64,000 nt of DNA. Origin: Bdellovibrionales bacterium. Lineage in GTDB: Bacteria; Bdellovibrionota; Bdellovibrionia; Bdellovibrionales; Bdellovibrionaceae. A model generated the notes under the pieces. That model was not told the origin of the DNA. It made no database searches and saw only the letters and a program-made list of their open reading frames with translations. Where the stretch lies: contig JANMPT010000110.1 of assembly GCA_031370005.1 (NCBI GenBank), forward strand, positions 64,001-128,000, read 5' to 3'. Each line of letters opens with the position of its first letter. The stretch's first letter is position 1. Positions 1 to 64,000 of this stretch are shown here, in pieces. Both the position numbers and the translations under genes were made by a program.

Positions 1-1767
1 CACCCGGCTCAAGGTCGAATTCTGTATGTCACCTTCAAAACCATAAAGCCATTGATCATTTATTAAAGCTGGGCTATTAGCCGCTGGAAGGGGCCCCAGT
101 ATAGATCCCTGAACGCTGATTCGATTAAAGTCAGAAGAGCCAAGGTTGGGATCAATGGGTGTTTGGAAGGACTGGCCAGTTTCCATATTATATAAAAGGG
201 TACTTTTTGTACTGCTATGCCACCCAGCTACGCCGGAAGCAGAATCAATGACTGGCAGGTAGTCACCAAACATAAACCATTTTTTATTTTGAGACGACCA
301 GGCAATATATTTATTCATAGCAATACGCTGGATGCTACCGTCTTTTAGTGAAATCAAAATTAGGTTTTTATCAATGCGTCCATTACACAGCATTCCTGTT
401 AACAGGCTTTGCTCGCTCTTGACTGGAGTAAAAAGAAAAAGATCAAGCGAACAGCCTTCTGGTAGATGAACGTTTAGATTACCGGTTGCTTGTGTCGCTA
501 TGTCATAAATTTGCAGGTTGTTAGCTTGGATGGATTTTTGAAAAACTATAATCACCTTGTTCGATTGTGTTAAGGTTATAAAAGCAACACCTTCATTAAC
601 ATCAACAAAATTGTTCATAGCGTTTGTTTGCAAATTTAGGTCATGTAAAACAGTTGTGAACGGGTAAAAAGGAATAGATTCAGAATAGATCAGGTGTTGA
701 TTTTCCGTTACCTCTGGCGGGATCATTAGGTATGTCGGAATGGTTGGTCCACTTTGCAGGTTTGTTAAGCGGGTAACATGTTCGTTTCTGAAATCATAAA
801 CGTACCATGAGTCAATAATTTCTGAAAACGAACGAGCTTGGAATACGAAAATATTTTTATCAGTCATCCGATATTGAACACTGGATGAATAGTTGTCACC
901 TAATATTTTTTTTGTGAAATCAATGATAGAATTATCAAAGCCGATTTTGTATATATGACTGACGAATTTAGAGATTTGAAAAGAAAATATTACTTCTCCA
1001 AGCCCCACGAAGTTAAAACGCCATGTTGATAAATCAGTAAGCTGGCGCAAAGGCCAATTTGAAGTATCAAGAGATCCCCCAATGACACAAGTAAGATTTT
1101 GATTTTTAATTTGCTTTAAAGTTGTTGAGTAAATATGCCCTGCATATTTTTTTTGTGGCTGAGAGGGCTTTGAAAAGTTAACTTTGAAGCTGATTCGATC
1201 AGAGACATAGCTTACTTCCTGCGAAGATAAAATCCGGCTGATTGGAAAATCCGGCTCAAGGGCGTCAGGAAAGTAAATTCGTGTCAATGTTTGATTCGTT
1301 TCTCGATCAAAGTGCGTAACAATCTCGAAAGTCGGATTTGCAAAATCATCTCGGCATAAAACTTCAGCTAAATTGTTGGGTATCCCTTGTGGTTTTTCGT
1401 CATAGCGTTTGAATAGTTGATCACGAACAGAAATAAACTCATTTTGGAAAGGTGAAAAATCAATATCGAAAATTGCTATAGGAGCGCCGGAGGTTGAACA
1501 TTGATTACCTTTGTTGTCGTATAGATAGGCTTGTCCATCTTTTATTTCAGTGATTCCTTCGGGCGAAGAATGGCCTGAACAAGTATAATTTGGAATGAAG
1601 TGGTAGTAGGCGCCATCAGGTTTCCCTTCATATCCTCCGCCATTTCCCGAGCTTTTCATTGCAGTTTGGAATGGGAATTTTAATGACGATTGCAAACTAC
1701 AATTCACATACCCGAAAAGAATAAATGTCAGAAGAAAAATCTGCTGAAATTGCTTCTGTATTTTCAT
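1..1767 (-). CDS. Large secreted/lipoprotein-like hypothetical protein, 3' end runs off the window (not in ORF track)
   Basis: ATG at 1767. I translate MKIQKQFQQIFLLTFILFGYVNCS...GNGGGYEGKPDG, a signal peptide followed by Cys. The frame was checked open near both ends only. Confidence 0.75.
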   Translation of the reverse strand, partial: MKIQKQFQQIFLLTFILFGYVNCSLQSSLKFPFQTAMKSSGNGGGYEGKPDGAYYHFIPNYTCSGHSSPEGITEIKDGQAYLYDNKGNQCSTSGAPIAIFDIDFSPFQNEFISVRDQLFKRYDEKPQGIPNNLAEVLCRDDFANPTFEIVTHFDRETNQTLTRIYFPDALEPDFPISRILSSQEVSYVSDRISFKVNFSKPSQPQKKYAGHIYSTTLKQIKNQNLTCVIGGSLDTSNWPLRQLTDLSTWRFNFVGLGEVIFSFQISKFVSHIYKIGFDNSIIDFTKKILGDNYSSSVQYRMTDKNIFVFQARSFSEIIDSWYVYDFRNEHVTRLTNLQSGPTIPTYLMIPPEVTENQHLIYSESIPFYPFTTVLHDLNLQTNAMNNFVDVNEGVAFITLTQSNKVIIVFQKSIQANNLQIYDIATQATGNLNVHLPEGCSLDLFLFTPVKSEQSLLTGMLCNGRIDKNLILISLKDGSIQRIAMNKYIAWSSQNKKWFMFGDYLPVIDSASGVAGWHSSTKSTLLYNMETGQSFQTPIDPNLGSSDFNRISVQGSILGPLPAANSPALINDQWLYGFEGDIQNSTLSRV

Positions 1768-1801
1768 GAAATGACCCCGTCTTTTGATCATACCAGGAAA
1801 G

Positions 1802-1830
1802 TTATCGGTCGAAGCGGGTTTTTACTTTGA
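1802..1830 (-). promoter_or_regulatory. Putative sigma-28 (FliA) promoter
   Basis: Minus strand AAAG-N15-ACCGATAA, about 35 nt upstream of the 1767 ATG. Confidence 0.55.
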
Positions 1831-2004
1831 TTTACATTTTGTTCCCATCCCATATTGAGAATCAAGTTGTGTCTCAATATGGGTTATTTTATCTATGACG
1901 TTGAAATGATTGTTTTATTTTAAGCTTGCCGGAAAACTATGTAATTTCTCTTTTATGTTGTGTTCTCTTATTCTGAGTGAAGAAAAACTATAGAGGAGAA
2001 ATTA

Positions 2005-2718
2005 ATGGAAATCTCAAAAGATCAGTCGAAAGACCAAAAGACGTCCAGTCCTTCACTGCAGCCGAAAGCAAAAGGTGCTGATGCTTATCGTGATCCTTCT
2101 TGGTGGTACGATATCAGAGGTTTTTTTATCCTGATAGGCACCTATCAGGTGATGATATGGACGCACCTCATATTTTTTTCAAAAAATTTAGGGAAGCGAC
2201 ATCTCGAGGCAGCGATTGGCTCCGGGACATTTTTATCATTAACTTTAATAACTCAAAGACTTAAGGGCGGGGAAATGCCTGAAGAAATTATCGGAATAGA
2301 TTTTGCTGAGCGCATGCTTGCAGGTGCAAAAAAACTTTTTCGTTTCAAAAAAAAGATAAAACTTATTCAAGCCGACCTGTCGCAAATACAGTACCCTGAT
2401 TCTTATTTTGACTCAGTAAACATAGCACATTCATTTCATGCATTTCCCAACCCAGATAAAATTCTTATCGAACTGCATCGGGTTATGAAACCTGAAGCAA
2501 AACTTTATGTTGATGTTCTAGTCCACCCGCGAGGAGGTGCTCTGAGAAGAAACATTGCAAATCGATTTAATAAATTTTGCTATCGGAAAGGTATCCTGGC
2601 CCGAGTCTGCGATGCGGACGAAACAAAGGCACAATTCGAGGCAAGCCACTTTGATATCGTAGAAAGTTATATAAATGGCAATACTCTTCACTTGATTGCG
2701 CGTAAGTCAAACGCTTAG
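2005..2718 (+). CDS. Class I SAM-dependent methyltransferase
   Basis: LEAAIGSG motif I variant, IGIDFAERML, ADLSQIQYPDSYFD, LHRVMKP; GAGGAG RBS. Confidence 0.85.
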   Translation: MEISKDQSKDQKTSSPSLQPKAKGADAYRDPSWWYDIRGFFILIGTYQVMIWTHLIFFSKNLGKRHLEAAIGSGTFLSLTLITQRLKGGEMPEEIIGIDFAERMLAGAKKLFRFKKKIKLIQADLSQIQYPDSYFDSVNIAHSFHAFPNPDKILIELHRVMKPEAKLYVDVLVHPRGGALRRNIANRFNKFCYRKGILARVCDADETKAQFEASHFDIVESYINGNTLHLIARKSNA

Positions 2719-2755
2719 GCAAGAACCCCCGCTGCGGGTTCCCCTTAGTGGCGGG

Positions 2756-3214
2756 CTAGTTCAATTTATACTTCCGGATAAAGTTTTCGACGTAGTCTTG
2801 ATCAAGGTTTAGTTGGTAGAGATTGACTTGGATGATCTTTTTTTCAGGATTCGTGAGCGGAAGATTCTCGCGATGTGAAGTCCAGCCCCACCCCCAGTGG
2901 AGGCGATTCTGAATCGGAGATTTGTGGCCTTCGCGGACGCCTGTATAAATTAAATTGGCCCAAAAGCTTCCCGCCACGTCCTGCACACATTGTTTTAGGT
3001 AAGTGTCGGCGATATCACGGTCATCCAAAGCCCCACCAAACCAATATCTTAAATCATGTTCAAAACAACAATGTTTCCAAAGATCCGGTTCTTGTATCGT
3101 ACCGTTAGCAAAAAAAGTGCAGTAGTCCGTTTCGAAATTCTGCAAAGACTCATCCTGAGCCCAAATAGGACCACAGATAAGAATAAGGAGTAGTGATAAC
3201 AAAATAATTCTCAT
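2756..3214 (-). CDS. Secreted protein with phospholipase A2-like CCxxHD motif
   Basis: Signal peptide; DYCT...WKHCCFEHDLRYWFGG...ADTYLKQCV. Confidence 0.6.
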   Translation of the reverse strand: MRIILLSLLLILICGPIWAQDESLQNFETDYCTFFANGTIQEPDLWKHCCFEHDLRYWFGGALDDRDIADTYLKQCVQDVAGSFWANLIYTGVREGHKSPIQNRLHWGWGWTSHRENLPLTNPEKKIIQVNLYQLNLDQDYVENFIRKYKLN

Positions 3215-3355
3215 GGGTAATTCTATGATGAATTCATTATAGAATCAAATCAGCAACCCAGTGCTCCAAAGTACAGGGGAGCCAGACTTTAGATCGTAAT
3301 TTTTTGGATCTACACTCAAACCGCTCCGGCACCTGGACTTTGACAAAGATGGAGT

Positions 3356-3382
3356 TAATTTTCCCTGACTAAGTTCCGATGA
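3356..3382 (+). promoter_or_regulatory. Putative sigma-28 (FliA) promoter
   Basis: TAAT-N15-TCCGATGA upstream of the SGNH hydrolase. Confidence 0.45.
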
Positions 3383-3411
3383 GTACTGAGGAATTACATA
3401 AGGGGGAAAAT

Positions 3412-4269
3412 GTGCGATCACTTTTATTTTCACTTTTTGTCTTCATGACTTTGCCAGCGATAGCCTCAGAGAAAATGCTTCTGGTCGGGGATAGCTGGGC
3501 AGTTTTGATGTGTTTAGATGCTTCATTTAACCACGCATTTCAAAAACAGCATGTTGATGCTCGGGTTGATGCATCCTGTTTGCTAACTGCTGAGATTGGA
3601 ATGCGAGCCGAAAGATGGATGGGGTCTTCATTACAAAAAAGAACAGATAAGATCATGAAAAAGTATAGAGACGTTGGAGTGGTTTATTTAAGTCTTGGCG
3701 GAAATGATTTTATCAATCATTGGAATAAAAACCTCACGTCTGCAGAGGAAGATGTCGAGTTCCAGAAGATAAAACAATCTGTTAAATCGGTGATCGACCA
3801 TATTCATTCGATTTTGCCTCAGGCTAAAATACTTCTATCGGGTTATGACTTTGGAAGATTTGTTGATCACCATCCCATCAAGGCCTATCAAAAAGCCTTT
3901 GAAGGAATGGGAAAACCAGCTCCTCAAGAAATTCATACAGCGATTCTTAGACTTTCCAAAGTTTTAAACGAACTCCGTGACGATCAATCTATTTTCTATA
4001 TCCAACACTACGGTCTAGGACATTTTTATGTCGGCAATAAAGAGGGCGGGCTTCAGCCTGGGGTCACGCTAAATCCTGATGAAATTTCAAATCCAAGGAA
4101 TCCAAATCAATCGGGTGGCGATCCGAACTTGCTGCAGCCACCGTCAGTGATGCTTCATATTGGAAGATTTTTGGTGGACGCTTTTCATCTTTCTGCCAAA
4201 AGTTTTGATAGAGTGGCAGAGCACAGTGTGAGTTTGTATCTAAAATACTGGTTTCAGCCAAAGCAATAA
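3412..4269 (+). CDS. Secreted SGNH/GDSL hydrolase
   Basis: LVGDSW, LGGND and DAFH blocks. Start moved from 3379 to GTG 3412, which follows a GGGGG RBS and begins a signal peptide. Confidence 0.85.
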   Translation: MRSLLFSLFVFMTLPAIASEKMLLVGDSWAVLMCLDASFNHAFQKQHVDARVDASCLLTAEIGMRAERWMGSSLQKRTDKIMKKYRDVGVVYLSLGGNDFINHWNKNLTSAEEDVEFQKIKQSVKSVIDHIHSILPQAKILLSGYDFGRFVDHHPIKAYQKAFEGMGKPAPQEIHTAILRLSKVLNELRDDQSIFYIQHYGLGHFYVGNKEGGLQPGVTLNPDEISNPRNPNQSGGDPNLLQPPSVMLHIGRFLVDAFHLSAKSFDRVAEHSVSLYLKYWFQPKQ

Positions 4270-4271
4270 AA

Positions 4272-5345
4272 TTACTTTATGCCAGAGGCTCTCAGCTCAG
4301 TACCACTTGTTAGTGCTGCGACCAGTGAAGATGCATCCGCAAAAAGCGTGATTGCATTGGAGGTTGCATTGAATAAATATATTTTGCGATCATCAGCAAT
4401 GAAAACGATATCGTCACGTCCGGTGAGCTGATGGGCCCCCTGAATCACATGAATTGAAGCCTGCTGCGTATCAATTGGGCTTCCAACAGGGGAGCAGTCT
4501 GTTAATGTTCCAGCTGTACTGCACTTTAAAACGCGATTGTCCGAGGTGCTTCCACCAACATAAGGAAAGGCATAGATATTTCCATTTGTGTGCACAGCAA
4601 CAGAATAAAACATGGAGCTAAGCTTTGTCGGTAAAGAAGTATTAGTGACAAAGCGACCGGTTTCGCTCCAGGAGGTGCCGTTGAACTCAGACATTACAAC
4701 GTCGCCATTTGTATCGGTACCGCCATCGTAATCAACCCAGACCACTTTAGTATTTGAGATCGCCTTGCAGTCACTAAAACTCCATACTTGTGTTGAATTA
4801 AAGGCGCGAAGGAAAGTTCCTGTAGAAGAAAACTCAGCAGCTTTTTTTCCGGACCATTGATCGGCTCCTATAATTATATTTCCATTTGGTAAATGGCAAA
4901 CACCGTACACCCCTGTCATGCCATGACCGGAGCCTAAAGCAAAAGACCCACTGCCACTTGCCGCAAGAGTGTCCGTCAAGATACCAACTCCTAAATAATT
5001 AAAATGTGTTACATAGATATCTCCAGTAGGTCCAATACTCAGGCCGCGATTATTGGCATTTACAAAAGAGCTGCCAAGTACCGTGTTGATGCTAGCTGAA
5101 ATTGATTGAGAGACAGTGTTAGAGTTGAAATCGAGAGTGAGCTTATAGATACCTACAGATTCGTGGGTAACAAAAAAGCTGTAACTCGTTTGTGTGGTGC
5201 TTGGCGTGGGAGTCGGGGTCGGCGTCGGAGTGGCCGTGACAGCGCTGGCCGGACTCGACGACTTACTGCTGCTGCATCCACTGATGAAAGCGAATGAGAT
5301 TGTTAGAAGTAAGAGGGTGGATTTAAAATGATTAATTTTTCTCAT
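4272..5345 (-). CDS. Lipoprotein with Pro-Thr linker and probable beta-propeller
   Basis: Lipobox ISGC; TPTPTPTPTP linker; repeated GPTGDIYV / LPNGNIII / HTNGNIYA blade-like segments. Confidence 0.75.
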   Translation of the reverse strand: MRKINHFKSTLLLLTISFAFISGCSSSKSSSPASAVTATPTPTPTPTPSTTQTSYSFFVTHESVGIYKLTLDFNSNTVSQSISASINTVLGSSFVNANNRGLSIGPTGDIYVTHFNYLGVGILTDTLAASGSGSFALGSGHGMTGVYGVCHLPNGNIIIGADQWSGKKAAEFSSTGTFLRAFNSTQVWSFSDCKAISNTKVVWVDYDGGTDTNGDVVMSEFNGTSWSETGRFVTNTSLPTKLSSMFYSVAVHTNGNIYAFPYVGGSTSDNRVLKCSTAGTLTDCSPVGSPIDTQQASIHVIQGAHQLTGRDDIVFIADDRKIYLFNATSNAITLFADASSLVAALTSGTELRASGIK

Positions 5346-5352
5346 ACATTAC

Positions 5353-5380
5353 TCATCGGTCCGAAATCAAAAAATCTTGA
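5353..5380 (-). promoter_or_regulatory. Putative sigma-28 (FliA) promoter
   Basis: Minus strand CAAG-N15-ACCGATGA directly upstream of the lipoprotein start. Confidence 0.55.
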
Positions 5381-5439
5381 CATTTTTTTGACGTTGGTCC
5401 TGGATGCTTCATATCTATCTGATAATAGGAGGGAAAATT

Positions 5440-5913
5440 GGATATTAATATCCAGAAAAAATATTTAAAGCGCATTCGCTCGCTTTAAAAACAATGAGTC
5501 CAATAGGGGGCTTGGTCTATTCACATACAATGACTTCAATATTCGCAAAGAATCTGTACGTGCCGATGGCGGGAGACTCAGTATCAAAGCGGATATCACA
5601 AATACTAGATATGAACTAAAAATTTTGGGATTATGGACACAGGGACCTGCATATGTGGAAGAGGCCCATCGGAGTATTGATTTTCATTTGGATGAACTGC
5701 GAGATGGAAATGTCATTCTGGCTGGACCTTAATAGCAACAAAATCTGGGATGATAAGCGCACGCTAAACCACACGAGCCTCGTCGCAAAGCTAAAAAACA
5801 AACTTGACCTAACCAGCGCATATCATAATTATTTTAACGAACCCCAAGGAAGTGAGAGTAAAGATTGGATCTCGATCTTTAACATCCCGAATCAGCTGGC
5901 TCGCAGTCTATAA
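5440..5913 (+). pseudogene. Fragmented endonuclease/exonuclease/phosphatase-family gene
   Basis: DLNSNKIWD...NHTSLVAKL...LTSAYHNYF resembles EEP-family C-terminal motifs; upstream part is broken by frameshifts and stops; boundaries approximate. Confidence 0.5.
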
Positions 5914-6046
5914 AATTGGCTTTAGCCATTGATTTTATTGAACTACAATTCGGAAGAATTGGTTGCGGAGACCGATTTTGTATAAACTATTGAAACTATT
6001 AACATAAATTTACATTAATAGCATAGCGGAGCACAACTTAAGTCTT

Positions 6047-6132
6047 TATTAGTATGCTACAATATACTAATATACCATTTTATACTATAGTTTGCTATAC
6101 TAAATACTGTTATTTTGATATACTATAGTATA
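6047..6132 (+). promoter_or_regulatory. Palindromic operator cluster upstream of the HTH-Fic pair
   Basis: TATTAGTAT-N8-ATACTAATA (6047-6072), TATACTATAGT (6081-6091), and perfect 14-bp palindrome TATACTATAGTATA (6119-6132). Confidence 0.55.
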
Positions 6133-6142
6133 AGGAATTAAT

Positions 6143-6616
6143 ATGAATAAAAGCAGAAAACTATCTAAACCAAAAAGAAGAATACTAGATCAAAAGCTTT
6201 CGCAGTATTCAAAAATCAATTTCGCAGTTCCTAAAAATGGTTGGATCAAAGCTGTCCGAGAAGCCTTGGGAATGACAACCCTACAGCTGGGTGAACGAAT
6301 GAAGATCGCCGCTTCTAACATCACTCTACTTGAAAATAGAGAAATCAACAAAACTACAATGCTTGAAACAATGGATCGCGCGGCTAAAGCAATGGGTTGT
6401 AAGTTTGTCTACGCATTAGTTCCAGATACTTCTCTAGAAGAAGTCGTGAAAACTCAAGCTAAAAAATCTGCGAAGGCATTTATTCAAGAAATTCATCATC
6501 ATATGAAGCTTGAAAAGCAAAAAGTAAATTCAGAAATTGAAAAAGAACAAATCGACGAGCTGGCAGAAGAAATACTAAATAAAATGGATTCACGACTATG
6601 GCGAAAAGAAAATTAG
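6143..6616 (+). CDS. Mobile mystery protein A (XRE-type HTH)
   Basis: PKNGWIKAVREALGMT...AAKAMGCKFVYALVP...HHMKLE, paired with the downstream Fic gene. Confidence 0.85.
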   Translation: MNKSRKLSKPKRRILDQKLSQYSKINFAVPKNGWIKAVREALGMTTLQLGERMKIAASNITLLENREINKTTMLETMDRAAKAMGCKFVYALVPDTSLEEVVKTQAKKSAKAFIQEIHHHMKLEKQKVNSEIEKEQIDELAEEILNKMDSRLWRKEN

Positions 6617-7215
6617 AACCTCATTTAGAAATGCCAGAAGGATCCACACCTCTTGACCCTGATGAAATTCAAGGGCTGCTCATGGATACAATTACTACTC
6701 AAGCAGAGCTTAATTTCGCTGAACAGCAAAGTATTATTGAATCTTCCAAATGGATTTTTCAAACAAATCATAAAAATATTTTAACCGATCAGTTTTTTAA
6801 GAATCTGCATAAGAAAATGTTTCAATCCGTATGGAATTGGGCTGGTAAGTATCGAACGACGAACAAGAATATTGGCGTGGAGCCTTATAAAATACCGATT
6901 GAAATCAAAAAATTATGCAATGATTGTGATTATTGGATTAAAAATAACACTTATGATTGGAATGAAATCGCAGCACGATTCCATCATAAAGTGGTCTGGA
7001 TTCATCCGTTCGCAAATGGCAATGGCCGTTTTTCGCGGATACTAACGGACATTTTGTTAAAAAAATATCAACAGCCACCCTTAACTTGGGGCCGAAATAC
7101 ATACCCAAAAGATGATTTTACTGACGAATCAAATCTTCGCACCGAATATATTTTAAGTCTTCGTGAGGCAGATAATAAAAAAATTCAGAGACTCATTCAT
7201 TTCGTTAGGAGTTAA
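6598..7215 (+). CDS. Mobile mystery protein B (Fic family)
   Basis: Fic motif HPFANGNGRFSR; N-terminal GSTPLDPDE; WAGKYR. Confidence 0.9.
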   Translation: MAKRKLEPHLEMPEGSTPLDPDEIQGLLMDTITTQAELNFAEQQSIIESSKWIFQTNHKNILTDQFFKNLHKKMFQSVWNWAGKYRTTNKNIGVEPYKIPIEIKKLCNDCDYWIKNNTYDWNEIAARFHHKVVWIHPFANGNGRFSRILTDILLKKYQQPPLTWGRNTYPKDDFTDESNLRTEYILSLREADNKKIQRLIHFVRS

Positions 7216-7446
7216 AATTACATACGAAGACGAGTTAGATTACTTCGTGCGCAGTGAGATCGATCAGTACCCAAGATGAACGGAACAGGAAGAACCGTAG
7301 AACCTGAGTGAAGAGAACCTTGTAAGCGTTACCCTTCTAGCTGGATGAAAAATAAAACTTGGAACGAGTTTTTGGGGTGAGTTTTTGCAGGTCACCTTCC
7401 ACAAAGGACACCGTGATCTTTGGCCCGCGCGTGAACGAAGGGCATT

Positions 7447-7584
7447 ATGGGCACAAAAATATTTTCAGCATCCCCAAATGCTGCAATCTTAGACTTAGGT
7501 TGCGGAGATGGAATATTAGATATTTGGCTTTCGTTCCCCAAACTTTTCCTCATGCAAGAGTTGACGGGATACTTGAAGCGCTAA
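7447..7584 (+). pseudogene. SAM-dependent methyltransferase fragment
   Basis: Reads PNAAILDLGCGDG (motif I), then frameshifts and stops. Confidence 0.45.
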
Positions 7585-7684
7585 AATATCGATGGAATTC
7601 GACAGTGTAATTTGCCGATCATTTCTTTGCTGTCTGAACTTTGATTTGTATCGAAACGCGTAGAGCTGCAGTCATCTCATGGCT

Positions 7685-8701
7685 TCATTTTTTTTCTTTA
7701 GACGCTGCTGGCTCCGAAAGTCTCTTGCCGAATGAAACGGCATAAGCAGGAGATCTAAATTTCAAAACTGGATCGTCTGAAGCAGTTACTCCATCGGTTA
7801 GGCGCATAGGATCGAAATTAAGTTTCTCACAGGCGCCACCAATTTGAGATTCAACCTTTGTTAATCTTAGAATGCCAAAAATCACTTCCTTACGGGTTGG
7901 TGGCCACTGAAGTGTTGGATCAGTAAGGCTATCGCCCTTCTCAGCGATTGTCACAACCATGGTCCATTCAAGAGGTCCCTTAGAAGCTCGAGATTTAAGT
8001 TCTGCTTCTAAGAAGTCTGGCTTTGCTTTGGATAAATCAGCATCACTAAGAAGAACGATACCGCCTTTTGGCTTAAAACTCCATCTTACAAATTGTTCCC
8101 TATTGGCAGAATCTGTAAACTTAAAAGAATGTAAACTCTGATAAGAGGCACTTGCATAACTTGCGGGCGGATTATTGTTCTTCAGGTATTCAGCAAACGG
8201 TTTAGACTCAGGATGGTGATCGACAAACGCCTTTACCTTTTCTGGATTTGGTTTTCCTGTAGCAGGGTCAGGCGTCGTGGCCTGCAGATTTTCAAGAAAG
8301 CCTTCAGGAGTAGAAACTGAAAAAACCGGCGTATGAAGCATGGTTATATTGTGAACTCTGCCATCGGCGAGTTGGAACTGTAACGCCATCCCACGCGGAT
8401 TTCTTGTTGCATCCGAAATTGTTGGAACTCCTCCTGCCACCGAAAATCGGGCGATGACAGGTATCGATTTTCCGGTAAAAATCGGCGAACGACTCAATTT
8501 CTTGGCTTCAGGCGAGGCCTTGAATTCGCCAAGCGCACAAACGCCCTTGGCATGATTTCGCCTAAATCCGGGGTGAACGCCAAAGTTAGTTTCCATCGTT
8601 TGCACAACGGTAACTGGATTGGCGGGATCCGCATAACCTTCGTTTGCGAAAAATAAAATACAAGGAAGTAGTGCAACGAAACTCAGTCGAATAATCTTCA
8701 T
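7685..8701 (-). CDS. Secreted catalase-related peroxidase (SrpA-like)
   Basis: RRNHAKG, ARFSVAGG, PRGMALQF, DDPVLKFRSPAY; signal peptide. Confidence 0.9.
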   Translation of the reverse strand: MKIIRLSFVALLPCILFFANEGYADPANPVTVVQTMETNFGVHPGFRRNHAKGVCALGEFKASPEAKKLSRSPIFTGKSIPVIARFSVAGGVPTISDATRNPRGMALQFQLADGRVHNITMLHTPVFSVSTPEGFLENLQATTPDPATGKPNPEKVKAFVDHHPESKPFAEYLKNNNPPASYASASYQSLHSFKFTDSANREQFVRWSFKPKGGIVLLSDADLSKAKPDFLEAELKSRASKGPLEWTMVVTIAEKGDSLTDPTLQWPPTRKEVIFGILRLTKVESQIGGACEKLNFDPMRLTDGVTASDDPVLKFRSPAYAVSFGKRLSEPAASKEKK

Positions 8702-8836
8702 AGAGATCCTTAATCCAATAAATGCAATTTTCGAAAATTAGGTTATAGGAAACCGGGAGTCAGGACAATGCCTTTTATACATGAAGACCCTACGAAACCT
8801 AATAGGCCGTATAAATGAACCATTAACTGTTTTTTA

Positions 8837-9007
8837 TCATTCTTTTTTTTCATGTGGCCCGTAGTAGCTTTCTGTGTGGATATTAAGTTTTACCTTGGTC
8901 TTTTTAATTTCAGAAATTTCACTGAAGCCACCTTCGTAGCCATCAACTAGGACGCTGAGGTTGTCTGGGTAGGAATTCAATTTTTCCTTTAATTCTTTGA
9001 TCGTCAT
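8837..9007 (-). CDS. Small hypothetical protein
   Basis: MTIKELKEKLNSYPDNLSVLVDGYEGG after a GAGGA RBS; shorter than the track ORF. Confidence 0.55.
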   Translation of the reverse strand: MTIKELKEKLNSYPDNLSVLVDGYEGGFSEISEIKKTKVKLNIHTESYYGPHEKKE

Positions 9008-9130
9008 GTTGTCCTCTCGCCTGAAAGTGCGCCTGTCTCTTGAAAAAGCCCACTCAGTTTCTTTATGACAGACTCCAAAAGTGCCAAGGCTGATTCGTAT
9101 GTTTTGTTTTCGAGACACGAACCTCACTGG

Positions 9131-9388
9131 CTACTCAACCTTTTTTAGGATTTTTTTCGGCGCTTCATGTTTTAGCTTCCACCACATATATCCGTGAAAG
9201 AAAAATGCCAAGATCCATTTGACCCAAATGGCCGTCGCACCGTGAGCATAGGCATAAATACCGGTTGTGACCGAGGTAAACATTCCCCAACTATGTAGCC
9301 TCACTCGATTCGGCAGAATGATGGAAAAAAGAAAAGTCGCAGTTGAGACCCATCCAATGGCTTCGATGAGGTACGTAATCCAGTCCAT
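9131..9388 (-). CDS. Small membrane protein
   Basis: MDWITYLIEAIGW..., three hydrophobic segments; start reassigned to ATG 9388. Confidence 0.65.
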   Translation of the reverse strand: MDWITYLIEAIGWVSTATFLFSIILPNRVRLHSWGMFTSVTTGIYAYAHGATAIWVKWILAFFFHGYMWWKLKHEAPKKILKKVE

Positions 9389-9603
9389 CACGGGTCCTCG
9401 ACGTATCTGTATTTCCAAAGAAACCGTCCCACAAGGATAAAAAGAACAAGAATTGTGGCGACAAGTCCGAAACCATAACCCTCGCCAGGGTAATTTGCAT
9501 AGTTGAGACCAAAATAGAGCATGAACATTTTGTTGACCAGCATCGGTCCCAGGAAAACTTGAATGAAGTCTTTGAGTACAGATGGTGACGTCGTCTTTTT
9601 CAT
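9388..9603 (-). CDS. Small membrane protein
   Basis: Two hydrophobic segments, GAGGG RBS, TGATG coupling to the next gene. Confidence 0.65.
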   Translation of the reverse strand: MKKTTSPSVLKDFIQVFLGPMLVNKMFMLYFGLNYANYPGEGYGFGLVATILVLFILVGRFLWKYRYVEDP

Positions 9604-10055
9604 AACCCCTCAAAGACGAAACATCTAAGATCAAGACATCTCAGAAAAAAGGCGTAGGTGTGCCTCCTACTCAGCGCCAGTGAGCATGGAACATTTTGCG
9701 CAGCAAATTTTCGATTTTCCGAATCGTGCGCCAATCGTGGTCCCTCAATCTATGGGAAAACCCACGCACCAACGAACCAGGAGCGCGCTTGTTCAAATTT
9801 TCGTTTTTTGATTTTACCTGTGGATTCGATCAGTTACCCAATTTCTTCAGGTGCGAAATTGGTTGCGGGAACCAGATTAACGGAACCAGGAAGCGTTGTC
9901 TAATGAAAAATAGCGTGTGGGGATAATGCTATTGTACGAAGTTGACCCAGATTTATTCTGAGCTGCAGCAATTATTATTGGAACCAGGGCATCCATGCTT
10001 CTAGACAATGAATATATTGGTTTACATACACCTATAATGGTGCTAGTGTACCTAT

Positions 10056-10346
10056 ATGAAGGCTCACCTCAGGTATTTCATCAAGAACAAGATTCATGAC
10101 CGATACGTGGTGGAGCTTTCGATATACGAGGTTGGCAAGTCGTCCAAGTACACAGACGGCATCAAGTACGGGCTGATTTGCAAGGATCTTAAGAACGGTG
10201 ACTACGTCCTTTTGGACAATCACCACCCAAAAGGACCGCATGTGCATATTAATGATCGTGAGTTTCCTTACGAGTATGTTAGCGATGACAAACTAATAGC
10301 AGATTTTGAAATGATGGTCCTCAAGGAATTAGGAGTAAAGCTATGA
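10056..10346 (+). CDS. DUF6516-like putative toxin
   Basis: GIKYGL...LLDNHHPKGPHVH pattern; overlaps the downstream HTH gene. Confidence 0.7.
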   Translation: MKAHLRYFIKNKIHDRYVVELSIYEVGKSSKYTDGIKYGLICKDLKNGDYVLLDNHHPKGPHVHINDREFPYEYVSDDKLIADFEMMVLKELGVKL

Positions 10347-10711
10347 AAAAATTGATCGTGTCCATTAAGTCTTCCAGTGAAACTCTCTCTGACTTCAAAA
10401 AAGCTCTGAAGGAGGCCCGCAAAGGACGCCTGAAAGGTGATCATTTCGAACTTTCTTTTGATAACAAGAAGGACTTTGATCGTTTCCTAAGAAACCTTGG
10501 GATTTTATCAGCCATCCTGATTCACAAGCCAAAATCGGTCTATGAGCTTGCGAAGCTCGTGGATATGGATGTCTCTAACTTAAATAAGATCATTCTCTTC
10601 TTTGAGACTGTTGGCGCTATCAAGATTAAAACGTCCACAGTGAGCGGTCGAACAGTGAAAACTCCAGTTGTGGAGTATGAGCAGATCGAGTTTGATCTGA
10701 AGGCTGCGTAA
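10343..10711 (+). CDS. HVO_A0114-like winged-HTH regulator, putative antitoxin
   Basis: KPKSVYELAKLVDMDVSNL...GRTVKTPVVEY; ATGA coupling. Confidence 0.7.
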   Translation: MKKLIVSIKSSSETLSDFKKALKEARKGRLKGDHFELSFDNKKDFDRFLRNLGILSAILIHKPKSVYELAKLVDMDVSNLNKIILFFETVGAIKIKTSTVSGRTVKTPVVEYEQIEFDLKAA

Positions 10712-10714
10712 TTT

Positions 10715-11077
10715 CTAAGAGAGCTCGCTCATATTCAATTGTTCAATGCCATCAGAAATGACATTCGCAGGGATCTTTTCTTGTTCAAGGCGCTTTTCAC
10801 CATTCTTGATAAGATGATAAAGCTTAAGTTCAGCCGGTGACAATGCTGTTGGATCGTTGATTCGCTCCGAGGGCTTTCCATTTGTTCCGGTCCAATGAGT
10901 GTTCAAAATCTTTTCAGACATTAAAAACATTTCTGTGTGTGGAAATTGCTCCCGCATAAGCGACAAAATTTCAAGCCCATGTGCATCGATATCACCCCAA
11001 TAAACCACGCGACCACGATCTAAAAATCGGTGGCGATCCAGTGAGCCAACCAAAAAGCCGGAGCCAAAAATAATCAC
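10715..11077 (-). pseudogene. jetD: C-terminal fragment of Wadjet JetD (DUF2220, Toprim)
   Basis: YWGDIDAHGLEIL and RLEQE motifs; N-terminal two-thirds and jetABC are absent. Confidence 0.75.
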
Positions 11078-11140
11078 AGTTTTAGGGAGGCTGAAAAGGG
11101 GCTAAGTAGTGGATTTTAGGTCATTTTATAGCTGGGTATT

Positions 11141-12399
11141 CAGACCTGACCGGAAGATTCCCAATAATTTCATGACGTAAAACCGGCAGCAGGACTGGGG
11201 TTCCAACGACATCCGGGCGGTGCCCCGCTGTCTGCAAGGATTCTGTGATTTAGATCGGTTCGGATTGACCGCAGCAGCTGCCAGAGGGTCCCCTCAAAAC
11301 GATCCAGGATTTTCTTAAGCTGTAAAAGCAACTGAACCAGAACTGCGACGGCCAGTTGGGTCTTGATCGAGTTTGGTGTTTTTGTTGGCAGCCGACGGAT
11401 GTTCAGGTGTCCCTTCAACCAGCGGAACAATAATTCCACCGCCCACCTTCGTTTGTAAATTCCTGCAATCATTTTTGCACTGGACTTGAAGTCGGATGTT
11501 ATAAAATGAAAAATCTTTTTTGTAAGTGGATCTCTATAAATCACGTGCCGGAGCTCCTCTGGTTTTTCTTTGAACGGAGTGTAGGGGCCGTCATACAAAA
11601 ATCCATCTTTATCTTTCTGAACCTGCAGTACTTTCATCAACATCATGCGAAGTCTGGGGTGATCTTTCAGGCGAGTGACAAAGTGGGATCTTGCACTCAT
11701 AATTTTTTGCCAAAAATTAAAGTCATTATAAGCCCGGTCAAAGACGTAGGTCTTTCCCGGTAATAGCCGCAGATCAAGGCTTACCGGGGAATCGTTTCTT
11801 CTTCCCGGCGTGACTATAAAATCATCAATCCACTCACCATCAACGTTCCAAACAACGTGAAGTTTTGCCGAGGCCTGATGCTCATCTTTACAATGTTTTT
11901 GCCTCCACCCCGGCTCATTAAAGAGACTCCCATGGACTTTGATTTCCGTAGAATCGATAGCCATAATTTGCCGGATTGCTTTTTTAATTTTTCGACACTC
12001 AGTCTTGGCTCTGATTTCTAACAAAATCATGTCGCACAGTTCCTGGAAAAACCCAAATGCTCTTTCTCGAAGTGCATCACCAAAAGTTGAGTCTGGGATT
12101 TTAAGGGTAGCTTCGACTTCGCGAAAAGATTCGATTCTCATCACAAAACAGCAAATCAAAGCCTGGGTCATTTCCCAGGTTGAAAAGCTTTGGACCCACT
12201 TATCCATGTCCCACTTTTTTACCAGCGCGTTGAATTTTTTTTGATCAATCAATTGAAATAGAGAACGCCCTTTGAGAGAATTCTTCACGGTTGCCGCCTT
12301 CCTTAGCGTTTTAATTTTTTCTTCGCAGATAAATCAAAACAGCTAGGTGAAGGTCTGGCAACTTCTTGTTTTTACTTCAAAATCTTCCGGTCAGGTCTG
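11141..12399 (-). mobile_element. Intact IS4-family insertion sequence, 1259 bp
   Basis: Perfect 19-bp TIRs CAGACCTGACCGGAAGATT (11141-11159 and 12381-12399); 9-bp TSD CTGGGTATT (11132-11140 and 12400-12408). Confidence 0.95.
11170..12288 (-). CDS. IS4-family DDE transposase
   Basis: AIDST, VFDRAY, YKRRWAVELLFRWLK (YREK-like motif). Confidence 0.95.
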   Translation of the reverse strand: MKNSLKGRSLFQLIDQKKFNALVKKWDMDKWVQSFSTWEMTQALICCFVMRIESFREVEATLKIPDSTFGDALRERAFGFFQELCDMILLEIRAKTECRKIKKAIRQIMAIDSTEIKVHGSLFNEPGWRQKHCKDEHQASAKLHVVWNVDGEWIDDFIVTPGRRNDSPVSLDLRLLPGKTYVFDRAYNDFNFWQKIMSARSHFVTRLKDHPRLRMMLMKVLQVQKDKDGFLYDGPYTPFKEKPEELRHVIYRDPLTKKIFHFITSDFKSSAKMIAGIYKRRWAVELLFRWLKGHLNIRRLPTKTPNSIKTQLAVAVLVQLLLQLKKILDRFEGTLWQLLRSIRTDLNHRILADSGAPPGCRWNPSPAAGFTS

Positions 12400-12406
12400 C
12401 TGGGTA

Positions 12407-12435
12407 TTGACAATACGACATATATGTCGTATAAC
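12407..12435 (+). promoter_or_regulatory. Sigma-70 promoter with overlapping 20-bp palindromic operator
   Basis: TTGACA-17-TATAAC; ATACGACATATATGTCGTAT at 12413-12432; ATG at 12443 suggests a leaderless transcript. Confidence 0.75.
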
Positions 12436-12442
12436 GAAAGAG

Positions 12443-12745
12443 ATGAAATTTAAAGATTTTCAGGGACGTGAGATTATTTTATCAGAAGAGTCTTGGGGTC
12501 ATATTCAAGACTCTCACCCGGAGGTCTCTGTCGAGGAAATCGCGAAAGTTTTGGCGGAGCCAGATGAAGTGCGCAAAAGTAATCATTCCGCAAACGTGGA
12601 GCTGTATTATGTATTTAAGACTCCGGTTCCAAAGCTACGTTACCGCTGTGTAGTTGTTAAAGTTCTTCAATAGGCGTGTTTTGTTTCTTCAGCGATGACC
12701 ACAAGTAGTATGAAAAACGGTGTGATTTTATACAGAAAATCTTAG
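12443..12745 (+). pseudogene. Putative toxin (PBECR/DUF4258-like RNase) with internal amber stop
   Basis: IILSEESWGHIQDSHPE...VLAEPDEVRKS; in-frame TAG at 12671, after which the frame continues ACFVSSAMTT...YRKS to a TAG next to the antitoxin start. Confidence 0.6.
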
Positions 12746-12747
12746 AG

Positions 12748-13143
12748 GTGTTTATGAATATCACGTATGACAAAGATATAGATTATATGGAGATCTTTTT
12801 TAGTAAGGAAGAAAACTATGGGGATGAGTTAAATGATACTTGTATGGTTTTTAAGTCTGAAAAGACTGATGTGATTATAGGCTATGCTTTTGAGAACGCA
12901 AGCCAAAGCGTTTTTGAGGCCGAGTTTTTACATTTAACTACGAAGCTTGCGGCTATGCTAAAGATGGTCCGGGCTCTTGAAAATCTGACTCAAGAAGAAG
13001 CTGCAAAGAGGATTGGGGATATTACTCTCCGTCATTATCAGCGTTTAGAGGCAGGCGAGGATACGACCTTAGAAACGCTTGAACGAATTACCTTAGCGTT
13101 TCCAGGGCAGGACTTTTCAAAGATGTTTAAGAGGACTGCATAG
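12748..13143 (+). CDS. DUF2283 plus XRE-HTH putative antitoxin
   Basis: ITYDKDIDYMEIFF N-terminus; LTQEEAAKRIGDITLRHYQRLEAG HTH. Confidence 0.75.
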   Translation: MFMNITYDKDIDYMEIFFSKEENYGDELNDTCMVFKSEKTDVIIGYAFENASQSVFEAEFLHLTTKLAAMLKMVRALENLTQEEAAKRIGDITLRHYQRLEAGEDTTLETLERITLAFPGQDFSKMFKRTA

Positions 13144-13358
13144 TAAAGAACCTGCAGCTATTCACAAAATCGCTCAGAAATTCGGTAAGCGCGGACTTGA
13201 ACTTGCGAGCCTCATCCAAGTTCTCGCAGGCAATAAGTTTCGTAAGGCAAATTAAGTAACCAACCACCTTATCCCGCCCCTAAAATGAAAAAGCCCTGAT
13301 TTTAATTCAGGGCTTAGATGATTATTCTATATCTCGAAAACCAGTGTTAAAAAAATGG

Positions 13359-13622
13359 CTAGTTAGCGTGTGTAGAAAAAGATCTGGAGCTTTTAGGAAA
13401 GGCATGAAGCAATCCAATGATTGCAAAAATATTAATAAGCGCAATGATAAGTAAGCTCTGAGTGTCAACGGCGAGTTTTATGGTCAATAAGATTACATTT
13501 ATATACAAATACGCACGTGAAAGCAGAAGACCAAATTTCACAAAAATGTTTTGTCCAAATGGCAAAAACCATGCGCAAAGTAACACCACTCCGCAAACGC
13601 CAATTAAAAGCAGCGAGCCCAA
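13359..13622 (-). CDS. Small membrane protein
   Basis: Three hydrophobic segments; start uncertain. Confidence 0.45.
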   Translation of the reverse strand: MGSLLLIGVCGVVLLCAWFLPFGQNIFVKFGLLLSRAYLYINVILLTIKLAVDTQSLLIIALINIFAIIGLLHAFPKSSRSFSTHAN

Positions 13623-13695
13623 GGATACCCAGTACGCGTCCTCTTACTCTCAGAATCAGTAAGAATTACTCCATTAAAGGTTTCTCTTAGTTTTT

Positions 13696-14061
13696 TCAAT
13701 TGAGTTTCTCGGCGAGGAAAACTTCCTTGGGCGCGAACCCAGTCGTACCACTTATGATACCGTTCGTGGTTGCGATGGCGCATTGCGCACAGGTTTGAGG
13801 GGCTTTTGTAGGGGGATCAATCTTGGTTTTTTTCCGAAGACGATAGCGGCGCTGGGCCTGTTTGTGATTCTCAGAACCACACTGCGTATTACGGTATGTC
13901 TTTTGGTTTCGGCGATGTCGTTCCTTCCGAGCTTCGTCGGAGCATCCGTCTGAACAATACTTTTGATTCCGCCAACAAGAACGGCAAATCAATAAAATCT
14001 TCGAACAGCGAGGACATTGAACTTCAATGGCAGGCATAGCCTCGGCATTTAATAATTCCAT
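13696..14061 (-). CDS. Cys-rich zinc-binding protein of the type found as IS21-family passenger
   Basis: CPRC...CRSCWRNQKYCSDGC followed by a basic helix. Confidence 0.55.
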   Translation of the reverse strand: MELLNAEAMPAIEVQCPRCSKILLICRSCWRNQKYCSDGCSDEARKERHRRNQKTYRNTQCGSENHKQAQRRYRLRKKTKIDPPTKAPQTCAQCAIATTNGIISGTTGFAPKEVFLAEKLN

Positions 14062-14085
14062 ACAATAATGCTAAAAAAATTTCCC

Positions 14086-14170
14086 TGGTCCCTCAAACAC
14101 CGGCATTAATAACTGGACAATGGGACCGGGAAAACGCCCGAAGTGGTCCCTCTCGAAACCGGTGCGTGCA
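14086..14170 (-). mobile_element. Orphan IS21-like element end
   Basis: Terminus TGCACGCACCGG on the minus strand; repeated TGGTCCCTC-N4/5-ACCGG motifs at 14086 and 14144; no istA/istB present. Confidence 0.4.
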
Positions 14171-14379
14171 GGTCAATTGAAAAATCAGGTTTGACGGTCA
14201 ATGAGATTGTTAAGAAATCTCAAATAGCTAGATCCAAAGTTTCGGCAATTAAAAACGGAGCCTTGTCAGGAATTTCAAGTGATCTCTTTTTTAAAGTTAT
14301 TTCGGCTTGCGGATGGAAAGTAGTTATTAATTTAAAAAAAGATTCGGTAAAAGCGAAAAAAATTAACCAGCCGAAATAA
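14171..14379 (+). pseudogene. 5'-truncated XRE HTH gene
   Basis: IEKSGLTVNEIVKKSQIARSKVSAIKNG HTH begins exactly at the putative IS end. Confidence 0.5.
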
Positions 14380-14388
14380 TAAAACTTA

Positions 14389-15516
14389 CTATTTACTTGG
14401 TTTCTTTTTAACAACTAGGGCATCAAACGCTTTTTTATTTTTAAAGAATTTGTATTTCCCGGCCCGCTCTTCTATAAGAATTCCCATCAAGGCAAGGGCT
14501 CTTAAGTATTTCGCACATGTTTGCCAATGAATACCAAGGTCGCGCTCCATAAATTTTGCATGAGTTATGGGATGAAGAAAAATATGATCTAGAACTGAAG
14601 AGATGTTGTTTTTACGAATCGGATTTTCTGTCAGGTTAAATAACTGCGTTTTAATTTCCTTCTTAGCATTTTTAAGTTGATAGATTCCGATTTGTGTTTT
14701 GTAGGCCTGTACCGCGAATCCTTGAAGCATGAATTCAATAAATGGCCACCATTCTCCTTTTGTAGTGACGTTGAGAAGAAGTGATTTATAAAGATCTTCA
14801 TGGTCGCTTAAGTAGCTGCTTATAAATAGTGCCGGATAATCTAGTAGATTTTCATGCAGAAGTTGAGCAATCATTAGGATGCGACCGCAGCGTCCATTGC
14901 CGTCTTCGAATGGATGGATAGCTTCAAATTGATAATGGCAAATAGCTACTTTAATGAGAGGAAAAAAAGTTTTATCGTTGAGGATAAATTTTTCCCAATT
15001 GCTAACTAGATCTTCAGTTTTTGTCCACTCTGGAGGGGTATAAATGACTTCGAAAGTGCCATCTTTTCTTTTATTTCCAATTTGATTCTGTACTTTCCTA
15101 AATTCGCCGGGGTTTCCTTTGTCGACATTTAATTTCAAATGAATTGCTTTTATGGTTCGAGAAGACAAGCCATATTTTTTCAAAGATACAGTGCCTTCAA
15201 GTAAAGCTTCTCTGTATTTCATCACTTCTTTATTTTCTTTAGTTCGTTCGTCGACAGGTTTTGTTTCGTCCACCAGTGCAGATATGATAGTAGTATGTAT
15301 GTTTTCGACGGCATTGCTGCTAATTGATTCATTCAAATAGAATGTTGAGAGAAATAATTGCGGACGTTCAATGTCGTCTAAGGCACCCGCTAATTTAGAA
15401 ATCGCCTGTAGTGCATCATTGTGAAGATTCATGAGTTTCAAAAGATCGGGGTGATCTGAAATAGAGAAGGGGGGTGGAAGGTATTTTAGATCGTATGGTG
15501 AGTTTGCGCGAAACAT
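14389..15516 (-). CDS. Fic family protein with N-terminal Fic_N region and C-terminal HTH
   Basis: HYQFEAIHPFEDGNGRCGR; ESISSNAVENI inhibitory-type motif. Confidence 0.9.
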   Translation of the reverse strand: MFRANSPYDLKYLPPPFSISDHPDLLKLMNLHNDALQAISKLAGALDDIERPQLFLSTFYLNESISSNAVENIHTTIISALVDETKPVDERTKENKEVMKYREALLEGTVSLKKYGLSSRTIKAIHLKLNVDKGNPGEFRKVQNQIGNKRKDGTFEVIYTPPEWTKTEDLVSNWEKFILNDKTFFPLIKVAICHYQFEAIHPFEDGNGRCGRILMIAQLLHENLLDYPALFISSYLSDHEDLYKSLLLNVTTKGEWWPFIEFMLQGFAVQAYKTQIGIYQLKNAKKEIKTQLFNLTENPIRKNNISSVLDHIFLHPITHAKFMERDLGIHWQTCAKYLRALALMGILIEERAGKYKFFKNKKAFDALVVKKKPSK

Positions 15517-15726
15517 ATCGAAAATCCTCGGGCTTATTTATATGTTCGCATGATATATCGTAAAATTCAATATTTTTCGATATATTGGAAATACATATCG
15601 AAAATAATCGATTTACACGTAAGATATTGATTTTAATAGTCATATTTGGCAATGAAAAACTATAAACCAACGGAAATCTCAATATGGAACAAATAATATC
15701 ATCGACATTTTGAAAGATACAGTAAG

Positions 15727-15993
15727 TTGTCACAGAAGGCGCTGGCGGCGCTCTTGAAAACCAGCCAGCAGCAGATTCAGCGTTGGGAAAAAGGACAGGC
15801 TGTAAACCTGCAATGGGCGGTAGTACTCGCTCGTGTTCTCGGTCAAAAGCCGGAAATCATTTTTCCTGCCTTCGAGAAGGTGAAATCCACTGTAGCGAAG
15901 ACGCGTACATCTAAAATGGATCCCGAGAAAATTGAAAGTGAACTACATAAAGCCGGATTTGAGACAGATGCCCCGACGTATTGGTATCGATAG
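15727..15993 (+). CDS. XRE HTH protein, possibly a fragment
   Basis: SQKALAALLKTSQQQIQRWEKG. Confidence 0.55.
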   Translation: MSQKALAALLKTSQQQIQRWEKGQAVNLQWAVVLARVLGQKPEIIFPAFEKVKSTVAKTRTSKMDPEKIESELHKAGFETDAPTYWYR

Positions 15994-16543
15994 GTTGGTC
16001 GCAACTCAGTCGGGGTTTAAGAACGGCTGTTTGGTTGATACCAATGTTTTAATATCTACAAGTTTGCCAATTGATCCAATGAATGAAGCCGCTGAGAGGC
16101 TTGTTGATAAACTCGCACATTTAAAGATTCCGTTATATTCAAATGTTAATATCCGCGCTGAATTTCTTGAGATACAGCGACGGCTTTTAATTCCAGAAGC
16201 ACTCATCGAGTTCTACGAAAGCCACGGCGACCTTGATGATGTTTTAACGGGAAAACTTCGTTCAATTCAGTCCAGTTATCGAAAATCTATAGATAATAAA
16301 AAGATCTATAAATTCACCGATGATCGAATAAAAGAATTCAGAACCTTGATGTCGAGTTATGAATTCAATGGCAAAAACGGCTGGCTTTTTTTCTGCGCGA
16401 AGTTCTTAGCACCACAGCTTGATATTGTCTGGGACGAAGTCGTACAGATCTGCAATCTCAATTTCATAAAGATTCGCGATGGTGACATTCAACATATGTC
16501 CGATTCGCTTCGAGCACAGGGTAAATTCGTGCTGGAGATATAG
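15932..16543 (+). CDS. PIN-domain protein, probably truncated
   Basis: CLVDTNVLI PIN motif; start and end look rearranged. Confidence 0.6.
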   Translation: MKVNYIKPDLRQMPRRIGIDRLVATQSGFKNGCLVDTNVLISTSLPIDPMNEAAERLVDKLAHLKIPLYSNVNIRAEFLEIQRRLLIPEALIEFYESHGDLDDVLTGKLRSIQSSYRKSIDNKKIYKFTDDRIKEFRTLMSSYEFNGKNGWLFFCAKFLAPQLDIVWDEVVQICNLNFIKIRDGDIQHMSDSLRAQGKFVLEI

Positions 16544-16667
16544 TAATGAGGCATTTTAAAGAAGTAGCAGAGAGTTGCTTGGAGATGGTTTATGATTACA
16601 AGTGATAGACAGTTAAAAGTCACAAAAGAGAAGATTGAAAATTTTAAAGCCTCTCTTAAACAAAAGC

Positions 16668-17744
16668 CTAATGAGAAAATGAATCCTGTCTTGAAAAAAG
16701 CAGCACGAGTTCAAGCTTTAGACGAATTCGGTAAACATGTTCATTTATTGAAAACTCGCTGAATGGAAATCCGTCACCAAACATACTAACTTTGGGTTCA
16801 AACAAGCCAGGCTTTCCACCATCCTTATAAAGTAACACATCTCGATCTTTTACTTTGCCTCTATTTAGTGAGTTATGAAATTCCTCCGGGACATATTTTG
16901 TTTTAGAAAAATCAAAAAAACCTATTCTTACAATACTCTCGGCTCCAATATTGGGGATTCCATGAGTATATCCCGAAACGCCACCTTTAGGTCTATTGCC
17001 TGTTTCCAAAGCCGCAAGTAAATTTTCTAATTTTTCGTACTTCCATCCCTTCGGAATCAGCCCAAGTTCAGATTTTTCAAAGCTATCAGGAAAAAGTGCG
17101 GTGGTTTCATCATCCATCCCAAAAGGCTTTTTGCCTTCGGCTTTTGCTTTCACTGGTCCAAAATCGATGAACCATTCTTTAAAAATAGCTTTCGCCATTG
17201 ATTCAAGTGAATTGTTCATTTGGCTATTAAGCTCAATCTTGTCATTTAAAGATTTTGAGAGTTCGCCTATGAATTGTTGTTTCTCATCTGGAGGGCATGG
17301 GATCAGTAATTTATTTAGTACTTCGGTATCTAGTTTGCCAGCGCCAATTCCTGTAAATTCTACTTTTTCTAACAATTGTCTTTCGGAAGCAATAAGCCAT
17401 GCTAAAAAAAAGTCCGGTTGAATTTCTTTTGTCTTTAGCCTAAGTGCTTTTACATCTTGATTGATTGTAACATGTCTAGTTGGAACGGAGATTGGTATTC
17501 TCTGATGTAAAATGCTACCTCGAACAAGGAGCAGCGGAGTCCCTTTCTCAATAAATTTAATGCCAGACTCGGCGAGTGCCTTTTTGGTAATCTGTTCGGT
17601 AGATGAGCTGACATAAAGTTTATCCATTGAGCTTGCGCTGATCCAGGGTATGTCACCATCCCAAAAAGTCAACTCAGCTTTGGAAGGTGTTTTTCCTGAG
17701 ATCATCTGCACGGCGTCGCCAAATCGAATTGATTTAAAGCTCAT
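16668..17744 (-). pseudogene. hsdS: Type I R-M specificity subunit, C-terminally truncated
   Basis: TRD1, central conserved region (SLNDKIELNSQMNNSLESMAKAIFKEWF), then TRD2 breaks off with no distal conserved region. Confidence 0.75.
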
Positions 17745-19383
17745 TCAATTTCTCCATGATGTTTTTCTGCAAAATGGCTGACACACTAAATTGGTTCTCC
17801 AATTTGACTTTTAGTGTATTAAATCGCTCATCAAATGGTGTCTCATCGTCAATCACGTCCTCTGCGCCAACATATCTCCTAGGAGTCAGAACCCAACCAT
17901 TCTTTTCTATTTCATCAATTTTTACAGCTTTACAGAAACCGGCCTTGTCTTCATAAGTGCCAGCCTCTTTTTCTCCGCGCCAAGAATGATAGAGACGGCT
18001 AACTTCCTTAATTTCCTCATCAGTAAGCTCCTTGCTTACTCTTGAAGTCATCGCTCCTAATTTTCGGCAGTCGATGAAAAGAACTTCTCCAGCGCGATCC
18101 CGGATTCCAGTTTGTTTTTTGTTACGAGTCAGAAACCAAAGACTAGCCGGAATCTGAGTTGTATAAAAAAGCTGCCCCGGAAGCGAAACGATGCAATCAA
18201 CAAGATTAGCTTCAACTAAGGCCTTGCGAATTTCACCCTCGTTTGATTGGTTCGAGCTTAGTGACCCATTGGCCAAAACTATTCCAGCAATTCCATTTGG
18301 AGAAAGGTGGTGGATCATGTGCTGAAGCCAAGCGTAGTTAGCATTCCCTGGCGAAGGAGTTCCATATTTCCAGCGAACGTCGTCTTTTATCCGCTCAGCC
18401 CCCCAGTCGCTAACATTAAAAGGTGGGTTTGCGAGGATGTAGTCGGCTTTTAGATCTTTATGTTGATCGTTATGAAATGTATCACCATTGGTTTCCCCTA
18501 GATTTCCATCAAGACCACGAATCGCAAGATTCATCTTAGCTAGTTTCCAAGTCGTAGGATTTGATTCCTGACCATATACAGAAAGTGCGCCACGTTTACC
18601 GCCGTGGGCCTCCAGAAATTTCTCAGACTGAACAAACATTCCACCGGAACCGCAACAAGGATCGTAGATACGTCCCTTTGTTGGTTCGATCATTTCAACC
18701 AGCAACTTAACGATACAACCGGGAGTATAGAACTGTCCGCCAAGCTTACCTTCAGCAGAAGCAAATTTTCCAAGAAAGTATTCATAGACTCGTCCGAGGA
18801 CGTCTTTTTCTTTATTGGCTTTATCACCTAAGCCAATGCCTGAAATTAAATCCACAAGCTGTCCAAGCATCATTTTATCGAGATCAGGTCGGGCATAGTC
18901 TTTTTGCAGAACTCCCTTAAGGGTTTTGTTCTCTTTTTCAATAGCAACCATGGCATCATCAATGAGCTTTCCGATTTCAGGCTTCTTTGCGCTGTTTTTA
19001 ATGAAATCCCATCGGGCTTGTTTTGGAACCCAGAAAATATTCTCTGCAACATATTCGTCGCGGTCTTCGGCAGCTTGCGGGTCTTCCTTGATCAGTGAGT
19101 TGTATTTCTCTTCAAAAGAGTCAGAAATGTATTTGAGGAACACAAGCCCGAGCACTGTGTGTTTGTAGACTGCAGCGTCCATATGGCCACGAAGTTTATC
19201 GGCGGCAGCCCACAACGTCTCTTCAAATCCAAGGCTGACGGTTTGCTTGGTCTTCTGGGTCTTAGGTGCTTTTGGCTCGGACTGAGCCTGAAGCTCAAGT
19301 TGATTTTTAATCTTTGAAGATTGCTTCCGCTTTTTTTTCAGAATCGTTTTAGCCGCTTTTCCAGGTGTTTTTTTCTTTGCCAT
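17734..19383 (-). CDS. hsdM: Type I R-M N6-adenine methyltransferase subunit
   Basis: [21 protein letters not shown]; start uncertain (track start 19434). Confidence 0.93.
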
Positions 19384-19577
19384 AAGTGTAGGTATTACTG
19401 TTCGATGACCCTGAAATTCTATGGCTTTTAGCACTTTAAAACAAATTCAAACCGCACTCAATTTACATCTAAATTCATGGCGGAGCAGGTGGCACGCTGA
19501 GTTGTGCCTCTAATATGGGCAGATTGAGGCGAGCCTCCACTTTTTGATATTACCTAACGTATTTACCCGAAGGAATA

Positions 19578-19655
19578 GCTCTTAGGAGTTTACTGGTTTA
19601 GACGTATTGCCTTCTAAGCAACTGGTCGAAGGTTCAAATTCCCTTGGGAGTACTA
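19578..19655 (+). pseudogene. Degenerate tRNA-Arg(TCT)-like sequence
   Basis: Anticodon arm TTGC-CTTCTAA-GCAA, GGTTCAAAT T-loop, acceptor GCTCTTA/TGGGAGT with several G-T pairs; ends ACTA instead of ACCA; T-stem damaged. Confidence 0.6.
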
Positions 19656-19670
19656 ATTTCTGCGCAGATA

Positions 19671-19931
19671 CTACAATCCATCTAAAAGCTTCGACAAGGG
19701 CATTTTATAGAGCTTCGCTACTTTGCGGAGAGTGATAACCGTGATGTTTTTGCCGGATTCAATCTTTTGGAGGTGGGTCCAGTCGCCCCAGCCGTGTTCT
19801 TCGACCTCTTCCAATGTCCATCCCTTATCAGTACGTAAAGAGCGGATCCTAGTTCCTAGTTTAACCAAGAAGTTTTTATCATCAGGAGTAATACTGCTTG
19901 TTGCCATATAAAAATGATTGCAAATATGCAC
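19671..19931 (-). CDS. XRE-family HTH regulator
   Basis: LGTRIRSLRTDKGWTLEEV...LQKIESGKNITVITL. Confidence 0.85.
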   Translation of the reverse strand: MHICNHFYMATSSITPDDKNFLVKLGTRIRSLRTDKGWTLEEVEEHGWGDWTHLQKIESGKNITVITLRKVAKLYKMPLSKLLDGL

Positions 19932-19982
19932 GATAATAAGTAAGAATGATCGTGCATAATATGAAATGGGAAATATTAAATT

Positions 19983-20225
19983 ATGAAGTCAGGCAAGAGT
20001 AAGATCCAGCTACAGACAAAGTCTCCCACCGGTCGTAAAGAATCGCACGACTTGGTCCAGAGTCGCCTTTTAGATCTTCATTTTGAGCTGAGCGCTTATG
20101 GGTTCCTTTTTTCGAACTTAAAGAACTGTGAGCTTTGCGAGGATGATCTGTATGGAATGGGAGTTGTCTTCAATAAAATGGCAAAACGGGTGTCGAAGAT
20201 TTCAGAGGAAATCTCCTTAAGCTAA
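19983..20225 (+). CDS. Hypothetical protein, divergent from the HTH gene
   Basis: 80-aa ORF, no recognised motif. Confidence 0.5.
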   Translation: MKSGKSKIQLQTKSPTGRKESHDLVQSRLLDLHFELSAYGFLFSNLKNCELCEDDLYGMGVVFNKMAKRVSKISEEISLS

Positions 20226-20395
20226 TCCTGAGAGGCCAGCTGGAATAGCGTCCTGCTATTCACACAAAACAGCGATGGCAAAATCATAAGCTCCGTCACT
20301 TACGGCGTGCTGAGTAAATCATAAAGTTTTTTGTAGTTACTGTCCTTTTAAAGGTTTATTCGGGTGCCGATCCGTCAATTGCAGGTGACTATATT

Positions 20396-21364
20396 TCAAG
20401 GCAACTGTCTTGCAGTGGTGCGATTAAATTTATCCTTCAAACACTCTGGACACCAGCGACATTTTCGGATCAAAGCAACAGGGGCATTCCATTGATGCCC
20501 TTGAGCGCACTGAAATTTTGCAATTTTAAGATGATAATTTGGTCCTTCATAAATTTCTGAAAGACATTTGCCGCCCATCCGTTTTGCCAATTCATAAGTT
20601 GCCAGAATCGACTTTCTCATTTTTCCACAGGTCGGGCACCACTTCCCCCTACGAACATTGTGCAAGGCGGCTTTAAAACTATGCCCAAATTTGCATTCCA
20701 AAGAGTATTTCTCACCGGACCCGAGAATATGACCGGTCAGTAATTTCCCTCCGTGACCGCGCACCAACTCCTGCAATTCGTTTAAAGCCAACTCCTCATT
20801 GCAGGCCCGGCACCAAGTCTTGCTCCGAAGCAATGCCTTCAAATGCGACTGCCAGGTATGCCCATTTCTGCAAGCAGCCACAGCCTGATGTCTTTCGCCT
20901 TCAACTCTATTGACGACTCCGCTATGGGAGGAAGCAACGGCTTTAACCTTCTGAAATAGGAGGTTTGCCATTTTATTACTGTATTCATTTCGGCTGCATT
21001 TTCGACACCAATTTCCCTGTTGAACGCTGTTCGGTGATGCAAAAAAATGATGCTTGTTCCGACATTCCCATTCTAGCTTTTCACCACTGGTCAGAGAAAT
21101 TTTCGATACCAGCCGACCACCATTTATTTTGGCCATTTTTTGCATTTTTTCAATGCCATCACGTTTTTGCAGTCCGGCTTCTTTCATGGAGCACTTGCAA
21201 CACCACTGTCCGTTCTGAATGTGATGCCAGGCAGTCGACCACCGATGTCCTTTTTGACATTGCCATCGCAGGTGCTGTCGTGCATTGACGTAAGTCACAG
21301 AAAGGCACCGACCGCCCTTTTCGCGTGCCTTCTCTTTGCAGTCTTTGATCGTGTAGGTTTTCAT
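20396..21364 (-). CDS. Zinc-ribbon repeat protein (5 repeats)
   Basis: Five units of about 60 aa: GGxxL...CxxGHxW/F...WCxxC. Confidence 0.8.
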   Translation of the reverse strand: MKTYTIKDCKEKAREKGGRCLSVTYVNARQHLRWQCQKGHRWSTAWHHIQNGQWCCKCSMKEAGLQKRDGIEKMQKMAKINGGRLVSKISLTSGEKLEWECRNKHHFFASPNSVQQGNWCRKCSRNEYSNKMANLLFQKVKAVASSHSGVVNRVEGERHQAVAACRNGHTWQSHLKALLRSKTWCRACNEELALNELQELVRGHGGKLLTGHILGSGEKYSLECKFGHSFKAALHNVRRGKWCPTCGKMRKSILATYELAKRMGGKCLSEIYEGPNYHLKIAKFQCAQGHQWNAPVALIRKCRWCPECLKDKFNRTTARQLP

Positions 21365-21618
21365 TGCCTCTATTACAAATAAATATAATTTAAAACTCTA
21401 GAAAATTTAGTTTAAAACTGATGTTCTTTTCTTTGGTCTAGGGGGTTGACGGGGTGGACCAGGGAAAGGCCGAGGCTTTTTTGATCCTTAAGATCCGGTC
21501 TCGGATCAATGAGCAGAAAATAAGACTCAAGGTCGTCATAGAGTTCAAAAAGCACGAGCGAAGCGAAAAGTACCCTTGGGGCTTTGAGGTTGTCGAGCTG
21601 TCAGATGTTGTTATCTAA

Positions 21619-21972
21619 CTATAGTTTAAGTGAAAGGTGTCTTGCGAGAGCCTCATCGACTAATCGCATGTGCTCATCGGGCAATTTTCCAATTCTTTTC
21701 TGGAGTCGCTTTTTGTCGAAAGTTCTAACTTGGTGGACTTTGACCTTGCTGTTTTTTAGACCGGCAATGCCGTCGACGGAAACTTCATGGGGATATATTT
21801 TTTCCAGCTTTTGTGACGTAATTGGCACCACGCTAACTAGTGGTGAGAAGGTGTTAGCCACGTCATTTGAGACAATCACGCAGGGTCGCGTTTTTTGGAT
21901 TTCCGCACCAATGGTGGGGTCGAAGTTTGCCCAAAAGATATCGCCTCTTTTAATATTCGTCGTCAAGGCCAT
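21619..21972 (-). CDS. mazF: MazF/PemK toxin
   Basis: KRGDIFWANFDPTIGAEIQKTRPCVIVSND; start is ATG 21972 or TTG 21966. Confidence 0.92.
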   Translation of the reverse strand: MALTTNIKRGDIFWANFDPTIGAEIQKTRPCVIVSNDVANTFSPLVSVVPITSQKLEKIYPHEVSVDGIAGLKNSKVKVHQVRTFDKKRLQKRIGKLPDEHMRLVDEALARHLSLKL

Positions 21973-22195
21973 CTCCAATAGTAGAATCAAGCTCGGCAGC
22001 AAGTTCGCTATCTTCCTTTGCCGTGGCCTTATAGCCTTCGATCATTTCTTGAATCAATGTGTTCTGAGACTTTCCAGCAAAGTACAGTTCCAGTGCCTCC
22101 GCAATCACGGCGGATCTTTCGCGTGGTTTAACCGACTTTCTCAGTTTCTTTGCAACCTTCTCCGGAAGGGAAATATTCATTCTAATTGCACCCAT
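21950..22195 (-). CDS. Ribbon-helix-helix antitoxin (EndoAI/MazE-like)
   Basis: RMNISLPE...RSAVIAEAL...MIEGY; overlaps mazF; GAGGTG RBS. Confidence 0.88.
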   Translation of the reverse strand: MGAIRMNISLPEKVAKKLRKSVKPRERSAVIAEALELYFAGKSQNTLIQEMIEGYKATAKEDSELAAELDSTIGDGLDDEY

Positions 22196-22221
22196 TCAAC
22201 ACCTCGCTTGACTGCCTCCAG

Positions 22222-22243
22222 TATACACACACGGGTGTGTATA
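22222..22243 (-). promoter_or_regulatory. Palindromic operator upstream of mazEF
   Basis: TATACACAC-N4-GTGTGTATA. Confidence 0.65.
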
Positions 22244-22671
22244 GTAAAGGCAATTGTGGCTTGGGTTTATCTAAGCAATACAATAGCTTATGGTGGCGTG
22301 AAGCGTATTTCATCGGTCTATAAAGACCTCGGACAGAGCCAAAAAATATACCTCCATGCAGGGTTGATCTCGGTGCTTGATTTTCCGCAGAGTATTATTG
22401 AGGTCCGACTAGGAAATCCAAAAAGTATCAAAGCCCAATTGTCCCAAGTTTCACCAAGAGAGCTGACTCTATATCTTTCGCAGCAAGCGGTGGAACCGAC
22501 CAACCTCATCGTTAAATCTGAAAAGCGTTTCTACGTCTACAAAGATTAGAGAGCTTTCCGACGTACATGGAGCGCTAGATACATATTCCGATAAATCGGT
22601 AGCAATATACGCACATGACGGTTTGTCTGCATTTAATGAGCTGATAAGGCCATAGCTAATACTAAACGTTG

Positions 22672-24360
22672 CTATAGTTTTAAAAATTTATCATTTTGTG
22701 AAAGAGTCAGGATCGTGTTGGATTCAACAAGCGAAAGATCAAAACCTTCAATCTTATCTTTTAAGATGGCCACTATATACTGACCGTCAACTCCATTTGC
22801 AATTTCAAACATTGTCTTCAGCTGGTTTACATGAATTTCTTCGAGCTTATCATGAAGTGCAAAACGAATAGTATTAGCAGCGAACTTGCTCAAGAATTCT
22901 AGGTAGGCCAAGTCGAACGCAGTTGTTTGTCCCTTCTTTTTTCCAGAACCAACATTCCCTTTTACGTTGTTAATTTTAAACCTATAAAAAGATCCGGCTT
23001 TTCCTTCGTGATCTTCAAATGACAAGACATACTGCTCGTCGTAGAGTTTTCTCGAAATCTCCGCAAAAATCAGATTGAATGCAGTTATTTTCTTTTCGAG
23101 GTCGGCTTCAAAGTCGGCAATTTGATCGTTAATTTGTGCAAGGTTGGAATTAATATCCTTAATGTTTTGAGTTAGCTCCTCTAGAGTTTTGATGAGAGAG
23201 AGCTTCTTGCCCTTTTCCTCGTGAAGAAGATTTAACTCTTTGTCTATTTTCTGAAGATCAGCCAGTGCCCCCTTGTGAGACAAACCTTTGAGCACTTCCT
23301 TCTCTTCGCCAATGTATTTATTCAGCTGCTTATCTCTTTGCTGGATTTCCGATTCAGTTGAAGATATGGATTTCTGAATAAAGCTAATTTTATTAGAGAT
23401 CATTGATTCGTGGAACTTGAGAACTTCCTCGAAAGATTTCTGTAGCTTGGGAATAGAAGATTTAGCTTCTTCATATAACGATTTTATAGTTTCAGGATTA
23501 ATGTTTCCACGAGATTTGCTCAGCTGTTCAATAGTTTGTAAATTTAGATTATATTTGATCCTCAATTTACTAATAGCAATCGACAATTCTGAAATATGCT
23601 TTCTCAATGATTCAAGCGCTTTAATTTCATTAGTTATGCTGTCTGTAAGTTCAAATTTTTCTTTCTTTCGCTCTTGCTCAGTAATGTTAGTGTCGATTAC
23701 AGCAAGCATCTGCTTGAGTGCCTCGTGCGAAAAGTCCTTTAATGCTAATTTTTGGATTGAAAGTCTTTTTCTGTCTCTTGTAAGAACGCTCTTCTGGGTT
23801 AAAAGATCCTGATCTTGAAAACCAAATAAATATAGGTAAACCGCTTCATATACGTCTTCAGGATTACTAGGATGCAAGAACTTGAGTGTATTACTCATTT
23901 CATGGTTATCGATCCGAATGAATTTTTTAATCAATTGCCTATATGATGGCTTACCTGTTTTTAAACCAAGTAAAATTCTTCCTAAATTAGATTTGAAATC
24001 TTCAAGATCAAGTCCAAACTCCTCACCGTTTATAGTAGGTTTCCGATCAAGGCCTCGCGTAATTACGTATTCGGTGCCTTTAACAGATTTTACAGTAAGT
24101 TTGAATTCAACACTATAGTTCTTAAGATAGTTATAAACCTGTTCATTCTTTGTCTTAAACTCAGGATCTGTGAAAATAGCGGTGCCGTCTGATCCCAGGC
24201 AGAAATCAATGGCTCTCAAAAACGTTGTTTTTCCGATGTCATTACCGGACTCAGTAGAGCGATTGGTTGTTACATCAAATACGAGATTCAATCCCTTTTT
24301 AAAGGTGATCTCTCTCACAACTCCGTTCTTATCTGATACAACGAGATTCTTTAAAAACAT
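22672..24360 (-). CDS. lmuB: Lamassu LmuB / ABC-three-component SMC-like ATPase (DUF2326 type)
   Basis: Walker A GNDIGKTT, long central coiled coil, signature variant GSGKK, Walker B FALHD; last gene of a coupled operon. Confidence 0.85.
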   Translation of the reverse strand: MFLKNLVVSDKNGVVREITFKKGLNLVFDVTTNRSTESGNDIGKTTFLRAIDFCLGSDGTAIFTDPEFKTKNEQVYNYLKNYSVEFKLTVKSVKGTEYVITRGLDRKPTINGEEFGLDLEDFKSNLGRILLGLKTGKPSYRQLIKKFIRIDNHEMSNTLKFLHPSNPEDVYEAVYLYLFGFQDQDLLTQKSVLTRDRKRLSIQKLALKDFSHEALKQMLAVIDTNITEQERKKEKFELTDSITNEIKALESLRKHISELSIAISKLRIKYNLNLQTIEQLSKSRGNINPETIKSLYEEAKSSIPKLQKSFEEVLKFHESMISNKISFIQKSISSTESEIQQRDKQLNKYIGEEKEVLKGLSHKGALADLQKIDKELNLLHEEKGKKLSLIKTLEELTQNIKDINSNLAQINDQIADFEADLEKKITAFNLIFAEISRKLYDEQYVLSFEDHEGKAGSFYRFKINNVKGNVGSGKKKGQTTAFDLAYLEFLSKFAANTIRFALHDKLEEIHVNQLKTMFEIANGVDGQYIVAILKDKIEGFDLSLVESNTILTLSQNDKFLKL

Positions 24361-24605
24361 TTAATAATGTCACCCTTTTCGTCTAAGTTTATCTTGCCCA
24401 GCAAAAACAACCAGTCGAGTGTAAGCATAAAGTAATCATATGAAACCTTTGCGCCTGCCTCCACAGTGCCGTCATTTACAGCTCTGAAAAGTACATTGGG
24501 ATCAACCACGCCAAAATTTGACTCCATCAAAGCATGTATAACTTTTGCACCTAAGAAGTAGAGGCTTTTTGTCGGCTCATTATCTTGATCTATCAAAAGC
24601 GTCAT
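24351..24605 (-). CDS. lmuC: Lamassu LmuC / ABC-three-component middle component
   Basis: 84 aa, PTKSLYFLGA...FMLTLDWLFLLG; overlaps both neighbours. Confidence 0.8.
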   Translation of the reverse strand: MTLLIDQDNEPTKSLYFLGAKVIHALMESNFGVVDPNVLFRAVNDGTVEAGAKVSYDYFMLTLDWLFLLGKINLDEKGDIIKCF

Positions 24606-25195
24606 TTGGCTGGCCTCTCCAAAATCTTGCAGTTGATAAAAGCATGGCAGGTCATCGCAATTGATGAAAAATCCAAGTCTTCCTGACTAATACTCACCGA
24701 ATTAGAATTCGACAGATCTTTTTTTACTTCGTTTGCAACTCTCTCAATAATAGTGTCAGCATTTTGGCGAATTATGTCTAGGGGTGTAGTCGTTGAAGAT
24801 TGGCTCTTAAGGACATCACCCTTTATTCGGTCATATCGAGCTTTAAAATTTCGTAGAACTTTAGAGCGTGCTCCAGGACGATGATTGTCTAACTCCTTGT
24901 AGGCTTCATCAATTGCAGCTCCATATTGACCATAATCTTCAATCCAGTGTTTATAGGCCTGCAGGTTATTGTGAGAAATTTTATCTTCGATCGTGTAGGG
25001 TTCATTCGTTTGAGGGACCTGATTAGACACATTTCCAGCGTCGATAATGTCATTCAGCTTAGGAATAAGATCAGCCAAAATACTTGGTAACTTACTAACA
25101 TTTTCCTGGGTTATCGTAATATCCCCACCCGCAGTGATATTATTATTTCCGCTAACTTTTTGCTTAATAGGTCCGGCAGGATTATTTTTTGCCAT
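24602..25195 (-). CDS. lmuA: LmuA-like ABC-3C C-terminal-domain protein; no enzymatic effector domain, N-terminal Gly/Asn motif
   Basis: ATG 25195 after a GGTGGAG RBS (197 aa); PYTIEDKISHNNL...HAFINCKILERP C-terminal domain; N-terminus QKVSGNNNITAGGDITITQ. Confidence 0.75.
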   Translation of the reverse strand: MAKNNPAGPIKQKVSGNNNITAGGDITITQENVSKLPSILADLIPKLNDIIDAGNVSNQVPQTNEPYTIEDKISHNNLQAYKHWIEDYGQYGAAIDEAYKELDNHRPGARSKVLRNFKARYDRIKGDVLKSQSSTTTPLDIIRQNADTIIERVANEVKKDLSNSNSVSISQEDLDFSSIAMTCHAFINCKILERPAK

Positions 25196-25358
25196 AATCT
25201 CCACCAACGGTGGTATTGCCGTCGCCTTTCACTTTTTGATTGGTTTTGTTAAAGCTGTTTTTTATGCTAAAAACTTGAGAGGCAACAACAAGTGAGACAA
25301 CCAGAGAAAGAATTGAGCAAATGCTTGCAGTCAAATTTATTGTTTCTAATGTTGTCAT
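25182..25358 (-). CDS. 58-aa single-pass membrane micro-protein with a C-terminal motif matching the LmuA N-terminus (not in ORF track)
   Basis: GGGGGAACC-ATG; MTTLETINLTASICSILSLVVSLVVASQVFSIKNSFNKTNQKVKGDGNTTVGGDYGKK*; 14-nt overlap with the lmuA start. Confidence 0.85.
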   Translation of the reverse strand: MTTLETINLTASICSILSLVVSLVVASQVFSIKNSFNKTNQKVKGDGNTTVGGDYGKK

Positions 25359-25405
25359 GGTTCCCCCAACGATCTAGTTATCTAAATCGATCCAATATTA
25401 TGGCC

Positions 25406-25675
25406 TCATATGTTTTCATTTAGTCTATTTGAAATTTTGAATAATGCATCATTTGCGAGTTTCTTTAGCCGCATCACTTCCAACTGATTCTCAAAATTTT
25501 TATCAATGTAATGGATCAACTCTAAAAAGTCGTGCGGATCGATGCTCAAGACACCTTTGTTGATCTCTGGGCTTGAAAATCTCATTGGACATTTTTTAAG
25601 GAATTTTTCGAGGGCGGAGGAGACGAAGGGTATTTGAGTGTCGCGAAGTTTGATTTTTATCTCTTTCACGATCAA
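25406..25675 (-). CDS. Hypothetical protein
   Basis: 89-aa ORF with AAGGA RBS, between tRNA-fMet and the Lamassu operon. Confidence 0.45.
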   Translation of the reverse strand: MIVKEIKIKLRDTQIPFVSSALEKFLKKCPMRFSSPEINKGVLSIDPHDFLELIHYIDKNFENQLEVMRLKKLANDALFKISNRLNENI

Positions 25676-25777
25676 ATTTTCCTTCTACAGTTCTACAAGA
25701 TCTCCACTCCAAAGAGGTTCGAATTTTAAATTTCGTCGTACTTTCAGTTGCTTACCAATTTCATTTTGTAGAAAAAA

Positions 25778-25854
<77 letters not shown>

Positions 25855-26021
25855 ACAAGGGAAATGCTTGAATTAGGGGCCAATATAGGCTCCGGCTTCC
25901 GACACGTCAACCCCCAAAGTCTCATATTTATTTTTTGTTTGTGCTATAAGTGAGCAAAAACTCCTCAAAATTTTGCAAAAATGGTTTTAAGATGAGCTCT
26001 TCAATTGGTTTTGGAGTTTAT

Positions 26022-26975
26022 ATGAAAAAGGCACTTAAGGTTTTCGTTATTATTTTTGGAGCTTTTCTTGTTGTTTTTGTGACAACTATTTTGCTTTATG
26101 TGAAATCCCTTCCCTCATCCTGGCAAATAAAACAAACCATCAGTCCTCGCAAAGCTCAAAACCCTGCATTTGTCGTCAAGCACAAGCCGCCTTTTCAAGA
26201 TAAGGAAAAGGCTTATGAAGACAAAGTTGATGATAGCAAGGCGATTTCAATGCAAGTCCTTAAAGATGACTTCATGAATGAAAAGAAACCATTATCCACA
26301 GTATGTGCTTATCTTGGCAACGCCTCGGCGAGCCATTTTTTGCGAGATGATGGCAGTGGCTCTGCAAATGAGTTTATGAAAAACCTTGCTAACGAAAATA
26401 ATAAAGACCCTTTGGCTGAAGCTGCGGCACCCTTATTTCGGGTCTTGTTCCGTATGGATTCTGTTCGGGATCTTGTTGAGACTGTCGAAAAGGCCGAGGC
26501 CGATAATGATGAAGGAATTTTTAAAAAGGCCGAGTTTTACACTAAGCTTGGACTTGCGGGGCAGGATATACGCTCAAGCAAAGGCAAGCTAGATCAGATC
26601 TTAATGAAAAGTTATAATATGTTTATGTTAAGCAGAGCCGTGGGCAAACATCCAGAGCTTGCGCGTGATTCTGCGACCTTGAGTTACTGTGAACAGATTG
26701 AAAAAAATATTAACTTAAATCTCGACTTCAATGTTGAGGAGCAGGCCACAGAGATGCAGAAATTCTTGGACTATGCTCAGGTAGATCCCAAAGAAATCGG
26801 ATATGATCCGAACTATCGATCCGATTTGCAGTTTTCACTGAGCAAAAAGGCATTTGTTATGAATCTGGTGTGGATCGAAAAACTCTTTGCTCGAGATGTT
26901 GCCAAAGCAAAAAAGGAACTCAAGGAAAAAAATAACGAAGGCTCAAAGGCTGCCGAACACTCAAATCCTATTTAG
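26022..26975 (+). CDS. Membrane-anchored hypothetical protein
   Basis: N-terminal TM helix; GGAG RBS before ATG 26022. Confidence 0.75.
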   Translation: MKKALKVFVIIFGAFLVVFVTTILLYVKSLPSSWQIKQTISPRKAQNPAFVVKHKPPFQDKEKAYEDKVDDSKAISMQVLKDDFMNEKKPLSTVCAYLGNASASHFLRDDGSGSANEFMKNLANENNKDPLAEAAAPLFRVLFRMDSVRDLVETVEKAEADNDEGIFKKAEFYTKLGLAGQDIRSSKGKLDQILMKSYNMFMLSRAVGKHPELARDSATLSYCEQIEKNINLNLDFNVEEQATEMQKFLDYAQVDPKEIGYDPNYRSDLQFSLSKKAFVMNLVWIEKLFARDVAKAKKELKEKNNEGSKAAEHSNPI

Positions 26976-27904
26976 CAATTGAGCTTTTCAATTTCAAAAG
27001 GCACGAGCTGCTTTAGGCCCTTTCGACTAGGATGAAGTTGGTATTGATAGGCACAGTTTTTTGAACAAGTGTCTTTTTTAAACTCAAGATGTGAGCACTC
27101 TGTGCATATCAAGCTCACTGAATCGCAACGAATGCATGTAATTTTGATTTCACTCGGCTGTCCACAGTGTGGACAAAGCCCATACTGCGTGCTGGGTTGT
27201 AGGTTCTGATCTAGCGCCACGCGATGATCAAAGACGAAGCATTCGCCTTCAAACTGATCGTTTGGATTTTCTTTAATATAATTGATAATTCCGCCATCTA
27301 ATTGGTAAACATTTTCATAGCCTTGTTTTTGCAATTCAAGAATGCCTTTTTCACAACGGATGCCGCCCGTGCAGAAGATCAGTATTTTCTTTTTTTGTGG
27401 AATCCCTTGAGCCTCAATGTATTGAGGAAAGTCGGTGAACTTTTCAATATTTGGATTCAGAGCCCCTTTAAAAGTGCCAATCTTAAATTCATACCAGTTG
27501 CGCGTATCAATCATCACAAAGTCAGCTTCTTCTTTTAAAACTTTATTCCACTCTGCAGGGGTTAAATGGTGGTTGTTTCCCTCTGGAGGCAGAGTTCCCG
27601 GAATTCCAGCGGTTACAATTTCTTCACGGATTTTAACCTTAAAGCGACGAAAAGGAGCTTTCGGGGAGTTAGAATCCTTAAAAAATAAATTCGCCACTTT
27701 GAAGTACTCACAGATAAACGCCTTCCACGCGTTGAAGCTTTCTAAGGAGTCCGCAGCGCAGGTAGAATTAAAGCCCTCAGGGCCAAGGATGACGAGGCCT
27801 TTAACATTGTATTCAGCAGCTTTAGTTTCGAGGTCTTTTTGAATTTGTGCGGGATTTTCAAGAGTTAGAAACTTATAGAAAGCCGTAACATAATAGTTAG
27901 CCAT
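26972..27904 (-). CDS. trhO: Rhodanese-domain tRNA U34 hydroxylase (TrhO/YceA family)
   Basis: IDTRNWYEFKIGTFKGA, FCTGGIRCEK, CFVFDHR. Confidence 0.88.
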   Translation of the reverse strand: MANYYVTAFYKFLTLENPAQIQKDLETKAAEYNVKGLVILGPEGFNSTCAADSLESFNAWKAFICEYFKVANLFFKDSNSPKAPFRRFKVKIREEIVTAGIPGTLPPEGNNHHLTPAEWNKVLKEEADFVMIDTRNWYEFKIGTFKGALNPNIEKFTDFPQYIEAQGIPQKKKILIFCTGGIRCEKGILELQKQGYENVYQLDGGIINYIKENPNDQFEGECFVFDHRVALDQNLQPSTQYGLCPHCGQPSEIKITCIRCDSVSLICTECSHLEFKKDTCSKNCAYQYQLHPSRKGLKQLVPFEIEKLNC

Positions 27905-28005
27905 GCATATACTCCAATTGTCCTACCTAAGCTGCAAACTCAGGGGAGTTGAAATTGATACTGTGTTAATAGTAGATAAAGAAAAGATCCGTCAAGTCGA
28001 TTGTC

Positions 28006-28464
28006 TTATTTACGCCTGCTTTTTTTGTGGGCATGAGGGCTGTGGTGGCGAAGGGCAAGCTCTTGATCTGTTTTCATCTCGACCTCTTCAATTCCACCTG
28101 GGGTATTTCGAAAAGCAGCACCGAGCTCGGTGCGTGGGCTGTCTTCATCGGCTTGATTTTGTAAACCACGAATGGAGGAATCCATGGCGTCTGCCGCGCG
28201 ATCCATTTGTTCTTTTACGTCAATTTCACCTTCGCTAAAGGCCTTTGGTTCTTTTTCTAGCATGCCGAGAGAGTGGGACTTGGCCCCGAGATTTTCATCG
28301 ATTTGGCGAAGTTTCTTTGTGGCATCTTGATCGGTTAAGATGTCACTTTCATCTTTCTCATCTTCAGAGGCCTCGCCACGGGTGATCTTGGTAAACCCTG
28401 GTGTGGACACTCGTCCATCATTGCTAGGGGCTAGTAATTGGAAAAATAACTTTGGGATGGTCAT
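28006..28464 (-). CDS. Hypothetical acidic protein
   Basis: 152-aa ORF with GAGGAG RBS. Confidence 0.65.
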   Translation of the reverse strand: MTIPKLFFQLLAPSNDGRVSTPGFTKITRGEASEDEKDESDILTDQDATKKLRQIDENLGAKSHSLGMLEKEPKAFSEGEIDVKEQMDRAADAMDSSIRGLQNQADEDSPRTELGAAFRNTPGGIEEVEMKTDQELALRHHSPHAHKKSRRK

Positions 28465-28590
28465 ATATCCTCCTCTGGAAATTCTATTAAGGACTCCTTT
28501 TCCTTGGGGGGGAACCTGTATTTTGTCACAAATCCCTTGTCCCAGTGATTTCCATCATTTATAACATTTTTTTGCGCTTAAAGTTGAAGG

Positions 28591-30204
28591 ATGAACATGC
28601 TAGCGACCCCGCTTATTCAAAAAGAAATTCAAAGACGTCGTACTTTCGCGATCATCTCTCATCCGGATGCTGGCAAAACAACTCTCACTGAGAAGTTGCT
28701 TTATCATGGCGGAGTGATTCATGAAACCGGTGAGGTCAAAGGAAAGCATGGAACAAAGGCGGTAACTTCAGACTGGATGGAGCTTGAGCGCCAAAAAGGG
28801 ATTTCAATCACCTCTTCAGTGATGACTTTCGAATATAAGCAATTGCGTGTGAATCTGCTTGATACTCCCGGCCATAAGGACTTTTCTGAGGATACTTACC
28901 GCGTTTTAATGGCTGTGGATTCTGCTTGTATGCTGATTGACGTTGCCAAGGGCGTTGAGGAACGGACAAAGAGATTATATGAGGTCTGTCGTCTTCGACA
29001 AATTCCAATTTTCACCTTTGTTAACAAACTTGATCGTGAGGGTAAAGACCCACTTTCCTTGATTGACGAAGTGGAAAAAACTTTGAATATGCAATGTTAT
29101 CCCGTGACTTGGCCTTTGGGCATCGGACAGCGTTTCCGCGGTATTTATAATCGGATCACTAAAGAGCTTTGGATCTATGATCAGCGCCGCGAAGAGGTGG
29201 AGGACTACAAGGTTATTCCTTTTACTCCAGGCAAGGATGATGCGATTTTGTTTGATTATCTTGATCGAGAATCAGCAGAGCAAGTGATTGGCGAGCTTGA
29301 GTTGATCGAGGGCGCCTTACCTCCTTTTGATGAACAAGCATTCTTAGCTGGCGAGCTTTCTCCGGTGACCTTCGGGTCGGCAAAACAAAACTTTGGAGTG
29401 GAGACATTCTTAAACTTTTTTACGCAGTATGCTCCCGGTCCTCAGTCGCGAAAAACCAAAGGGGGGGCTGCAATAGATCCTTGTGATGCAAACTTTACTG
29501 GCTTTGTATTTAAGATTCAAGCCAACATGGACAAGCGTCATCGTGACCGTATTGCTTTCATCCGTATTTGTTCTGGAAAGTTTGGTCGTGGAATGAAAGT
29601 GCAACACTCACGGCTTGATCGTGAGCTTCGCTTATCTTATGCAAGTCAGTTTATCGCTGCAGACAAGGCCACCATCGAAGACGCCTATGCGGGAGACATT
29701 GTGGGAGTGGGTGATACAGGAAATTTTGCAATTGGTGACTGCGTGTCGTCCGCGGGCAAAGTTCAATTTGAGGATATTCCAAAATTTGCACCTGAGCTTT
29801 TTGGTAAACTTTCAGTGCGAGATGCCCTGAGACGCCAGAAAATGCAAGAGGCCTTGAAGCACTTATCTGAAGAGGGTGCGATTCAGCTTTTTTATGATCC
29901 AGTCTATGGTCCCCAAGATCCCATTGTTGGTGCCGTTGGTGAGCTTCAGTTTGAAGTTTTGATTCATCGCCTAAGCGATGAGTACAACCTGGAGGTGAAA
30001 CTGACACGCTTGCCATTTACTGTGGCCCGTTGGCCACGCAGTGAAGACGGTAAACCAGTGGAGCAACTCAATGGGGGCTTTACAATTTACCGCGATATGA
30101 TCGAGCAACCGATGATTTTGCTAAACCAGGAGTGGGATCTCAACTGGGCTCAACGTGAAAATCCGAAAGTTCAATTCATGACTTCCATTAGTCGAGCGCG
30201 GTAG
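28591..30204 (+). CDS. prfC: Peptide chain release factor 3
   Basis: RRTFAIISHPDAGKTT, DTPGHKDFSEDTYR, NKLD. Confidence 0.98.
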   Translation: MNMLATPLIQKEIQRRRTFAIISHPDAGKTTLTEKLLYHGGVIHETGEVKGKHGTKAVTSDWMELERQKGISITSSVMTFEYKQLRVNLLDTPGHKDFSEDTYRVLMAVDSACMLIDVAKGVEERTKRLYEVCRLRQIPIFTFVNKLDREGKDPLSLIDEVEKTLNMQCYPVTWPLGIGQRFRGIYNRITKELWIYDQRREEVEDYKVIPFTPGKDDAILFDYLDRESAEQVIGELELIEGALPPFDEQAFLAGELSPVTFGSAKQNFGVETFLNFFTQYAPGPQSRKTKGGAAIDPCDANFTGFVFKIQANMDKRHRDRIAFIRICSGKFGRGMKVQHSRLDRELRLSYASQFIAADKATIEDAYAGDIVGVGDTGNFAIGDCVSSAGKVQFEDIPKFAPELFGKLSVRDALRRQKMQEALKHLSEEGAIQLFYDPVYGPQDPIVGAVGELQFEVLIHRLSDEYNLEVKLTRLPFTVARWPRSEDGKPVEQLNGGFTIYRDMIEQPMILLNQEWDLNWAQRENPKVQFMTSISRAR

Positions 30205-30206
30205 CT

Positions 30207-31127
30207 ATGAATCCATTAGAAATTGTTAATTTAAAAAAATCATATGGTCCTTTTGAAGCCGTTCGCGGCATAAGCTTTGAGGTGCGGCCTTCTGAAATTT
30301 TTGGTTTGCTTGGCCCTAACGGAGCTGGAAAGACCACAATCATTTCAATTGTTACTACCTTAGAAAAGCTCACTTCCGGGAAAGTAAAGGTTTTTGGCGA
30401 GGATGTTTCTGATAACCCCTTGTTCACAAAAAAACAATTGGGCGTTGTTCATCAAGAGGTGATCAACTCCGGTTATTTTGATGTAGAAGAGATTTTAGAA
30501 TTTCAATCGGGCTATTATGGGTTTCGTAAAAACACCGAACGAATTCACTTTCTTTTGCACAAGTTAAATTTGTATGAGCATCGCCGAAAAAAAGTAAAAC
30601 AACTTTCTGGCGGCATGAAACGTCGTTTGATGATTGCAAAAGCCCTGGTCCATAATCCGAAACTATTGTTGTTGGACGAGCCCACGGCGGGCGTGGATAT
30701 TACGTTGCGGGAAACCCTTTGGGATTTTGTCCGTGAACTTAAAAAAGAAGGCATGAGTATTTTACTTACGACTCACTATCTTGAGGAAGCAGAAGTGCTT
30801 TGTGATCGCGTGGGAATTATTAATCATGGGCGAGTCGAAACCATGGGGCCCACAAGGGGGATCATTAAGGATTTCACTCAGCGCGAAATGGTACTAACAT
30901 TAAACGAGGAGATCCTTGTTCCGAAGCAAATATTACTTGGAAAAGATCATAATATTTATCGAATATTAATTCCTTCCGGAGTCAATATTGGTCAGCTTTT
31001 GTCAGATCTTCACGTGGAAGGTAAAATGATTGTGGATTTGCAAATCAAAGAGGGAAGTCTTGAAGAGGCCTTTTTGCGAGTTCTTAAAAATGAAGCGGAT
31101 AGTTCTTCGAGGGAGACTCAGCCATGA
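30207..31127 (+). CDS. ABC transporter ATP-binding protein (YadG-like)
   Basis: GPNGAGKT, LSGGM, LLLLDEPT. Confidence 0.95.
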   Translation: MNPLEIVNLKKSYGPFEAVRGISFEVRPSEIFGLLGPNGAGKTTIISIVTTLEKLTSGKVKVFGEDVSDNPLFTKKQLGVVHQEVINSGYFDVEEILEFQSGYYGFRKNTERIHFLLHKLNLYEHRRKKVKQLSGGMKRRLMIAKALVHNPKLLLLDEPTAGVDITLRETLWDFVRELKKEGMSILLTTHYLEEAEVLCDRVGIINHGRVETMGPTRGIIKDFTQREMVLTLNEEILVPKQILLGKDHNIYRILIPSGVNIGQLLSDLHVEGKMIVDLQIKEGSLEEAFLRVLKNEADSSSRETQP

Positions 31128-31900
31128 ATAGCGGTTTTGTCACTCTTTTCACTCGAGAAATTAAGAGATTCATGAAGGTTGTTGTGCAAACAGTCGTGAC
31201 TCCCTTTGTGAGTTCCTTTTTATATTTGCTAGTTTTCGGCGTGTCCTTGGGGTCTCAAGTTCAGACGCACGGAGGTGTGCCCTATCTTGCATTTTTGATT
31301 CCCGGTTTAATGATGATGGGATTAATAAACAATGCTTTTCAAAACTCATCATCTTCCATTGTCTCTTCAAAATTCTCAGGCGATCTTGAGGATATTCGTG
31401 TAGCACCCATTACGAATCAACAGATCATTTGGGCCATGAGCTTAGGCGGCGTGGTCCGAGGAAGCCTTGTGGCCTTGATTACCTACGTGGTTGGAGCTGT
31501 TTTTTACTATGCCCAACAAAACGAAATTTTGAGCATCGCCCACCCCTTTGTGTTGCTTTACTTTGTAATAATGGGGGGACTCATCTTTGGAATGATCGGA
31601 ATTGCGGTGGCATTTTGGGCAGAAACATTTGACCAGCTCAGTGCTTTTAGTGCCTTTGTACTTTTGCCCCTAACTTATCTGGGGGGTGTTTTTATTTCAG
31701 TGGCGAGTTTGCATCCCTTTTGGCAGACGGTTGCAAAAATGAATCCCTTACTTTATTTGATCAATGGACTTCGTTATGGAGTTCTCGGCGTCAGTGATGT
31801 GGAGGTCGGTCATTCAATTATTCTGAGTCTTATCGGATTTGTAGTGTTCTATGGTTTATCATTGTGGAGTCTTCGTAAAGGGTCCTTTCAGCGCTGGTAA
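31124..31900 (+). CDS. ABC-2 transporter permease (YadH-like)
   Basis: Six TM segments, YLAFLIPGL, NPLLYLINGLR. Confidence 0.93.
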   Translation: MNSGFVTLFTREIKRFMKVVVQTVVTPFVSSFLYLLVFGVSLGSQVQTHGGVPYLAFLIPGLMMMGLINNAFQNSSSSIVSSKFSGDLEDIRVAPITNQQIIWAMSLGGVVRGSLVALITYVVGAVFYYAQQNEILSIAHPFVLLYFVIMGGLIFGMIGIAVAFWAETFDQLSAFSAFVLLPLTYLGGVFISVASLHPFWQTVAKMNPLLYLINGLRYGVLGVSDVEVGHSIILSLIGFVVFYGLSLWSLRKGSFQRW

Positions 31901-31989
31901 TAGCCCTGCGCATTAAGTGATCTTATTTCTGGAAACTTCGCTTGGATGATGTGGGAAAAAAGCATAAGGCTTAGGCTTTAGAGGGAAAA

Positions 31990-33324
31990 ATGTTCGAAAA
32001 TCTGTCTGATAAAATTATGACAAGTCTTAAAAAGGTTCGTGGTCAAAATAAGATCTCCGAATCTAATATTGAAGAGGCAATCAAAGAAATTCGCTTAGGT
32101 CTACTTGAGGCGGATGTGAATTTTAAGGTTGTAAAATCCTTTATTGATAAGGTTAAAGCAAAAGCTCTAGGCCAAGAGGTTCTTGCAAATGTTAATCCAG
32201 GTCAACAGTTCGTAAAAATCGTTCACGATGAACTCGTTGATATTTTAGGCGGCGACGCTGTTGATATTAACGTGCGTGAAAATCCCAGCGTAATTTTTAT
32301 GGTGGGTCTGCAAGGAGCAGGCAAAACAACAACTGCAGCAAAACTCAGCTTGTTTATTCGTCAAAAGCTTGGAAAAAAACCAGGCTTGGTCCCTGCAGAT
32401 GTCTACCGTCCAGCAGCTATAGATCAATTACAGACTCTGGCGAATCAAAATAGCATTCCCTGTTTCCCAGCCCGCAAAGATCAAAAACCAGAAGAAATAT
32501 TGGAGCAGGCAAAGAAATGGGCCCGTGACAATATGATTGAGGTCGTCCTTGTTGATACTGCTGGTCGCCTGCAAATTGACGATCAACTGATGACGGAGCT
32601 TCAGAATCTCAAGCAGATCTGGGCTCCACAAGAGGTTCTTTTGATTGCAGACGCGATGCTAGGTCAACAATCCGTGAATGTCGCTGAAGGTTTCCATCAA
32701 CGACTAGGACTGACGGGTTTGGTTTTAACTAAAGTGGATGGGGATGCTCGCGGTGGTGCGGCTTTAAGTATTCGTGAGGTTACAGGAATTCCTATTAAGT
32801 TCCTCGGAGTCGGCGAAAAGGTTGCTGCACTTGAGGTCTTCCATCCTGATCGTTTGGCTTCGCGTATTCTTGATATGGGCGACGTTTTAACTTTGGTCGA
32901 GAGAGCACAAGAGGTGATCGACGAAAAGTCGGCCCGGGAGAGTGCTCGGAAGATGGCAAAGAATGAGTTCGATCTCGAAGATTTCTTGAGCCAGATTCAG
33001 CAATTGAAAAAGCTGGGTGGAATGGAAGGTCTTTTGAAATTTTTACCTGGAATGGGTGGTCTTTCAAAGCAACTGAAGAATATGACCCCGCCAGATCAGG
33101 AGATTAAAAAACTCGAGGCGATCATCCGTTCGATGACTCACCAAGAACGGAAAAACCATAAGATTCTAAATGCTTCGCGTCGGCAAAGAATTGCAAGTGG
33201 AAGTGGTACCCAGGTGCAGGATGTGAATAAGCTCATAAAGCAATTTGAGGATGCCAAGAAGATGATGAGCGGCTTGATGAAGAGTGGAATGGGTCGTGGG
33301 GGCGGGATGAAGCTCCCATTTTAA
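31990..33324 (+). CDS. ffh: Signal recognition particle protein
   Basis: GLQGAGKTT, DTAGR, TKVDGDARGG, Met-rich M domain. Confidence 0.98.
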   Translation: MFENLSDKIMTSLKKVRGQNKISESNIEEAIKEIRLGLLEADVNFKVVKSFIDKVKAKALGQEVLANVNPGQQFVKIVHDELVDILGGDAVDINVRENPSVIFMVGLQGAGKTTTAAKLSLFIRQKLGKKPGLVPADVYRPAAIDQLQTLANQNSIPCFPARKDQKPEEILEQAKKWARDNMIEVVLVDTAGRLQIDDQLMTELQNLKQIWAPQEVLLIADAMLGQQSVNVAEGFHQRLGLTGLVLTKVDGDARGGAALSIREVTGIPIKFLGVGEKVAALEVFHPDRLASRILDMGDVLTLVERAQEVIDEKSARESARKMAKNEFDLEDFLSQIQQLKKLGGMEGLLKFLPGMGGLSKQLKNMTPPDQEIKKLEAIIRSMTHQERKNHKILNASRRQRIASGSGTQVQDVNKLIKQFEDAKKMMSGLMKSGMGRGGGMKLPF

Positions 33325-33440
33325 ACTTGATCTCCTTTTACAAAAAAGGTAAACCTGACGACTTGTTATTGTTTTTTTTATAAAACTTTGCTAAATATTT
33401 AGCTGTTTAAACTGTTTAATATAGTTGATAAGAGGATTTC

Positions 33441-33692
33441 ATGGCAGTTGTTATTCGTTTGGCTCGAACTGGAACAAAGCACACCCCTAAATACCGTATC
33501 ACTGTGGCAGATTCTCGCCGCTATGTTACTGGTAAGCATTTGGAAGTAATTGGTACTTACATTCCAACACCAAAAGGTGCTGACCAAAAAGTTAAAATTG
33601 ACTTAGATAAGTACAATGAGTGGATCAAAAAAGGCGCACAAGCTTCAGACCGTGTAAAGCACGTGGTGAAGCTTGCCCAGGCTGCAAAATAA
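33441..33692 (+). CDS. rpsP: 30S ribosomal protein S16
   Basis: MAVVIRLAR...YRITVADSR. Confidence 0.98.
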   Translation: MAVVIRLARTGTKHTPKYRITVADSRRYVTGKHLEVIGTYIPTPKGADQKVKIDLDKYNEWIKKGAQASDRVKHVVKLAQAAK

Positions 33693-33760
33693 TTAAAAAA
33701 TAACCAGGTCCCATTAAGGGGCTTGGATCGCTATTGCGGACACATGATGTGGAGGAACTC

Positions 33761-34000
33761 ATGGAAAATCTAAAAGACCTCGTTGAATTTATGGCGAAAT
33801 CTTTGGTTGATAAACCAGAGCACGTTGAAGTTGACGAGATCCCGGGGCAGCAAACAACTTTGTTGGCCCTAAAAGTCGATAAAGAGGATTTGGGTAAGGT
33901 TATCGGCAAGCAAGGTAAAACTGCAGCTGCAATGAGAACTATCATTCGCGCAGCAGGTACCAAGCTGAATAAGCGTTACCACCTTGACATCGTTGAGTAG
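33761..34000 (+). CDS. khpA: KH-domain RNA-binding protein
   Basis: DLGKVIGKQGKTA; GGAGG RBS before ATG 33761. Confidence 0.93.
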   Translation: MENLKDLVEFMAKSLVDKPEHVEVDEIPGQQTTLLALKVDKEDLGKVIGKQGKTAAAMRTIIRAAGTKLNKRYHLDIVE

Positions 34001-34032
34001 CATTTAGTTTTTGCACAAGTGTTTAGATTAAG

Positions 34033-34064
34033 AATAGGGGCTTAAAGGCCCCTATTTCATTTTA
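34033..34064 (+). terminator. Hairpin terminator after khpA
   Basis: AATAGGGGC-TTAAAG-GCCCCTATT plus T-rich tail. Confidence 0.6.
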
Positions 34065-34128
34065 AAATTATTTCGAAAATATATTTCGAATATTGCGAGC
34101 ACATAAAAGACATGGCATTAAGGTTTCT

Positions 34129-34650
34129 ATGGCAATGAAGTTGGTTGGAAAAGTTAAAGATGCCCATGGTCTTAGGGGTGAACTCTATATTTTTGTTTTT
34201 TCAGGCGAAGTTTCTTGGTTTAAAAAACTCAAGGATTTCGAACTACGCTCACCTAAAACGGGTGAAGTAACTTCTTATACAGTAGAAAAAATGAAACCTT
34301 TTAAGCAAGGTCTAATTGTTAAAATACCCATGATGACGGATCGTAGTGCAGCTGAAGCAGTTAAAGGTTTTGAATTCTTAATTCCAGCCGATATTTTTGT
34401 TTCTAAACCAGGTGAAACAATTTTTTTGAGTGAAATCATGGGATTTATGGTGAAAAATCTTGCTCAGAGCAACATTGGTCCGATCAAAGGTTTTTCCTCT
34501 AATGGGGCGCAGGATCTTCTTGTGGTAGAAACTGCCAAGGGTTCTGTTGAAATCCCATTTGTGGAAGCTTTTATAAAAAAAATCGATTTTAGACACAATA
34601 CTGTCGTTATGGACTTACCAGATGGCCTTTTGGATCTTGAGAGTTTGTAG
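34129..34650 (+). CDS. rimM: Ribosome maturation factor RimM
   Basis: [29 protein letters not shown]; synteny. Confidence 0.95.
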
Positions 34651-35444
34651 TGGCTTTTCACTTTCAGGTGATCACGATTTTTCCAGAAATGATTCAGGCT
34701 GCGATGTCAGCTGGTGTGTTTTCCCAGGCTCAGAAGAGTTCATTGCTGGTGCTTTCCTGTTTAAATCCTCGAGATTTTACCTCTGATACCCATCACACAG
34801 TGGATGACCGGCCCTTTGGAGGCGGTGATGGCATGATTATGTTGTCTGAGCCATTGGAAAAATCCATTGCTATTGCTAAGTCAGCACAGCCGGACTCAAG
34901 AATTATTTATCTTTCGCCCCAGGGGAAAGCTCTGACTCATCAAAAGGCTCGGGCCCTATCTCAAGAGCCTGGTTTGATTTTACTCTGTGGCCGCTATGGT
35001 GGGATTGATCAGCGCGTGATCAACCAAGCTGTGGACGAAGAGATTTCCACCGGGGATTATGTGATCTCAGGCGGAGAGCTTGCCGCCTGTGTGCTAATGG
35101 ATGCAGTTTCCAGATTTATTCCTGGGGTTCTTGGTCATCATGAATCTGTTGATAATGATAGTTTTGCAGACGGACTTTTAGAGCATCCAAATTTTACTCG
35201 TCCGCGGAATTACAGGGGACAGAACGTTCCCGAGGTTCTGTTGGGTGGGAACCATAAAAAGATTAATGAGTGGAAGCACTTGGTATCTTACTTGGTGACT
35301 TTACAAAAACGCCCAGATTTAATTCCAAAAAGTAAGACTTATCCAAGCCTTAAAGCGGCACATACACTTTGGCTGTCTTTAACAGAGGAAGAGCGAATGA
35401 CTTTAGGGCTTACCGCACTGAGGGAAGAAGATTTTCATGAGTGA
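34650..35444 (+). CDS. trmD: tRNA (guanine37-N1)-methyltransferase
   Basis: [31 protein letters not shown]. Confidence 0.97.
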
Positions 35445-36021
35445 GATATCTAGCTACGTGCCTCGTCTTGCGATTGGCCTCCTCCATTATCCAATTTTAG
35501 ATAAAGAGAAAAAAATCGTTTCGACAAATATCACGAATTTCGATATCCACGACATTGCCCGCGCATCGCGAATGTACTCAGTTGAGAGTTACTATCTGAT
35601 TCATCCCATGCAAGAGCAGCTGATGTTTGTTGAAAGGGTTTTGGATCACTGGAGGGCGGGTCAGGGGGCGAAGTTCAACCCCTCTCGTAAAACAGCTTTA
35701 TCAAAGGTTAAAACCGCAGAAAGTTTTGAGGCGGCATTTAAGGATTGGGGAGTCTCTGATGCAATAAGGGTCGCCACCCATGCCCGTCCCATTGAGGGGG
35801 TTGAGACTTTGAGTTTTCGAGGCCTGCGTAAAAAGATGTATGATGAAAAAAGCCCCTGTTTTCTGCTATTTGGAACAGGATATGGATTGACTGAGGATTT
35901 CATGAAGTCGTGCTCAGCGATTTTAGAACCTATAAAAGGAGCTCCTCCGGATGATTTTCGCCATCTTTCTGTCCGATCTGCCGTCAGTATCTGTCTTGAC
36001 CGTATTATGGGGTCATGGTAG
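35437..36021 (+). CDS. SPOUT-class RNA methyltransferase (DUF2168)
   Basis: [29 protein letters not shown]. Confidence 0.9.
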
Positions 36022-36066
36022 TTACTTTCTTTACTTTTATATCTATGTATATTTATGGGGAAAAAA

Positions 36067-36483
36067 ATGGCTAAAGCTGCAAAAAAAACGACAACAAAAG
36101 CTGTTGCTAAAGAGACAAACCTCGTTCGCCGCGTAACTCAACGTGCGGCTAACAAAAGCATTAATTCATTTAAGTCTGGTGACACAGTGAATGTGTATGT
36201 AAAAATAAAAGAGGGCGAAAAAGAACGCATTCAGCTTTATAAAGGGATTGTTACCAAGATCCAAGGGAATGGCGTCGCGAAGTCTTTTACGGTTCGTAAA
36301 ATTTCTGCAGGTGTGGGAGTTGAGAGAACATTTCCATTTGTAAGCCCTGCTATTGATCGTGTTGAAACGCTTGCTCACGGCAAGGTGCGTCGCGCTAAGC
36401 TGTATTTTTTAAGAAATCTTGATGGCAAGGCAGCTAAGATTACCTCTGAAATTGCAACTAAAGAATCTGTAGCGGCTGAGTAG
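36067..36483 (+). CDS. rplS: 50S ribosomal protein L19
   Basis: [28 protein letters not shown]. Confidence 0.98.
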
Positions 36484-36492
36484 TCTTACGAA

Positions 36493-37128
36493 ATGAAGTC
36501 ATTTGCCAATCATTTGCAGCCTATCGATTGGCGAAGCTTTTCTTCAAAAAATCCTAAATGTTTAATAATCGGTGTCGATGAGGTCGGAAGAGGTTGTCTT
36601 GCTGGCCCAGTTTATGCGGCCGCTGTTTCATTTAATTCTGACATTTTATCCGACCTAGTAACTGATTCGAAGCTCCTGTCCGAAAAGCGTCGCGATCGGC
36701 TTGCCATTGAAATTAAAAAGTATCACCAGATTGGTTTGGGTTTTGCTACTGTCGAGGAGATTGACGAGCTTAATATTCTTCAGGCCTCTTTGCTAGCAAT
36801 GAAGCGGGCCGTGGAAAATCTCGGAGCGACTTCAGGTCATTTATTGATTGATGGAAATAAATCGATTCCAGGAATGTCTTCGAAGTTTAAACAGACCACG
36901 ATTGTAAAAGGCGATCTTAGAGTTTCCCTGATTTCCGCAGCTTCAATTGTCGCGAAGGTCACACGTGATCAGTTGATGAAGGAGTTGGGCATTCAATTTC
37001 CTGTCTATGGATTCGAAACGCATAAAGGCTACTCAACGGCCGCTCATAAAAAAAACATTGCAGACCACGGGCCCTGTATTTGGCACCGCAGGTCCTTTGC
37101 AGGGGTCAAAGAGCACCTCTCTTTGTAA
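36493..37128 (+). CDS. rnhB: Ribonuclease HII
   Basis: [30 protein letters not shown]. Confidence 0.97.
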
Positions 37129-37450
37129 GGCGCATGCTCAAGGTGAGTGGGCTGAGCAAAAGGTATCCGACTATTTTCTCAGAAGATCATTTCGAATTTT
37201 AAAAAAACGATGGCGAACTGTTTATGCGGAAATAGACTTGATTATAGAAAGCCCCTCTCGTGAGATTTGGATTATTGAAATAAAAAGTCTAAGCCACTTT
37301 GATTTTATCGATGTGCGGGTTTCTAGAAAGCAAAAAGAGCGTCTCAAGCGCGCTCACCTATTTATACAAAGCAATACATCAAAACAAGTCAGGCTTGCTC
37401 TAGCATTCGTAGATAAGAAAGGGGAGATTCTCATTTTTGATGAGTTCTAA
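37007..37450 (+). CDS. yraN: YraN (UPF0102) family protein; true start probably near 37100-37130
   Basis: GEWAEQ...[12 protein letters not shown]...IEIK; follows rnhB. Confidence 0.8.
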
Positions 37451-39858
37451 AACCCGTATTGATCAAGGGTTTCCGGCGGCAGTGGTGGTTTTGGGATACC
37501 ATCGAAACTAAAGACAAAGTCGACAAATGTTTTGGTATTTCCATCCGTAGGTAGGTACTGTATTACATTGATCGCCCAACAATCCCCAGGCGGTTTTATT
37601 TGTGCAACGTAGGCCCATGCTTTAATTTTATCATGGGAAGGGGTGTTTGCCCAGTTTGCGTCGTAGACAAACTTTCCCATTAGGTTGAGATAACTGCCTG
37701 TAACTCCAGCGGCAAAAGTATAGTCTTCAACACGGCTATTGGGGTCGACATCGACTCCTGGCGTGATTTTGTATGTCTTGGTGAGCGCTACTTGAAAAAA
37801 CTGACTATAGTCGTTACTGAGGCGAACCCGTGAAGAAATATTTGTAACATTTTGCTGGGGAATATAGTTGAGTGTCGTATAGGTTTGGAAGTGCCCCAAG
37901 CGCACATCCAAAATCGCAGTTATATCAGACCAGGGGTCTCGGGTTGGATTGCGAAGGTTGGCCTGATATGTATCATAAGACTGGAAAATTTTGAGACTAG
38001 CTATCTGTAAATACTCAGGGATATCTCCAACCCATTTTTTCTGCACGAGTTTATTGTTCAAAACAAAAGTAACCTGACCACGCTCATAGATACGATCATT
38101 GTAATCGAATTGTACGCTGCTTGGGCTTGAGACATCCGAATCTGTTAGATAATCTGAGTAGTAAAAGGTTCCATCTGGATCAGCTCCGCTTCCGAAGAAA
38201 GGATGATTCGGGTGCTCGAGCCAAGGAATCGTAGTAGCTACTACCTCTGGAATAATTTCATGTTTATATTTATTTGATTTTGGTGTTTCATTAGAGGCAA
38301 AAATGCGACTCACTGAGGTTTTTGCTCCCAGTGTAGCGCGCACATAGCGGCGTCTGTTGCTGAGACTCTCTCCTGCACTAAATTGGTAATCCGTTTCTCT
38401 ATAAGAAAGTGCAGGAAGAATATTTAAATAATCCCCAACATTGAGAGGACGAGTGATCGTTCCAGACATATCAATACGTTGACCTGTGCGGAGCAAATCA
38501 TTGGTTGAATCGTACTGCCCATCATGCAGAAGGTGACAGTTTGGAAGTTGATCGTATTTAGGATCACTGCAGGTATTCTTTTCGAAGCGAACGCCATTGG
38601 TGGTTTGCATATTATCAAAAGACTGACCAGATCTACTGAAGTTTACGTAGTCGAGATTGTAGTCATAAATAAATTGGGAATTGCGTATTTTTTGCTTTGT
38701 TTGGGAAAAACGAATTTCGGGCAGCCGATGAACCGTATTGGTGTTGGAGGCTAGTGGGTCGGACTGCAGAAGATTCACATAGTAAGAAGTATCAACGCTA
38801 AAATGCTGATCAAAATTATTTTTAGTTAGTGAAACTCGATTATCCATCGCAGGATCGCCGTGATTCAGTGTCTCCTCGGGGAAGTCCTTAGGATACTGTA
38901 AATCACTTGCCATATTGATTTGAGCCCTTTGAACATAGCCGTTTGGCATCTCATAGTGGTGATCATATCGGGTATACCAGCGATTGATGTCTTTACCTCT
39001 TTCACTAGAGGCTTCAAAATCAGTCACTCTAGTATCATTTTTGAAAACACGATCTACTAAGGCCGCAGTATTTAAGGTTCCATAGGAATTTTCATTCAAA
39101 ACATAGCGATACTCGGCAGAGCCTTTAAGCCCGCGCTTCTCATAATTGGTGAAAGCAAAGGTTGCATCTGTACTGCGTGAGATGGCCCAGAAGAGGCTTT
39201 CGGAGAACGCGAGACCTCCAGCCTCATCACCTAAGAGGCGAGGGGTTAGAAGCCCTGTTTGGCGATCACTCTTCAGGGGAACAATTAGATAGGGGAGCCA
39301 GAGAACAGGGACCGAGTAGATTTTTAAAAATGAATTTTTGATATATGCATAGCCCCCCAGTTCTGCGCGAATATTGCTACCAGAAAAACCCCAGGTCGCA
39401 GGACAGTTTGCACAAGTGGTATAATCAGCATCAGAGACAAAATACTCATCTTCACTTGCTTTTTGTAAAACAGATCCAGAGAAAACAACGGGGCCAGATT
39501 GAACAAAACCGTTATAAATAATTCCAGTATTGTTTTCATAGTCGAGGGTCGCAGCAGTTCCTTTCACCGTGGTTTTTTGTGAAGCAATTTCTACATGACC
39601 CAAAAGTTCTGCTTGGCGTGTGCGGAAGTTGATTTTAGCCTTGTCGCACTTGATATGTTGAGTTTGAAAGATGATCTGGACATTGCCGTCAAGTTCAATG
39701 AGTTCATTTTCAGTATCCCGGAACATGGTATCAGCATTGAGTAAAATTCCTTGGATTTTTGCAGAAGACTGAGCGAAGGAGGGCTCCGAGCATAGGCATC
39801 CCAAGAGGAAGAGTATTGCTATATATGGAAGGCGGTGCCCAAGCGTATTGTTAGCCAA
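37447..39858 (-). CDS. lptD: LPS-assembly protein LptD
   Basis: OstA-like N domain, YTTCANCPATW, SDRQTGLLTP, beta-barrel C-terminus. Confidence 0.92.
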   Translation of the reverse strand: MANNTLGHRLPYIAILFLLGCLCSEPSFAQSSAKIQGILLNADTMFRDTENELIELDGNVQIIFQTQHIKCDKAKINFRTRQAELLGHVEIASQKTTVKGTAATLDYENNTGIIYNGFVQSGPVVFSGSVLQKASEDEYFVSDADYTTCANCPATWGFSGSNIRAELGGYAYIKNSFLKIYSVPVLWLPYLIVPLKSDRQTGLLTPRLLGDEAGGLAFSESLFWAISRSTDATFAFTNYEKRGLKGSAEYRYVLNENSYGTLNTAALVDRVFKNDTRVTDFEASSERGKDINRWYTRYDHHYEMPNGYVQRAQINMASDLQYPKDFPEETLNHGDPAMDNRVSLTKNNFDQHFSVDTSYYVNLLQSDPLASNTNTVHRLPEIRFSQTKQKIRNSQFIYDYNLDYVNFSRSGQSFDNMQTTNGVRFEKNTCSDPKYDQLPNCHLLHDGQYDSTNDLLRTGQRIDMSGTITRPLNVGDYLNILPALSYRETDYQFSAGESLSNRRRYVRATLGAKTSVSRIFASNETPKSNKYKHEIIPEVVATTIPWLEHPNHPFFGSGADPDGTFYYSDYLTDSDVSSPSSVQFDYNDRIYERGQVTFVLNNKLVQKKWVGDIPEYLQIASLKIFQSYDTYQANLRNPTRDPWSDITAILDVRLGHFQTYTTLNYIPQQNVTNISSRVRLSNDYSQFFQVALTKTYKITPGVDVDPNSRVEDYTFAAGVTGSYLNLMGKFVYDANWANTPSHDKIKAWAYVAQIKPPGDCWAINVIQYLPTDGNTKTFVDFVFSFDGIPKPPLPPETLDQYGF

Positions 39859-40009
39859 ATAGTTGTTAAATCCGTTTTAGCCTGATGTTAGTCCAAATCA
39901 AATATTAGGTGGCAAAAAGACGATTGTCGAGGTTATTTCTAGTCCATTGCCCTCTACGATAAAGCAAAAGAAATGCCGAAAAAGAAGAACACAGACTGAA
40001 GGGATTTTC

Positions 40010-40360
40010 ATGGAAGCGAAATTCTATAAAGAGGGCGAGATTACAGTTGTCGCATTAAGTGGTCGTCTTGATATTGAAAAGACGTCGGCATTTAGAGCTG
40101 CATGTTTGCAAACTCTAGGGGGAAAGAAAGTAATTTTTTGCATGAAGAACTTGAATTTTGTTGGCTCTACAGGCATTCAAAGTTTTTTCCAAGTTATTCG
40201 TGAGTTCAATCAAACCAAACACTTTAACGCAAGGGTTTCTGAGCTAAATCCTGATTTTTTCAGGTTGTTATCTTTAGTTGGATCTTTGGATTTAGAGATC
40301 TGTGAAAATATGGATGGGGCACTGATGAGTTTTCAGACCCCGACCATTTCTATTATTTAA
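40010..40360 (+). CDS. STAS domain anti-sigma-factor antagonist
   Basis: VVALSGRLD, LNFVGSTGI. Confidence 0.85.
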   Translation: MEAKFYKEGEITVVALSGRLDIEKTSAFRAACLQTLGGKKVIFCMKNLNFVGSTGIQSFFQVIREFNQTKHFNARVSELNPDFFRLLSLVGSLDLEICENMDGALMSFQTPTISII

Positions 40361-41514
40361 GGGTTCTGTTGAATTCTGAGTTCGTTTATTTTTTGACTCA
40401 AGTCGACATTTAATCTCTCAAGAGATTGAACAGCTGACTTGAGCTTTTCAGTTTCCTCTAGCTTAGAGTTCCACATATAGCGCAAGCTGTCTAATTGTTC
40501 GCTGAGGTCTTGTTTTTCTTTTTGGAAAGTTTTGATTTGAGCTTCGTTGTCAATTGCTAAAACTTGAAGGTCAGCATGCTCAATTTCTAAGCGTTGATTA
40601 GTGCGGTGAAGTTCTGAACTCTTTTCTTGAAGACGCAGAATCTCTTGCTCAAGATGGGCTTTAATTTCCTCTTTGGAGCGCTTAATTTCAACCACTTGAT
40701 TCTCGAGTTCGTCCTGTTTTTCAAGAGCTTTATTGAGACGCAGCGCTTTGAGTTCAAGCTCACTATTAAGCTCTTTCAGGTTGCGAAGTTCAACAGATTG
40801 ACTTTCGATCTGTTGTTCATAGTACTGAATCATTTCTTGAGAGTGTTTATCATGAAGTTCAATTTGCATTCGTGAAGCTTTGGTAACTTCCATGATTTGA
40901 TATCGAAGATTACTAAGCTGAGCTTCAGCGTGGGAGTTATCTTGCGTCAGCTGCTGTGTTTTCTCCTCAAGATTACGTGAGTGTTCTTTAAGTTGATGAA
41001 TATAAGGCTTTACTTGAGTTTTAATGCGCTCATGGTACTTGTGATAGCGATCCACCTCCATCACCAGCTTTTCTACTTTGATTTGAAGGGCACTGGCTTT
41101 TTCAAGTTGGATGTCTTTTTCTTTTTCAGCGTGTTGAAGTTTTTGCTTCCAGAGATGGTCTTTTTCTTTGAAAATTAAGATTTGATCGGCCACTGCTGTT
41201 TGAGATAAACGAGCGCTTTGAGCATCTTCTGAGAGTTTTTGGTTTTCATTTTCAAACAGGGCGAGGCGCCGAAGTGCCACTTTAAGGCGAGTTGCTAAGT
41301 CTTCATTTTGAGAAATAAGACTTTCGATACTGGATGATTTTAAGATGTCCTTGGGAAGAAGCGCATAGTTAAACGCAGTGGGCATTTCATCAGGAAGGGG
41401 GGTATTCTCTACACCACGTTGATGACTGCGCTGAGCTAGAGGGCTGGCCTGTGTCGTATCTTCCTCGAAACCTAGGTTCTGTAACTTAATATTTTGAAAA
41501 GACTCAAGGTCCAT
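40357..41514 (-). CDS. Long coiled-coil protein
   Basis: Heptad-rich E/Q/K/L sequence with no ATPase motif. Confidence 0.8.
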   Translation of the reverse strand: MDLESFQNIKLQNLGFEEDTTQASPLAQRSHQRGVENTPLPDEMPTAFNYALLPKDILKSSSIESLISQNEDLATRLKVALRRLALFENENQKLSEDAQSARLSQTAVADQILIFKEKDHLWKQKLQHAEKEKDIQLEKASALQIKVEKLVMEVDRYHKYHERIKTQVKPYIHQLKEHSRNLEEKTQQLTQDNSHAEAQLSNLRYQIMEVTKASRMQIELHDKHSQEMIQYYEQQIESQSVELRNLKELNSELELKALRLNKALEKQDELENQVVEIKRSKEEIKAHLEQEILRLQEKSSELHRTNQRLEIEHADLQVLAIDNEAQIKTFQKEKQDLSEQLDSLRYMWNSKLEETEKLKSAVQSLERLNVDLSQKINELRIQQNP

Positions 41515-41653
41515 AGAAACTCCTCCATGAGATCCAAGGCGCGGCCCTTGGTATAGTTTCTCAAAAGATTGAAGAAAATGTCAAAACTTTAGGCTGGCTC
41601 GGGCTGGGAACTGGACTTAGTTCCAGAGCAGAATGAGGACCATTGAGAATGGC

Positions 41654-41680
41654 TAAAGGTCCTGGAAATTAATCCGAAAA
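41654..41680 (+). promoter_or_regulatory. Putative sigma-28 (FliA) promoter
   Basis: TAAA-N15-TCCGAAAA, 9 nt before the ATG. Confidence 0.55.
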
Positions 41681-41689
41681 GTAATAGGT

Positions 41690-42259
41690 ATGGCAGTAGT
41701 TCTTCACGAAGATAAGAGCAAAGAAGAGGCTAAGTTGTTTAGCGATACCGGGATTGGGCGCACTGATCTAGGTGAGCCGGACTCTTTGCGCTATCGTGTT
41801 TTGGCCATGGTCTTGGATGAGCGCTACGATGGAGCAATTAATGAGTTGAAGGACTTCATTGAACAGCCGTCAGACTATCCTGATTTCAAAGAACGCACGA
41901 GTAGGCTCATCAATCATAGTATTGATTTGATTTATGCTATTAAGGCAAAGCGAAGTTTTCCTGGAATTTCATCTTTAACGCGTGCAAAGCAGCAAGAGCT
42001 TCGTGAAAAATTCAAAGTGCACCTCAGAGAGCTTCAGCTTTCGATTAAAAAGATTGAAAAAAATCTGACTGATCTCCGGGTTTCTGATGCCCGATCGACG
42101 ATTTATGTAGTGAAGGCCACGTGGTACTCTATCGTTGCTATTACAGCTTTGGGATTTGCTTTGGAAATTTCAAATGGTCTTGCGAAGACCACTTTTTATG
42201 TTCTTGATGATACAATCACTAGAACTAGCGATTGGCTACTTCGTCTCATTAATCTTTAG
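41690..42259 (+). CDS. Hypothetical protein with C-terminal TM helix
   Basis: 189-aa ORF. Confidence 0.75.
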   Translation: MAVVLHEDKSKEEAKLFSDTGIGRTDLGEPDSLRYRVLAMVLDERYDGAINELKDFIEQPSDYPDFKERTSRLINHSIDLIYAIKAKRSFPGISSLTRAKQQELREKFKVHLRELQLSIKKIEKNLTDLRVSDARSTIYVVKATWYSIVAITALGFALEISNGLAKTTFYVLDDTITRTSDWLLRLINL

Positions 42260-44223
42260 AAAGCCACTTTGAGTGGTGACGTTAAAATTGGCCAAGTAGT
42301 TTTTAGTGGAACGCTTTGACCAGAAAAGACTAAGACGCCATATTTTCCGTAATGAAGTATGCGAGGAGCTAGAGCTTCGATATCTGAGCCTCGAATCCAG
42401 GCAAGCAAGAGCTCGGGGTGTGATACTGAACGGGCTAGAATGGCAGTCTTGTTTTCCTGACGTAAATAAGCCGTACCGAATAAAGTGATTTGTTCCTGAC
42501 TTACTTTGAAGTCATGCCCTGGAAGTTCATCTAGCATCAACTTTTCGTATTGAGGAGAGTCTCCTAAAAGGACAATAGAGCCCCGCAAGGGAAGATCCAA
42601 AAGAATTTTATCATCACTGAGTGTGATAGGAGTTTCCAGCGTGGTCAACCAGCTTTGTTGATAGGCAAGTTTCGCTTTTTCGTTGGTGCCCGTAATCCAA
42701 ATATGGCTCGAGCCAAAGACATTGGAAAAACTCAAGGGTCGTTCTTTGATATCAAGATCACGAAAAACGTCAAAATCCGGATCGACCTCAAGGCTCTTGG
42801 GTGGAGTTACAAAAGAAAATTGAAAGCTCTCAAAAGTGGAGCTCATAGTAACTAATTTATTTTGAACCTTCCCATCAGCAAAGCGAAAGCGAACTGGAAT
42901 TTCAAGCTCATAGTTTTTTGGACTTATTTGGTGTAGCTTAAACTTGACTTGATAGTTTTGGTCACTGACTCTGGCAAGAGTCGGATGTAGGAGCCTCAGT
43001 TTTGGGGCCCCGGTGCGATCCAACCACTGCTTAAAAAAAGCAGTTAAATCCTCATCTGCGCTAGCTTCAAAGTTAGTTTCAATTTCTTGATAGCTAATAT
43101 TTTGGCCACGGTAGTTTTGATAAAGATCGCGAAGCCCTTGTTCGAAAGCTGCTGTGCCGAGTCGTTTTTTTAGCATATGAAAGAACATCATACCTTTTGC
43201 ATAGCCGACGGCTTGAGAGCTAAAACTAAAACGTTGTTTAAAATCTCTTAGTGGAAAATCATTGGCTGATTTTGTATAATCCTGGAAGTTCATTAGGTTT
43301 TGGCGGCGATAATCGCGATCTGTATTGAGAACTTCCTGTTGCCAATGATCGGCTAAATAGGTGGTTAATCCTTCGCACCAGTTTCCGCGAGCATAATCAA
43401 CATAAACACTATTGCCCCACCAGTTATGTAGAAGCTCGTGGGGCAATGAGGAGTTTAAAATATAAGGTAAGCGAATGACACTCGAACCTAAAAGGGTAAA
43501 GGCAGGCATTCCAAAGCCAGTTTCCCAGAAATTTTCAATTACTGAAAAGGACTGGTAGGGGAAAGCGCCAAGAGTTTTTTGGTAATGCTTTAGGTATCCC
43601 GGAAGCAAACCAAAGAAGGTCTGGGCAAGTTGAGGTTCGTGGCTACGAAGATAAACCTTGAGTGGGATGCCACTGGGGTTGTTATCCAGTCTATATTCTT
43701 GAAAAGCCCCGGCAATCAAATAAACATCCTGTTGGGGTAGAGCAGTCTGTGATAAAGGCGAAGCAATTTCCCAATTTGGGGGCAGATCACTTTTTGTGAT
43801 CTCATAGGTGACTTTTTCCGAAAAATCAGGAAGCCAATAGGAAGAACCAAAAAGCGCCGCGCCGTCGGTGGAGATTAAGCCAGAGGTATTATTATTTGTG
43901 ATAGGGTCAAAGATCATCCCTGAATATTGAAGGCTGACAAATTGATCTGTAGAGCCCGTTTGCAATTCGTATTCGTTATAATTGGAAGCAGGATCTGCGG
44001 ATTGAACTAGATGAAGCTGATCCCCTGGAGAGGTGACTGTTACTTGAAGATTCTTGTTTAATAGAACGCGATATTTTTTAGAAGCAAGAAGCGAGATCCT
44101 GTCAGTAACCATCAGGCTTTTTATTGCAGGCAAGAGAGTCACATCCACGCGGTGGTGGATTGTAGCTAGGGAAATAGAGGAGATAAGGGTCAAGACAAAG
44201 CTGACCAATGTTTTTGAGTTCAT
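42256..44223 (-). CDS. Secreted M1-family zinc aminopeptidase
   Basis: GFGMP, HELLHNWWGN...WCEGL (HEXXH-18-E), GYAKG. Confidence 0.9.
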   Translation of the reverse strand: MNSKTLVSFVLTLISSISLATIHHRVDVTLLPAIKSLMVTDRISLLASKKYRVLLNKNLQVTVTSPGDQLHLVQSADPASNYNEYELQTGSTDQFVSLQYSGMIFDPITNNNTSGLISTDGAALFGSSYWLPDFSEKVTYEITKSDLPPNWEIASPLSQTALPQQDVYLIAGAFQEYRLDNNPSGIPLKVYLRSHEPQLAQTFFGLLPGYLKHYQKTLGAFPYQSFSVIENFWETGFGMPAFTLLGSSVIRLPYILNSSLPHELLHNWWGNSVYVDYARGNWCEGLTTYLADHWQQEVLNTDRDYRRQNLMNFQDYTKSANDFPLRDFKQRFSFSSQAVGYAKGMMFFHMLKKRLGTAAFEQGLRDLYQNYRGQNISYQEIETNFEASADEDLTAFFKQWLDRTGAPKLRLLHPTLARVSDQNYQVKFKLHQISPKNYELEIPVRFRFADGKVQNKLVTMSSTFESFQFSFVTPPKSLEVDPDFDVFRDLDIKERPLSFSNVFGSSHIWITGTNEKAKLAYQQSWLTTLETPITLSDDKILLDLPLRGSIVLLGDSPQYEKLMLDELPGHDFKVSQEQITLFGTAYLRQENKTAILARSVSHPELLLAWIRGSDIEALAPRILHYGKYGVLVFSGQSVPLKTTWPILTSPLKVAF

Positions 44224-44376
44224 TTACTCTTCGAGATTAGGGTTTATTTTTCTGGATGTCTATCAATATATCTATCTTTAAAAGAGGACACCAATAAGCC
44301 AGCTTTCTGTATAGAATAGAATAAAGAAGAAAAGAAGAGAAGAAGAGAAGAAGAGACAGAAAAGGGGGATTTACTT

Positions 44377-44622
44377 ATGGGGCATAACTTTATACGTTCA
44401 CATATGCATGTCAATATTCACCCTGTAGAGCGGTGGGTTCGTATTGTTGGCGGAGCAGTTTTGGTGCTACTTGCTTTTTCTGGTGATCAAATTAGTTCTT
44501 TATATCTTTTCGGAGTAATTCCTCTATTGACTGGTATCATAGGTTTTTGTCCGATCTACTATCTTATTGGCTTAAACACCAACCGTTGGGCTAGAGTTAA
44601 AGTTGATCGTAACAAGAGGTGA
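44377..44622 (+). CDS. DUF2892 (YgaP-like) membrane protein
   Basis: ERWVRIVGG...LLTGIIGFCPIY..G. Confidence 0.85.
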   Translation: MGHNFIRSHMHVNIHPVERWVRIVGGAVLVLLAFSGDQISSLYLFGVIPLLTGIIGFCPIYYLIGLNTNRWARVKVDRNKR

Positions 44623-45930
44623 AATGGGTAAGGTCACCAAGAAGCAGGCCCCCTTGCCGCTGTGATTGTTTTGGATCTCGATGTTCCCATGATGGAGGTC
44701 GACGATCTCTTTTACAAGGGAGAGACCTAAGCCTGTTGAGCTTTCTCCGCCAGTGGGCTGAGCGCTAAGACGTTGGTATCTTTGAAAAGCTTTGTTTTTA
44801 TCATCGTCAGTAAAGCCAGGGCCCTGATCTTCCACTTCGACATAAATGAAGTCTAAATCTTTTCTTAGACGTAGATAGATATCTCCACCCAGCGGAGAAA
44901 ACTTGATTGCATTACCAACTAGATTCATAAAAAGGTCCCAAATTTTTTCAGTCACGCCTTTCATTATGAGAGCTTCTTCGTCATGGTTAAAATGCAATGT
45001 TTGATTTTTTTCAAGAGCCAGCGGCCTTTGCGAAAGACAAATGTTTTCTATACACTTTACCATATCAAAGTCAGAAAAGTGATTCTCGGGCTTGCCTGTG
45101 GTCAGGGCTTTTGAATCTATTAATGAATTTACCAACTCTAGAGTTTGCATTGAAACTTGGCGAATGATGCCTGTCATCTCTAGAACAGTGGCGTGACTGG
45201 GATCTTTCGATATAAGGTCTGCTAAGCTCCGAATAGAGCCAAGTGGATTCCGCAGATCATGAGCTGTGGTCTTAAGAAGATGAGTTTTTGAAAGATTGGC
45301 CTGTTCTAACTCAAAATTGGCTTTACTGATAGAGTGAATCGCTTCACTGAGAGTTTGCTCGGTATGGTGCCTCTTGCGAAAGTCTATTATCCAAATATAG
45401 GCGATAAAGCAGAGTAGGAGTATATCGCTTAGTGATGCCCACAATGCCAGTTGTCGGTTTTTTTTATTTTGAATTAGATTACTTCTAAGATAGCCTTTTA
45501 ACAGGCTTTCCTCGGTCTCATCAATTTTGAGTAGGCTCTGGCGAATGGACTCTTCTTGATTTTCAGAAAAACCAGTGAATTCAGGGGAGCTTCCAGATTT
45601 TGTTAATAAGTTTGAAAGCCTCTCAACTTCGGCTTGTTGAGCGGGGTTTGTAATGATGATAGTTTTTAAATTCGAAATATGGGTTTGCAGTCTATGGGCG
45701 ATACTCTCTTGTTGGGCAGGAGTTTTTTTTTCTGAGTTCTGTTGAAGTCTTTCAAAATCCCGAGAGACCTTATTCGACTCATCAATTATTTTATAACTGA
45801 GGTCAATCATTTGCCTTGCGGAGTCAGTGAGGGCCGATTGTTGTACAGTTATGAAGTCAAAGGAGCTAGCAAGTGCGACCATAAGCGCTAGTGTCAGCCA
45901 AAAACCATTTTTTAGTGAAAACAGGTTCAT
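44572..45930 (-). CDS. Membrane sensor histidine kinase
   Basis: Two TM helices, AHDLRNPL, NLVGNAIKFS, DQGPG, GLGL. Confidence 0.95.
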   Translation of the reverse strand: MNLFSLKNGFWLTLALMVALASSFDFITVQQSALTDSARQMIDLSYKIIDESNKVSRDFERLQQNSEKKTPAQQESIAHRLQTHISNLKTIIITNPAQQAEVERLSNLLTKSGSSPEFTGFSENQEESIRQSLLKIDETEESLLKGYLRSNLIQNKKNRQLALWASLSDILLLCFIAYIWIIDFRKRHHTEQTLSEAIHSISKANFELEQANLSKTHLLKTTAHDLRNPLGSIRSLADLISKDPSHATVLEMTGIIRQVSMQTLELVNSLIDSKALTTGKPENHFSDFDMVKCIENICLSQRPLALEKNQTLHFNHDEEALIMKGVTEKIWDLFMNLVGNAIKFSPLGGDIYLRLRKDLDFIYVEVEDQGPGFTDDDKNKAFQRYQRLSAQPTGGESSTGLGLSLVKEIVDLHHGNIEIQNNHSGKGACFLVTLPISPLVTINFNSSPTVGV

Positions 45931-46069
45931 AGTTCTTTTCCTTTTTTATAAGGATGAAGAGTGCGCAACATAACAATGGGTGGGCTTAAACTCAAGTGCT
46001 CAAGTGGAGATTTTCATGCAATTTTGCTCTAGACCTAGTTAAGTAAGTTCGAGCGGTTTTGTTGAGAAG

Positions 46070-46143
46070 TGGTGGCCCCACCGAGAATCGAACTCGGACA
46101 TCCTTGCGGATACTGGATTTTGAGTCCAGCGCGTCTACCAATT
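46070..46143 (-). repeat. Intron-less 3' fragment of tRNA-Leu(CAA), att-like site
   Basis: AATTGGTAGACGCGCTGGACTCAAAATCCAG...GGGGCCACCA; lacks the first 13 nt of a tRNA; 23-bp block 46121-46143 is identical to 47282-47304. Confidence 0.9.
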
Positions 46144-46222
46144 ATCGACAAAAGTATTGAAATGACTTGGAAAAGTCAAAAAGAAAATCCGTTAGCCTTT
46201 TGGGCTAATCCTTAGCCCTTTG

Positions 46223-46253
46223 GAACCCCCTGAGTATTCTCAGGGGGTTTTTT
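46223..46253 (+). terminator. Strong hairpin, possible terminator
   Basis: AACCCCCTGAG-TATT-CTCAGGGGGTT followed by T run. Confidence 0.6.
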
Positions 46254-46317
46254 ATACTTAAAACCTGCTAATCTTTTTGCTTGCCTTATTTGTAGCTTAT
46301 ATGCTACATTCAAAAAT

Positions 46318-46656
46318 GTGGAAGCTAAACCTCGTCGTATTCGCATCTATGAAACCGAAAATGGCAAACGGCCATTTGAAGAATGGGTTAAGGACCTAAG
46401 AGACCTGCCCACGGTTCGCAGAATTCAGGCCCGCCTTGCGGGCGTGAGTGCTGGAAATCTGGGTGATGTGAAATCTGTTGGTGAAGGTGTTAGTGAGTTG
46501 AGGTTGGCTTTCGGGCCAGGGTATCGGGTTTATTTCGGTGCCGTTGGTAATGAACTGATTATCCTACTGTGTGGTGGTGATAAAAGTTCGCAGGATAAAG
46601 ATATAAAAAAGGCTAAAGAATTTTGGTCTGATTACAGGAGCAAGAACCATGAATGA
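46318..46656 (+). CDS. RelE/ParE-family addiction module toxin
   Basis: GNLGDVKSVGEGVSELRLAFGPGYRVYF...LLCGGDKSSQ; upstream palindrome TGTAGC-N6-GCTACA (46291-46308). Confidence 0.92.
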   Translation: MEAKPRRIRIYETENGKRPFEEWVKDLRDLPTVRRIQARLAGVSAGNLGDVKSVGEGVSELRLAFGPGYRVYFGAVGNELIILLCGGDKSSQDKDIKKAKEFWSDYRSKNHE

Positions 46657-46960
46657 AAAAGCAAGTCGTTCTTATGATGAGTGGGTTGTTGAATCACTGA
46701 AAGGTGATGAAAAAGCCCAAGCGGAGTATGTTCAGACTACGATTGAGGACAACCAAGGTTTTCCTAAAGCAATTCTGGTTGCCCTTCGCCATGTGGCAGA
46801 GGCTCGTGGTTTTAAGAACTTCGCCGATGAAACAAAACTCAACCGTGAGACACTTTATAAAACATTGTCTGAAGACGGAAACCCCACCTTGGAGAGCCTT
46901 ACAAAAATGCTTGATGTGTTGGGGCTTGATATTTCGGTAAAACCTAAAAGAGCCAGTTAA
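46649..46960 (+). CDS. Addiction module antitoxin (HTH)
   Basis: ALRHVAEARG...LNRETLYKTLSEDGNPTL. Confidence 0.92.
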   Translation: MNEKASRSYDEWVVESLKGDEKAQAEYVQTTIEDNQGFPKAILVALRHVAEARGFKNFADETKLNRETLYKTLSEDGNPTLESLTKMLDVLGLDISVKPKRAS

Positions 46961-46971
46961 GAAGTTTAAAA

Positions 46972-47317
46972 TGGTGGCCCCGGGGAGAATCGAACTCCCA
47001 CGTCCTTACGGACACTGGATTTTCTTACCACTCTGGTTTTCACCAGCTCTTGTTAAAGAGTTTGTGGTCTGGACTATGCCTTGACCGTGAAGCCTTACAG
47101 CTCGTTAGGTCCCGCTCGTCTAGTCTCTACACCTTCCGAAGAGATTTCTCTCTAAGGCTTGGCTCGGCATTAGCAGTCTAATTTTACTTAGATTAAGCCT
47201 TCACCGAATTTGGGCGGTTCTACTCCGAGGGTTTCCCCAAGGGCACTCAAGTTATGCTGACTTTTTATGAGGTCAGCGGTCTGAGTCCAGCGCGTCTACC
47301 AATTCCACCACAGGGCC
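46972..47317 (-). tRNA. tRNA-Leu(CAA), 87 nt spliced; exons 47283-47317 and 46972-47023
   Basis: Joined exons give GGCCCTG/CGGGGCC acceptor stem, CTGGA-CTCAAAA-TCCAG anticodon arm, long variable arm, GGGAG-TTCGATT-CTCCC T arm, ACCA end. Confidence 0.93.
47024..47282 (-). ncRNA. Group I self-splicing intron, 259 nt, no ORF
   Basis: Core elements AAATTCGGTGAA (P), AATGCCGAGC (Q), GTAGAGACTAGA (R), AAGGCATAGTCC (S); terminal G; guide TTGAGT complementary to the 5' exon end. Confidence 0.92.
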
Positions 47318-47460
47318 ATTTACTAATAGATGACATATCTTGTAATGGAAAACAGTGGCTCCATTCAAGCTGTTTTTAGTTGTTCTTGAATCAAGGAGGC
47401 AGTGAGTTATGATGAGGGCTAATTGGGAGGGCCCTCAAATTAGAAAATGTGCGCTCTTTG

Positions 47461-48549
47461 CTAGGTTTTTTCGGCTACAAGTAAGCCGTGATGCATGGGT
47501 AATTTACTAACTTTTATTTTTGAGAAACCGGCCTTTCGAATTAACTGTAGATACTCGTTCCAAGTATAGAGCATGCCCTCTCCCGTGGCGAGGGTGAGGA
47601 AATAGGGAGAGCCCATGGAGGCCGACATGGGGCCAGTCTCATTATTATTTTGCATCATATTGAAAATGACTAATTTGCCACCATCGGGCAATGTATTGTA
47701 GACGTTTTGAATAAGTTTATAATTTTTTTCCAGGGACCAAATCGTTAAAAAATGACAGAGAATGAAACAGTCCGGGCCCTTGGGAAGGGGGTCGTGGAAA
47801 CAATTCCCTTCGTACGCAGTGAGCCGAGTGCTAAGGCCATGATTTTTAAAGTTGTCACGCGCAAGTGCAGCAACACTTGGCGAGTCAAAGACGCCACCCT
47901 TTAAATGCTCATTAGCTTTCACTAGTTTCATAATATTTTCGCCGGCTCCACCGCCGATATCAACTGCAAATTTTGTATTTGAAAGGTCCAAATTTTCTAA
48001 TAGTTGCTGGTTTGCTTGACGAGAAATATCCTCCATAGCTAACTGGAAAACTTGTTCAAGTTCAGGGTGTGAAGCCAATCGCTCATAGAGCGTGGTTCCA
48101 TTTCCTGGAAATTCTTTAAGCCCAACATTTGTATTTTGTAGAATGGATTCGTAAAAATAAGGCATCGCCTTATAATTTATAAAATTCTGCCAATTTACTA
48201 TATTATTAATGCATTTTGGACTGGATGATACGAAAGAAATTTCAGCAAGTTTTGAATTATAATAGAACTCACCTTTCTTTTTGAGCAAGTTCAGAGACGT
48301 GAGGCCTAAAAGAAGTATACGACAAGGCTTTTCTTCAATTTTTAAGAGACCAGCGAGTTCATCCTTGGTTATTCTCTTGCGTGAATTGATAATGTCAAAT
48401 ACGCCTAAGCGAACTGCGGCAGCTAAAGTTTGAAAATAAATATGCCCACTGAGAACTAAATACAGCTCACGAATTTTATTTCTAAATAATACTTTTTCAA
48501 ATACGTAGACAGCAATAAAGGTCCTAAAAATTCTAACTAAATGTCTCAT
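47461..48549 (-). CDS. O-methyltransferase (Methyltransf_2 with dimerisation domain)
   Basis: AAVRLGVFD, VDIGGGAG, GNCFHDPLP, LPDGGKLVI. Confidence 0.9.
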   Translation of the reverse strand: MRHLVRIFRTFIAVYVFEKVLFRNKIRELYLVLSGHIYFQTLAAAVRLGVFDIINSRKRITKDELAGLLKIEEKPCRILLLGLTSLNLLKKKGEFYYNSKLAEISFVSSSPKCINNIVNWQNFINYKAMPYFYESILQNTNVGLKEFPGNGTTLYERLASHPELEQVFQLAMEDISRQANQQLLENLDLSNTKFAVDIGGGAGENIMKLVKANEHLKGGVFDSPSVAALARDNFKNHGLSTRLTAYEGNCFHDPLPKGPDCFILCHFLTIWSLEKNYKLIQNVYNTLPDGGKLVIFNMMQNNNETGPMSASMGSPYFLTLATGEGMLYTWNEYLQLIRKAGFSKIKVSKLPMHHGLLVAEKT

Positions 48550-48609
48550 GTCAGCTCCTTGCGGTAGGCTATATGGAAACGATATGAACTCAAGTTCAAA
48601 AAATTATTA

Positions 48610-50499
48610 TTGAGGAGGTTTTTGGATCGATCTATTGACATGGGTGGCAAATTAATAGATCGTGCTGCAATGAAAACCGCCCGTGACATTGTGGACATGC
48701 TAGAGCTCGCATTAAAGCTCCGCTTACTTAGGAAGTGGGAAGAGTTAGAGATTATTATTAAATCGATTCGCGCTGTAAAAATTGATGATGAGTATAAGAA
48801 AAAATGGATGGCCATTCAAATCCAGTTACTAGAGCAATCTCAATTTCGATATGAAAAAAATCATGAAGAAAAGATAAAAATTATACAATTGGCCGAACGG
48901 ATTTTGTCAGACGATGACAAGCGAAAATCATTTATCTATCAATATGAATTGTCTGGATTGTGTATAGCCAAACATTCCTATTTAAAGGGACTAGAGTCTG
49001 CGCTTGCAGCTGTTAAAGTAACAAATAATCCAAACGGAAAAATATCAGCCTTGGTCAATGGGCTCGTCTGTGCTGAAGCCTTAGACTTAGAAAGAGCAAA
49101 GTTACTTGTAAAAACCAAGCGGCTACTTTCACAATCCAAAACAAATGCGATAAATCCGTTGGTTGTTCGAGAGCTTGCTAATTTTCAGCTAAGAGAATAC
49201 TTTAGGTTAGGCGAGTTTCGAAAAGTGTTCACAAGCATTCATGAGCCAAGAATTAAAAAAGATATTTCGCTTTATCAGGCATGGATACAGGCATTGCCCC
49301 ATATTAAACTAAAGCAAAAATATGATATATTTAATTTGCATTCCAAGCAAACAACCACACAAGTAAATAGAGAGTATAAATTAGACACGCTCTTGCATAA
49401 GTTTGATTCTGAAAATATTCAAATTGCTGCAGTTCATAATATCATTGATCGCATTTACCTATGGTCTTGGCGGTTTTTTTGTGATCCATATAAATACCCA
49501 ATTGAAAATTTGCAAACCTTGCTCACCTCATTGGAGCTATCAAAACTTAAAAATAAAATGACGTCAGAAGATAAATTGTTGTTTATGAGCTCACTCTTAT
49601 TGCTGTCTTGTTTAGACACGTCCTTGCTTTTGAAAGTTAAAAAGCTCGAGAAAGCATTGCACCCGCTCAATTATGGTTCATATCCATATTTGAACTATGA
49701 AAGGAAATTTATTGAGTTGTATTTGGCGAAGCATTTGGGAGACCCGAATTATGAGACCTTAAGGCTCTCGTTAATTGCAGATGATTTTATGAGCAATGCC
49801 TACATCACTTTTAACAAGTATATAAAGTCGAATTTTGAGTCCTGTTATGGTCTCTTCGTGCTTGATATGCATCATCTGGAATTGAAGAATAAAATTCCAA
49901 TTGAGGCAGAGATAGTTTTTAATTCATTGACTGGGATGATCAAATTCACTCGTGGATGTAAGGCATTAAAAAGTGAGTTATTAGTCAATGCGCTGTCGTA
50001 TTTTTTTCACTCAGAAAGTCAGCAAGTATCTGCCAAAGACTTTTTTATTTCTGTTTTTGGGGGTAAAGATTTTGATCCAGCGACTAACTATAGACAGGTG
50101 TTTAATGTAATTCAAAGGCTCAATCTAGTAACAAATGGAAAACTTAAAATCAGGTATAAAAATAAAAAGTTATTGTTCGCTATGGAGAAAGAATCATTTT
50201 TCTCAGAAAATCATATTTTTCATGAAATTAGTTTCAACGCCTCGTTTTTTCAAAAAAGACTTTCGAAATGGTTGGGAGAATTGAGTAATAAAACCGCAAG
50301 TAAGAGCGCGCAAGCGAAGCGATCTCCGGCCAGTGTCTTTTTAACACAACAGAAGCTGACTCGAATAGATATTCAAAAGGCACTAAATACTTCAAAAAGT
50401 ACAAGTATAAGAATTCTTAATGAGTGGAAAAAACAAAAAATCATAAAATGCTCTGGCAAGGGGCCAGCGACTTCCTATTGGCTAAGCGAGCTTTCGTGA
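48610..50499 (+). CDS. Large helical protein with C-terminal winged-HTH, putative regulator
   Basis: C-terminal LTRIDIQKALNTSKSTSIRILNEW...GKGPATSY; divergent from the methyltransferase; start uncertain. Confidence 0.65.
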   Translation: MRRFLDRSIDMGGKLIDRAAMKTARDIVDMLELALKLRLLRKWEELEIIIKSIRAVKIDDEYKKKWMAIQIQLLEQSQFRYEKNHEEKIKIIQLAERILSDDDKRKSFIYQYELSGLCIAKHSYLKGLESALAAVKVTNNPNGKISALVNGLVCAEALDLERAKLLVKTKRLLSQSKTNAINPLVVRELANFQLREYFRLGEFRKVFTSIHEPRIKKDISLYQAWIQALPHIKLKQKYDIFNLHSKQTTTQVNREYKLDTLLHKFDSENIQIAAVHNIIDRIYLWSWRFFCDPYKYPIENLQTLLTSLELSKLKNKMTSEDKLLFMSSLLLLSCLDTSLLLKVKKLEKALHPLNYGSYPYLNYERKFIELYLAKHLGDPNYETLRLSLIADDFMSNAYITFNKYIKSNFESCYGLFVLDMHHLELKNKIPIEAEIVFNSLTGMIKFTRGCKALKSELLVNALSYFFHSESQQVSAKDFFISVFGGKDFDPATNYRQVFNVIQRLNLVTNGKLKIRYKNKKLLFAMEKESFFSENHIFHEISFNASFFQKRLSKWLGELSNKTASKSAQAKRSPASVFLTQQKLTRIDIQKALNTSKSTSIRILNEWKKQKIIKCSGKGPATSYWLSELS

Positions 50500-50629
50500 A
50501 ATCCTTTCATGGCTTGTCGCTAAACTTGTCATATTTTTGTGTTTTAGAGTCAAAATGCCCCAGTCGCTGTTTCCTTATTCGACCATAGATATTAAACACT
50601 TAGACGCAGCTGCCCAAAGTCCTCATTCG

Positions 50630-50645
50630 TGGCATATTCATTGCT
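50630..50645 (+). promoter_or_regulatory. Putative sigma-54 promoter
   Basis: TGGCAT-ATTCA-TTGCT with GG-N10-GC spacing, 45 nt before the OMP start. Confidence 0.65.
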
Positions 50646-50689
50646 TCAATTTCTTTCGAATCAGAAAGCTAAACCACGAGGAGAACACG

Positions 50690-51871
50690 ATGAATAAGTA
50701 TTTCTATATCCTTGCGGCTCTCAGTATTGTACCGAGTTTGAGTTTGGCTCAGGCGGGAAACTTTGATGCCGAGGTCGACCAAGAGCTCGACCAGATGTAT
50801 GCAAATAAGCAGGTAGGAGCCGCTGCCACACAGCAGGGGAGCCAGCCTATTTATATAGTAAATCAGACCACGCCAAGTGCGACATCGCAAGCGCAAGCAA
50901 ACATTCAATCAAATCAGGTTCAAAAACAACCTGTAGCCTTGATTGAGTCTACTCCATTGGTTGAGTCTAAAGCGGAGCAGATGAGAAAATCTCGTCAAGA
51001 CGCTGAGGTTCAAACAGAACAGAAGATTGTGGAAAAGCTTGAGGCATCTCGGTTGCAGGACGAGAAAAAACGTGCAGATGTTCTTTTCGGTAACAAATTT
51101 GATCATATGCAAGATCAAGATAAAGTGAGCGAGAACACTCAGCAACAAGCAGCGCCAGTGCAAGCTGCTGCTATCGTACAAGCCCCAGTGGTGACTACAG
51201 TAGAGTCAAAAGAGCCAAAAGAGCCAAAAGAAAATTTCCGTGATGTTGTTCGTGAGGAGCTTAAAAACGCAATGAAAGTAGAAACTCCTGTTGAAGTTGC
51301 TCCAGCAGAAGTAAAATACTTCTCAGCGATCGCTGGTATTGGTGATTATCCTGATGTTAGAAACGTTCGTGGGAACTATGCTTTCGGCGCGGCTTTTGGG
51401 ACTAAATATGACCAGCTCGTAGTCGAGGGTTCGTTCTTGCTATCAAACTATACAGTTGAAAAAGTCGACTGTAATTGTGGAAATCCATATTACCCTACTC
51501 TGGTTGATACGAATCAATATCAAGCAGCTGTATCTGCTAAATACCAATTGATGTCAGGCCTGGTTCGTCCCGTGGTTGGCGCGTTGGCGTCTTATAGCTA
51601 TCGTAAATACAATTGGGCAAACGTAGTGAACGCTTATCCGTATAACAACTATGGAACAAGCAGTGATTCCCATGCGGTTGATTTAGGTATAACAGCGGGT
51701 GTGGATTTGGAACTTAGCAAGAAATTTGCTCTTGGTTTTGAGTATAGATACATGTTCAATCTCTCAAGCCGAGTTGACAATCAGTCGATTGTGACTGGAC
51801 CTCAGTATGGTACGCCGATTGAAAAGTTGAGCTACTATACAATGGCCATTGCAGCAAAGGTGAATTTCTAA
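50690..51871 (+). CDS. Outer-membrane beta-barrel protein with N-terminal periplasmic extension
   Basis: GAGGAG RBS, signal peptide MNKYFYIL..SLA, alternating beta-strands, terminal Phe. Confidence 0.85.
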   Translation: MNKYFYILAALSIVPSLSLAQAGNFDAEVDQELDQMYANKQVGAAATQQGSQPIYIVNQTTPSATSQAQANIQSNQVQKQPVALIESTPLVESKAEQMRKSRQDAEVQTEQKIVEKLEASRLQDEKKRADVLFGNKFDHMQDQDKVSENTQQQAAPVQAAAIVQAPVVTTVESKEPKEPKENFRDVVREELKNAMKVETPVEVAPAEVKYFSAIAGIGDYPDVRNVRGNYAFGAAFGTKYDQLVVEGSFLLSNYTVEKVDCNCGNPYYPTLVDTNQYQAAVSAKYQLMSGLVRPVVGALASYSYRKYNWANVVNAYPYNNYGTSSDSHAVDLGITAGVDLELSKKFALGFEYRYMFNLSSRVDNQSIVTGPQYGTPIEKLSYYTMAIAAKVNF

Positions 51872-51897
51872 TCATTTGTGGTAGATGACAAAGCTTT

Positions 51898-51938
51898 GAA
51901 AGCTCTTATGAGAAATCATAAGAGCTTTCTTTTTTTTG
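51898..51938 (+). terminator. Rho-independent terminator
   Basis: GAAAGCTCTTATGA-GAAA-TCATAAGAGCTTTC followed by T run. Confidence 0.85.
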
Positions 51939-51960
51939 TAGCAAGTGTCATTCTAGGTTT

Positions 51961-52626
51961 ATGAAAAGACTCCTTATTTTGATTCTTGGTATTCTGTCTT
52001 TGGCCGCTGCCCCGGTGGTGGTTTCACAATCTGTTGGTCAGGTCGGTGACCGCATCATCACTAGCCGTGAGGTTCAGATTTCTGCAGTGCTGGCGCGGGC
52101 ACTTTTGCCAACTAAAGAACCAAAACCCAGCGCAGGCCTTTATGAGGTGCATCTCGGAGATTCTGCATTTATGAGCGAAGCCACGGCTTTGTTGTTAGAA
52201 GTGGTTGTGGATAAAGAGGCCGAGAGCTTTTCTGTGGCAAAAATTTCCGACGAGCAATTGCAGCAATCTCTACGTAAAATTGAAAAAATAGTTGATGGCA
52301 AAGCCTATTGGAATTCATTGGAAGTGAGCTCGACGGAGCTTAAGAAATTTGTTTTGCAAAAGCTCACAGCCAAGGCGTTTATTCAATTTAAAACAAACTC
52401 CATGGTGGGAGTAATTAGTGATGCTGAGGCCTTGGCATACTATGAGAAGAACCGTTTGAAGTTCGGCGACTTGCCTTTTTTGTCCTTCAAAGAAAACATC
52501 AAAACCTTCTTGGCGCAACAGCAACTTGAAGAGCGCACACGGGCATGGTTTGAAATTATCAAACGCAAATACAAGGTGCGCAATATCTTAGCTGAGAATA
52601 TCAATAATAAGGTTGGCACAAGGTGA
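51961..52626 (+). CDS. Exported SurA N-domain-like protein
   Basis: Signal peptide; GQVGDRIITSREV; ISDAEALAYYEKN. Confidence 0.6.
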   Translation: MKRLLILILGILSLAAAPVVVSQSVGQVGDRIITSREVQISAVLARALLPTKEPKPSAGLYEVHLGDSAFMSEATALLLEVVVDKEAESFSVAKISDEQLQQSLRKIEKIVDGKAYWNSLEVSSTELKKFVLQKLTAKAFIQFKTNSMVGVISDAEALAYYEKNRLKFGDLPFLSFKENIKTFLAQQQLEERTRAWFEIIKRKYKVRNILAENINNKVGTR

Positions 52627-53066
52627 GCTTTAAGATGCGGCCATTGTTGGCAGATGATGAGGCGCGTGTGTTGCAAGTGGTGGGGGATCTATATCGCCAG
52701 CATCCACACCTTGAGGGGTTTCAGTGGCCCACAGAAACATTGAGGGCAGAGTTTCGAAGCACAAGTAGCTGGGGTCTTTTTCATGGCCAGCGACTTGCGA
52801 GTTTTGTGCTTTATCGAGTGACTGCAGTGGCTTGGGAGCTTTCAGTGGTCGCGAGCCATCCTGAGTATTGGAAACAAGGCTTAGCGCGAAGCATTATTTC
52901 TCATTTAATCGTCATTAAGCCTGCAAACCGTGAGCTTTGGCTTGAGGTTCATAGCGAAAATACAAGGGCTTGGCGACTTTATGAGTCCTTGGGTTTTGTT
53001 AGAACCGGGACCCGAGAGAATTACTATCCCAATAGTGGCACCGCCTGGCTCTATACTCGAAGATAA
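52623..53066 (+). CDS. GNAT acetyltransferase (RimI-like)
   Basis: HPEYWKQGLA, LWLEVHSENTRA..LYESLGF...RENYY. Confidence 0.88.
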   Translation: MSFKMRPLLADDEARVLQVVGDLYRQHPHLEGFQWPTETLRAEFRSTSSWGLFHGQRLASFVLYRVTAVAWELSVVASHPEYWKQGLARSIISHLIVIKPANRELWLEVHSENTRAWRLYESLGFVRTGTRENYYPNSGTAWLYTRR

Positions 53067-53107
53067 ACCCTTGCATCGCTTAGCTTTTTTTGTTAGTCTC
53101 GGCCACG

Positions 53108-53137
53108 AATGGGCCTTGAAGGGCCCATTTTTTATTT
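53108..53137 (+). promoter_or_regulatory. rimP leader hairpin / attenuator-like terminator
   Basis: AATGGGCC-TTGAAG-GGCCCATT followed by T run, upstream of rimP. Confidence 0.65.
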
Positions 53138-53221
53138 GTGCGCGAATGACCCAAGTGCGGCGGATGAGTGGCCCGAAAGTGATTGGACTTTAGGATCAAG
53201 ACTTTAGGAATTTAATAAATA

Positions 53222-53773
53222 ATGATCGAATCAAACCCATCGTGGATGGAAAAATTAGAAAAAATGGCGGAAGAGGTCACCTCTCGTGAGGCATGTTATT
53301 TGTACGATATTGAATTTATCGGCACAGGTAAGGGGCGCACTCTTCGTCTGTATATCGACAGAGAAAACTCACAAGCAACTTCTAACTCTGAAGACGGACA
53401 AGGGATTAGCATCACTGATTGCTCAAATGTATCAAAGGCTTTGAATCTTTTATTGGACGTGGAGGATATTATTCCCGGTGAGAGCTACAATCTGGAGGTT
53501 TCTAGCCCCGGCCTAGAACGAGTTCTTCGTAAGGCTTGGCACTTTGAAAAGGTTGTGGGCAAAAAAATTTGGGTAAAGACAAGCAAGTCCTTTGAGTCTT
53601 TCGGTGTGACTGATAAGAAACTAAAGGCGGCGAAGCAGATTGATGAAGTTTTAAAATCCTTTGATGGTGAGACGCTGAGTTTTCAAGTTAAAGATGTACA
53701 GGTAAGGATTCCACTTTCTGCTGTGGAAAAATCAAAAGTGTTATTTGTGTTAAATAAAGGTCATAAAAAATAA
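53222..53773 (+). CDS. rimP: Ribosome maturation factor RimP
   Basis: LRLYID, ITDCSNVS, YNLEVSSPGLER. Confidence 0.96.
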   Translation: MIESNPSWMEKLEKMAEEVTSREACYLYDIEFIGTGKGRTLRLYIDRENSQATSNSEDGQGISITDCSNVSKALNLLLDVEDIIPGESYNLEVSSPGLERVLRKAWHFEKVVGKKIWVKTSKSFESFGVTDKKLKAAKQIDEVLKSFDGETLSFQVKDVQVRIPLSAVEKSKVLFVLNKGHKK

Positions 53774-53788
53774 TTTAGAAGAGGTGTA

Positions 53789-55189
53789 GTGATGGCTGAC
53801 AACATGTTTACAGATCTCAGTCGCGTGATTGAACAAGTTGGTAAGGATAAAGGTATCGACAAGCAAGTGGTGATAGATGCCGTCACTCAAGGAATGCTAG
53901 TGGCTGCTCGCAAAAAATATGGTACTTATCGTGAGATCGAAGCCACATATAACGAGGAAACTGGTGAAGTTGAGCTGCATCAGTTTAAAGAAGTAGTGCC
54001 GCGTGAAAAATACATCGATGAAGAAGTTGAAATTCCTATGGATGAGGCTTTGAAATTGGATCCACAAGCCCAAGAAGGAGACTCCATCGGCATTAAAATG
54101 GAGGCCGGAGAACTCGGTCGTATTGCAGCTCAAACTGCTAAACAAATCATTATGCAGAAAGTTCGTGATGCTGAACGCTCTATTATTTTTAACGAGTTTG
54201 AAGAAAGAAAAGGCGAAATTGCTTCAGGGATTGCTCGTCGTGTAGAAAAAGGCGCAATTGTTGTCGATCTTGGTCGTACCGAAGCCTACATCCCACCACG
54301 TGAACAAATCCCTGGGGAGTCTTACAAGCCAGGCGATCGTATTCAGGGGTATTTGTCGGAAGTTCGACAAACCACTCGTGGCCCACAAATCATTATGTCC
54401 CGAGCAGATGAGCGTTATTTAATGAAGCTTTTTGAAATGGAAGTTCCAGAAATTTATGATGGTATTGTTGAGATCATGAGTGCGGCACGTGAACCTGGGC
54501 AGCGTGCTAAGATCGCGGTTCGTTCTAAAGACAATTCGGTGGATCCGGTAGGAGCTTGTGTTGGCATGAAGGGCTCTCGAGTACAGAGCATCGTTCAAGA
54601 GCTTCGCGGCGAGAAAATCGATATAGTTCCATGGGATGAAGACGTTACTCGTTTTGCCTGTAATGCTTTAGCCCCAGCTGAAATTTCTCGTGTCTTCGTT
54701 GATGAAGCAAACAAAGAGATGGAAGTTGTTGTTCCTGATTCTCAATTGAGCTTGGCCATCGGTAAGCGTGGGCAAAATGTGCGTTTGGCCGCTAAATTGA
54801 CGACTTGGAAATTGGATATCATTTCTGAATCTTCTGCGTCTTCACGTACTGCGGAGGCGATTTTTAATCTGATGTTGCTGCCAGGAATGAGCCAAACGAT
54901 GGCGCAAAATATTTTTCAATCTGGCTTCGGTTCGTTCCAATCAGTGGCAAATGCTTCAGCTGAGGAAATCATGTCGATTCCAGGCTATGATGACCCCGAA
55001 CGTGCAGAGAAACTGATCAGCGAGGCGAAGGCTTTGATTGTTAAGTATGAAAAAGAAGGCTTGCCTATTCCAACAGCTCCTTTGGCTGTGAAAGAAGTCA
55101 AAGCCTCTGGTTCTGCTAAAGAACAAGCAGACCTTCGTTTGAAGCAAGAGTTACAAAAACTTGATGCTCAAACTGAAGGTAAAGAGTAA
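53789..55189 (+). CDS. nusA: Transcription factor NusA
   Basis: GRIAAQTAKQ, AREPGQRAKIAV, DPVGACVG. Confidence 0.98.
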   Translation: MMADNMFTDLSRVIEQVGKDKGIDKQVVIDAVTQGMLVAARKKYGTYREIEATYNEETGEVELHQFKEVVPREKYIDEEVEIPMDEALKLDPQAQEGDSIGIKMEAGELGRIAAQTAKQIIMQKVRDAERSIIFNEFEERKGEIASGIARRVEKGAIVVDLGRTEAYIPPREQIPGESYKPGDRIQGYLSEVRQTTRGPQIIMSRADERYLMKLFEMEVPEIYDGIVEIMSAAREPGQRAKIAVRSKDNSVDPVGACVGMKGSRVQSIVQELRGEKIDIVPWDEDVTRFACNALAPAEISRVFVDEANKEMEVVVPDSQLSLAIGKRGQNVRLAAKLTTWKLDIISESSASSRTAEAIFNLMLLPGMSQTMAQNIFQSGFGSFQSVANASAEEIMSIPGYDDPERAEKLISEAKALIVKYEKEGLPIPTAPLAVKEVKASGSAKEQADLRLKQELQKLDAQTEGKE

Positions 55190-55256
55190 ATACGATGGGC
55201 ATCAGTGCCGGTCTGAGTTTTAAGTAGTTGAGTAGTTAATTATTTTAGGAGAATGC

Positions 55257-58133
55257 GTGAGTAATCCAAAAGTTTTTGAATTTGCCAAGGAAATCGGGCT
55301 TACACCATTGGCCTTGATGGATAAGATTCGTGAGTGGCAGCTTCCAGTAAAGAGCCATATGTCGGAGCTAGAGCCTGAGGTTCTCGATCAAATTAAAGTA
55401 AAACTAAATGGTGGACGAAAATCCACGGAAGCCTCAAAGCCTAAAAAAACGACAACTCGCAAAGCTCCGGCAAAAAAAACAGCTACTCCAGCATCGGTGG
55501 AGTCTCCAGCAGCTGTAGCTGGTGTCCATGCGAAATCAACTGTGGTTCGCCGTAAAGCGACGAAAGAAACTGAAGAAGCAACAGAAACTGTTGAAATTGA
55601 AGCTGCTGAAGAAGTCGTAAAATCGGCGACAAAAACCTCTATTAAAAAAACAACTCCAGCGGTAGAGAAAGAAGAAGTCCCAGGACCAGAAGCTGTGGTG
55701 ATGGCTCCAGCTCCAGAAGCAGTGCCTTCGCCAAAGCTTGTAGCTAAAAAAATAGAAAAAGTTCCTGAGGCACCAGTAGTTGAGCCTGCTCCAGTTGTTG
55801 AAGTGCCGGTCGCTCCACCAGTGGCTGTGGCTCCGGGAGTGGCGCGTAAAAAAGAAGTGACTGTTGGCAGCAGCGGTGTTGCCAGCGCGGCAACAGCAGC
55901 GCCAAGCATTGGTCGTAGAAACATTATTGGCCGTATGGATCTTTCTCGTGTCGCTCAGCAAGTTCCAGCGCGATCTAACGAGCGCAGCGGAACCGGAGAT
56001 CGTCCCGGCGGTTTTAATAGCGGGGTCTCTCGCACGGGCGGTTTTAGTGGTCCAGCGCGTACCACGCAAAGCAGAAATATTCGACCTGGATTTGTTGCTC
56101 AGACACAGCCTGATGTGCCAGTTGAATCTCTTGAAAATCGTCATGGAAAATTTGATGACAAAAGAAAACCTAAGTTCGCTCCGACTCCGGTTGTGGCTGC
56201 AGGTCCTTCAGCAAAAGAGCGTGAGCAAGAAGAGCAAATTTCAAACTTCAATCCTGTAGAATTTCGTAAACGTGAGATGGTATTCCAGCCTAAAAAGAAA
56301 AAAGGCATGTTAGATCGTGCGGGAATGAAAACTCAAATTACCACTCCAAAAGCTTTGAAACGTATTATTAAAGTGAATAACGTTATGAAGCTCAGTGACG
56401 TTGCAATGGAGATGGGTGTTAAAGCTCCTCAGATCATCAAAGTGCTCATGCAAAACGGTGTGGTTGCGAATATGAACACTGCCCTGGATTTTGATACGAT
56501 TGCCTTGGTAGTTCCAGAGTTTGGTTGGGAGGCGCAAAACGTCTTCAAAACTGCTGACGATATGGCCACGGAAACGGCATTTGGAAATTTGGACGCCGCA
56601 ATGGTTCCACGTCCTCCTGTTGTAACTATTATGGGTCATGTCGATCATGGTAAAACAAGTTTGCTAGATGCTATTCGCAAAGCGAATGTGGCCGCAGGGG
56701 AAGCTGGTGGAATCACTCAACACATTGGCGCTTACAGTGTGACCTTGGATGATGGCTCTCTGGTGACATTTCTGGATACTCCAGGCCATGAGGCGTTTAC
56801 AAAAATGCGTGCGCGTGGTGCGAATGCAACAGATATTGCGGTGATCGTAGTGGCTGCAGATGATGGTATGATGCCGCAAACTGCAGAGGCGATAAATCAT
56901 GCTAAAGCTGCAGGAGTCCCAATTATCGTCGCAGTTAATAAGATTGATAAGCCTGGCGCAAATACTGAACGCATAAAACAACAATTAACAGAGTTTGAAA
57001 TTGTTCCGGAAGAATGGGGCGGTACTACAATCTTCGTCGAAGTATCAGCTTTGAAAAAAACTGGAATTAAAGAGCTTCTGGAAAACATCCATCTGGTTGC
57101 TGAACTTCAAGATTTGAGGGCAAACCCTGAGCGCTCAGGAACTGGTCTCGTGATTGAAGCGAAGATGGAAAAAGGCAAAGGGAATGTCGCAACCCTTTTG
57201 GTGAAAGATGGAACTATTAAATTAGGCCAGCACATTGTGGCTGGAAGTATCAAAGGCCGTGTGCGCTCATTAACCAACGATAAAGGGGAGCGTGTTCAAT
57301 CTGCTGGCCCTGGTATTCCAGTGGAGGTTTTAGGCCTTGAAGGCACTCCTTCTGCAGGTGATCGTTTTGATATTGTGAAAGATGAGGAAGTAGCAGCTGA
57401 AGTATCTGAAACCCGTGCTGACCAGGTTAAAAAAGCTGGAATAATTCCAGCATCAAAAATGTCTTTGGAAGATATTTTCTCTAAAGTTACTCGGGGTGAT
57501 GTGAAAGATCTTCCGATTGTTTTGAAAGCAGATGTTCATGGTTCACTGGAGGCTGTCAGTGGTATGATTCAGAAATTAGCAACGGCCGAAGTAAAGACAA
57601 AAATTATTCACTCAGCAGTTGGTGGAATTAGCGAATCTGATGTTTTGCTGGCAAATACCGCTAATGGTATCATTATTGGCTTCAATGTCCGCCCTGATGG
57701 TGGAGCACAAGCCGCTGCAAAGCGTGCGGGTGTTGATATTCGCACCTACTCGATTGTTTACGAATTGGTAGATGATCTTAAAAAGGCAATGTCAGGACTT
57801 CTTACTCCAGATGTGGTGGAAAAGGTTATGGGCCGTGCTGAAGTTCGTAATACATTTACAGTTCCAAAAATCGGAACTATTGGTGGTTGCTTCATAACTG
57901 ACGGGAAAATCCAAAGATCTAATATGGCTCGTTTAATTCGGGATGGTAAGATTGTTTACGAAGGGAAAATCTCATCTTTGAAGCGCTTCAAAGATGACGC
58001 AAAAGAAGTGGCGACTGGCTTTGAGTGCGGTATTGGCATTGAAAACTTCAATGATCTCAAAGTGGGCGACACCATCGAGTCCTTTATTAAAGAAGAAGTG
58101 GCTCGTGAGTTAACTTATGAGGCAAATCCATAA
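55257..58133 (+). CDS. infB: Translation initiation factor IF-2
   Basis: [29 protein letters not shown]. Confidence 0.98.
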
Positions 58134-58540
58134 TGAAAAAAGAAGGCGATGGCGGACGAAGAGTAGCTCGAGTCGAGCGAGAGGTTCAGCAGACCATTGC
58201 TCATTTTTTGATTTCTGGCTTTAAGTTGCCCTTACCTGGGCTTGTGACCGTTGCCCGGGTACAGATGCCCGGAGATTTACGTACAGCTAAAGTCTATATT
58301 AGTGTAATTGGGGAGACCGCTCAATTGGACAAGACTATAGAGCTACTTCAGGCGCGTGCTTTTGAAATTCAAAACTACCTTGGTAAAGAACTCAAAATGC
58401 GCTATTGCCCTAAATTGTTTTTTTATGCTGATTTTGATACTGAGCAAATTTTGAAGGTTGATAGAATTCTGCAGGAGCTCGAGACCGAGCGAAATAATGT
58501 TGAAAAATCCCCAGCTGACTCTAATAAAGAAAACTCATGA
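58133..58540 (+). CDS. rbfA: Ribosome-binding factor A
   Basis: DLRTAKVYIS, MRYCPKLFF; synteny. Confidence 0.95.
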   Translation: MKKEGDGGRRVARVEREVQQTIAHFLISGFKLPLPGLVTVARVQMPGDLRTAKVYISVIGETAQLDKTIELLQARAFEIQNYLGKELKMRYCPKLFFYADFDTEQILKVDRILQELETERNNVEKSPADSNKENS

Positions 58541-59448
58541 GTTCATTTCATGGTTTAGTACTGGTAAGAAAACCTACGGGTTTGACCAGTCATGATGTTG
58601 TTGCGCGCCTTCGTCGCATTCTTGGCACCAAATCTGTAGGTCATGCGGGCACTTTGGATCCACTTGCGGAAGGCTTGATGGTGGCTCTTGTAAATGAGGC
58701 GACAAAGCTCAGCCAATATATTCTCGAGGGCGACAAGGCTTACCGCCTAAGGGCTCGGTTGGGTGTTGAAACAGATACTCTCGATATCACGGGGAAGACT
58801 TTAAAAACAAGTCCGGTGAGTGTGACTGAAGAGCGGGTACAGGAAGCGGCCCTGCATCTTCAAGGGGTGATGAGTCTAAAGGTTCCTCTTTATTCAGCGA
58901 TTAAAATCAATGGCCAGAAACTCTATGATTATGCTCGTAAAGAACAAGAAATTCAGGTTCCTCACAAGGATATGAACTTTTGGGACATCGAATTTTTAGG
59001 CTTTGACGGCGTTGATGCCGAGTTTCGATTTCGTTGCTCTAAGGGCAGCTACGTTCGTTCTTGGATTGAACTTTTGGGCTTAAAATTAGGTTGTGGGGCG
59101 ACAATGTGTGCCCTGACTCGGACATGGTCAGATCCCTATGATTTAGAACAGTCGATCCGTCTTGAAGACTTTGAGGCAGATGTCAAAGCTGGGAAGCAAA
59201 TTTCGGCCATGATACCCCTTGAGATGGCTTTGCCATCTGTTAAAAAAGTCAGGGTGAAAGGCCATGATCAGATTCTTTTAGGCAATGGTCAGATCAGTCA
59301 TGACCTTAGATCTCTTCTTATTACCCAATTTGATCCCCAAAAAGATAATATTATTCAGGTTTTGTCGCTATCATCGGGGAAATTATTGGCACTTGTAGGT
59401 ACCGAAAAAGACCGAGGTTTTGTCATTAAAAGAGTTATAAAGTATTGA
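58537..59448 (+). CDS. truB: tRNA pseudouridine(55) synthase
   Basis: GHAGTLDPLAEG, CSKGSYVRS. Confidence 0.97.
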   Translation: MSSFHGLVLVRKPTGLTSHDVVARLRRILGTKSVGHAGTLDPLAEGLMVALVNEATKLSQYILEGDKAYRLRARLGVETDTLDITGKTLKTSPVSVTEERVQEAALHLQGVMSLKVPLYSAIKINGQKLYDYARKEQEIQVPHKDMNFWDIEFLGFDGVDAEFRFRCSKGSYVRSWIELLGLKLGCGATMCALTRTWSDPYDLEQSIRLEDFEADVKAGKQISAMIPLEMALPSVKKVRVKGHDQILLGNGQISHDLRSLLITQFDPQKDNIIQVLSLSSGKLLALVGTEKDRGFVIKRVIKY

Positions 59449-59593
59449 CCACCCTTGCTCTTCATGGGAAAACCTAACTTCCAAAAATACTGGCCGGGCG
59501 ACAGCCATGACGCTCATTTGCCGGCAAACAAGTTCTTGGAACTTGTCTAACAGAAGAAATCTTTTTAGATTTTTTCAGATAAAGGAGACTTTA

Positions 59594-59863
59594 ATGGCAG
59601 TCGCAAAAGAGATAAAAGCTCAAATTGTTAAAAAATTCAAACGTTCGGATTTGGACACGGGCTCTTCTGAAGTTCAAATTGCACTTCTAACATCAAAAAT
59701 TAATGAACTTACAGGGCATTTTGCAATTCACAAGAAAGACCATCATGGCCGACGTGGGTTGGTCACTGCGGTTAATCAAAGAAGAAAACTCCTCGATTAT
59801 GTCCGACGTATAGATGTTAAAAAGTACGAAGGATTGCTGAAGCAATTAGACATCCGTAAATAA
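59594..59863 (+). CDS. rpsO: 30S ribosomal protein S15
   Basis: DTGSSEVQIALLT, HKKDHHGRRGL; AAGGAG RBS before ATG 59594. Confidence 0.98.
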   Translation: MAVAKEIKAQIVKKFKRSDLDTGSSEVQIALLTSKINELTGHFAIHKKDHHGRRGLVTAVNQRRKLLDYVRRIDVKKYEGLLKQLDIRK

Positions 59864-59868
59864 GCAAT

Positions 59869-59906
59869 AAAAAAGGCTCGGAAACTCCGGGCCTTTGTTG
59901 CTTTTT
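59869..59906 (+). terminator. Hairpin between rpsO and pnp
   Basis: AAAGGCTCGG-AAACT-CCGGGCCTTT. Confidence 0.6.
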
Positions 59907-60012
59907 GACCAGGAAGTTCTAGAATTTTTTCAAGAATTGATTCAAAAACATATGGCCACAAAGGCCCATGCCGCCAAAAAGAAAAAGGCGGAATATTACT
60001 AAAGGAGATTTA

Positions 60013-62106
60013 ATGAAAACGACTGTTACTACTTCGGTGGGCGGAAAACAGATTACCATCGAAACAGGCCGTTTGGCGAAACAAGCTGATGGATCCACAC
60101 TTGTTACCTGTGGTAACAACATTGTTTTGGTCACGGCGGTTTCTAGTAAAAAAACTTCCACTCTCGATTTTTTTCCTCTGACGGTTGAGTACATCGAAAA
60201 ATTCTATGCCACTGGTAAAATTCCCGGCGGCTATTTTAAGCGCGAAGGAAAGCCAACTAATGATGCCGTTTTGACAGCTCGTCTAATCGATCGTCCAATC
60301 CGTCCGTTGTTTCCAGAAGGGTATAGACATGAAACTCAAGTGGTTGCGATGGTACTTTCTGCCGATGGTGCTTTCCCAATAGAAATATTAGCGAGCATTG
60401 GTTCCTCTGCGGCCTTGCACGTATCGGACATCCCATTTGCGGGTCCAACTGCGGCGGTTCAAGTGGGTCGGGTAGATGGTGAGTTCATTGCCAATCCAAC
60501 TCCACAACAAATGGAGAAGTCAGACATGAACATTATTGTTGCGGGCACTCGCAATGGTTTGTTGATGGTAGAGGGTGAAACGAAGTTTATTACCGAGGCA
60601 GATGCTTTGGCTGCTTTAAAATTCGGCCACCAGGCGATGTTGCCACTTTTAAATGCCCAAGATGAGTTGCGCGAAAAGACAGGATCCAAAGCGAAGCGTG
60701 CATTTATTCCTCCGCAAATAGATCCTGAATTCCGTATGAAAGCAGAAGAGTTGTTGAAAGATCAAATCGCTAAATCTTTGATGATCAAAGAAAAGCAAGA
60801 ACGTTATGCGGCTGGTGATGTCGCTCATGCTCAGGCCAAAGTAGCCTTGCTTGCAACAATCACAGACAAAGATCTTTTGAGCACTCGCTCCAAGGAGCTA
60901 TCGTCTATTGTGGAAGATCTTAAGTACAAAGCCGCTCGAAGCATGATTTTAGATAAAGCAGTTCGAATTGACGGTCGCGATGTGAGAACAGTGCGCCCTA
61001 TTGCCTGTGAGGTGGCGCTTTTGCCACGAGCCCATGGGTCTGCACTCTTCACTCGGGGTGAGACTCAGGCGCTTGGGACTGTAACTTTGGGCACTGGTGA
61101 TGATGAGCAAATGGTAGATGCACTGCTTGGCACACAAACTCGCCAATTTATGCTGCATTATAATTTTCCACCATTTTCCGTTGGGGAGGTTGGTCGTTTC
61201 GGTGGACAAGGTCGCCGGGAAATCGGTCATGGAAACTTGGCAGAACGCGCTTTAAAAGCAATTCTTCCTGATCACGCAAAATTCCCATATACAATTCGAA
61301 TTGTATCTGAAGTTTTGGAATCAAATGGCTCTAGCTCTATGGCAACAGTGTGTGCTGGTAACTTGGCACTTCTTGATGCCGGAGTGAATATCAAAGGCAA
61401 TGTTGCTGGCATTGCAATGGGTTTGATTAAAGAGGGTGATCGCATTGCGGTCTTGACTGACATTTTAGGCGATGAAGATCACTTGGGAGACATGGACTTC
61501 AAGGTTGCTGGCACTGCAACGGGGATCACTGCGCTTCAAATGGATATTAAAATTGACTCAGTTTCTTTTGCGGTGATGGAACAAGCATTATCACAAGCCA
61601 AAGACGGCCGTGTTCATATTTTGGGTGAAATGGAAAAAGTGATAAAATTGGCTCGTGGTCAAATTTCTGAATTTGCCCCACGTATTGAGACAATCAAAAT
61701 TAAGCCAGATAAAATCCGCGAAGTTATCGGTGCTGGTGGCAAAGTTATTCGCAGTATCACAGAGGCAACGGGAGTGAAAATTGAAATTCAAGATGACGGG
61801 ACTATCAATATAGCTTCAGCCGATCCTGAAGCAACGAAAAGAGCAATCATCATGATCAACGAGATCATTGCTGAGGCCGAAGTTGGTAAGGCTTATAAGG
61901 GGCGTGTTGTAAAGATTGCAGAGTTCGGAGCTTTCGTCGAGATTCTTCCGAATACTCAAGGCTTACTACATATTTCTGAGATTGCTAACGAGAGAATTCG
62001 CAGTGTCACTGATGTGCTGAAAGAAGGCGACATGATCGATGTCAAAGTTCTTGAGGTGGATCGTGCAGGACGCATTAAACTTTCTCGTAAAGCCTTACTC
62101 AATTAA
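60013..62106 (+). CDS. pnp: Polyribonucleotide nucleotidyltransferase
   Basis: ETGRLAKQADG, FFPLTV, LESNGSSSMA, KH and S1 domains. Confidence 0.98.
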   Translation: MKTTVTTSVGGKQITIETGRLAKQADGSTLVTCGNNIVLVTAVSSKKTSTLDFFPLTVEYIEKFYATGKIPGGYFKREGKPTNDAVLTARLIDRPIRPLFPEGYRHETQVVAMVLSADGAFPIEILASIGSSAALHVSDIPFAGPTAAVQVGRVDGEFIANPTPQQMEKSDMNIIVAGTRNGLLMVEGETKFITEADALAALKFGHQAMLPLLNAQDELREKTGSKAKRAFIPPQIDPEFRMKAEELLKDQIAKSLMIKEKQERYAAGDVAHAQAKVALLATITDKDLLSTRSKELSSIVEDLKYKAARSMILDKAVRIDGRDVRTVRPIACEVALLPRAHGSALFTRGETQALGTVTLGTGDDEQMVDALLGTQTRQFMLHYNFPPFSVGEVGRFGGQGRREIGHGNLAERALKAILPDHAKFPYTIRIVSEVLESNGSSSMATVCAGNLALLDAGVNIKGNVAGIAMGLIKEGDRIAVLTDILGDEDHLGDMDFKVAGTATGITALQMDIKIDSVSFAVMEQALSQAKDGRVHILGEMEKVIKLARGQISEFAPRIETIKIKPDKIREVIGAGGKVIRSITEATGVKIEIQDDGTINIASADPEATKRAIIMINEIIAEAEVGKAYKGRVVKIAEFGAFVEILPNTQGLLHISEIANERIRSVTDVLKEGDMIDVKVLEVDRAGRIKLSRKALLN

Positions 62107-63371
62107 TGATTCCTTTTCACAAGTCTGAATTAGACAATGGTATTCGGGTGCTGAGTGAACAGCATCCGGATTCTCGAGCGGTGTCTATAGGAATTTGGGT
62201 CCTTACGGGCACCCGTGATGAAGCTGCTAGTGAAGGTGGTATTTCGCATCTTCTAGAACATCTTGTGTTTAAGGGTACAAAAACTCGCTCTGCCTATCAA
62301 ATTGCAAAATCTCTTGAAGCGCTTGGGGGTGATCTCAACGCTTATACGACTCGCGAATATACCTGCTATCATGCTTTGGTATTAAAAGATCATTGGGAAA
62401 AGGCACTGGATGTATTGTGTGATTTAATCAGTAACATGCAGATTTCCAGTAACGACTTTCGTTTAGAAAAGGGTGTGATTTTGCAAGAGATTGCAATGAC
62501 TGATGATACTCCAGAAGAGTTGATCTATGATGTTCTCTTTGAAAAGACCTATGCTGGAAATCCTGTTTCTACACCTATTTTGGGAACTATAAAATCAGTT
62601 GCGAGCATCTCGCAAAATAAAACAATGAATTACTATAAGTCTCGTTATACCGGTAAAAATATTATTATAACTGCAGCGGGAAACTTAGACCATCAAGAGT
62701 TTCTGGATGCTGTTGGAAAAAGACTAGCGAGGAAAAGAAAGGCTAAATTTTCTGCAAATCGTGAGCGTCCTCGGTGGAAGTCAGCACGTACTGTATGTGA
62801 GAAGTCTTCCGAACAAACGCATATGCTGATGGGACTTCCAACAGCGAGTTTTCAAGACTCACAAAGATTTGAAGCCTATATTGTGAATACTCTATTGGGC
62901 GGCGGCATGACTTCGAAGCTCTATCAAAGTGTGCGGGAGAAGAAGGGCTTGGTTTATTCTATCCATAGTATGTTGAATACATTTGTGGATTCTGGCTCTC
63001 TGTTGATTTATGCAGGAACAGACGTCAAGAGCGTCCGTAAAGTTTCTGAGATCGTATCTAAAGAGTTACGGAAGTTAAAAAAAACGGGAATTACTGTTTC
63101 TGATTTAGAACTTTTCAAGACTCAAGTTATCGGTAGCATTTTGCTTGGATCTGATGATATTGAAAATCGCATGACTTCTATTGCGGTCAATGAAATGGTT
63201 TTCGGTGATTACCGATCCGTCGATTCGGTGATTCAGCAAATCCAAAAGGTGACTCAGACTTCTGTAAACGAGTTTATTCGCGAGAAGTTTGACACCAGCA
63301 AAATTGCAGGGGTTCTTATGGGATCCGGTGTTGATGGTCTAAGTAAGTGGTGGAAGGATTTTGAGTTCTAG
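62106..63371 (+). CDS. M16-family zinc peptidase
   Basis: HLLEH (HXXEH), LNAYTTRE, VREKKGLVY. Confidence 0.95.
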   Translation: MIPFHKSELDNGIRVLSEQHPDSRAVSIGIWVLTGTRDEAASEGGISHLLEHLVFKGTKTRSAYQIAKSLEALGGDLNAYTTREYTCYHALVLKDHWEKALDVLCDLISNMQISSNDFRLEKGVILQEIAMTDDTPEELIYDVLFEKTYAGNPVSTPILGTIKSVASISQNKTMNYYKSRYTGKNIIITAAGNLDHQEFLDAVGKRLARKRKAKFSANRERPRWKSARTVCEKSSEQTHMLMGLPTASFQDSQRFEAYIVNTLLGGGMTSKLYQSVREKKGLVYSIHSMLNTFVDSGSLLIYAGTDVKSVRKVSEIVSKELRKLKKTGITVSDLELFKTQVIGSILLGSDDIENRMTSIAVNEMVFGDYRSVDSVIQQIQKVTQTSVNEFIREKFDTSKIAGVLMGSGVDGLSKWWKDFEF

Positions 63372-63395
63372 TTGCTGATTCATTGAGGGAGAAAA

Positions 63396-63845
63396 ATGAA
63401 AACACTAATTGTGAAAATTAAAAAGCTAGAAAACTTTAAAGGTGAAATTCCTCAGTACCAGTCGACGGGGGCAAGCGGCGTTGATGTTCGTGCTCAGTTA
63501 AGTGCTCCAATGACTTTAAAACCTGGTGAGCGTGCGATGATTCCTACAGGCTTGAGCTTTGAGATTCCTCTTGGCTTTGAGATTCAAGCTCGACCACGTA
63601 GCGGTATTGCTGCAAAGCAAGGAATTACGCTTCTAAATACTCCAGGTACAATTGATGCGGACTATCGTGGAGAGGTAAAAATTATTATAATCAATTTAGG
63701 CCAAGAAAGCGTTCTCATACAAGATCAAGAGCGCGTGGCGCAGCTGGTGATTGCACCTGTGATTCAAGCTCAATTTGAAGTCGTGGACGAACTGTCCCCC
63801 ACGGAGCGTGGTATCGGTGGTTTCGGCTCCACGGGGCGTGCATAG
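63396..63845 (+). CDS. dut: dUTPase
   Basis: RPRSG, GTIDADYRGE, RGIGGFGSTG. Confidence 0.98.
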   Translation: MKTLIVKIKKLENFKGEIPQYQSTGASGVDVRAQLSAPMTLKPGERAMIPTGLSFEIPLGFEIQARPRSGIAAKQGITLLNTPGTIDADYRGEVKIIIINLGQESVLIQDQERVAQLVIAPVIQAQFEVVDELSPTERGIGGFGSTGRA

Positions 63846-63851
63846 TCTTAT

Positions 63852-64000
63852 CTACGGCTGCTCAGTAGATGTCGTCTGGTGACTGCCAACTCGATCAAGG
63901 CGATAGTTGGCTACTTTGTTTCCGATCCAAACTAAGAGGACAATGGCAAAGAGCACTGAAGCAAGACGAATGGCTCGACGCTTTTCCATTTGAAAGTTTT
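63852..64000 (-). CDS. C-terminal end of a membrane protein entering from beyond the window
   Basis: ...RRAIRLASVLFAIVLLVWIGNKV...EQP*. Confidence 0.5.
   Translation of the reverse strand, partial: NFQMEKRRAIRLASVLFAIVLLVWIGNKVANYRLDRVGSHQTTSTEQP

Follow-up and report, generated by a model that had tools for sequence, protein, structure and literature searches.

Lamassu/ABC-3C systems are widespread, and for those with nuclease effectors it has recently been worked out how release and oligomerisation of the effector bring about activation. ABC-3C and CTD10 were reportedly defined by Krishnan et al. in 2020, a work that lies outside the literature searched here. The oligomerisation domain of LmuA is described as being sequestered by LmuB2-LmuC, and LmuA, once freed, as forming tetramers via its C-terminal domain (CTD) (10.1101/2025.03.14.643221; 10.1101/2025.06.23.660979).

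Bab/Agp, a system of E. coli ECOR25 with the BASS11 motif, was described in a 2024 preprint (Ibarlosa et al., 10.1101/2024.11.07.622273), so that amyloid signalling as such is not a novelty in antiphage defence. That preprint reports amyloid signalling in defence against phage T5, with Bab as an experimentally demonstrated amyloid-controlled antiphage executioner, and the terms ABC, Lamassu, SMC and CTD have 0 occurrences each in its main text. The ASMscan paper mentions neither ABC nor Lamassu nor transmembrane, and text on PDC-M68 is absent from the PADLOC 'embedded' preprint. An earlier reading of the present DNA, made from the sequence alone (the sequence-only reading), knew of no link between amyloid signalling and a Lamassu/SMC sensor, and none was found in the literature searched. 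Here we describe an operon within a 64,000-nucleotide stretch from a Bdellovibrionales bacterium (the window), in which an ABC-3C-like gene set is preceded by a gene for a very small, predicted membrane protein.

Organization of the operon

Four overlapping genes on the minus strand make up what is, judging from sequence, an ABC-3C (type II Lamassu-like) system, as listed in Table 1. All of the coordinates and residues given for these genes in the sequence-only reading were re-checked and agree. In gene order, the overlaps are 14, 4 and 10 nt. The sequence GGGGGA lies 3–4 nt 5' of the ATG of the micro-ORF, and GGTGGAG immediately 5' of the start of the CTD10 gene; a scan of the locus for promoters and terminators gave nothing beyond shuffles.

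Table 1. Positions in the window of the genes of the operon and of the two matched motifs
Feature	Position	Strand	Description
Micro-protein gene	25182..25358	-	ORF, 58 aa + stop; predicted membrane effector
Effector-side motif Q41-D54 (QKVKGDGNTTVGGD)	25197..25238	-	9/14 residues in common with the adaptor-side motif
CTD10 gene, effector-less LmuA-like adaptor	24602..25195	-	197 aa from ATG; disordered N-terminal motif, then CTD10 helical domain
Adaptor-side motif Q12-D25 (QKVSGNNNITAGGD)	25121..25162	-	Matches micro-protein tail
MC6 gene, middle component in LmuC position	24351..24605	-	84 aa; Pfam MC6 PF20293
SMC-like ABC ATPase gene, LmuB position	22672..24360	-	562 aa; Pfam DUF2326; predicted DNA sensor

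A Logan contig from a possible source run reproduces positions 24500–25500 with 0 differences and 0 gaps. In a comparison of reads with the window, the A6 tract where the first two genes overlap was covered by this run only, and three further runs covered pieces of 150–220 nt elsewhere in the stretch. No RNA run was listed among those matching the stretch. The gene order with MC6 and the ATPase is retained in 17 of 33 lineages, which are all those with both downstream ORFs readable; in the others the contig ends too early or the ORFs could not be resolved.

The names CTD10 and MC6 are taken from Pfam. The middle component matches MC6 with an E value of 7.5e-17, MC6 is present in all ten of the equivalent ORFs tested in related loci, and the gene lies between the effector and ATPase genes, where the small middle component (MC / LmuC) is expected. 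The last gene encodes an SMC/Rad50-like ABC ATPase (LmuB), matching DUF2326 at E 7.5e-16; in PADLOC it matches PDC-M68B (1.1e-43) better than LmuB (2e-20). Its Walker A residues G38, N39, G42, K43 and T45, together with D503 and E506, show little or no variation across 12 homologues. There is no sequence-level match between the ATPase and the solved LmuB, with 0 PDB matches at E ≤0.01. The assignments to LmuA, LmuC and LmuB in the sequence-only reading fared differently in PADLOC, which recognised the ATPase only and gave no match for LmuA and LmuC.

The CTD10 protein

The CTD10 protein matches Pfam CTD10 (PF20275) at E 2.6e-11 over residues 54–193, and thus ends in a CTD domain, as is expected of the effector component. 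In the AlphaFold2 (AF2) model residues 1–29 have a pLDDT below 50, and residues 30–187 are helical with a mean pLDDT of 81. The N-terminally fused effector domain expected of ABC-3C is missing: the helical domain is preceded by no more than the 29 residues of low confidence, and the N-terminal part has no family match in Pfam, PADLOC or NCBIfam.

Comparison of the predicted fold with 48161 PDB chains placed two LmuA C-terminal domains at the top, 9hqx_A (Z 7.5, 121 aligned) and 9nxx_A (Z 6.9), values that are middling for a helical domain and that, as the tool warns, can reflect a common arrangement. Foldseek found nothing at E ≤0.001 with this model, its top match being 9a6c_B (YydD-YydB model; probability 1.00, E 0.055). 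As modelled, the CTD10 domain resembles the oligomerisation domain of LmuA, which fits the clustering of LmuA proposed in the sequence-only reading. CTD10 would be expected to oligomerise by extrapolation from the CTD7 and CTD12 LmuA proteins. Described amyloid signalling pairs have the partner motif on an oligomerising sensor (NLR/STAND, or TGP in Bab/Agp); in the window it lies on a CTD10 adaptor that lacks an NTPase domain, the predicted sensor ATPase being encoded separately.

Among the best 150 representatives of the CTD10 family, 145 are 170–230 aa long, two are shorter fragments and three exceed 250 aa. The short proteins fall into several hundred clusters at 50% identity, and one short form, annotated in Lachnospira eligens, occurs on at least 1000 contigs. 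The CTD10 protein of the window was found in 0 of 40 genomes of close relatives. One homologue (P0002) is 75% identical.

The micro-protein and its matched motif

The micro-protein consists of an N-terminal hydrophobic helix, with a maximum Kyte-Doolittle mean over 19 residues of 2.23, and a C-terminal Gly/Asn-rich tail; AF2 predicts a helix at residues 3–39 and a tail at 41–58 with a pLDDT below 50. Searches of Pfam, NCBIfam and PADLOC gave no family above threshold, and the protein has a single hydrophobic helix only in place of a membrane-targeting cell-death head of the HeLo, Hell, Bell or Bab kind. Its earlier description as hidden was an overstatement, since public gene calls already list the exact 58-aa sequence: it is present, unnamed, in a collection of 15 billion proteins, and relatives of it carry the annotation 'hypothetical protein'. 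A protein atlas search returned unnamed clusters of 60–76 aa only.

One short motif is found at the C-terminus of the putative effector and at the N-terminus of the adjacent gene product. The earlier observations hold that QKVKGDGNTTVGGD and QKVSGNNNITAGGD have nine of 14 residues in common and that four common residues use different codons (GTG/GTT, GGC/GGA, ACC/ACT, GGA/GGG). The local BLOSUM62 score of the pair is 50 over 21 columns, a value reached by 0 of 5000 composition-preserving shuffles of the last 45 residues of the micro-protein, and by 0 of 5000 when shuffling was limited to its last 22 residues. The match is more than chance. Both motif regions are disordered in the models, appearing as low-confidence coil beside confident helices. 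Neither protein matches the Pfam amyloid-motif families RHIM, HET-s, Ses_B and NACHT_sigma at E ≤0.1. A complex prediction for CTD10 residues 1–60 with the micro-protein, run without controls, scored 0.00 and counts neither for nor against the pairing.

Pairing in related loci

A small upstream gene is present at 68 of the 69 assessable short CTD10 genes in genomes and metagenomes, always as a separate ORF, and 67 loci combine a short CTD10 gene with an upstream ORF of at most 150 aa. The two ORFs are in different frames at 64 of these 67 loci, and at the other three they have the same frame but are separated by a stop; in 34 they overlap by 4 nt. Hosts of the family include Pseudomonas, Marinomonas, Myxococcus, Bdellovibrionales, Sulfurospirillaceae and Lachnospira, and the motif pairing is retained in dozens of unrelated bacteria.

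The motifs are alike within a locus and different between lineages. Among 33 dereplicated lineages, cognate pairs have a mean score of 53.6 versus 28.9 for non-cognate pairs, and the observed cognate sum was reached by 0 of 10000 permutations, in a test that ignores relatedness. The cognate partner ranks first in 17 lineages; in the other 16, at least one non-cognate partner with the same motif type equals or exceeds its score. When each lineage was compared with shuffles of its own sequence, none of 1000 reached the score in 24 of the 33, the worst lineage giving 33/1000. Both a score of 40 and a length of 15 columns, the cut-offs reported for BASS pairs by Dyrka et al. (10.1101/2020.01.06.895854), are attained by 28 of the 33 pairs, and four lineages have weak pairs (L001, 36; L018, 27; L032, 39; L068, 31). 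Motif types mostly track the clades of the CTD10 tree: the tails form 13 clusters that require 13 changes, so that the lineages represent about a dozen independent events rather than 33.

Over 657 aligned positions the motif pairs have an amino-acid identity of 51% and a nucleotide identity of 57%, and identical residues use the same codon in 148 of 331 cases, versus 141.7 expected from independent draws. Codon use thus indicates conservation at the protein level. The composition of the motifs is N 18%, G 16%, I 11%, S 11%, V 8% and P 0.8%. Five long CTD10 proteins (L005, L006, L011, L072 and L073) begin with a globular domain and lack a matched micro-ORF upstream, and the long forms and the short forms paired with a micro-ORF therefore have a complementary distribution.

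The upstream ORF in homologous operons, the co-variation of the motifs and the separate frames answer tests named in the sequence-only reading, whose amyloid-coupling interpretation survived all of the computational refutation tests it had named and is supported to that extent.

Bab-like proteins in sister loci

An independent link to amyloid signalling comes from four sister loci (L077, L079, L080 and L084), where the upstream protein does carry a membrane-targeting cell-death head: it matches Pfam HetE-N above the cut-off (E 1e-13 to 2e-9), and its tail is still matched to the N-terminus of its own CTD10 protein. The L077 protein matches PDB 9h9v ('Babybass'), which is the globular domain of Bab, at E 9e-7, and NCBIfam GapS6a at 8e-16, under the cut-off of that model. 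When profiles of the 1-TM micro-proteins and the Bab-like proteins were compared, the match was confined to the C-terminal motif (probability 74%, E 2.8e-5, 21 columns), so that effector heads of two kinds carry one motif type. The GDNxG tail in the Bab-like clade is, as we infer from residue positions given in the Bab/Agp preprint (10.1101/2024.11.07.622273), the BASS11 motif. A homologue search with the L077 protein gave six close relatives only, and a search of a phage collection gave no match. Two weak Photobacterium matches were seen in a corresponding plasmid search.

Proposed mechanism

We consider it somewhat probable, and the likeliest of the explanations weighed here, that the operon is a split-effector ABC-3C abortive-infection system, in which the motif of the CTD10 adaptor would template the tail of the micro-protein and the membrane would be damaged. 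The usual fused effector would be split into a CTD10 adaptor and a separate killer protein. The adaptor would consist of an LmuA-type C-terminal domain (CTD10) and a disordered tail of about 29 residues with a Gly/Asn-rich motif only, and the killer would be the translationally coupled 58-aa protein, spanning the membrane once and bearing the matching motif on its cytoplasmic tail. By homology with LmuACB, the CTD10 domain would be sequestered at rest by the ABC ATPase and MC6; sensing of foreign DNA would free the adaptor, which would oligomerise via CTD10. By analogy with Bab/Agp and NWD2/HET-S, the clustered N-terminal motifs would form a cross-β nucleus, and this would template the tail of the micro-protein, leading to clustering of the membrane helices, permeabilisation and death of the infected cell.

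Whether short CTD10 proteins in general are amyloid-nucleating adaptors is, in our judgement, evenly balanced. An SMC-family DNA sensor (Lamassu/ABC-3C) may free an adaptor that seeds a prion-like fold and so activates interchangeable executioners, for which the candidates are 1-TM peptides of 55–85 aa, 2-TM proteins and Bab-like domains.

Matched and co-varying motifs would be equally well explained if they formed a stable hetero-β structure, such as a hairpin zipper or a short β-helix, without prion-like templating or a fibril. The membrane protein would then be held permanently on the CTD10 adaptor, and activation would proceed as in an ordinary Lamassu, by release and oligomerisation. The tight translational coupling seen in the 34 loci with a 4-nt overlap would favour the equimolar co-assembly that this implies, and the tails have sub-threshold matches to β-helix-type repeats (Gp5_C, E 0.03; DUF3060, E 0.002 in L002). 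We nevertheless regard such a constitutive tether as unlikely: the same slot in sister loci holds Bab homologues, and for Bab itself the motif reportedly turns amyloid only on infection (10.1101/2024.11.07.622273); the motif regions are modelled as disordered in both monomers; and the almost P-free composition rich in N, G and β-branched residues, together with a pair identity of about 50%, has the values reported for amyloid signalling pairs (10.1101/2020.01.06.895854).

The micro-protein might instead be a membrane anchor rather than a killer, localising the Lamassu complex or the adaptor to the inner membrane, for example at sites of phage DNA entry, with toxicity coming from something else. 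This is improbable, because the operon would then be effector-free, whereas long CTD10 proteins bear a globular N-terminal domain instead; moreover, the Bab-like cell-death domains in the same slot are soluble proteins, and 1-TM, 2-TM and Bab-like heads interchange on the same kind of motif, as expected of effectors. An anchor would fit the single hydrophobic helix of the window micro-protein, which has no recognisable toxic domain, and the operon encodes no other effector domain, so that homology does not identify a toxic activity.

Very improbable is a single gene (TM-repeat-CTD10 with two tandem motifs) that either was split by a frameshift error of sequencing or assembly at A6 or is read by programmed +1 frameshifting. 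The window ORFs do overlap by 14 nt around GGCAAAAAATAA, where dropping one A fuses them in frame and only the possible source run gives coverage. But the two ORFs form one continuous frame at none of the 67 loci and are therefore not a frameshift artefact, which largely refutes frameshifting as a general explanation; where the frames differ, overlaps vary from -9 to +47 nt without a common slippery site. The short proteins also have entries of their own in gene calls and public records, and an independent assembler gives the same stretch with 0 gaps.

The split-effector proposal gives the short CTD10 proteins, which have no effector domain, a candidate partner and a testable mechanism. If short CTD10 proteins do act as amyloid-nucleating adaptors, amyloid signalling would for the first time be placed downstream of an SMC/ABC sensor, the micro-protein would be the smallest amyloid-controlled executioner known, and signalling of this kind would prove common in unicellular bacteria. 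If the proposed mechanism is right, amyloid signalling would reach beyond NLR and TGP sensors to SMC-type sensors and beyond filamentous bacteria to ordinary unicellular ones, some 58 residues would define a minimal executioner at the membrane, and about a dozen orthogonal motif pairs would form a natural set for the study of templating specificity. We suggest that annotation of defence systems should count small upstream ORFs as components.

Comparison with known systems

The operon resembles Bab/Agp in that a small executioner, a putative one in the window, carries an amyloid-type motif at its C-terminus and the product of the overlapping neighbour gene begins with the same motif; for Bab/Agp, a location in a defence island is reported, and abortive infection via membrane damage is proposed or shown (10.1101/2024.11.07.622273). 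The partner in Bab/Agp is described as a 1094-aa TPR-GreA/B-C-PIN sensor; its place in the window is taken by a CTD10 adaptor of 197 aa that would work with an ABC ATPase and MC6. The putative executioner also differs from Bab, being a 58-aa single helix without a Bell-like domain.

In the Bell/NLR pairs (BASS1–10) and in fungal NWD2/HET-S, too, the motif is C-terminal in the effector and N-terminal in its partner. Bell/NLR genes are reported to be adjacent, often with an overlap of 4 bp, to have several effector heads with one motif logic, and to have a pair identity of about 43–56%, compared with 51% in the CTD10/micro-protein pairs (10.1101/2020.01.06.895854). Unlike the CTD10 adaptor, the Bell/NLR partner is described as a STAND NTPase (NB-ARC or NACHT) that itself bears the motif, and these pairs, unlike the CTD10/micro-ORF family, are reported mainly in multicellular bacteria (10.1101/2020.01.06.895854).

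The long CTD10 proteins, namely the five above and the SMEK_N-CTD10 proteins P0091 and P0152, have the same CTD10 domain and, wherever visible, the same MC6 and ATPase partners. Their N-terminal domain is either SMEK_N or Cys/His-rich and HNH-like by eye (with no Pfam match, to HNH or otherwise, at E ≤0.001), and they have neither a Gly/Asn-rich N-terminal motif nor a matched micro-ORF upstream.

The operon and the type II Lamassu LmuACB of Salmonella and Vibrio have a three-part core in common: besides the SMC-like ABC ATPase and the small middle component, it includes a protein whose C-terminal domain is, in the window, closest in fold to the LmuA CTD. LmuA in those systems is described as having a fused Cap4 nuclease (with CTD7 or CTD12), whereas the CTD10 protein in the window has a 29-residue tail only, and it is a fourth gene that supplies the presumed effector.

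The operon and its proteins

The four overlapping minus-strand genes described in the sequence-only reading, including the 58-aa ORF, were borne out when the ORFs were read; successive overlaps are 14, 4 and 10 nt. The CTD10, MC6 and DUF2326 domains of the three larger proteins are the effector-component C-terminal domain, middle component and ABC ATPase of ABC-three-component (ABC-3C) systems, which a review counts within the Lamassu superfamily. The earlier naming of these genes as LmuA, LmuC and LmuB stands for the ATPase, which matches PADLOC PDC-M68B (1.1e-43) and LmuB (2e-20), but PADLOC gave no match for the CTD10 protein, the MC6 protein or the micro-protein, the first two being recognised by Pfam. 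The Walker A residues of the ATPase (G38, N39, G42, K43 and T45), together with D503/E506, are kept across 12 homologues.

Searches of Pfam, NCBIfam and PADLOC found no family above threshold for the micro-protein. It is predicted by AlphaFold2 to be a single helix (residues 3–39) followed by an unstructured tail (residues 41–58, pLDDT < 50), while the CTD10 protein is predicted to have an all-helical domain (residues 30–187, mean pLDDT 81) after 29 N-terminal residues of low confidence. The operon lies within a defence/mobile-element island beside a tRNA-Met; the other island genes listed below lie at 10715–22195 of the window. The JetD_C fragment in this island may be what is left of a Wadjet system cut by transposase insertion.

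Features of the operon and the surrounding island (window coordinates)
Feature	Position	Strand	Remarks
Micro-protein ORF	25358-25182	-	58 aa
CTD10 adaptor ORF	25195-24602	-	197 aa; Pfam CTD10 PF20275, E 2.6e-11, residues 54-193
Middle-component ORF	24605-24351	-	84 aa; Pfam MC6 PF20293, E 7.5e-17
ABC ATPase ORF	24360-22672	-	562 aa; Pfam DUF2326, E 7.5e-16
ORF between micro-ORF and tRNA	25406-25675	-	89 aa; no Pfam family match
tRNA-Met	25778-25854	-	beside the operon
PemK/MazF toxin	21619-22002		overlapping 81-aa ORF upstream
Protein with DUF4379 treble-clef zinc-finger domain	20396-21364		322 aa
HTH protein	19671-19931
Type I RM HsdM	17734-19434
Type I RM HsdS	16668-17744
Fic protein	14389-15516
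DDE_Tnp_1 transposase	11170-12288
JetD_C fragment	10715-11077		120 aa; directly adjoins transposase

Similarity of the adaptor to LmuA

The CTD10 model was compared exhaustively with 48161 PDB representatives. Two Lamassu LmuA chains rank first, 9hqx_A (Z 7.5, rmsd 4.8 over 121 residues, chain 270–399) and 9nxx_A (Z 6.9, rmsd 4.0 over 115 residues, chain 256–383), with Z scores in the middle range for a helical domain, which the tool cautions against over-reading; the next match is unrelated (Z 5.5). As modelled, the CTD10 domain looks like the LmuA oligomerisation domain, the weight of the comparison lying in the fact that both top matches are the expected domain. The best Foldseek row is 9a6c_B, from the YydD-YydB model (probability 1.00, E 0.055), where YydB is presumably a Lamassu-type effector. 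Within LmuACB, two LmuB and one LmuC are described as sequestering the LmuA oligomerisation domain, and freed LmuA as tetramerising via its CTD, which brings the N-terminal domains together (bioRxiv 10.1101/2025.03.14.643221, 10.1101/2025.06.23.660979).

Occurrence and gene pairing

When 1.84 billion representatives were searched with a profile, 864 clusters matched at E <= 0.001, with 580 at E <= 1e-10 and 152 at E <= 1e-30. Among the best 150 of the 864, 145 are 170–230 aa long, two are shorter fragments and three are long fusions, two of these being SMEK_N-CTD10. In the short forms from this search, glycine and asparagine make up 26% of residues 2–31, versus 10% in the remainder of the protein. 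Among the named hosts are Myxococcus, Bdellovibrionales, Oligoflexia, Pseudomonas, Marinomonas, Oceanobacter, Kineobactrum and Sulfurospirillaceae; when 40 genomes from relatives of the window organism were searched, none had the system. An upstream protein of 72 aa, which the annotation of Lachnospira eligens calls hypothetical, is present on at least 1000 contigs.

In profile-guided scans, species genomes yielded 14 loci and metagenomes 71, making 86 sources with the window. A CTD10 ORF was found in 84, comprising 73 short forms, five long forms (269–326 aa) and six fragments without a start. The sequence-only reading depended on homologous operons carrying a small upstream ORF, and they do: 67 of the 73 short forms have a same-strand ORF of <= 150 aa ending -9 to +47 nt from the CTD10 start (with a 4-nt overlap in 34 of the 67), as does one more of the 73, a truncated copy (L081). 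Four short forms were left out of judgement because the contig ends within 138 nt. The sole assessable short form that lacks the micro-ORF (L013, 3926–4591) has a 443-aa ORF upstream instead; it is also without the family's N-terminal part, and may be a degraded system. Downstream of CTD10, MC6 was identified in 10/10 small ORFs tested and DUF2326 in 9/12 large ORFs tested.

Two loci on one 3.04-Mb Bdellovibrionales contig (L002, 1496161–1504694; L003, 1280566–1289099) are copies of the complete micro-ORF/CTD10/MC6/ATPase system, about 210 kb apart and in opposite orientation. The two copies agree fully in upstream micro-protein and CTD10 N-terminus, and the same large ORF precedes both, which suggests a duplicated mobile element. 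On an Oligoflexia MAG contig of coverage ~4.6 (L004, 1482–2228), a TM micro-ORF with the tail GNKGINQTVKGNNNTQIGRQ is present; the CTD10 frame (1704–2228) has no start ahead of the domain, and the tblastn match starts inside the micro-ORF frame. A frameshift, real or from assembly, is possible at that one locus.

Matched motifs and their co-variation

The motif QKVKGDGNTTVGGD (micro-protein residues 41–54) is identical to QKVSGNNNITAGGD (adaptor residues 12–25) at 9 of 14 positions, with different codons at four of the nine, as had been noticed from the window. The local alignment score of 50 is reached by 0/5000 shuffles of the last 45 residues of the micro-protein, and likewise by 0/5000 shuffles of its Gly/Asn-rich last 22 residues alone; composition alone is therefore no explanation for the likeness.

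Related loci were dereplicated to 33 lineages at < 70% identity in the CTD10 body. Motif types differ greatly among lineages, as in the pairs (upstream tail/CTD10 N-terminus) ISVNGDDNTVSGRDI/IDVNGNTNTIAGRDI, ITADNGGIAVDNSG/IKSDRGGLAYDGSG, TVVSTGRGSVTV/TVVSTGSGGVTV and NNGAVMGDNHGTMNF/NTGAVLRDNLGVMNF. The tails score on average 53.6 against their own CTD10 N-terminus versus 28.9 against others, and the observed cognate sum is reached by 0/10000 permutations, uncorrected for relatedness. The cognate is the best of 33 partners in 17 cases; in 16 lineages a same-type partner from a relative scores equal to or above it. When each tail was shuffled, 0/1000 shuffles reached the observed score in 24 of the 33 lineages (33/1000 in the worst), and four pairs are weak (L001, L018, L032 and L068). 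On the CTD10-body tree, motif types largely follow the clades (13 tail clusters require 13 changes), so that the co-variation anticipated from the window is found in about a dozen independent cases.

Over 657 aligned positions, the paired motifs have 51% amino-acid and 57% nucleotide identity, and the same codon is used at 148 of 331 identical residues versus 141.7 expected from independent draws. This implies that the likeness is kept at the protein level, and does not reflect recent DNA duplication or gene conversion. The motifs are composed of N (18%), G (16%), I (11%), S (11%) and V (8%), with P at 0.8%.

Putative interchangeable effector heads in the upstream position

In 29 of the 33 lineages, the gene upstream of CTD10 encodes a protein with one or two strongly hydrophobic helices; these proteins fall into a group with one helix (1-TM, 45–85 aa) and a group with two hydrophobic segments by eye (~77–134 aa). 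The upstream proteins of L077, L079, L080 and L084 are non-hydrophobic, 107–113 aa long, and exceed the Pfam HetE-N cut-off (E 1.1e-13 to 1.7e-9). The L077 protein also matches PDB 9h9v 'Babybass' (E 9e-7, residues 1–77), evidently the globular domain of Bab, and, short of the model's own cut-off, NCBIfam antiphage GapS6a (E 7.9e-16). Bab and its partner Agp are reported both to carry the BASS11 motif and to defend against phage T5 through amyloid signalling, and their effects to be abolished by beta-breaker mutations (Ibarlosa et al., bioRxiv 10.1101/2024.11.07.622273). In a profile–profile comparison, the sole match between 1-TM and Bab-like proteins is the C-terminal motif (probability 74%, E 2.8e-5, 21 columns), which indicates that one motif type is carried on two unrelated heads.

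The five long CTD10 proteins have a globular N-terminal domain, Cys/His-rich and HNH-like by eye, with no Pfam match; the Gly/Asn-rich start and a matched micro-ORF are both absent from them. The micro-protein therefore appears to fill the functional place of a fused effector.

Many 1-TM micro-proteins (L016, L017, L020, L028, L032, L041 and others) begin MD(W/I)(T/A)(L/M), so that their second residue, ahead of the hydrophobic helix, is acidic, and Bab-like proteins start MDFITSSILGG. The same acidic feature is described for Bell/HeLo/MLKL N-termini (BASS preprint, bioRxiv 10.1101/2020.01.06.895854). The profile comparison gave no N-terminal similarity between the 1-TM and Bab-like proteins, and their common acidic start may be convergence. 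Weak relatives of the L077 Bab-like protein (33–35% identity) are found on Photobacterium damselae plasmids NZ_CP146976.1 and NZ_CP076735.1.

Proposed mechanism

We consider it fairly probable that amyloid-like templating leads from the ABC sensor to the micro-protein in four steps: (a) CTD10 would be held at rest by the ATPase and MC6; (b) DNA sensing would set the adaptor free to oligomerise; (c) its clustered, disordered N-terminal motifs would form a cross-beta nucleus; and (d) this nucleus would template the tail of the membrane-inserted micro-protein, so that helices cluster, the membrane is breached and infection is aborted. The first two steps are based on homology, the last two on the analogy with Bab/Agp and NWD2/HET-S together with the presence of Bab homologues in the same slot.

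The main rival is a constitutive hetero-beta tether of the micro-protein to the adaptor, with no templating; the sequence data fit it equally, and we hold it to be a rather unlikely but serious alternative. That the micro-protein is purely a membrane anchor is improbable, as the system would then have no effector. A single frameshifted gene is very hard to credit, all the related loci speaking against it: in 64/67 the reading frame changes from one ORF to the next, in the remaining three a stop lies between the ORFs, and no slippery site is common to the 67, which excludes a sequencing frameshift or conserved recoding as a general explanation.

Comparison with known systems

Amyloid signalling is established in fungi, and Lamassu is a well-known defence system. 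In bacteria, amyloid signalling has been described for NLR pairs (Dyrka et al., bioRxiv 10.1101/2020.01.06.895854) and, since 2024, shown for one antiphage system (bioRxiv 10.1101/2024.11.07.622273). Our literature search found neither a motif-bearing CTD adaptor downstream of an SMC-like ABC sensor nor bare 1-TM peptides as a motif-controlled effector; Krishnan et al. (2020), who defined CTD10, may bear on the priority of both. What seems to be new here is the combination of amyloid signalling with Lamassu/ABC-3C, each part being already known on its own.

Follow-up and report, generated by a model that had tools for sequence, protein, structure and literature searches.

The window, that is the whole stretch of 64,000 nucleotides from a Bdellovibrionales bacterium that was analysed, carries on its minus strand (47317-46972) a complete tRNA-Leu(CAA) gene split between the anticodon bases C34 and A35. 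The 5' exon (47283..47317, 35 nt, minus strand) spans gene positions 1-35 and ends with C34; it is followed by an ORF-less group I intron of 259 nt (47024..47282, minus strand) and by a 3' exon (46972..47023, 52 nt, minus strand) with the encoded CCA and the GGGAG/CTCCC T stem typical of the family. This intron-bearing copy is the sole complete tRNA-Leu(CAA) called in the assembly; a tRNA-Leu(UAA) could read UUG by wobble. Located 829 bp downstream, in the same orientation, is an intron-less tRNA fragment of 74 nt (46143-46070, minus strand), which corresponds to gene positions 14-87 and is identical to the spliced gene at 66 of its 74 positions. Its first part, a tRNA-like att core of gene positions 14-39 (46118..46143, minus strand), ends in the anticodon loop CTCAAAA, and the remainder (46070..46117, minus strand) is a 3' half with a CCGAG/CTCGG T stem. 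The gene and the fragment share a perfect repeat of 23 bp (46121-46143 and 47282-47304), whose 23rd base is the first A of the intron; chance can be dismissed as its origin, since BLAST within the genome gave E-values of 1.9e-9 for the 3' part and 1.5e-4 for the 23 bp. The fragment, devoid of positions 1-13 (fold z -0.35), was rejected as a working tRNA.

Between the two tRNA features, on the plus strand and opposite to the tRNA, lies a type II addiction module, with the toxin first and the two genes adjacent and overlapping. The toxin, a HI1419-like protein of the RelE/ParE family (46318..46656), scores 120.8 bits with TIGR02683 (cut-off 62.85), and the HI1420-like antitoxin (46649..46960), which also matches PF21716, scores 63.9 bits with TIGR02684 (cut-off 53.7). 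Both proteins are above their NCBIfam cut-offs, and as a module of the HI1419/HI1420 type the pair shows nothing unusual. A strong terminator-like hairpin (46215..46253, no strand assigned; fold z -6.2), recognized in a terminator scan, is common to the interior of the element in genome G123 (L168:7722-7761, identical in 38 of 40 columns). Neither in the island nor near it was an integrase of this family found; because this enzyme (PF00589) is present in relatives and absent from the window, the locus is to be regarded as a remnant and not as a working member of the family. The toxin-antitoxin pair may help to keep this remnant in place. Seven PF00589 matches exist in the own genome, all on other contigs. 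A preliminary description of this DNA had reported the intron in the complete gene, the same-orientation fragment past the addiction module, the 23-bp identity on the 5' side of the intron and the differences in T stem and variable arm, all of which were found as described; its view that the island has shrunk to an addiction module agrees with the toxin-antitoxin pair being all that is left next to the arm, with no family integrase.

The intron and its affinities

The intron matches the Rfam family RF00028 at 33.9 bits (E 1.7e-6, core motifs aligned), below the gathering score of 50; a search at the gathering threshold misses it, and the survey of Williams 2020 (10.1101/2020.01.27.920355) used a threshold of 20 bits. 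Its longest stop-free frame has 51 codons. Removal of the insert behind C34 restores an anticodon loop of seven nucleotides and yields a spliced form 100% identical to the uninterrupted gene of genome G018. In the P1 helix C(-1) pairs with G instead of forming the usual U-G pair, the last base of the intron is G, and the guide TGAGT is kept in 16 of 16 aligned intron copies, in G195 at a position displaced by a small insertion. By its site after C34, the Watson-Crick C-G pair at the 5' splice site and the terminal G, the intron appears to belong to the Leu.3Cg class of Williams 2020 (10.1101/2020.01.27.920355), a paper that counted 72 such copies, stated that splicing needs to be tested and did not discuss movement. 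Putative self-splicing would have to proceed despite the C-G pair; a contig from an RNA run skips exactly the 259 nt, but possibly derives from an intron-less relative. Related intron-bearing pieces occur in the RNA runs X15, X16, X18 and X19, as contigs, which cannot show splicing, and runs with a small share of matching sequence carry no information on habitat.

The closest copy of the intron, 95.4% identical, is borne by an element, and the copies of the same genus are 87.5-90.8% identical. A clade of the four same-genus introns was rejected with p-AU 8.5e-68, in clade tests that were run after the tree had been seen; this tree is based on 262 columns of mosaic-looking introns, has strong support for 2 of its 16 branches and omits the broken copy G304. 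The comparison of intron and host phylogenies proposed earlier has, for the sequences aligned, shown the grouping of the introns to be discordant with that of their hosts. Regardless of context, the anticodon intron occurs in 12 of 182 family genomes and in 17 of 384 order genomes. At least 55 of the 182 family genomes have an uninterrupted tRNA-Leu(CAA) with at least 90% identity to the window's gene in spliced form, so that GGGAG/CTCCC is the family norm with or without the intron. Among all loci compared in the T-stem tally, CCGAG/CTCGG was seen only in copies of the window. The argument from the T stem that the 3' exon of the complete gene is foreign had to be abandoned.

attR and the intact relatives

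Immediately ahead of the fragment comes the element's right arm (P arm; 46144..46188, minus strand). Within this arm, 46149-46188 are identical at 40 of 40 positions to the equal span ahead of the tRNA-Leu(CAA) 3' fragment in G123 (32/33 in G126), and the att core has the span and the register of the attR in G123, G126, G057 and G189. A survey of 384 order genomes for the arm motif gave 7 with it and none with the reversed control; five of the seven carry the intron, as compared to 17 of the 384 overall. A tRNA-Leu 3' half follows the motif in four of the seven, namely the window, G123, G126 and G189; in G314 a contig end cuts the motif, 233 bp behind an intron-bearing gene, and G036 and G088 have the motif without a tRNA piece. 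In G189 the half at attR is the host's own, quite different gene; attR therefore retains the half of whichever gene was in the site before. The fragment is thus a true attR with the displaced 3' half of an earlier, intron-less gene, as originally proposed. Island-free relatives with the intron and the GGGAG/CTCCC 3' exon had been named as the finding that would turn the fragment into the foreign piece; two genomes, G003 and G036, are formally of this kind, yet a simply foreign fragment does not follow, since the fragment lies immediately after the element's arm.

The expectation that the empty-site 3' half of close relatives would match the fragment was not borne out: neither 61 relatives nor 151 phylum genomes gave a full-length match over 91%, and there was none in viral contigs. 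An earlier, non-native spare tRNA is the probable origin of the displaced half, because the spares of these elements often have odd T stems (G057, L086, G320, G142) and because serial replacement can be followed at a tRNA-Leu(UAA), G006:C28, where the intron of the displaced gene is 91% identical to that of another element's spare. The site in the window would then have been replaced more than once. A crossover in the T loop was rejected, as both T stems are self-complementary but different from each other.

A whole element of 9.4 kb is preserved in G123, with a tyrosine integrase (PF00589) and cargo that includes a weak Rep_trans match. Its order is host 5' half ending CTCAAAA, left arm of 174 bp, complete intron-bearing tRNA-Leu(CAA), integrase, cargo, right arm and host 3' half. 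Left ends with the host 5' half and a spare tRNA containing the anticodon intron were found in G002, G118, G123, G320, L086 and L087, and left ends with a spare containing a D-loop intron in G057, G023 and G017. The latter is a different group I intron, inserted after U20 (RF00028, 43.8 bits), with the canonical U-G pair and a terminal G. G142 combines the host 5' half with a strongly diverged spare without intron, and in L085 right arm, core and left arm are joined, followed by an intron-bearing spare. The spare is found 140-174 bp in from attL and precedes the integrase gene. It is complete in 9 of 11 loci; in G023 and G017 the contig end falls inside the intron. An intron is present in 10 of the 11 spares, a pattern and neither a test nor 11 independent events, as the elements are related to each other; G320, G023 and G017 have no integrase on the same contig. 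The relatives with a cognate integrase are labelled as Pseudobdellovibrionaceae or Bdellovibrionales. The left arm has three conserved TGGTAGAY-like motifs. Elements with more distant integrases repeat the layout with a spare at other tRNA genes, with an intron in 7 of 8 Leu(UAA) spares (including C49 of the own genome), 0 of 3 for Leu(GAG), 0 of 1 for Leu(CAG) and 0 of 2 for Cys. G231 contains a canonical 3'-fragment island, and no orphan half was found in G168, G244, G024 and G092 within the DNA examined.

All ten intact left junctions contain only the short core, and the tRNA is not rebuilt; the one arm-core-arm junction likewise has the core only. An attP with a 3' part that restores the gene occurs in none of these 11 junctions of relatives, and the complete spare lies further in, at variance with the original proposal that an attP containing the intron and the 3' exon rebuilt the gene. 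The point of strand exchange can be read from several junctions. In G123 the host's anticodon-stem variant is divided between attL and attR, and in G126 arm-specific bases reach gene position 30; the attL identity stops at position 39. Intron-bearing displaced halves (G006:C28, with a distant integrase, and probably the X2 contig, an assembly from the unrelated sequencing run X2) place the exchange at or before position 36. From these junction bases and displaced halves, strand exchange appears to map to gene positions 31-36, on the 5' side of the anticodon loop and just before the intron site.

This position bears on the shield idea, by which the intron would keep the element's own integrase off the spare. 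Its appeal is that both intron sites lie inside the 26-nt core and that the intron-less spares differ near the core. The idea is weakened by G006:C28, a Leu(UAA) case, in which an intact intron lies in the displaced 3' half and the matching orphan 5' half is 17.8 kb away, and further by the X2 contig, which joins the arm of the element family to the intron; G303 is a decayed case of a displaced intron-bearing half. In G252 a single base near the core distinguishes the Leu(CAG) spare from the host half, which does not help the idea either. A strict shield is contradicted, since two junctions show that intron-bearing genes were cut. Hitchhiking is the better supported explanation for the introns on the spares, and it would let an ORF-less intron move horizontally at no cost. 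A shield that works in part may still exist, for instance if the D-loop intron breaks up a TGGTAGAY motif that is repeated in the left arm.

Possible routes of the intron into the host gene

Since intact relatives cut this very gene and carry a spare that usually contains the intron, the element likely brought the intron. On balance, the locus is probably a shrunken remnant of a tyrosine-integrase element, with the intron-bearing spare put under the host promoter by a later deletion. As displayed by the relatives, the integrase would have recombined at the short anticodon-loop core, with the host 5' half staying at attL, the 3' half, here presumably that of the earlier non-native spare, at attR and no rebuilding of the tRNA, and a complete, usually intron-split spare tRNA-Leu(CAA) would have arrived 140-174 bp inside attL. 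Recombination between the two identical 5' halves of 36 bp would then have dropped the left arm and joined the host promoter and 5' exon to the intron and 3' exon of the element. A second deletion would have taken the integrase and most of the cargo and left the toxin-antitoxin pair, the right arm and attR. For the joining step, only the presumed start and end states are seen in genomes.

Both flanks of the complete gene are in line with this sequence of events. The leader, a host-type promoter region of 70 nt (47318..47387, minus strand), aligns with resident leaders of the same genus (57/70 with G005; scores of 8 to 37, where shuffles average near -15 with sd 5) and shows no similarity to four element leaders (scores of -7 to -10). 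By contrast, the 15 nt after the CCA (46957..46971, minus strand) match the bases after the spare's CCA in the elements of G002 and G123 apart from one extra T, and were not found after the resident intron-less genes compared. Their last 4 nt overlap the antitoxin stop, which is likely the deletion junction where the integrase was lost. The fused state with the integrase still behind the gene exists in G006 and G126; the integrase of G006 is 86% identical to that of G002 over 96 residues, and G126 has a hybrid acceptor stem with host T4 and element G69, A69 being kept at its attR. Among the relatives, the stages comprise the arm-core-arm junction (L085), the intact element (G123), fusion with integrase (G126, G006), fusion with shrinkage (the window) and a clean intron-bearing gene (G003, G036).

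One has to ask whether the fused state could be an assembly artefact, the left arm having been skipped between the two 36-bp repeats, with an orphan 5' half and a spare as the real state. The equivalent junction of G126 indeed falls at a contig overlap of 55 nt, the Logan contigs from what is probably the source run meet at the window's junction in a 30-nt overlap, none of those listed bridging leader and intron, and 46137-46971 are outside the pieces listed for that run. However, the junction is internal to a contig of 184 kb here and of 32 kb in G006, a 36-bp repeat is far below the usual read length, BLAST detected no second tRNA-Leu(CAA) 5' half in the genome, and no left arm is among the loose ends shown (46 more are not shown). 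An artefact is accordingly very improbable.

A different route would be the direct integration of a circle whose attP consists of arm, core, intron and 3' exon, with a crossover just 5' of the intron that rebuilds the gene in one step; such circles could come from the excision of an already fused element. This yields exactly the layout of the window, and the intron need not block it, as gene positions 31-36, where the exchange maps, lie 5' of the intron site. Fused elements with an intact integrase exist (G006, G126), in an 837-nt contig from run X2 (depth 6.7) arm and core are joined to the intron, the stretch that fits both sides being only 11 letters long, and the accessible portion of PMC3293823 puts forward a comparable model for a tRNA intron of an archaeon. 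Against this stand the 0 of 11 intact junctions and the 0 of 7 genome matches to the arm motif with the order arm-core-intron. The X2 contig, moreover, stops 49 nt into the intron and could equally represent an attR formed in an intron-bearing host gene, the layout of G006:C28, and the circle would be without the left arm and its three TGGTAGAY-like motifs, which the integrase probably needs. Direct integration is therefore rather unlikely.

The search for phages or elements with the intron in their attP, suggested in the preliminary description, left only the ambiguous X2 contig on the positive side. In viral contigs the integrase gave no match with one protein query and three distant ones with an alignment query; the 5' junction pattern returned only one unrelated uninterrupted tRNA, the 3' junction pattern only one phage tRNA-Leu(UAA) intron, and the geometry and D-loop patterns 0 matches. 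Metagenome contigs contained no match to the integrase, and of 50,697 records of annotated phages 7 had partial matches, none covering 80%. Of the delivery proposed at the outset, the element as carrier is likely to stand, reconstruction of the gene at attL is not upheld, and the X2 contig keeps the direct route as a minority option.

The intron might also have entered the resident gene separately, by gene conversion from a transient copy or by inheritance, with the island end left by an unrelated earlier integration. An intron without attR is found in G003, which is of the same genus and has a host-type leader, and in G036, the 3' exon is typical of the family, and the introns look mosaic, which indicates that conversion between copies happens. 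This scheme conflicts with the intron-bearing spares in the element family to which the arm belongs, with the element-type 15 nt behind the CCA, and with the intron-less fragment, from which it follows that the occupant at integration had no anticodon intron; in addition, the G003 intron groups with that of G126 (another genus) and not with that of the window. Separate entry is thus unlikely.

Homing by an endonuclease, since lost or acting in trans, and reverse splicing are the textbook routes for group I introns (PMC3984707, in its accessible part). The intron measures 250-280 nt in all 19 complete copies, which offers no room for an endonuclease gene, and homing leaves both the element-type bases after the CCA and the enrichment on elements unexplained; for reverse splicing, the same review notes in that part that direct evidence from experiments is lacking. 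These mechanisms hardly come into consideration here. Considering the arm, the intact relatives and the arm-motif survey, delivery by an integrative element rather than by endonuclease homing, as initially suggested, is very likely.

Returning to the deletion scheme, if the DNA between the 52-bp 3' repeats were deleted in turn, the product would be a clean intron-bearing gene of the kind seen in G003 and G036. Within the DNA examined, the intron is without adjacent family integrase and without attR in G003, G036, G195 and G313 (the DNA of G313 stops 429 bp downstream). One may speculate, with about as much reason to doubt as to believe it, that ORF-less group I introns of bacterial tRNA genes generally ride on tRNA-replacing elements, passing from the spare to the host promoter by deletion between 5' repeats and then to a scarless gain by deletion between the 52-bp 3' repeats, a kind of homing without homing endonuclease.

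Relation to known systems

The closest parallel is the tRNA-dependent lysogeny of actinobacteriophages described by Fionnbharth and others (PMC10865867), whose accessible text reports the same combination of a tyrosine integrase, a short anticodon-loop core, a tRNA that is not rebuilt and a complete tRNA of the same isotype supplied by the incoming DNA; secondary sites keep only the three bases CTT, and the exchange is, as in the Bdellovibrionales element, on the 5' side of the loop. In contrast to what that text describes, the system here is a non-phage element of about 9.4 kb with a weak Rep_trans match, and its spare is located just inside attL, is near-identical to the host gene, usually contains a group I intron and can be fused to the host promoter. 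With canonical tRNA-gene islands, as presented in the accessible part of the Islander work (PMC4383910), the window shares the full gene, the same-orientation 3' fragment and the anticodon-centred site, whereas attP does not rebuild the gene in the intact relatives; the canonical island look of the window is likely secondary. With 829 bp and no integrase, the window would fail the Islander filters given there for length (2 kb or more) and integrase. A canonical-looking island end can, in other words, hide a non-canonical history.

As regards the introns, the survey of Williams 2020 (10.1101/2020.01.27.920355) covered anticodon-loop positions only, so that the D-loop intron of some element spares falls outside it; the locus and its relatives offer natural substrates for the class with the C-G splice site. 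The usual answer to how ORF-less group I introns reach patchily distributed bacterial tRNA genes is reverse splicing, without direct experimental support according to the accessible part of PMC3984707. The present locus and its relatives give a concrete route for intron spread at the DNA level and add elements of Bdellovibrionales, at five types of tRNA, to the known range of tRNA-dependent integration. A search of the literature, with most subscription papers and the table and supplements of Williams 2020 outside it, found no report in which a group I intron of a bacterial tRNA is linked to a spare carried by an element. Recombination of the entire intron-bearing tRNA-Leu(UAA) locus has reportedly been described in a study of cyanobacteria and may bear on novelty.

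In the archaeon Caldiarchaeum subterraneum, an intron-bearing tRNA gene was likewise found beside a fragment and a recombinase, and the accessible part of PMC3293823 proposes that the intron came from the element; it also cites the shield idea of Randau and Soll, by which an intron hinders later invasion. Unlike the protein-spliced archaeal introns at the one locus treated there, the intron here is of the ribozyme type and a series of states across genomes is available, in which two junctions speak against a strict form of the shield. Three ingredients are each already in print, namely the intron class, integration that depends on a tRNA and, for an archaeon, tRNA introns borne by an element, and the gain is therefore not a new system; what is new is the probable hand-over of the intron-bearing spare to the host gene, together with the series of states across relatives.

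Elements at tRNA-Leu(UAA)

The spare-tRNA design of the tRNA-Leu(CAA) elements, in which a complete tRNA gene is carried inside the element near attL, is also seen at tRNA-Leu(UAA) in the window's own genome (G000). At the end of its contig C49, an orphan 5' half is followed, after ≈ 105 bp, by a complete intron-bearing spare (L046:9542-10042), and two displaced tRNA-Leu(UAA) 3' halves (L045:2439-2500 and 3716-3780) flank another TA-like pair on C84, a separate contig. An element at tRNA-Leu(UAA) of a relative (G006:C28) has displaced a 3' half that bears an intron (L162:3335-5239 and L167:3190-3510); this intron is 91% identical to the spare intron of another element, a case of serial replacement. 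The same displaced half is evidence against a strict version of the shield idea, namely that an intron in the spare stops the integrase from using that spare.

Spare tRNAs, leaders and a second intron site

At Leu(CAA), Leu(GAG), Leu(UAA) and Cys, the spares that lack an intron are set apart from the host half by differences beside the core, the short tRNA-like att sequence, and these fall in the D arm or the anticodon stem (L067:1793-2100 in G142; L164, L166, L116, L163, L154, L158). Upstream of spare tRNAs, and of several intron-bearing genes without an orphan half, lies a TCTTTGA(A/T)AA(T/C)TGAAT-like motif (L004:1115-1145; equivalent leaders in G123, G118, G057, G142, G009, G114, G252, G314 and G304), which we take to resemble the rRNA boxA antiterminator. 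Two orphan 5' halves stand in tandem upstream of tRNA-Leu(CAA) in G053, with 168 bp between them (L039:8293-8706), and are possibly stacked left junctions.

The D-loop of tRNA-Leu(CAA) is the site of a second group I intron, inserted after U20, with a P1 U-G pair and a terminal G. Carriers amount to 3 of the 384 genomes of the order by BLAST, plus G017, spotted by eye at a contig end (L066); the other copies lie in G057 (L034:2339-2550), G023 (L065:1-144) and G128 (L068:3609-3845). The survey of tRNA introns by Williams tested anticodon-loop sites as sole positions (10.1101/2020.01.27.920355).

Surroundings, plasmid matches and cargo

A low-GC stretch (35-36%; window 47461-50499), with genes for an O-methyltransferase and for an unknown protein of 629 aa, separates the window tRNA from the conserved block of outer-membrane-protein, GNAT, rimP and nusA genes; the equivalent position in the examined relatives holds different genes, or none. 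The intron region is matched at 60-80% in 1,253 of 72,556 plasmid records (PLSDB; hits H12-H27), mostly from enterobacterial hosts and without annotation in 20 of the 20 matches listed.

Among the cargo of the G126 element, directly behind the integrase, is a class I aminoacyl-tRNA synthetase of the I/L/M/V family, 866 aa long (L169:1957-4557). On G000:C92 three tyrosine recombinase genes lie in tandem (L048:882-4044), an arrangement that presumably resembles a recombinase-in-trio element.
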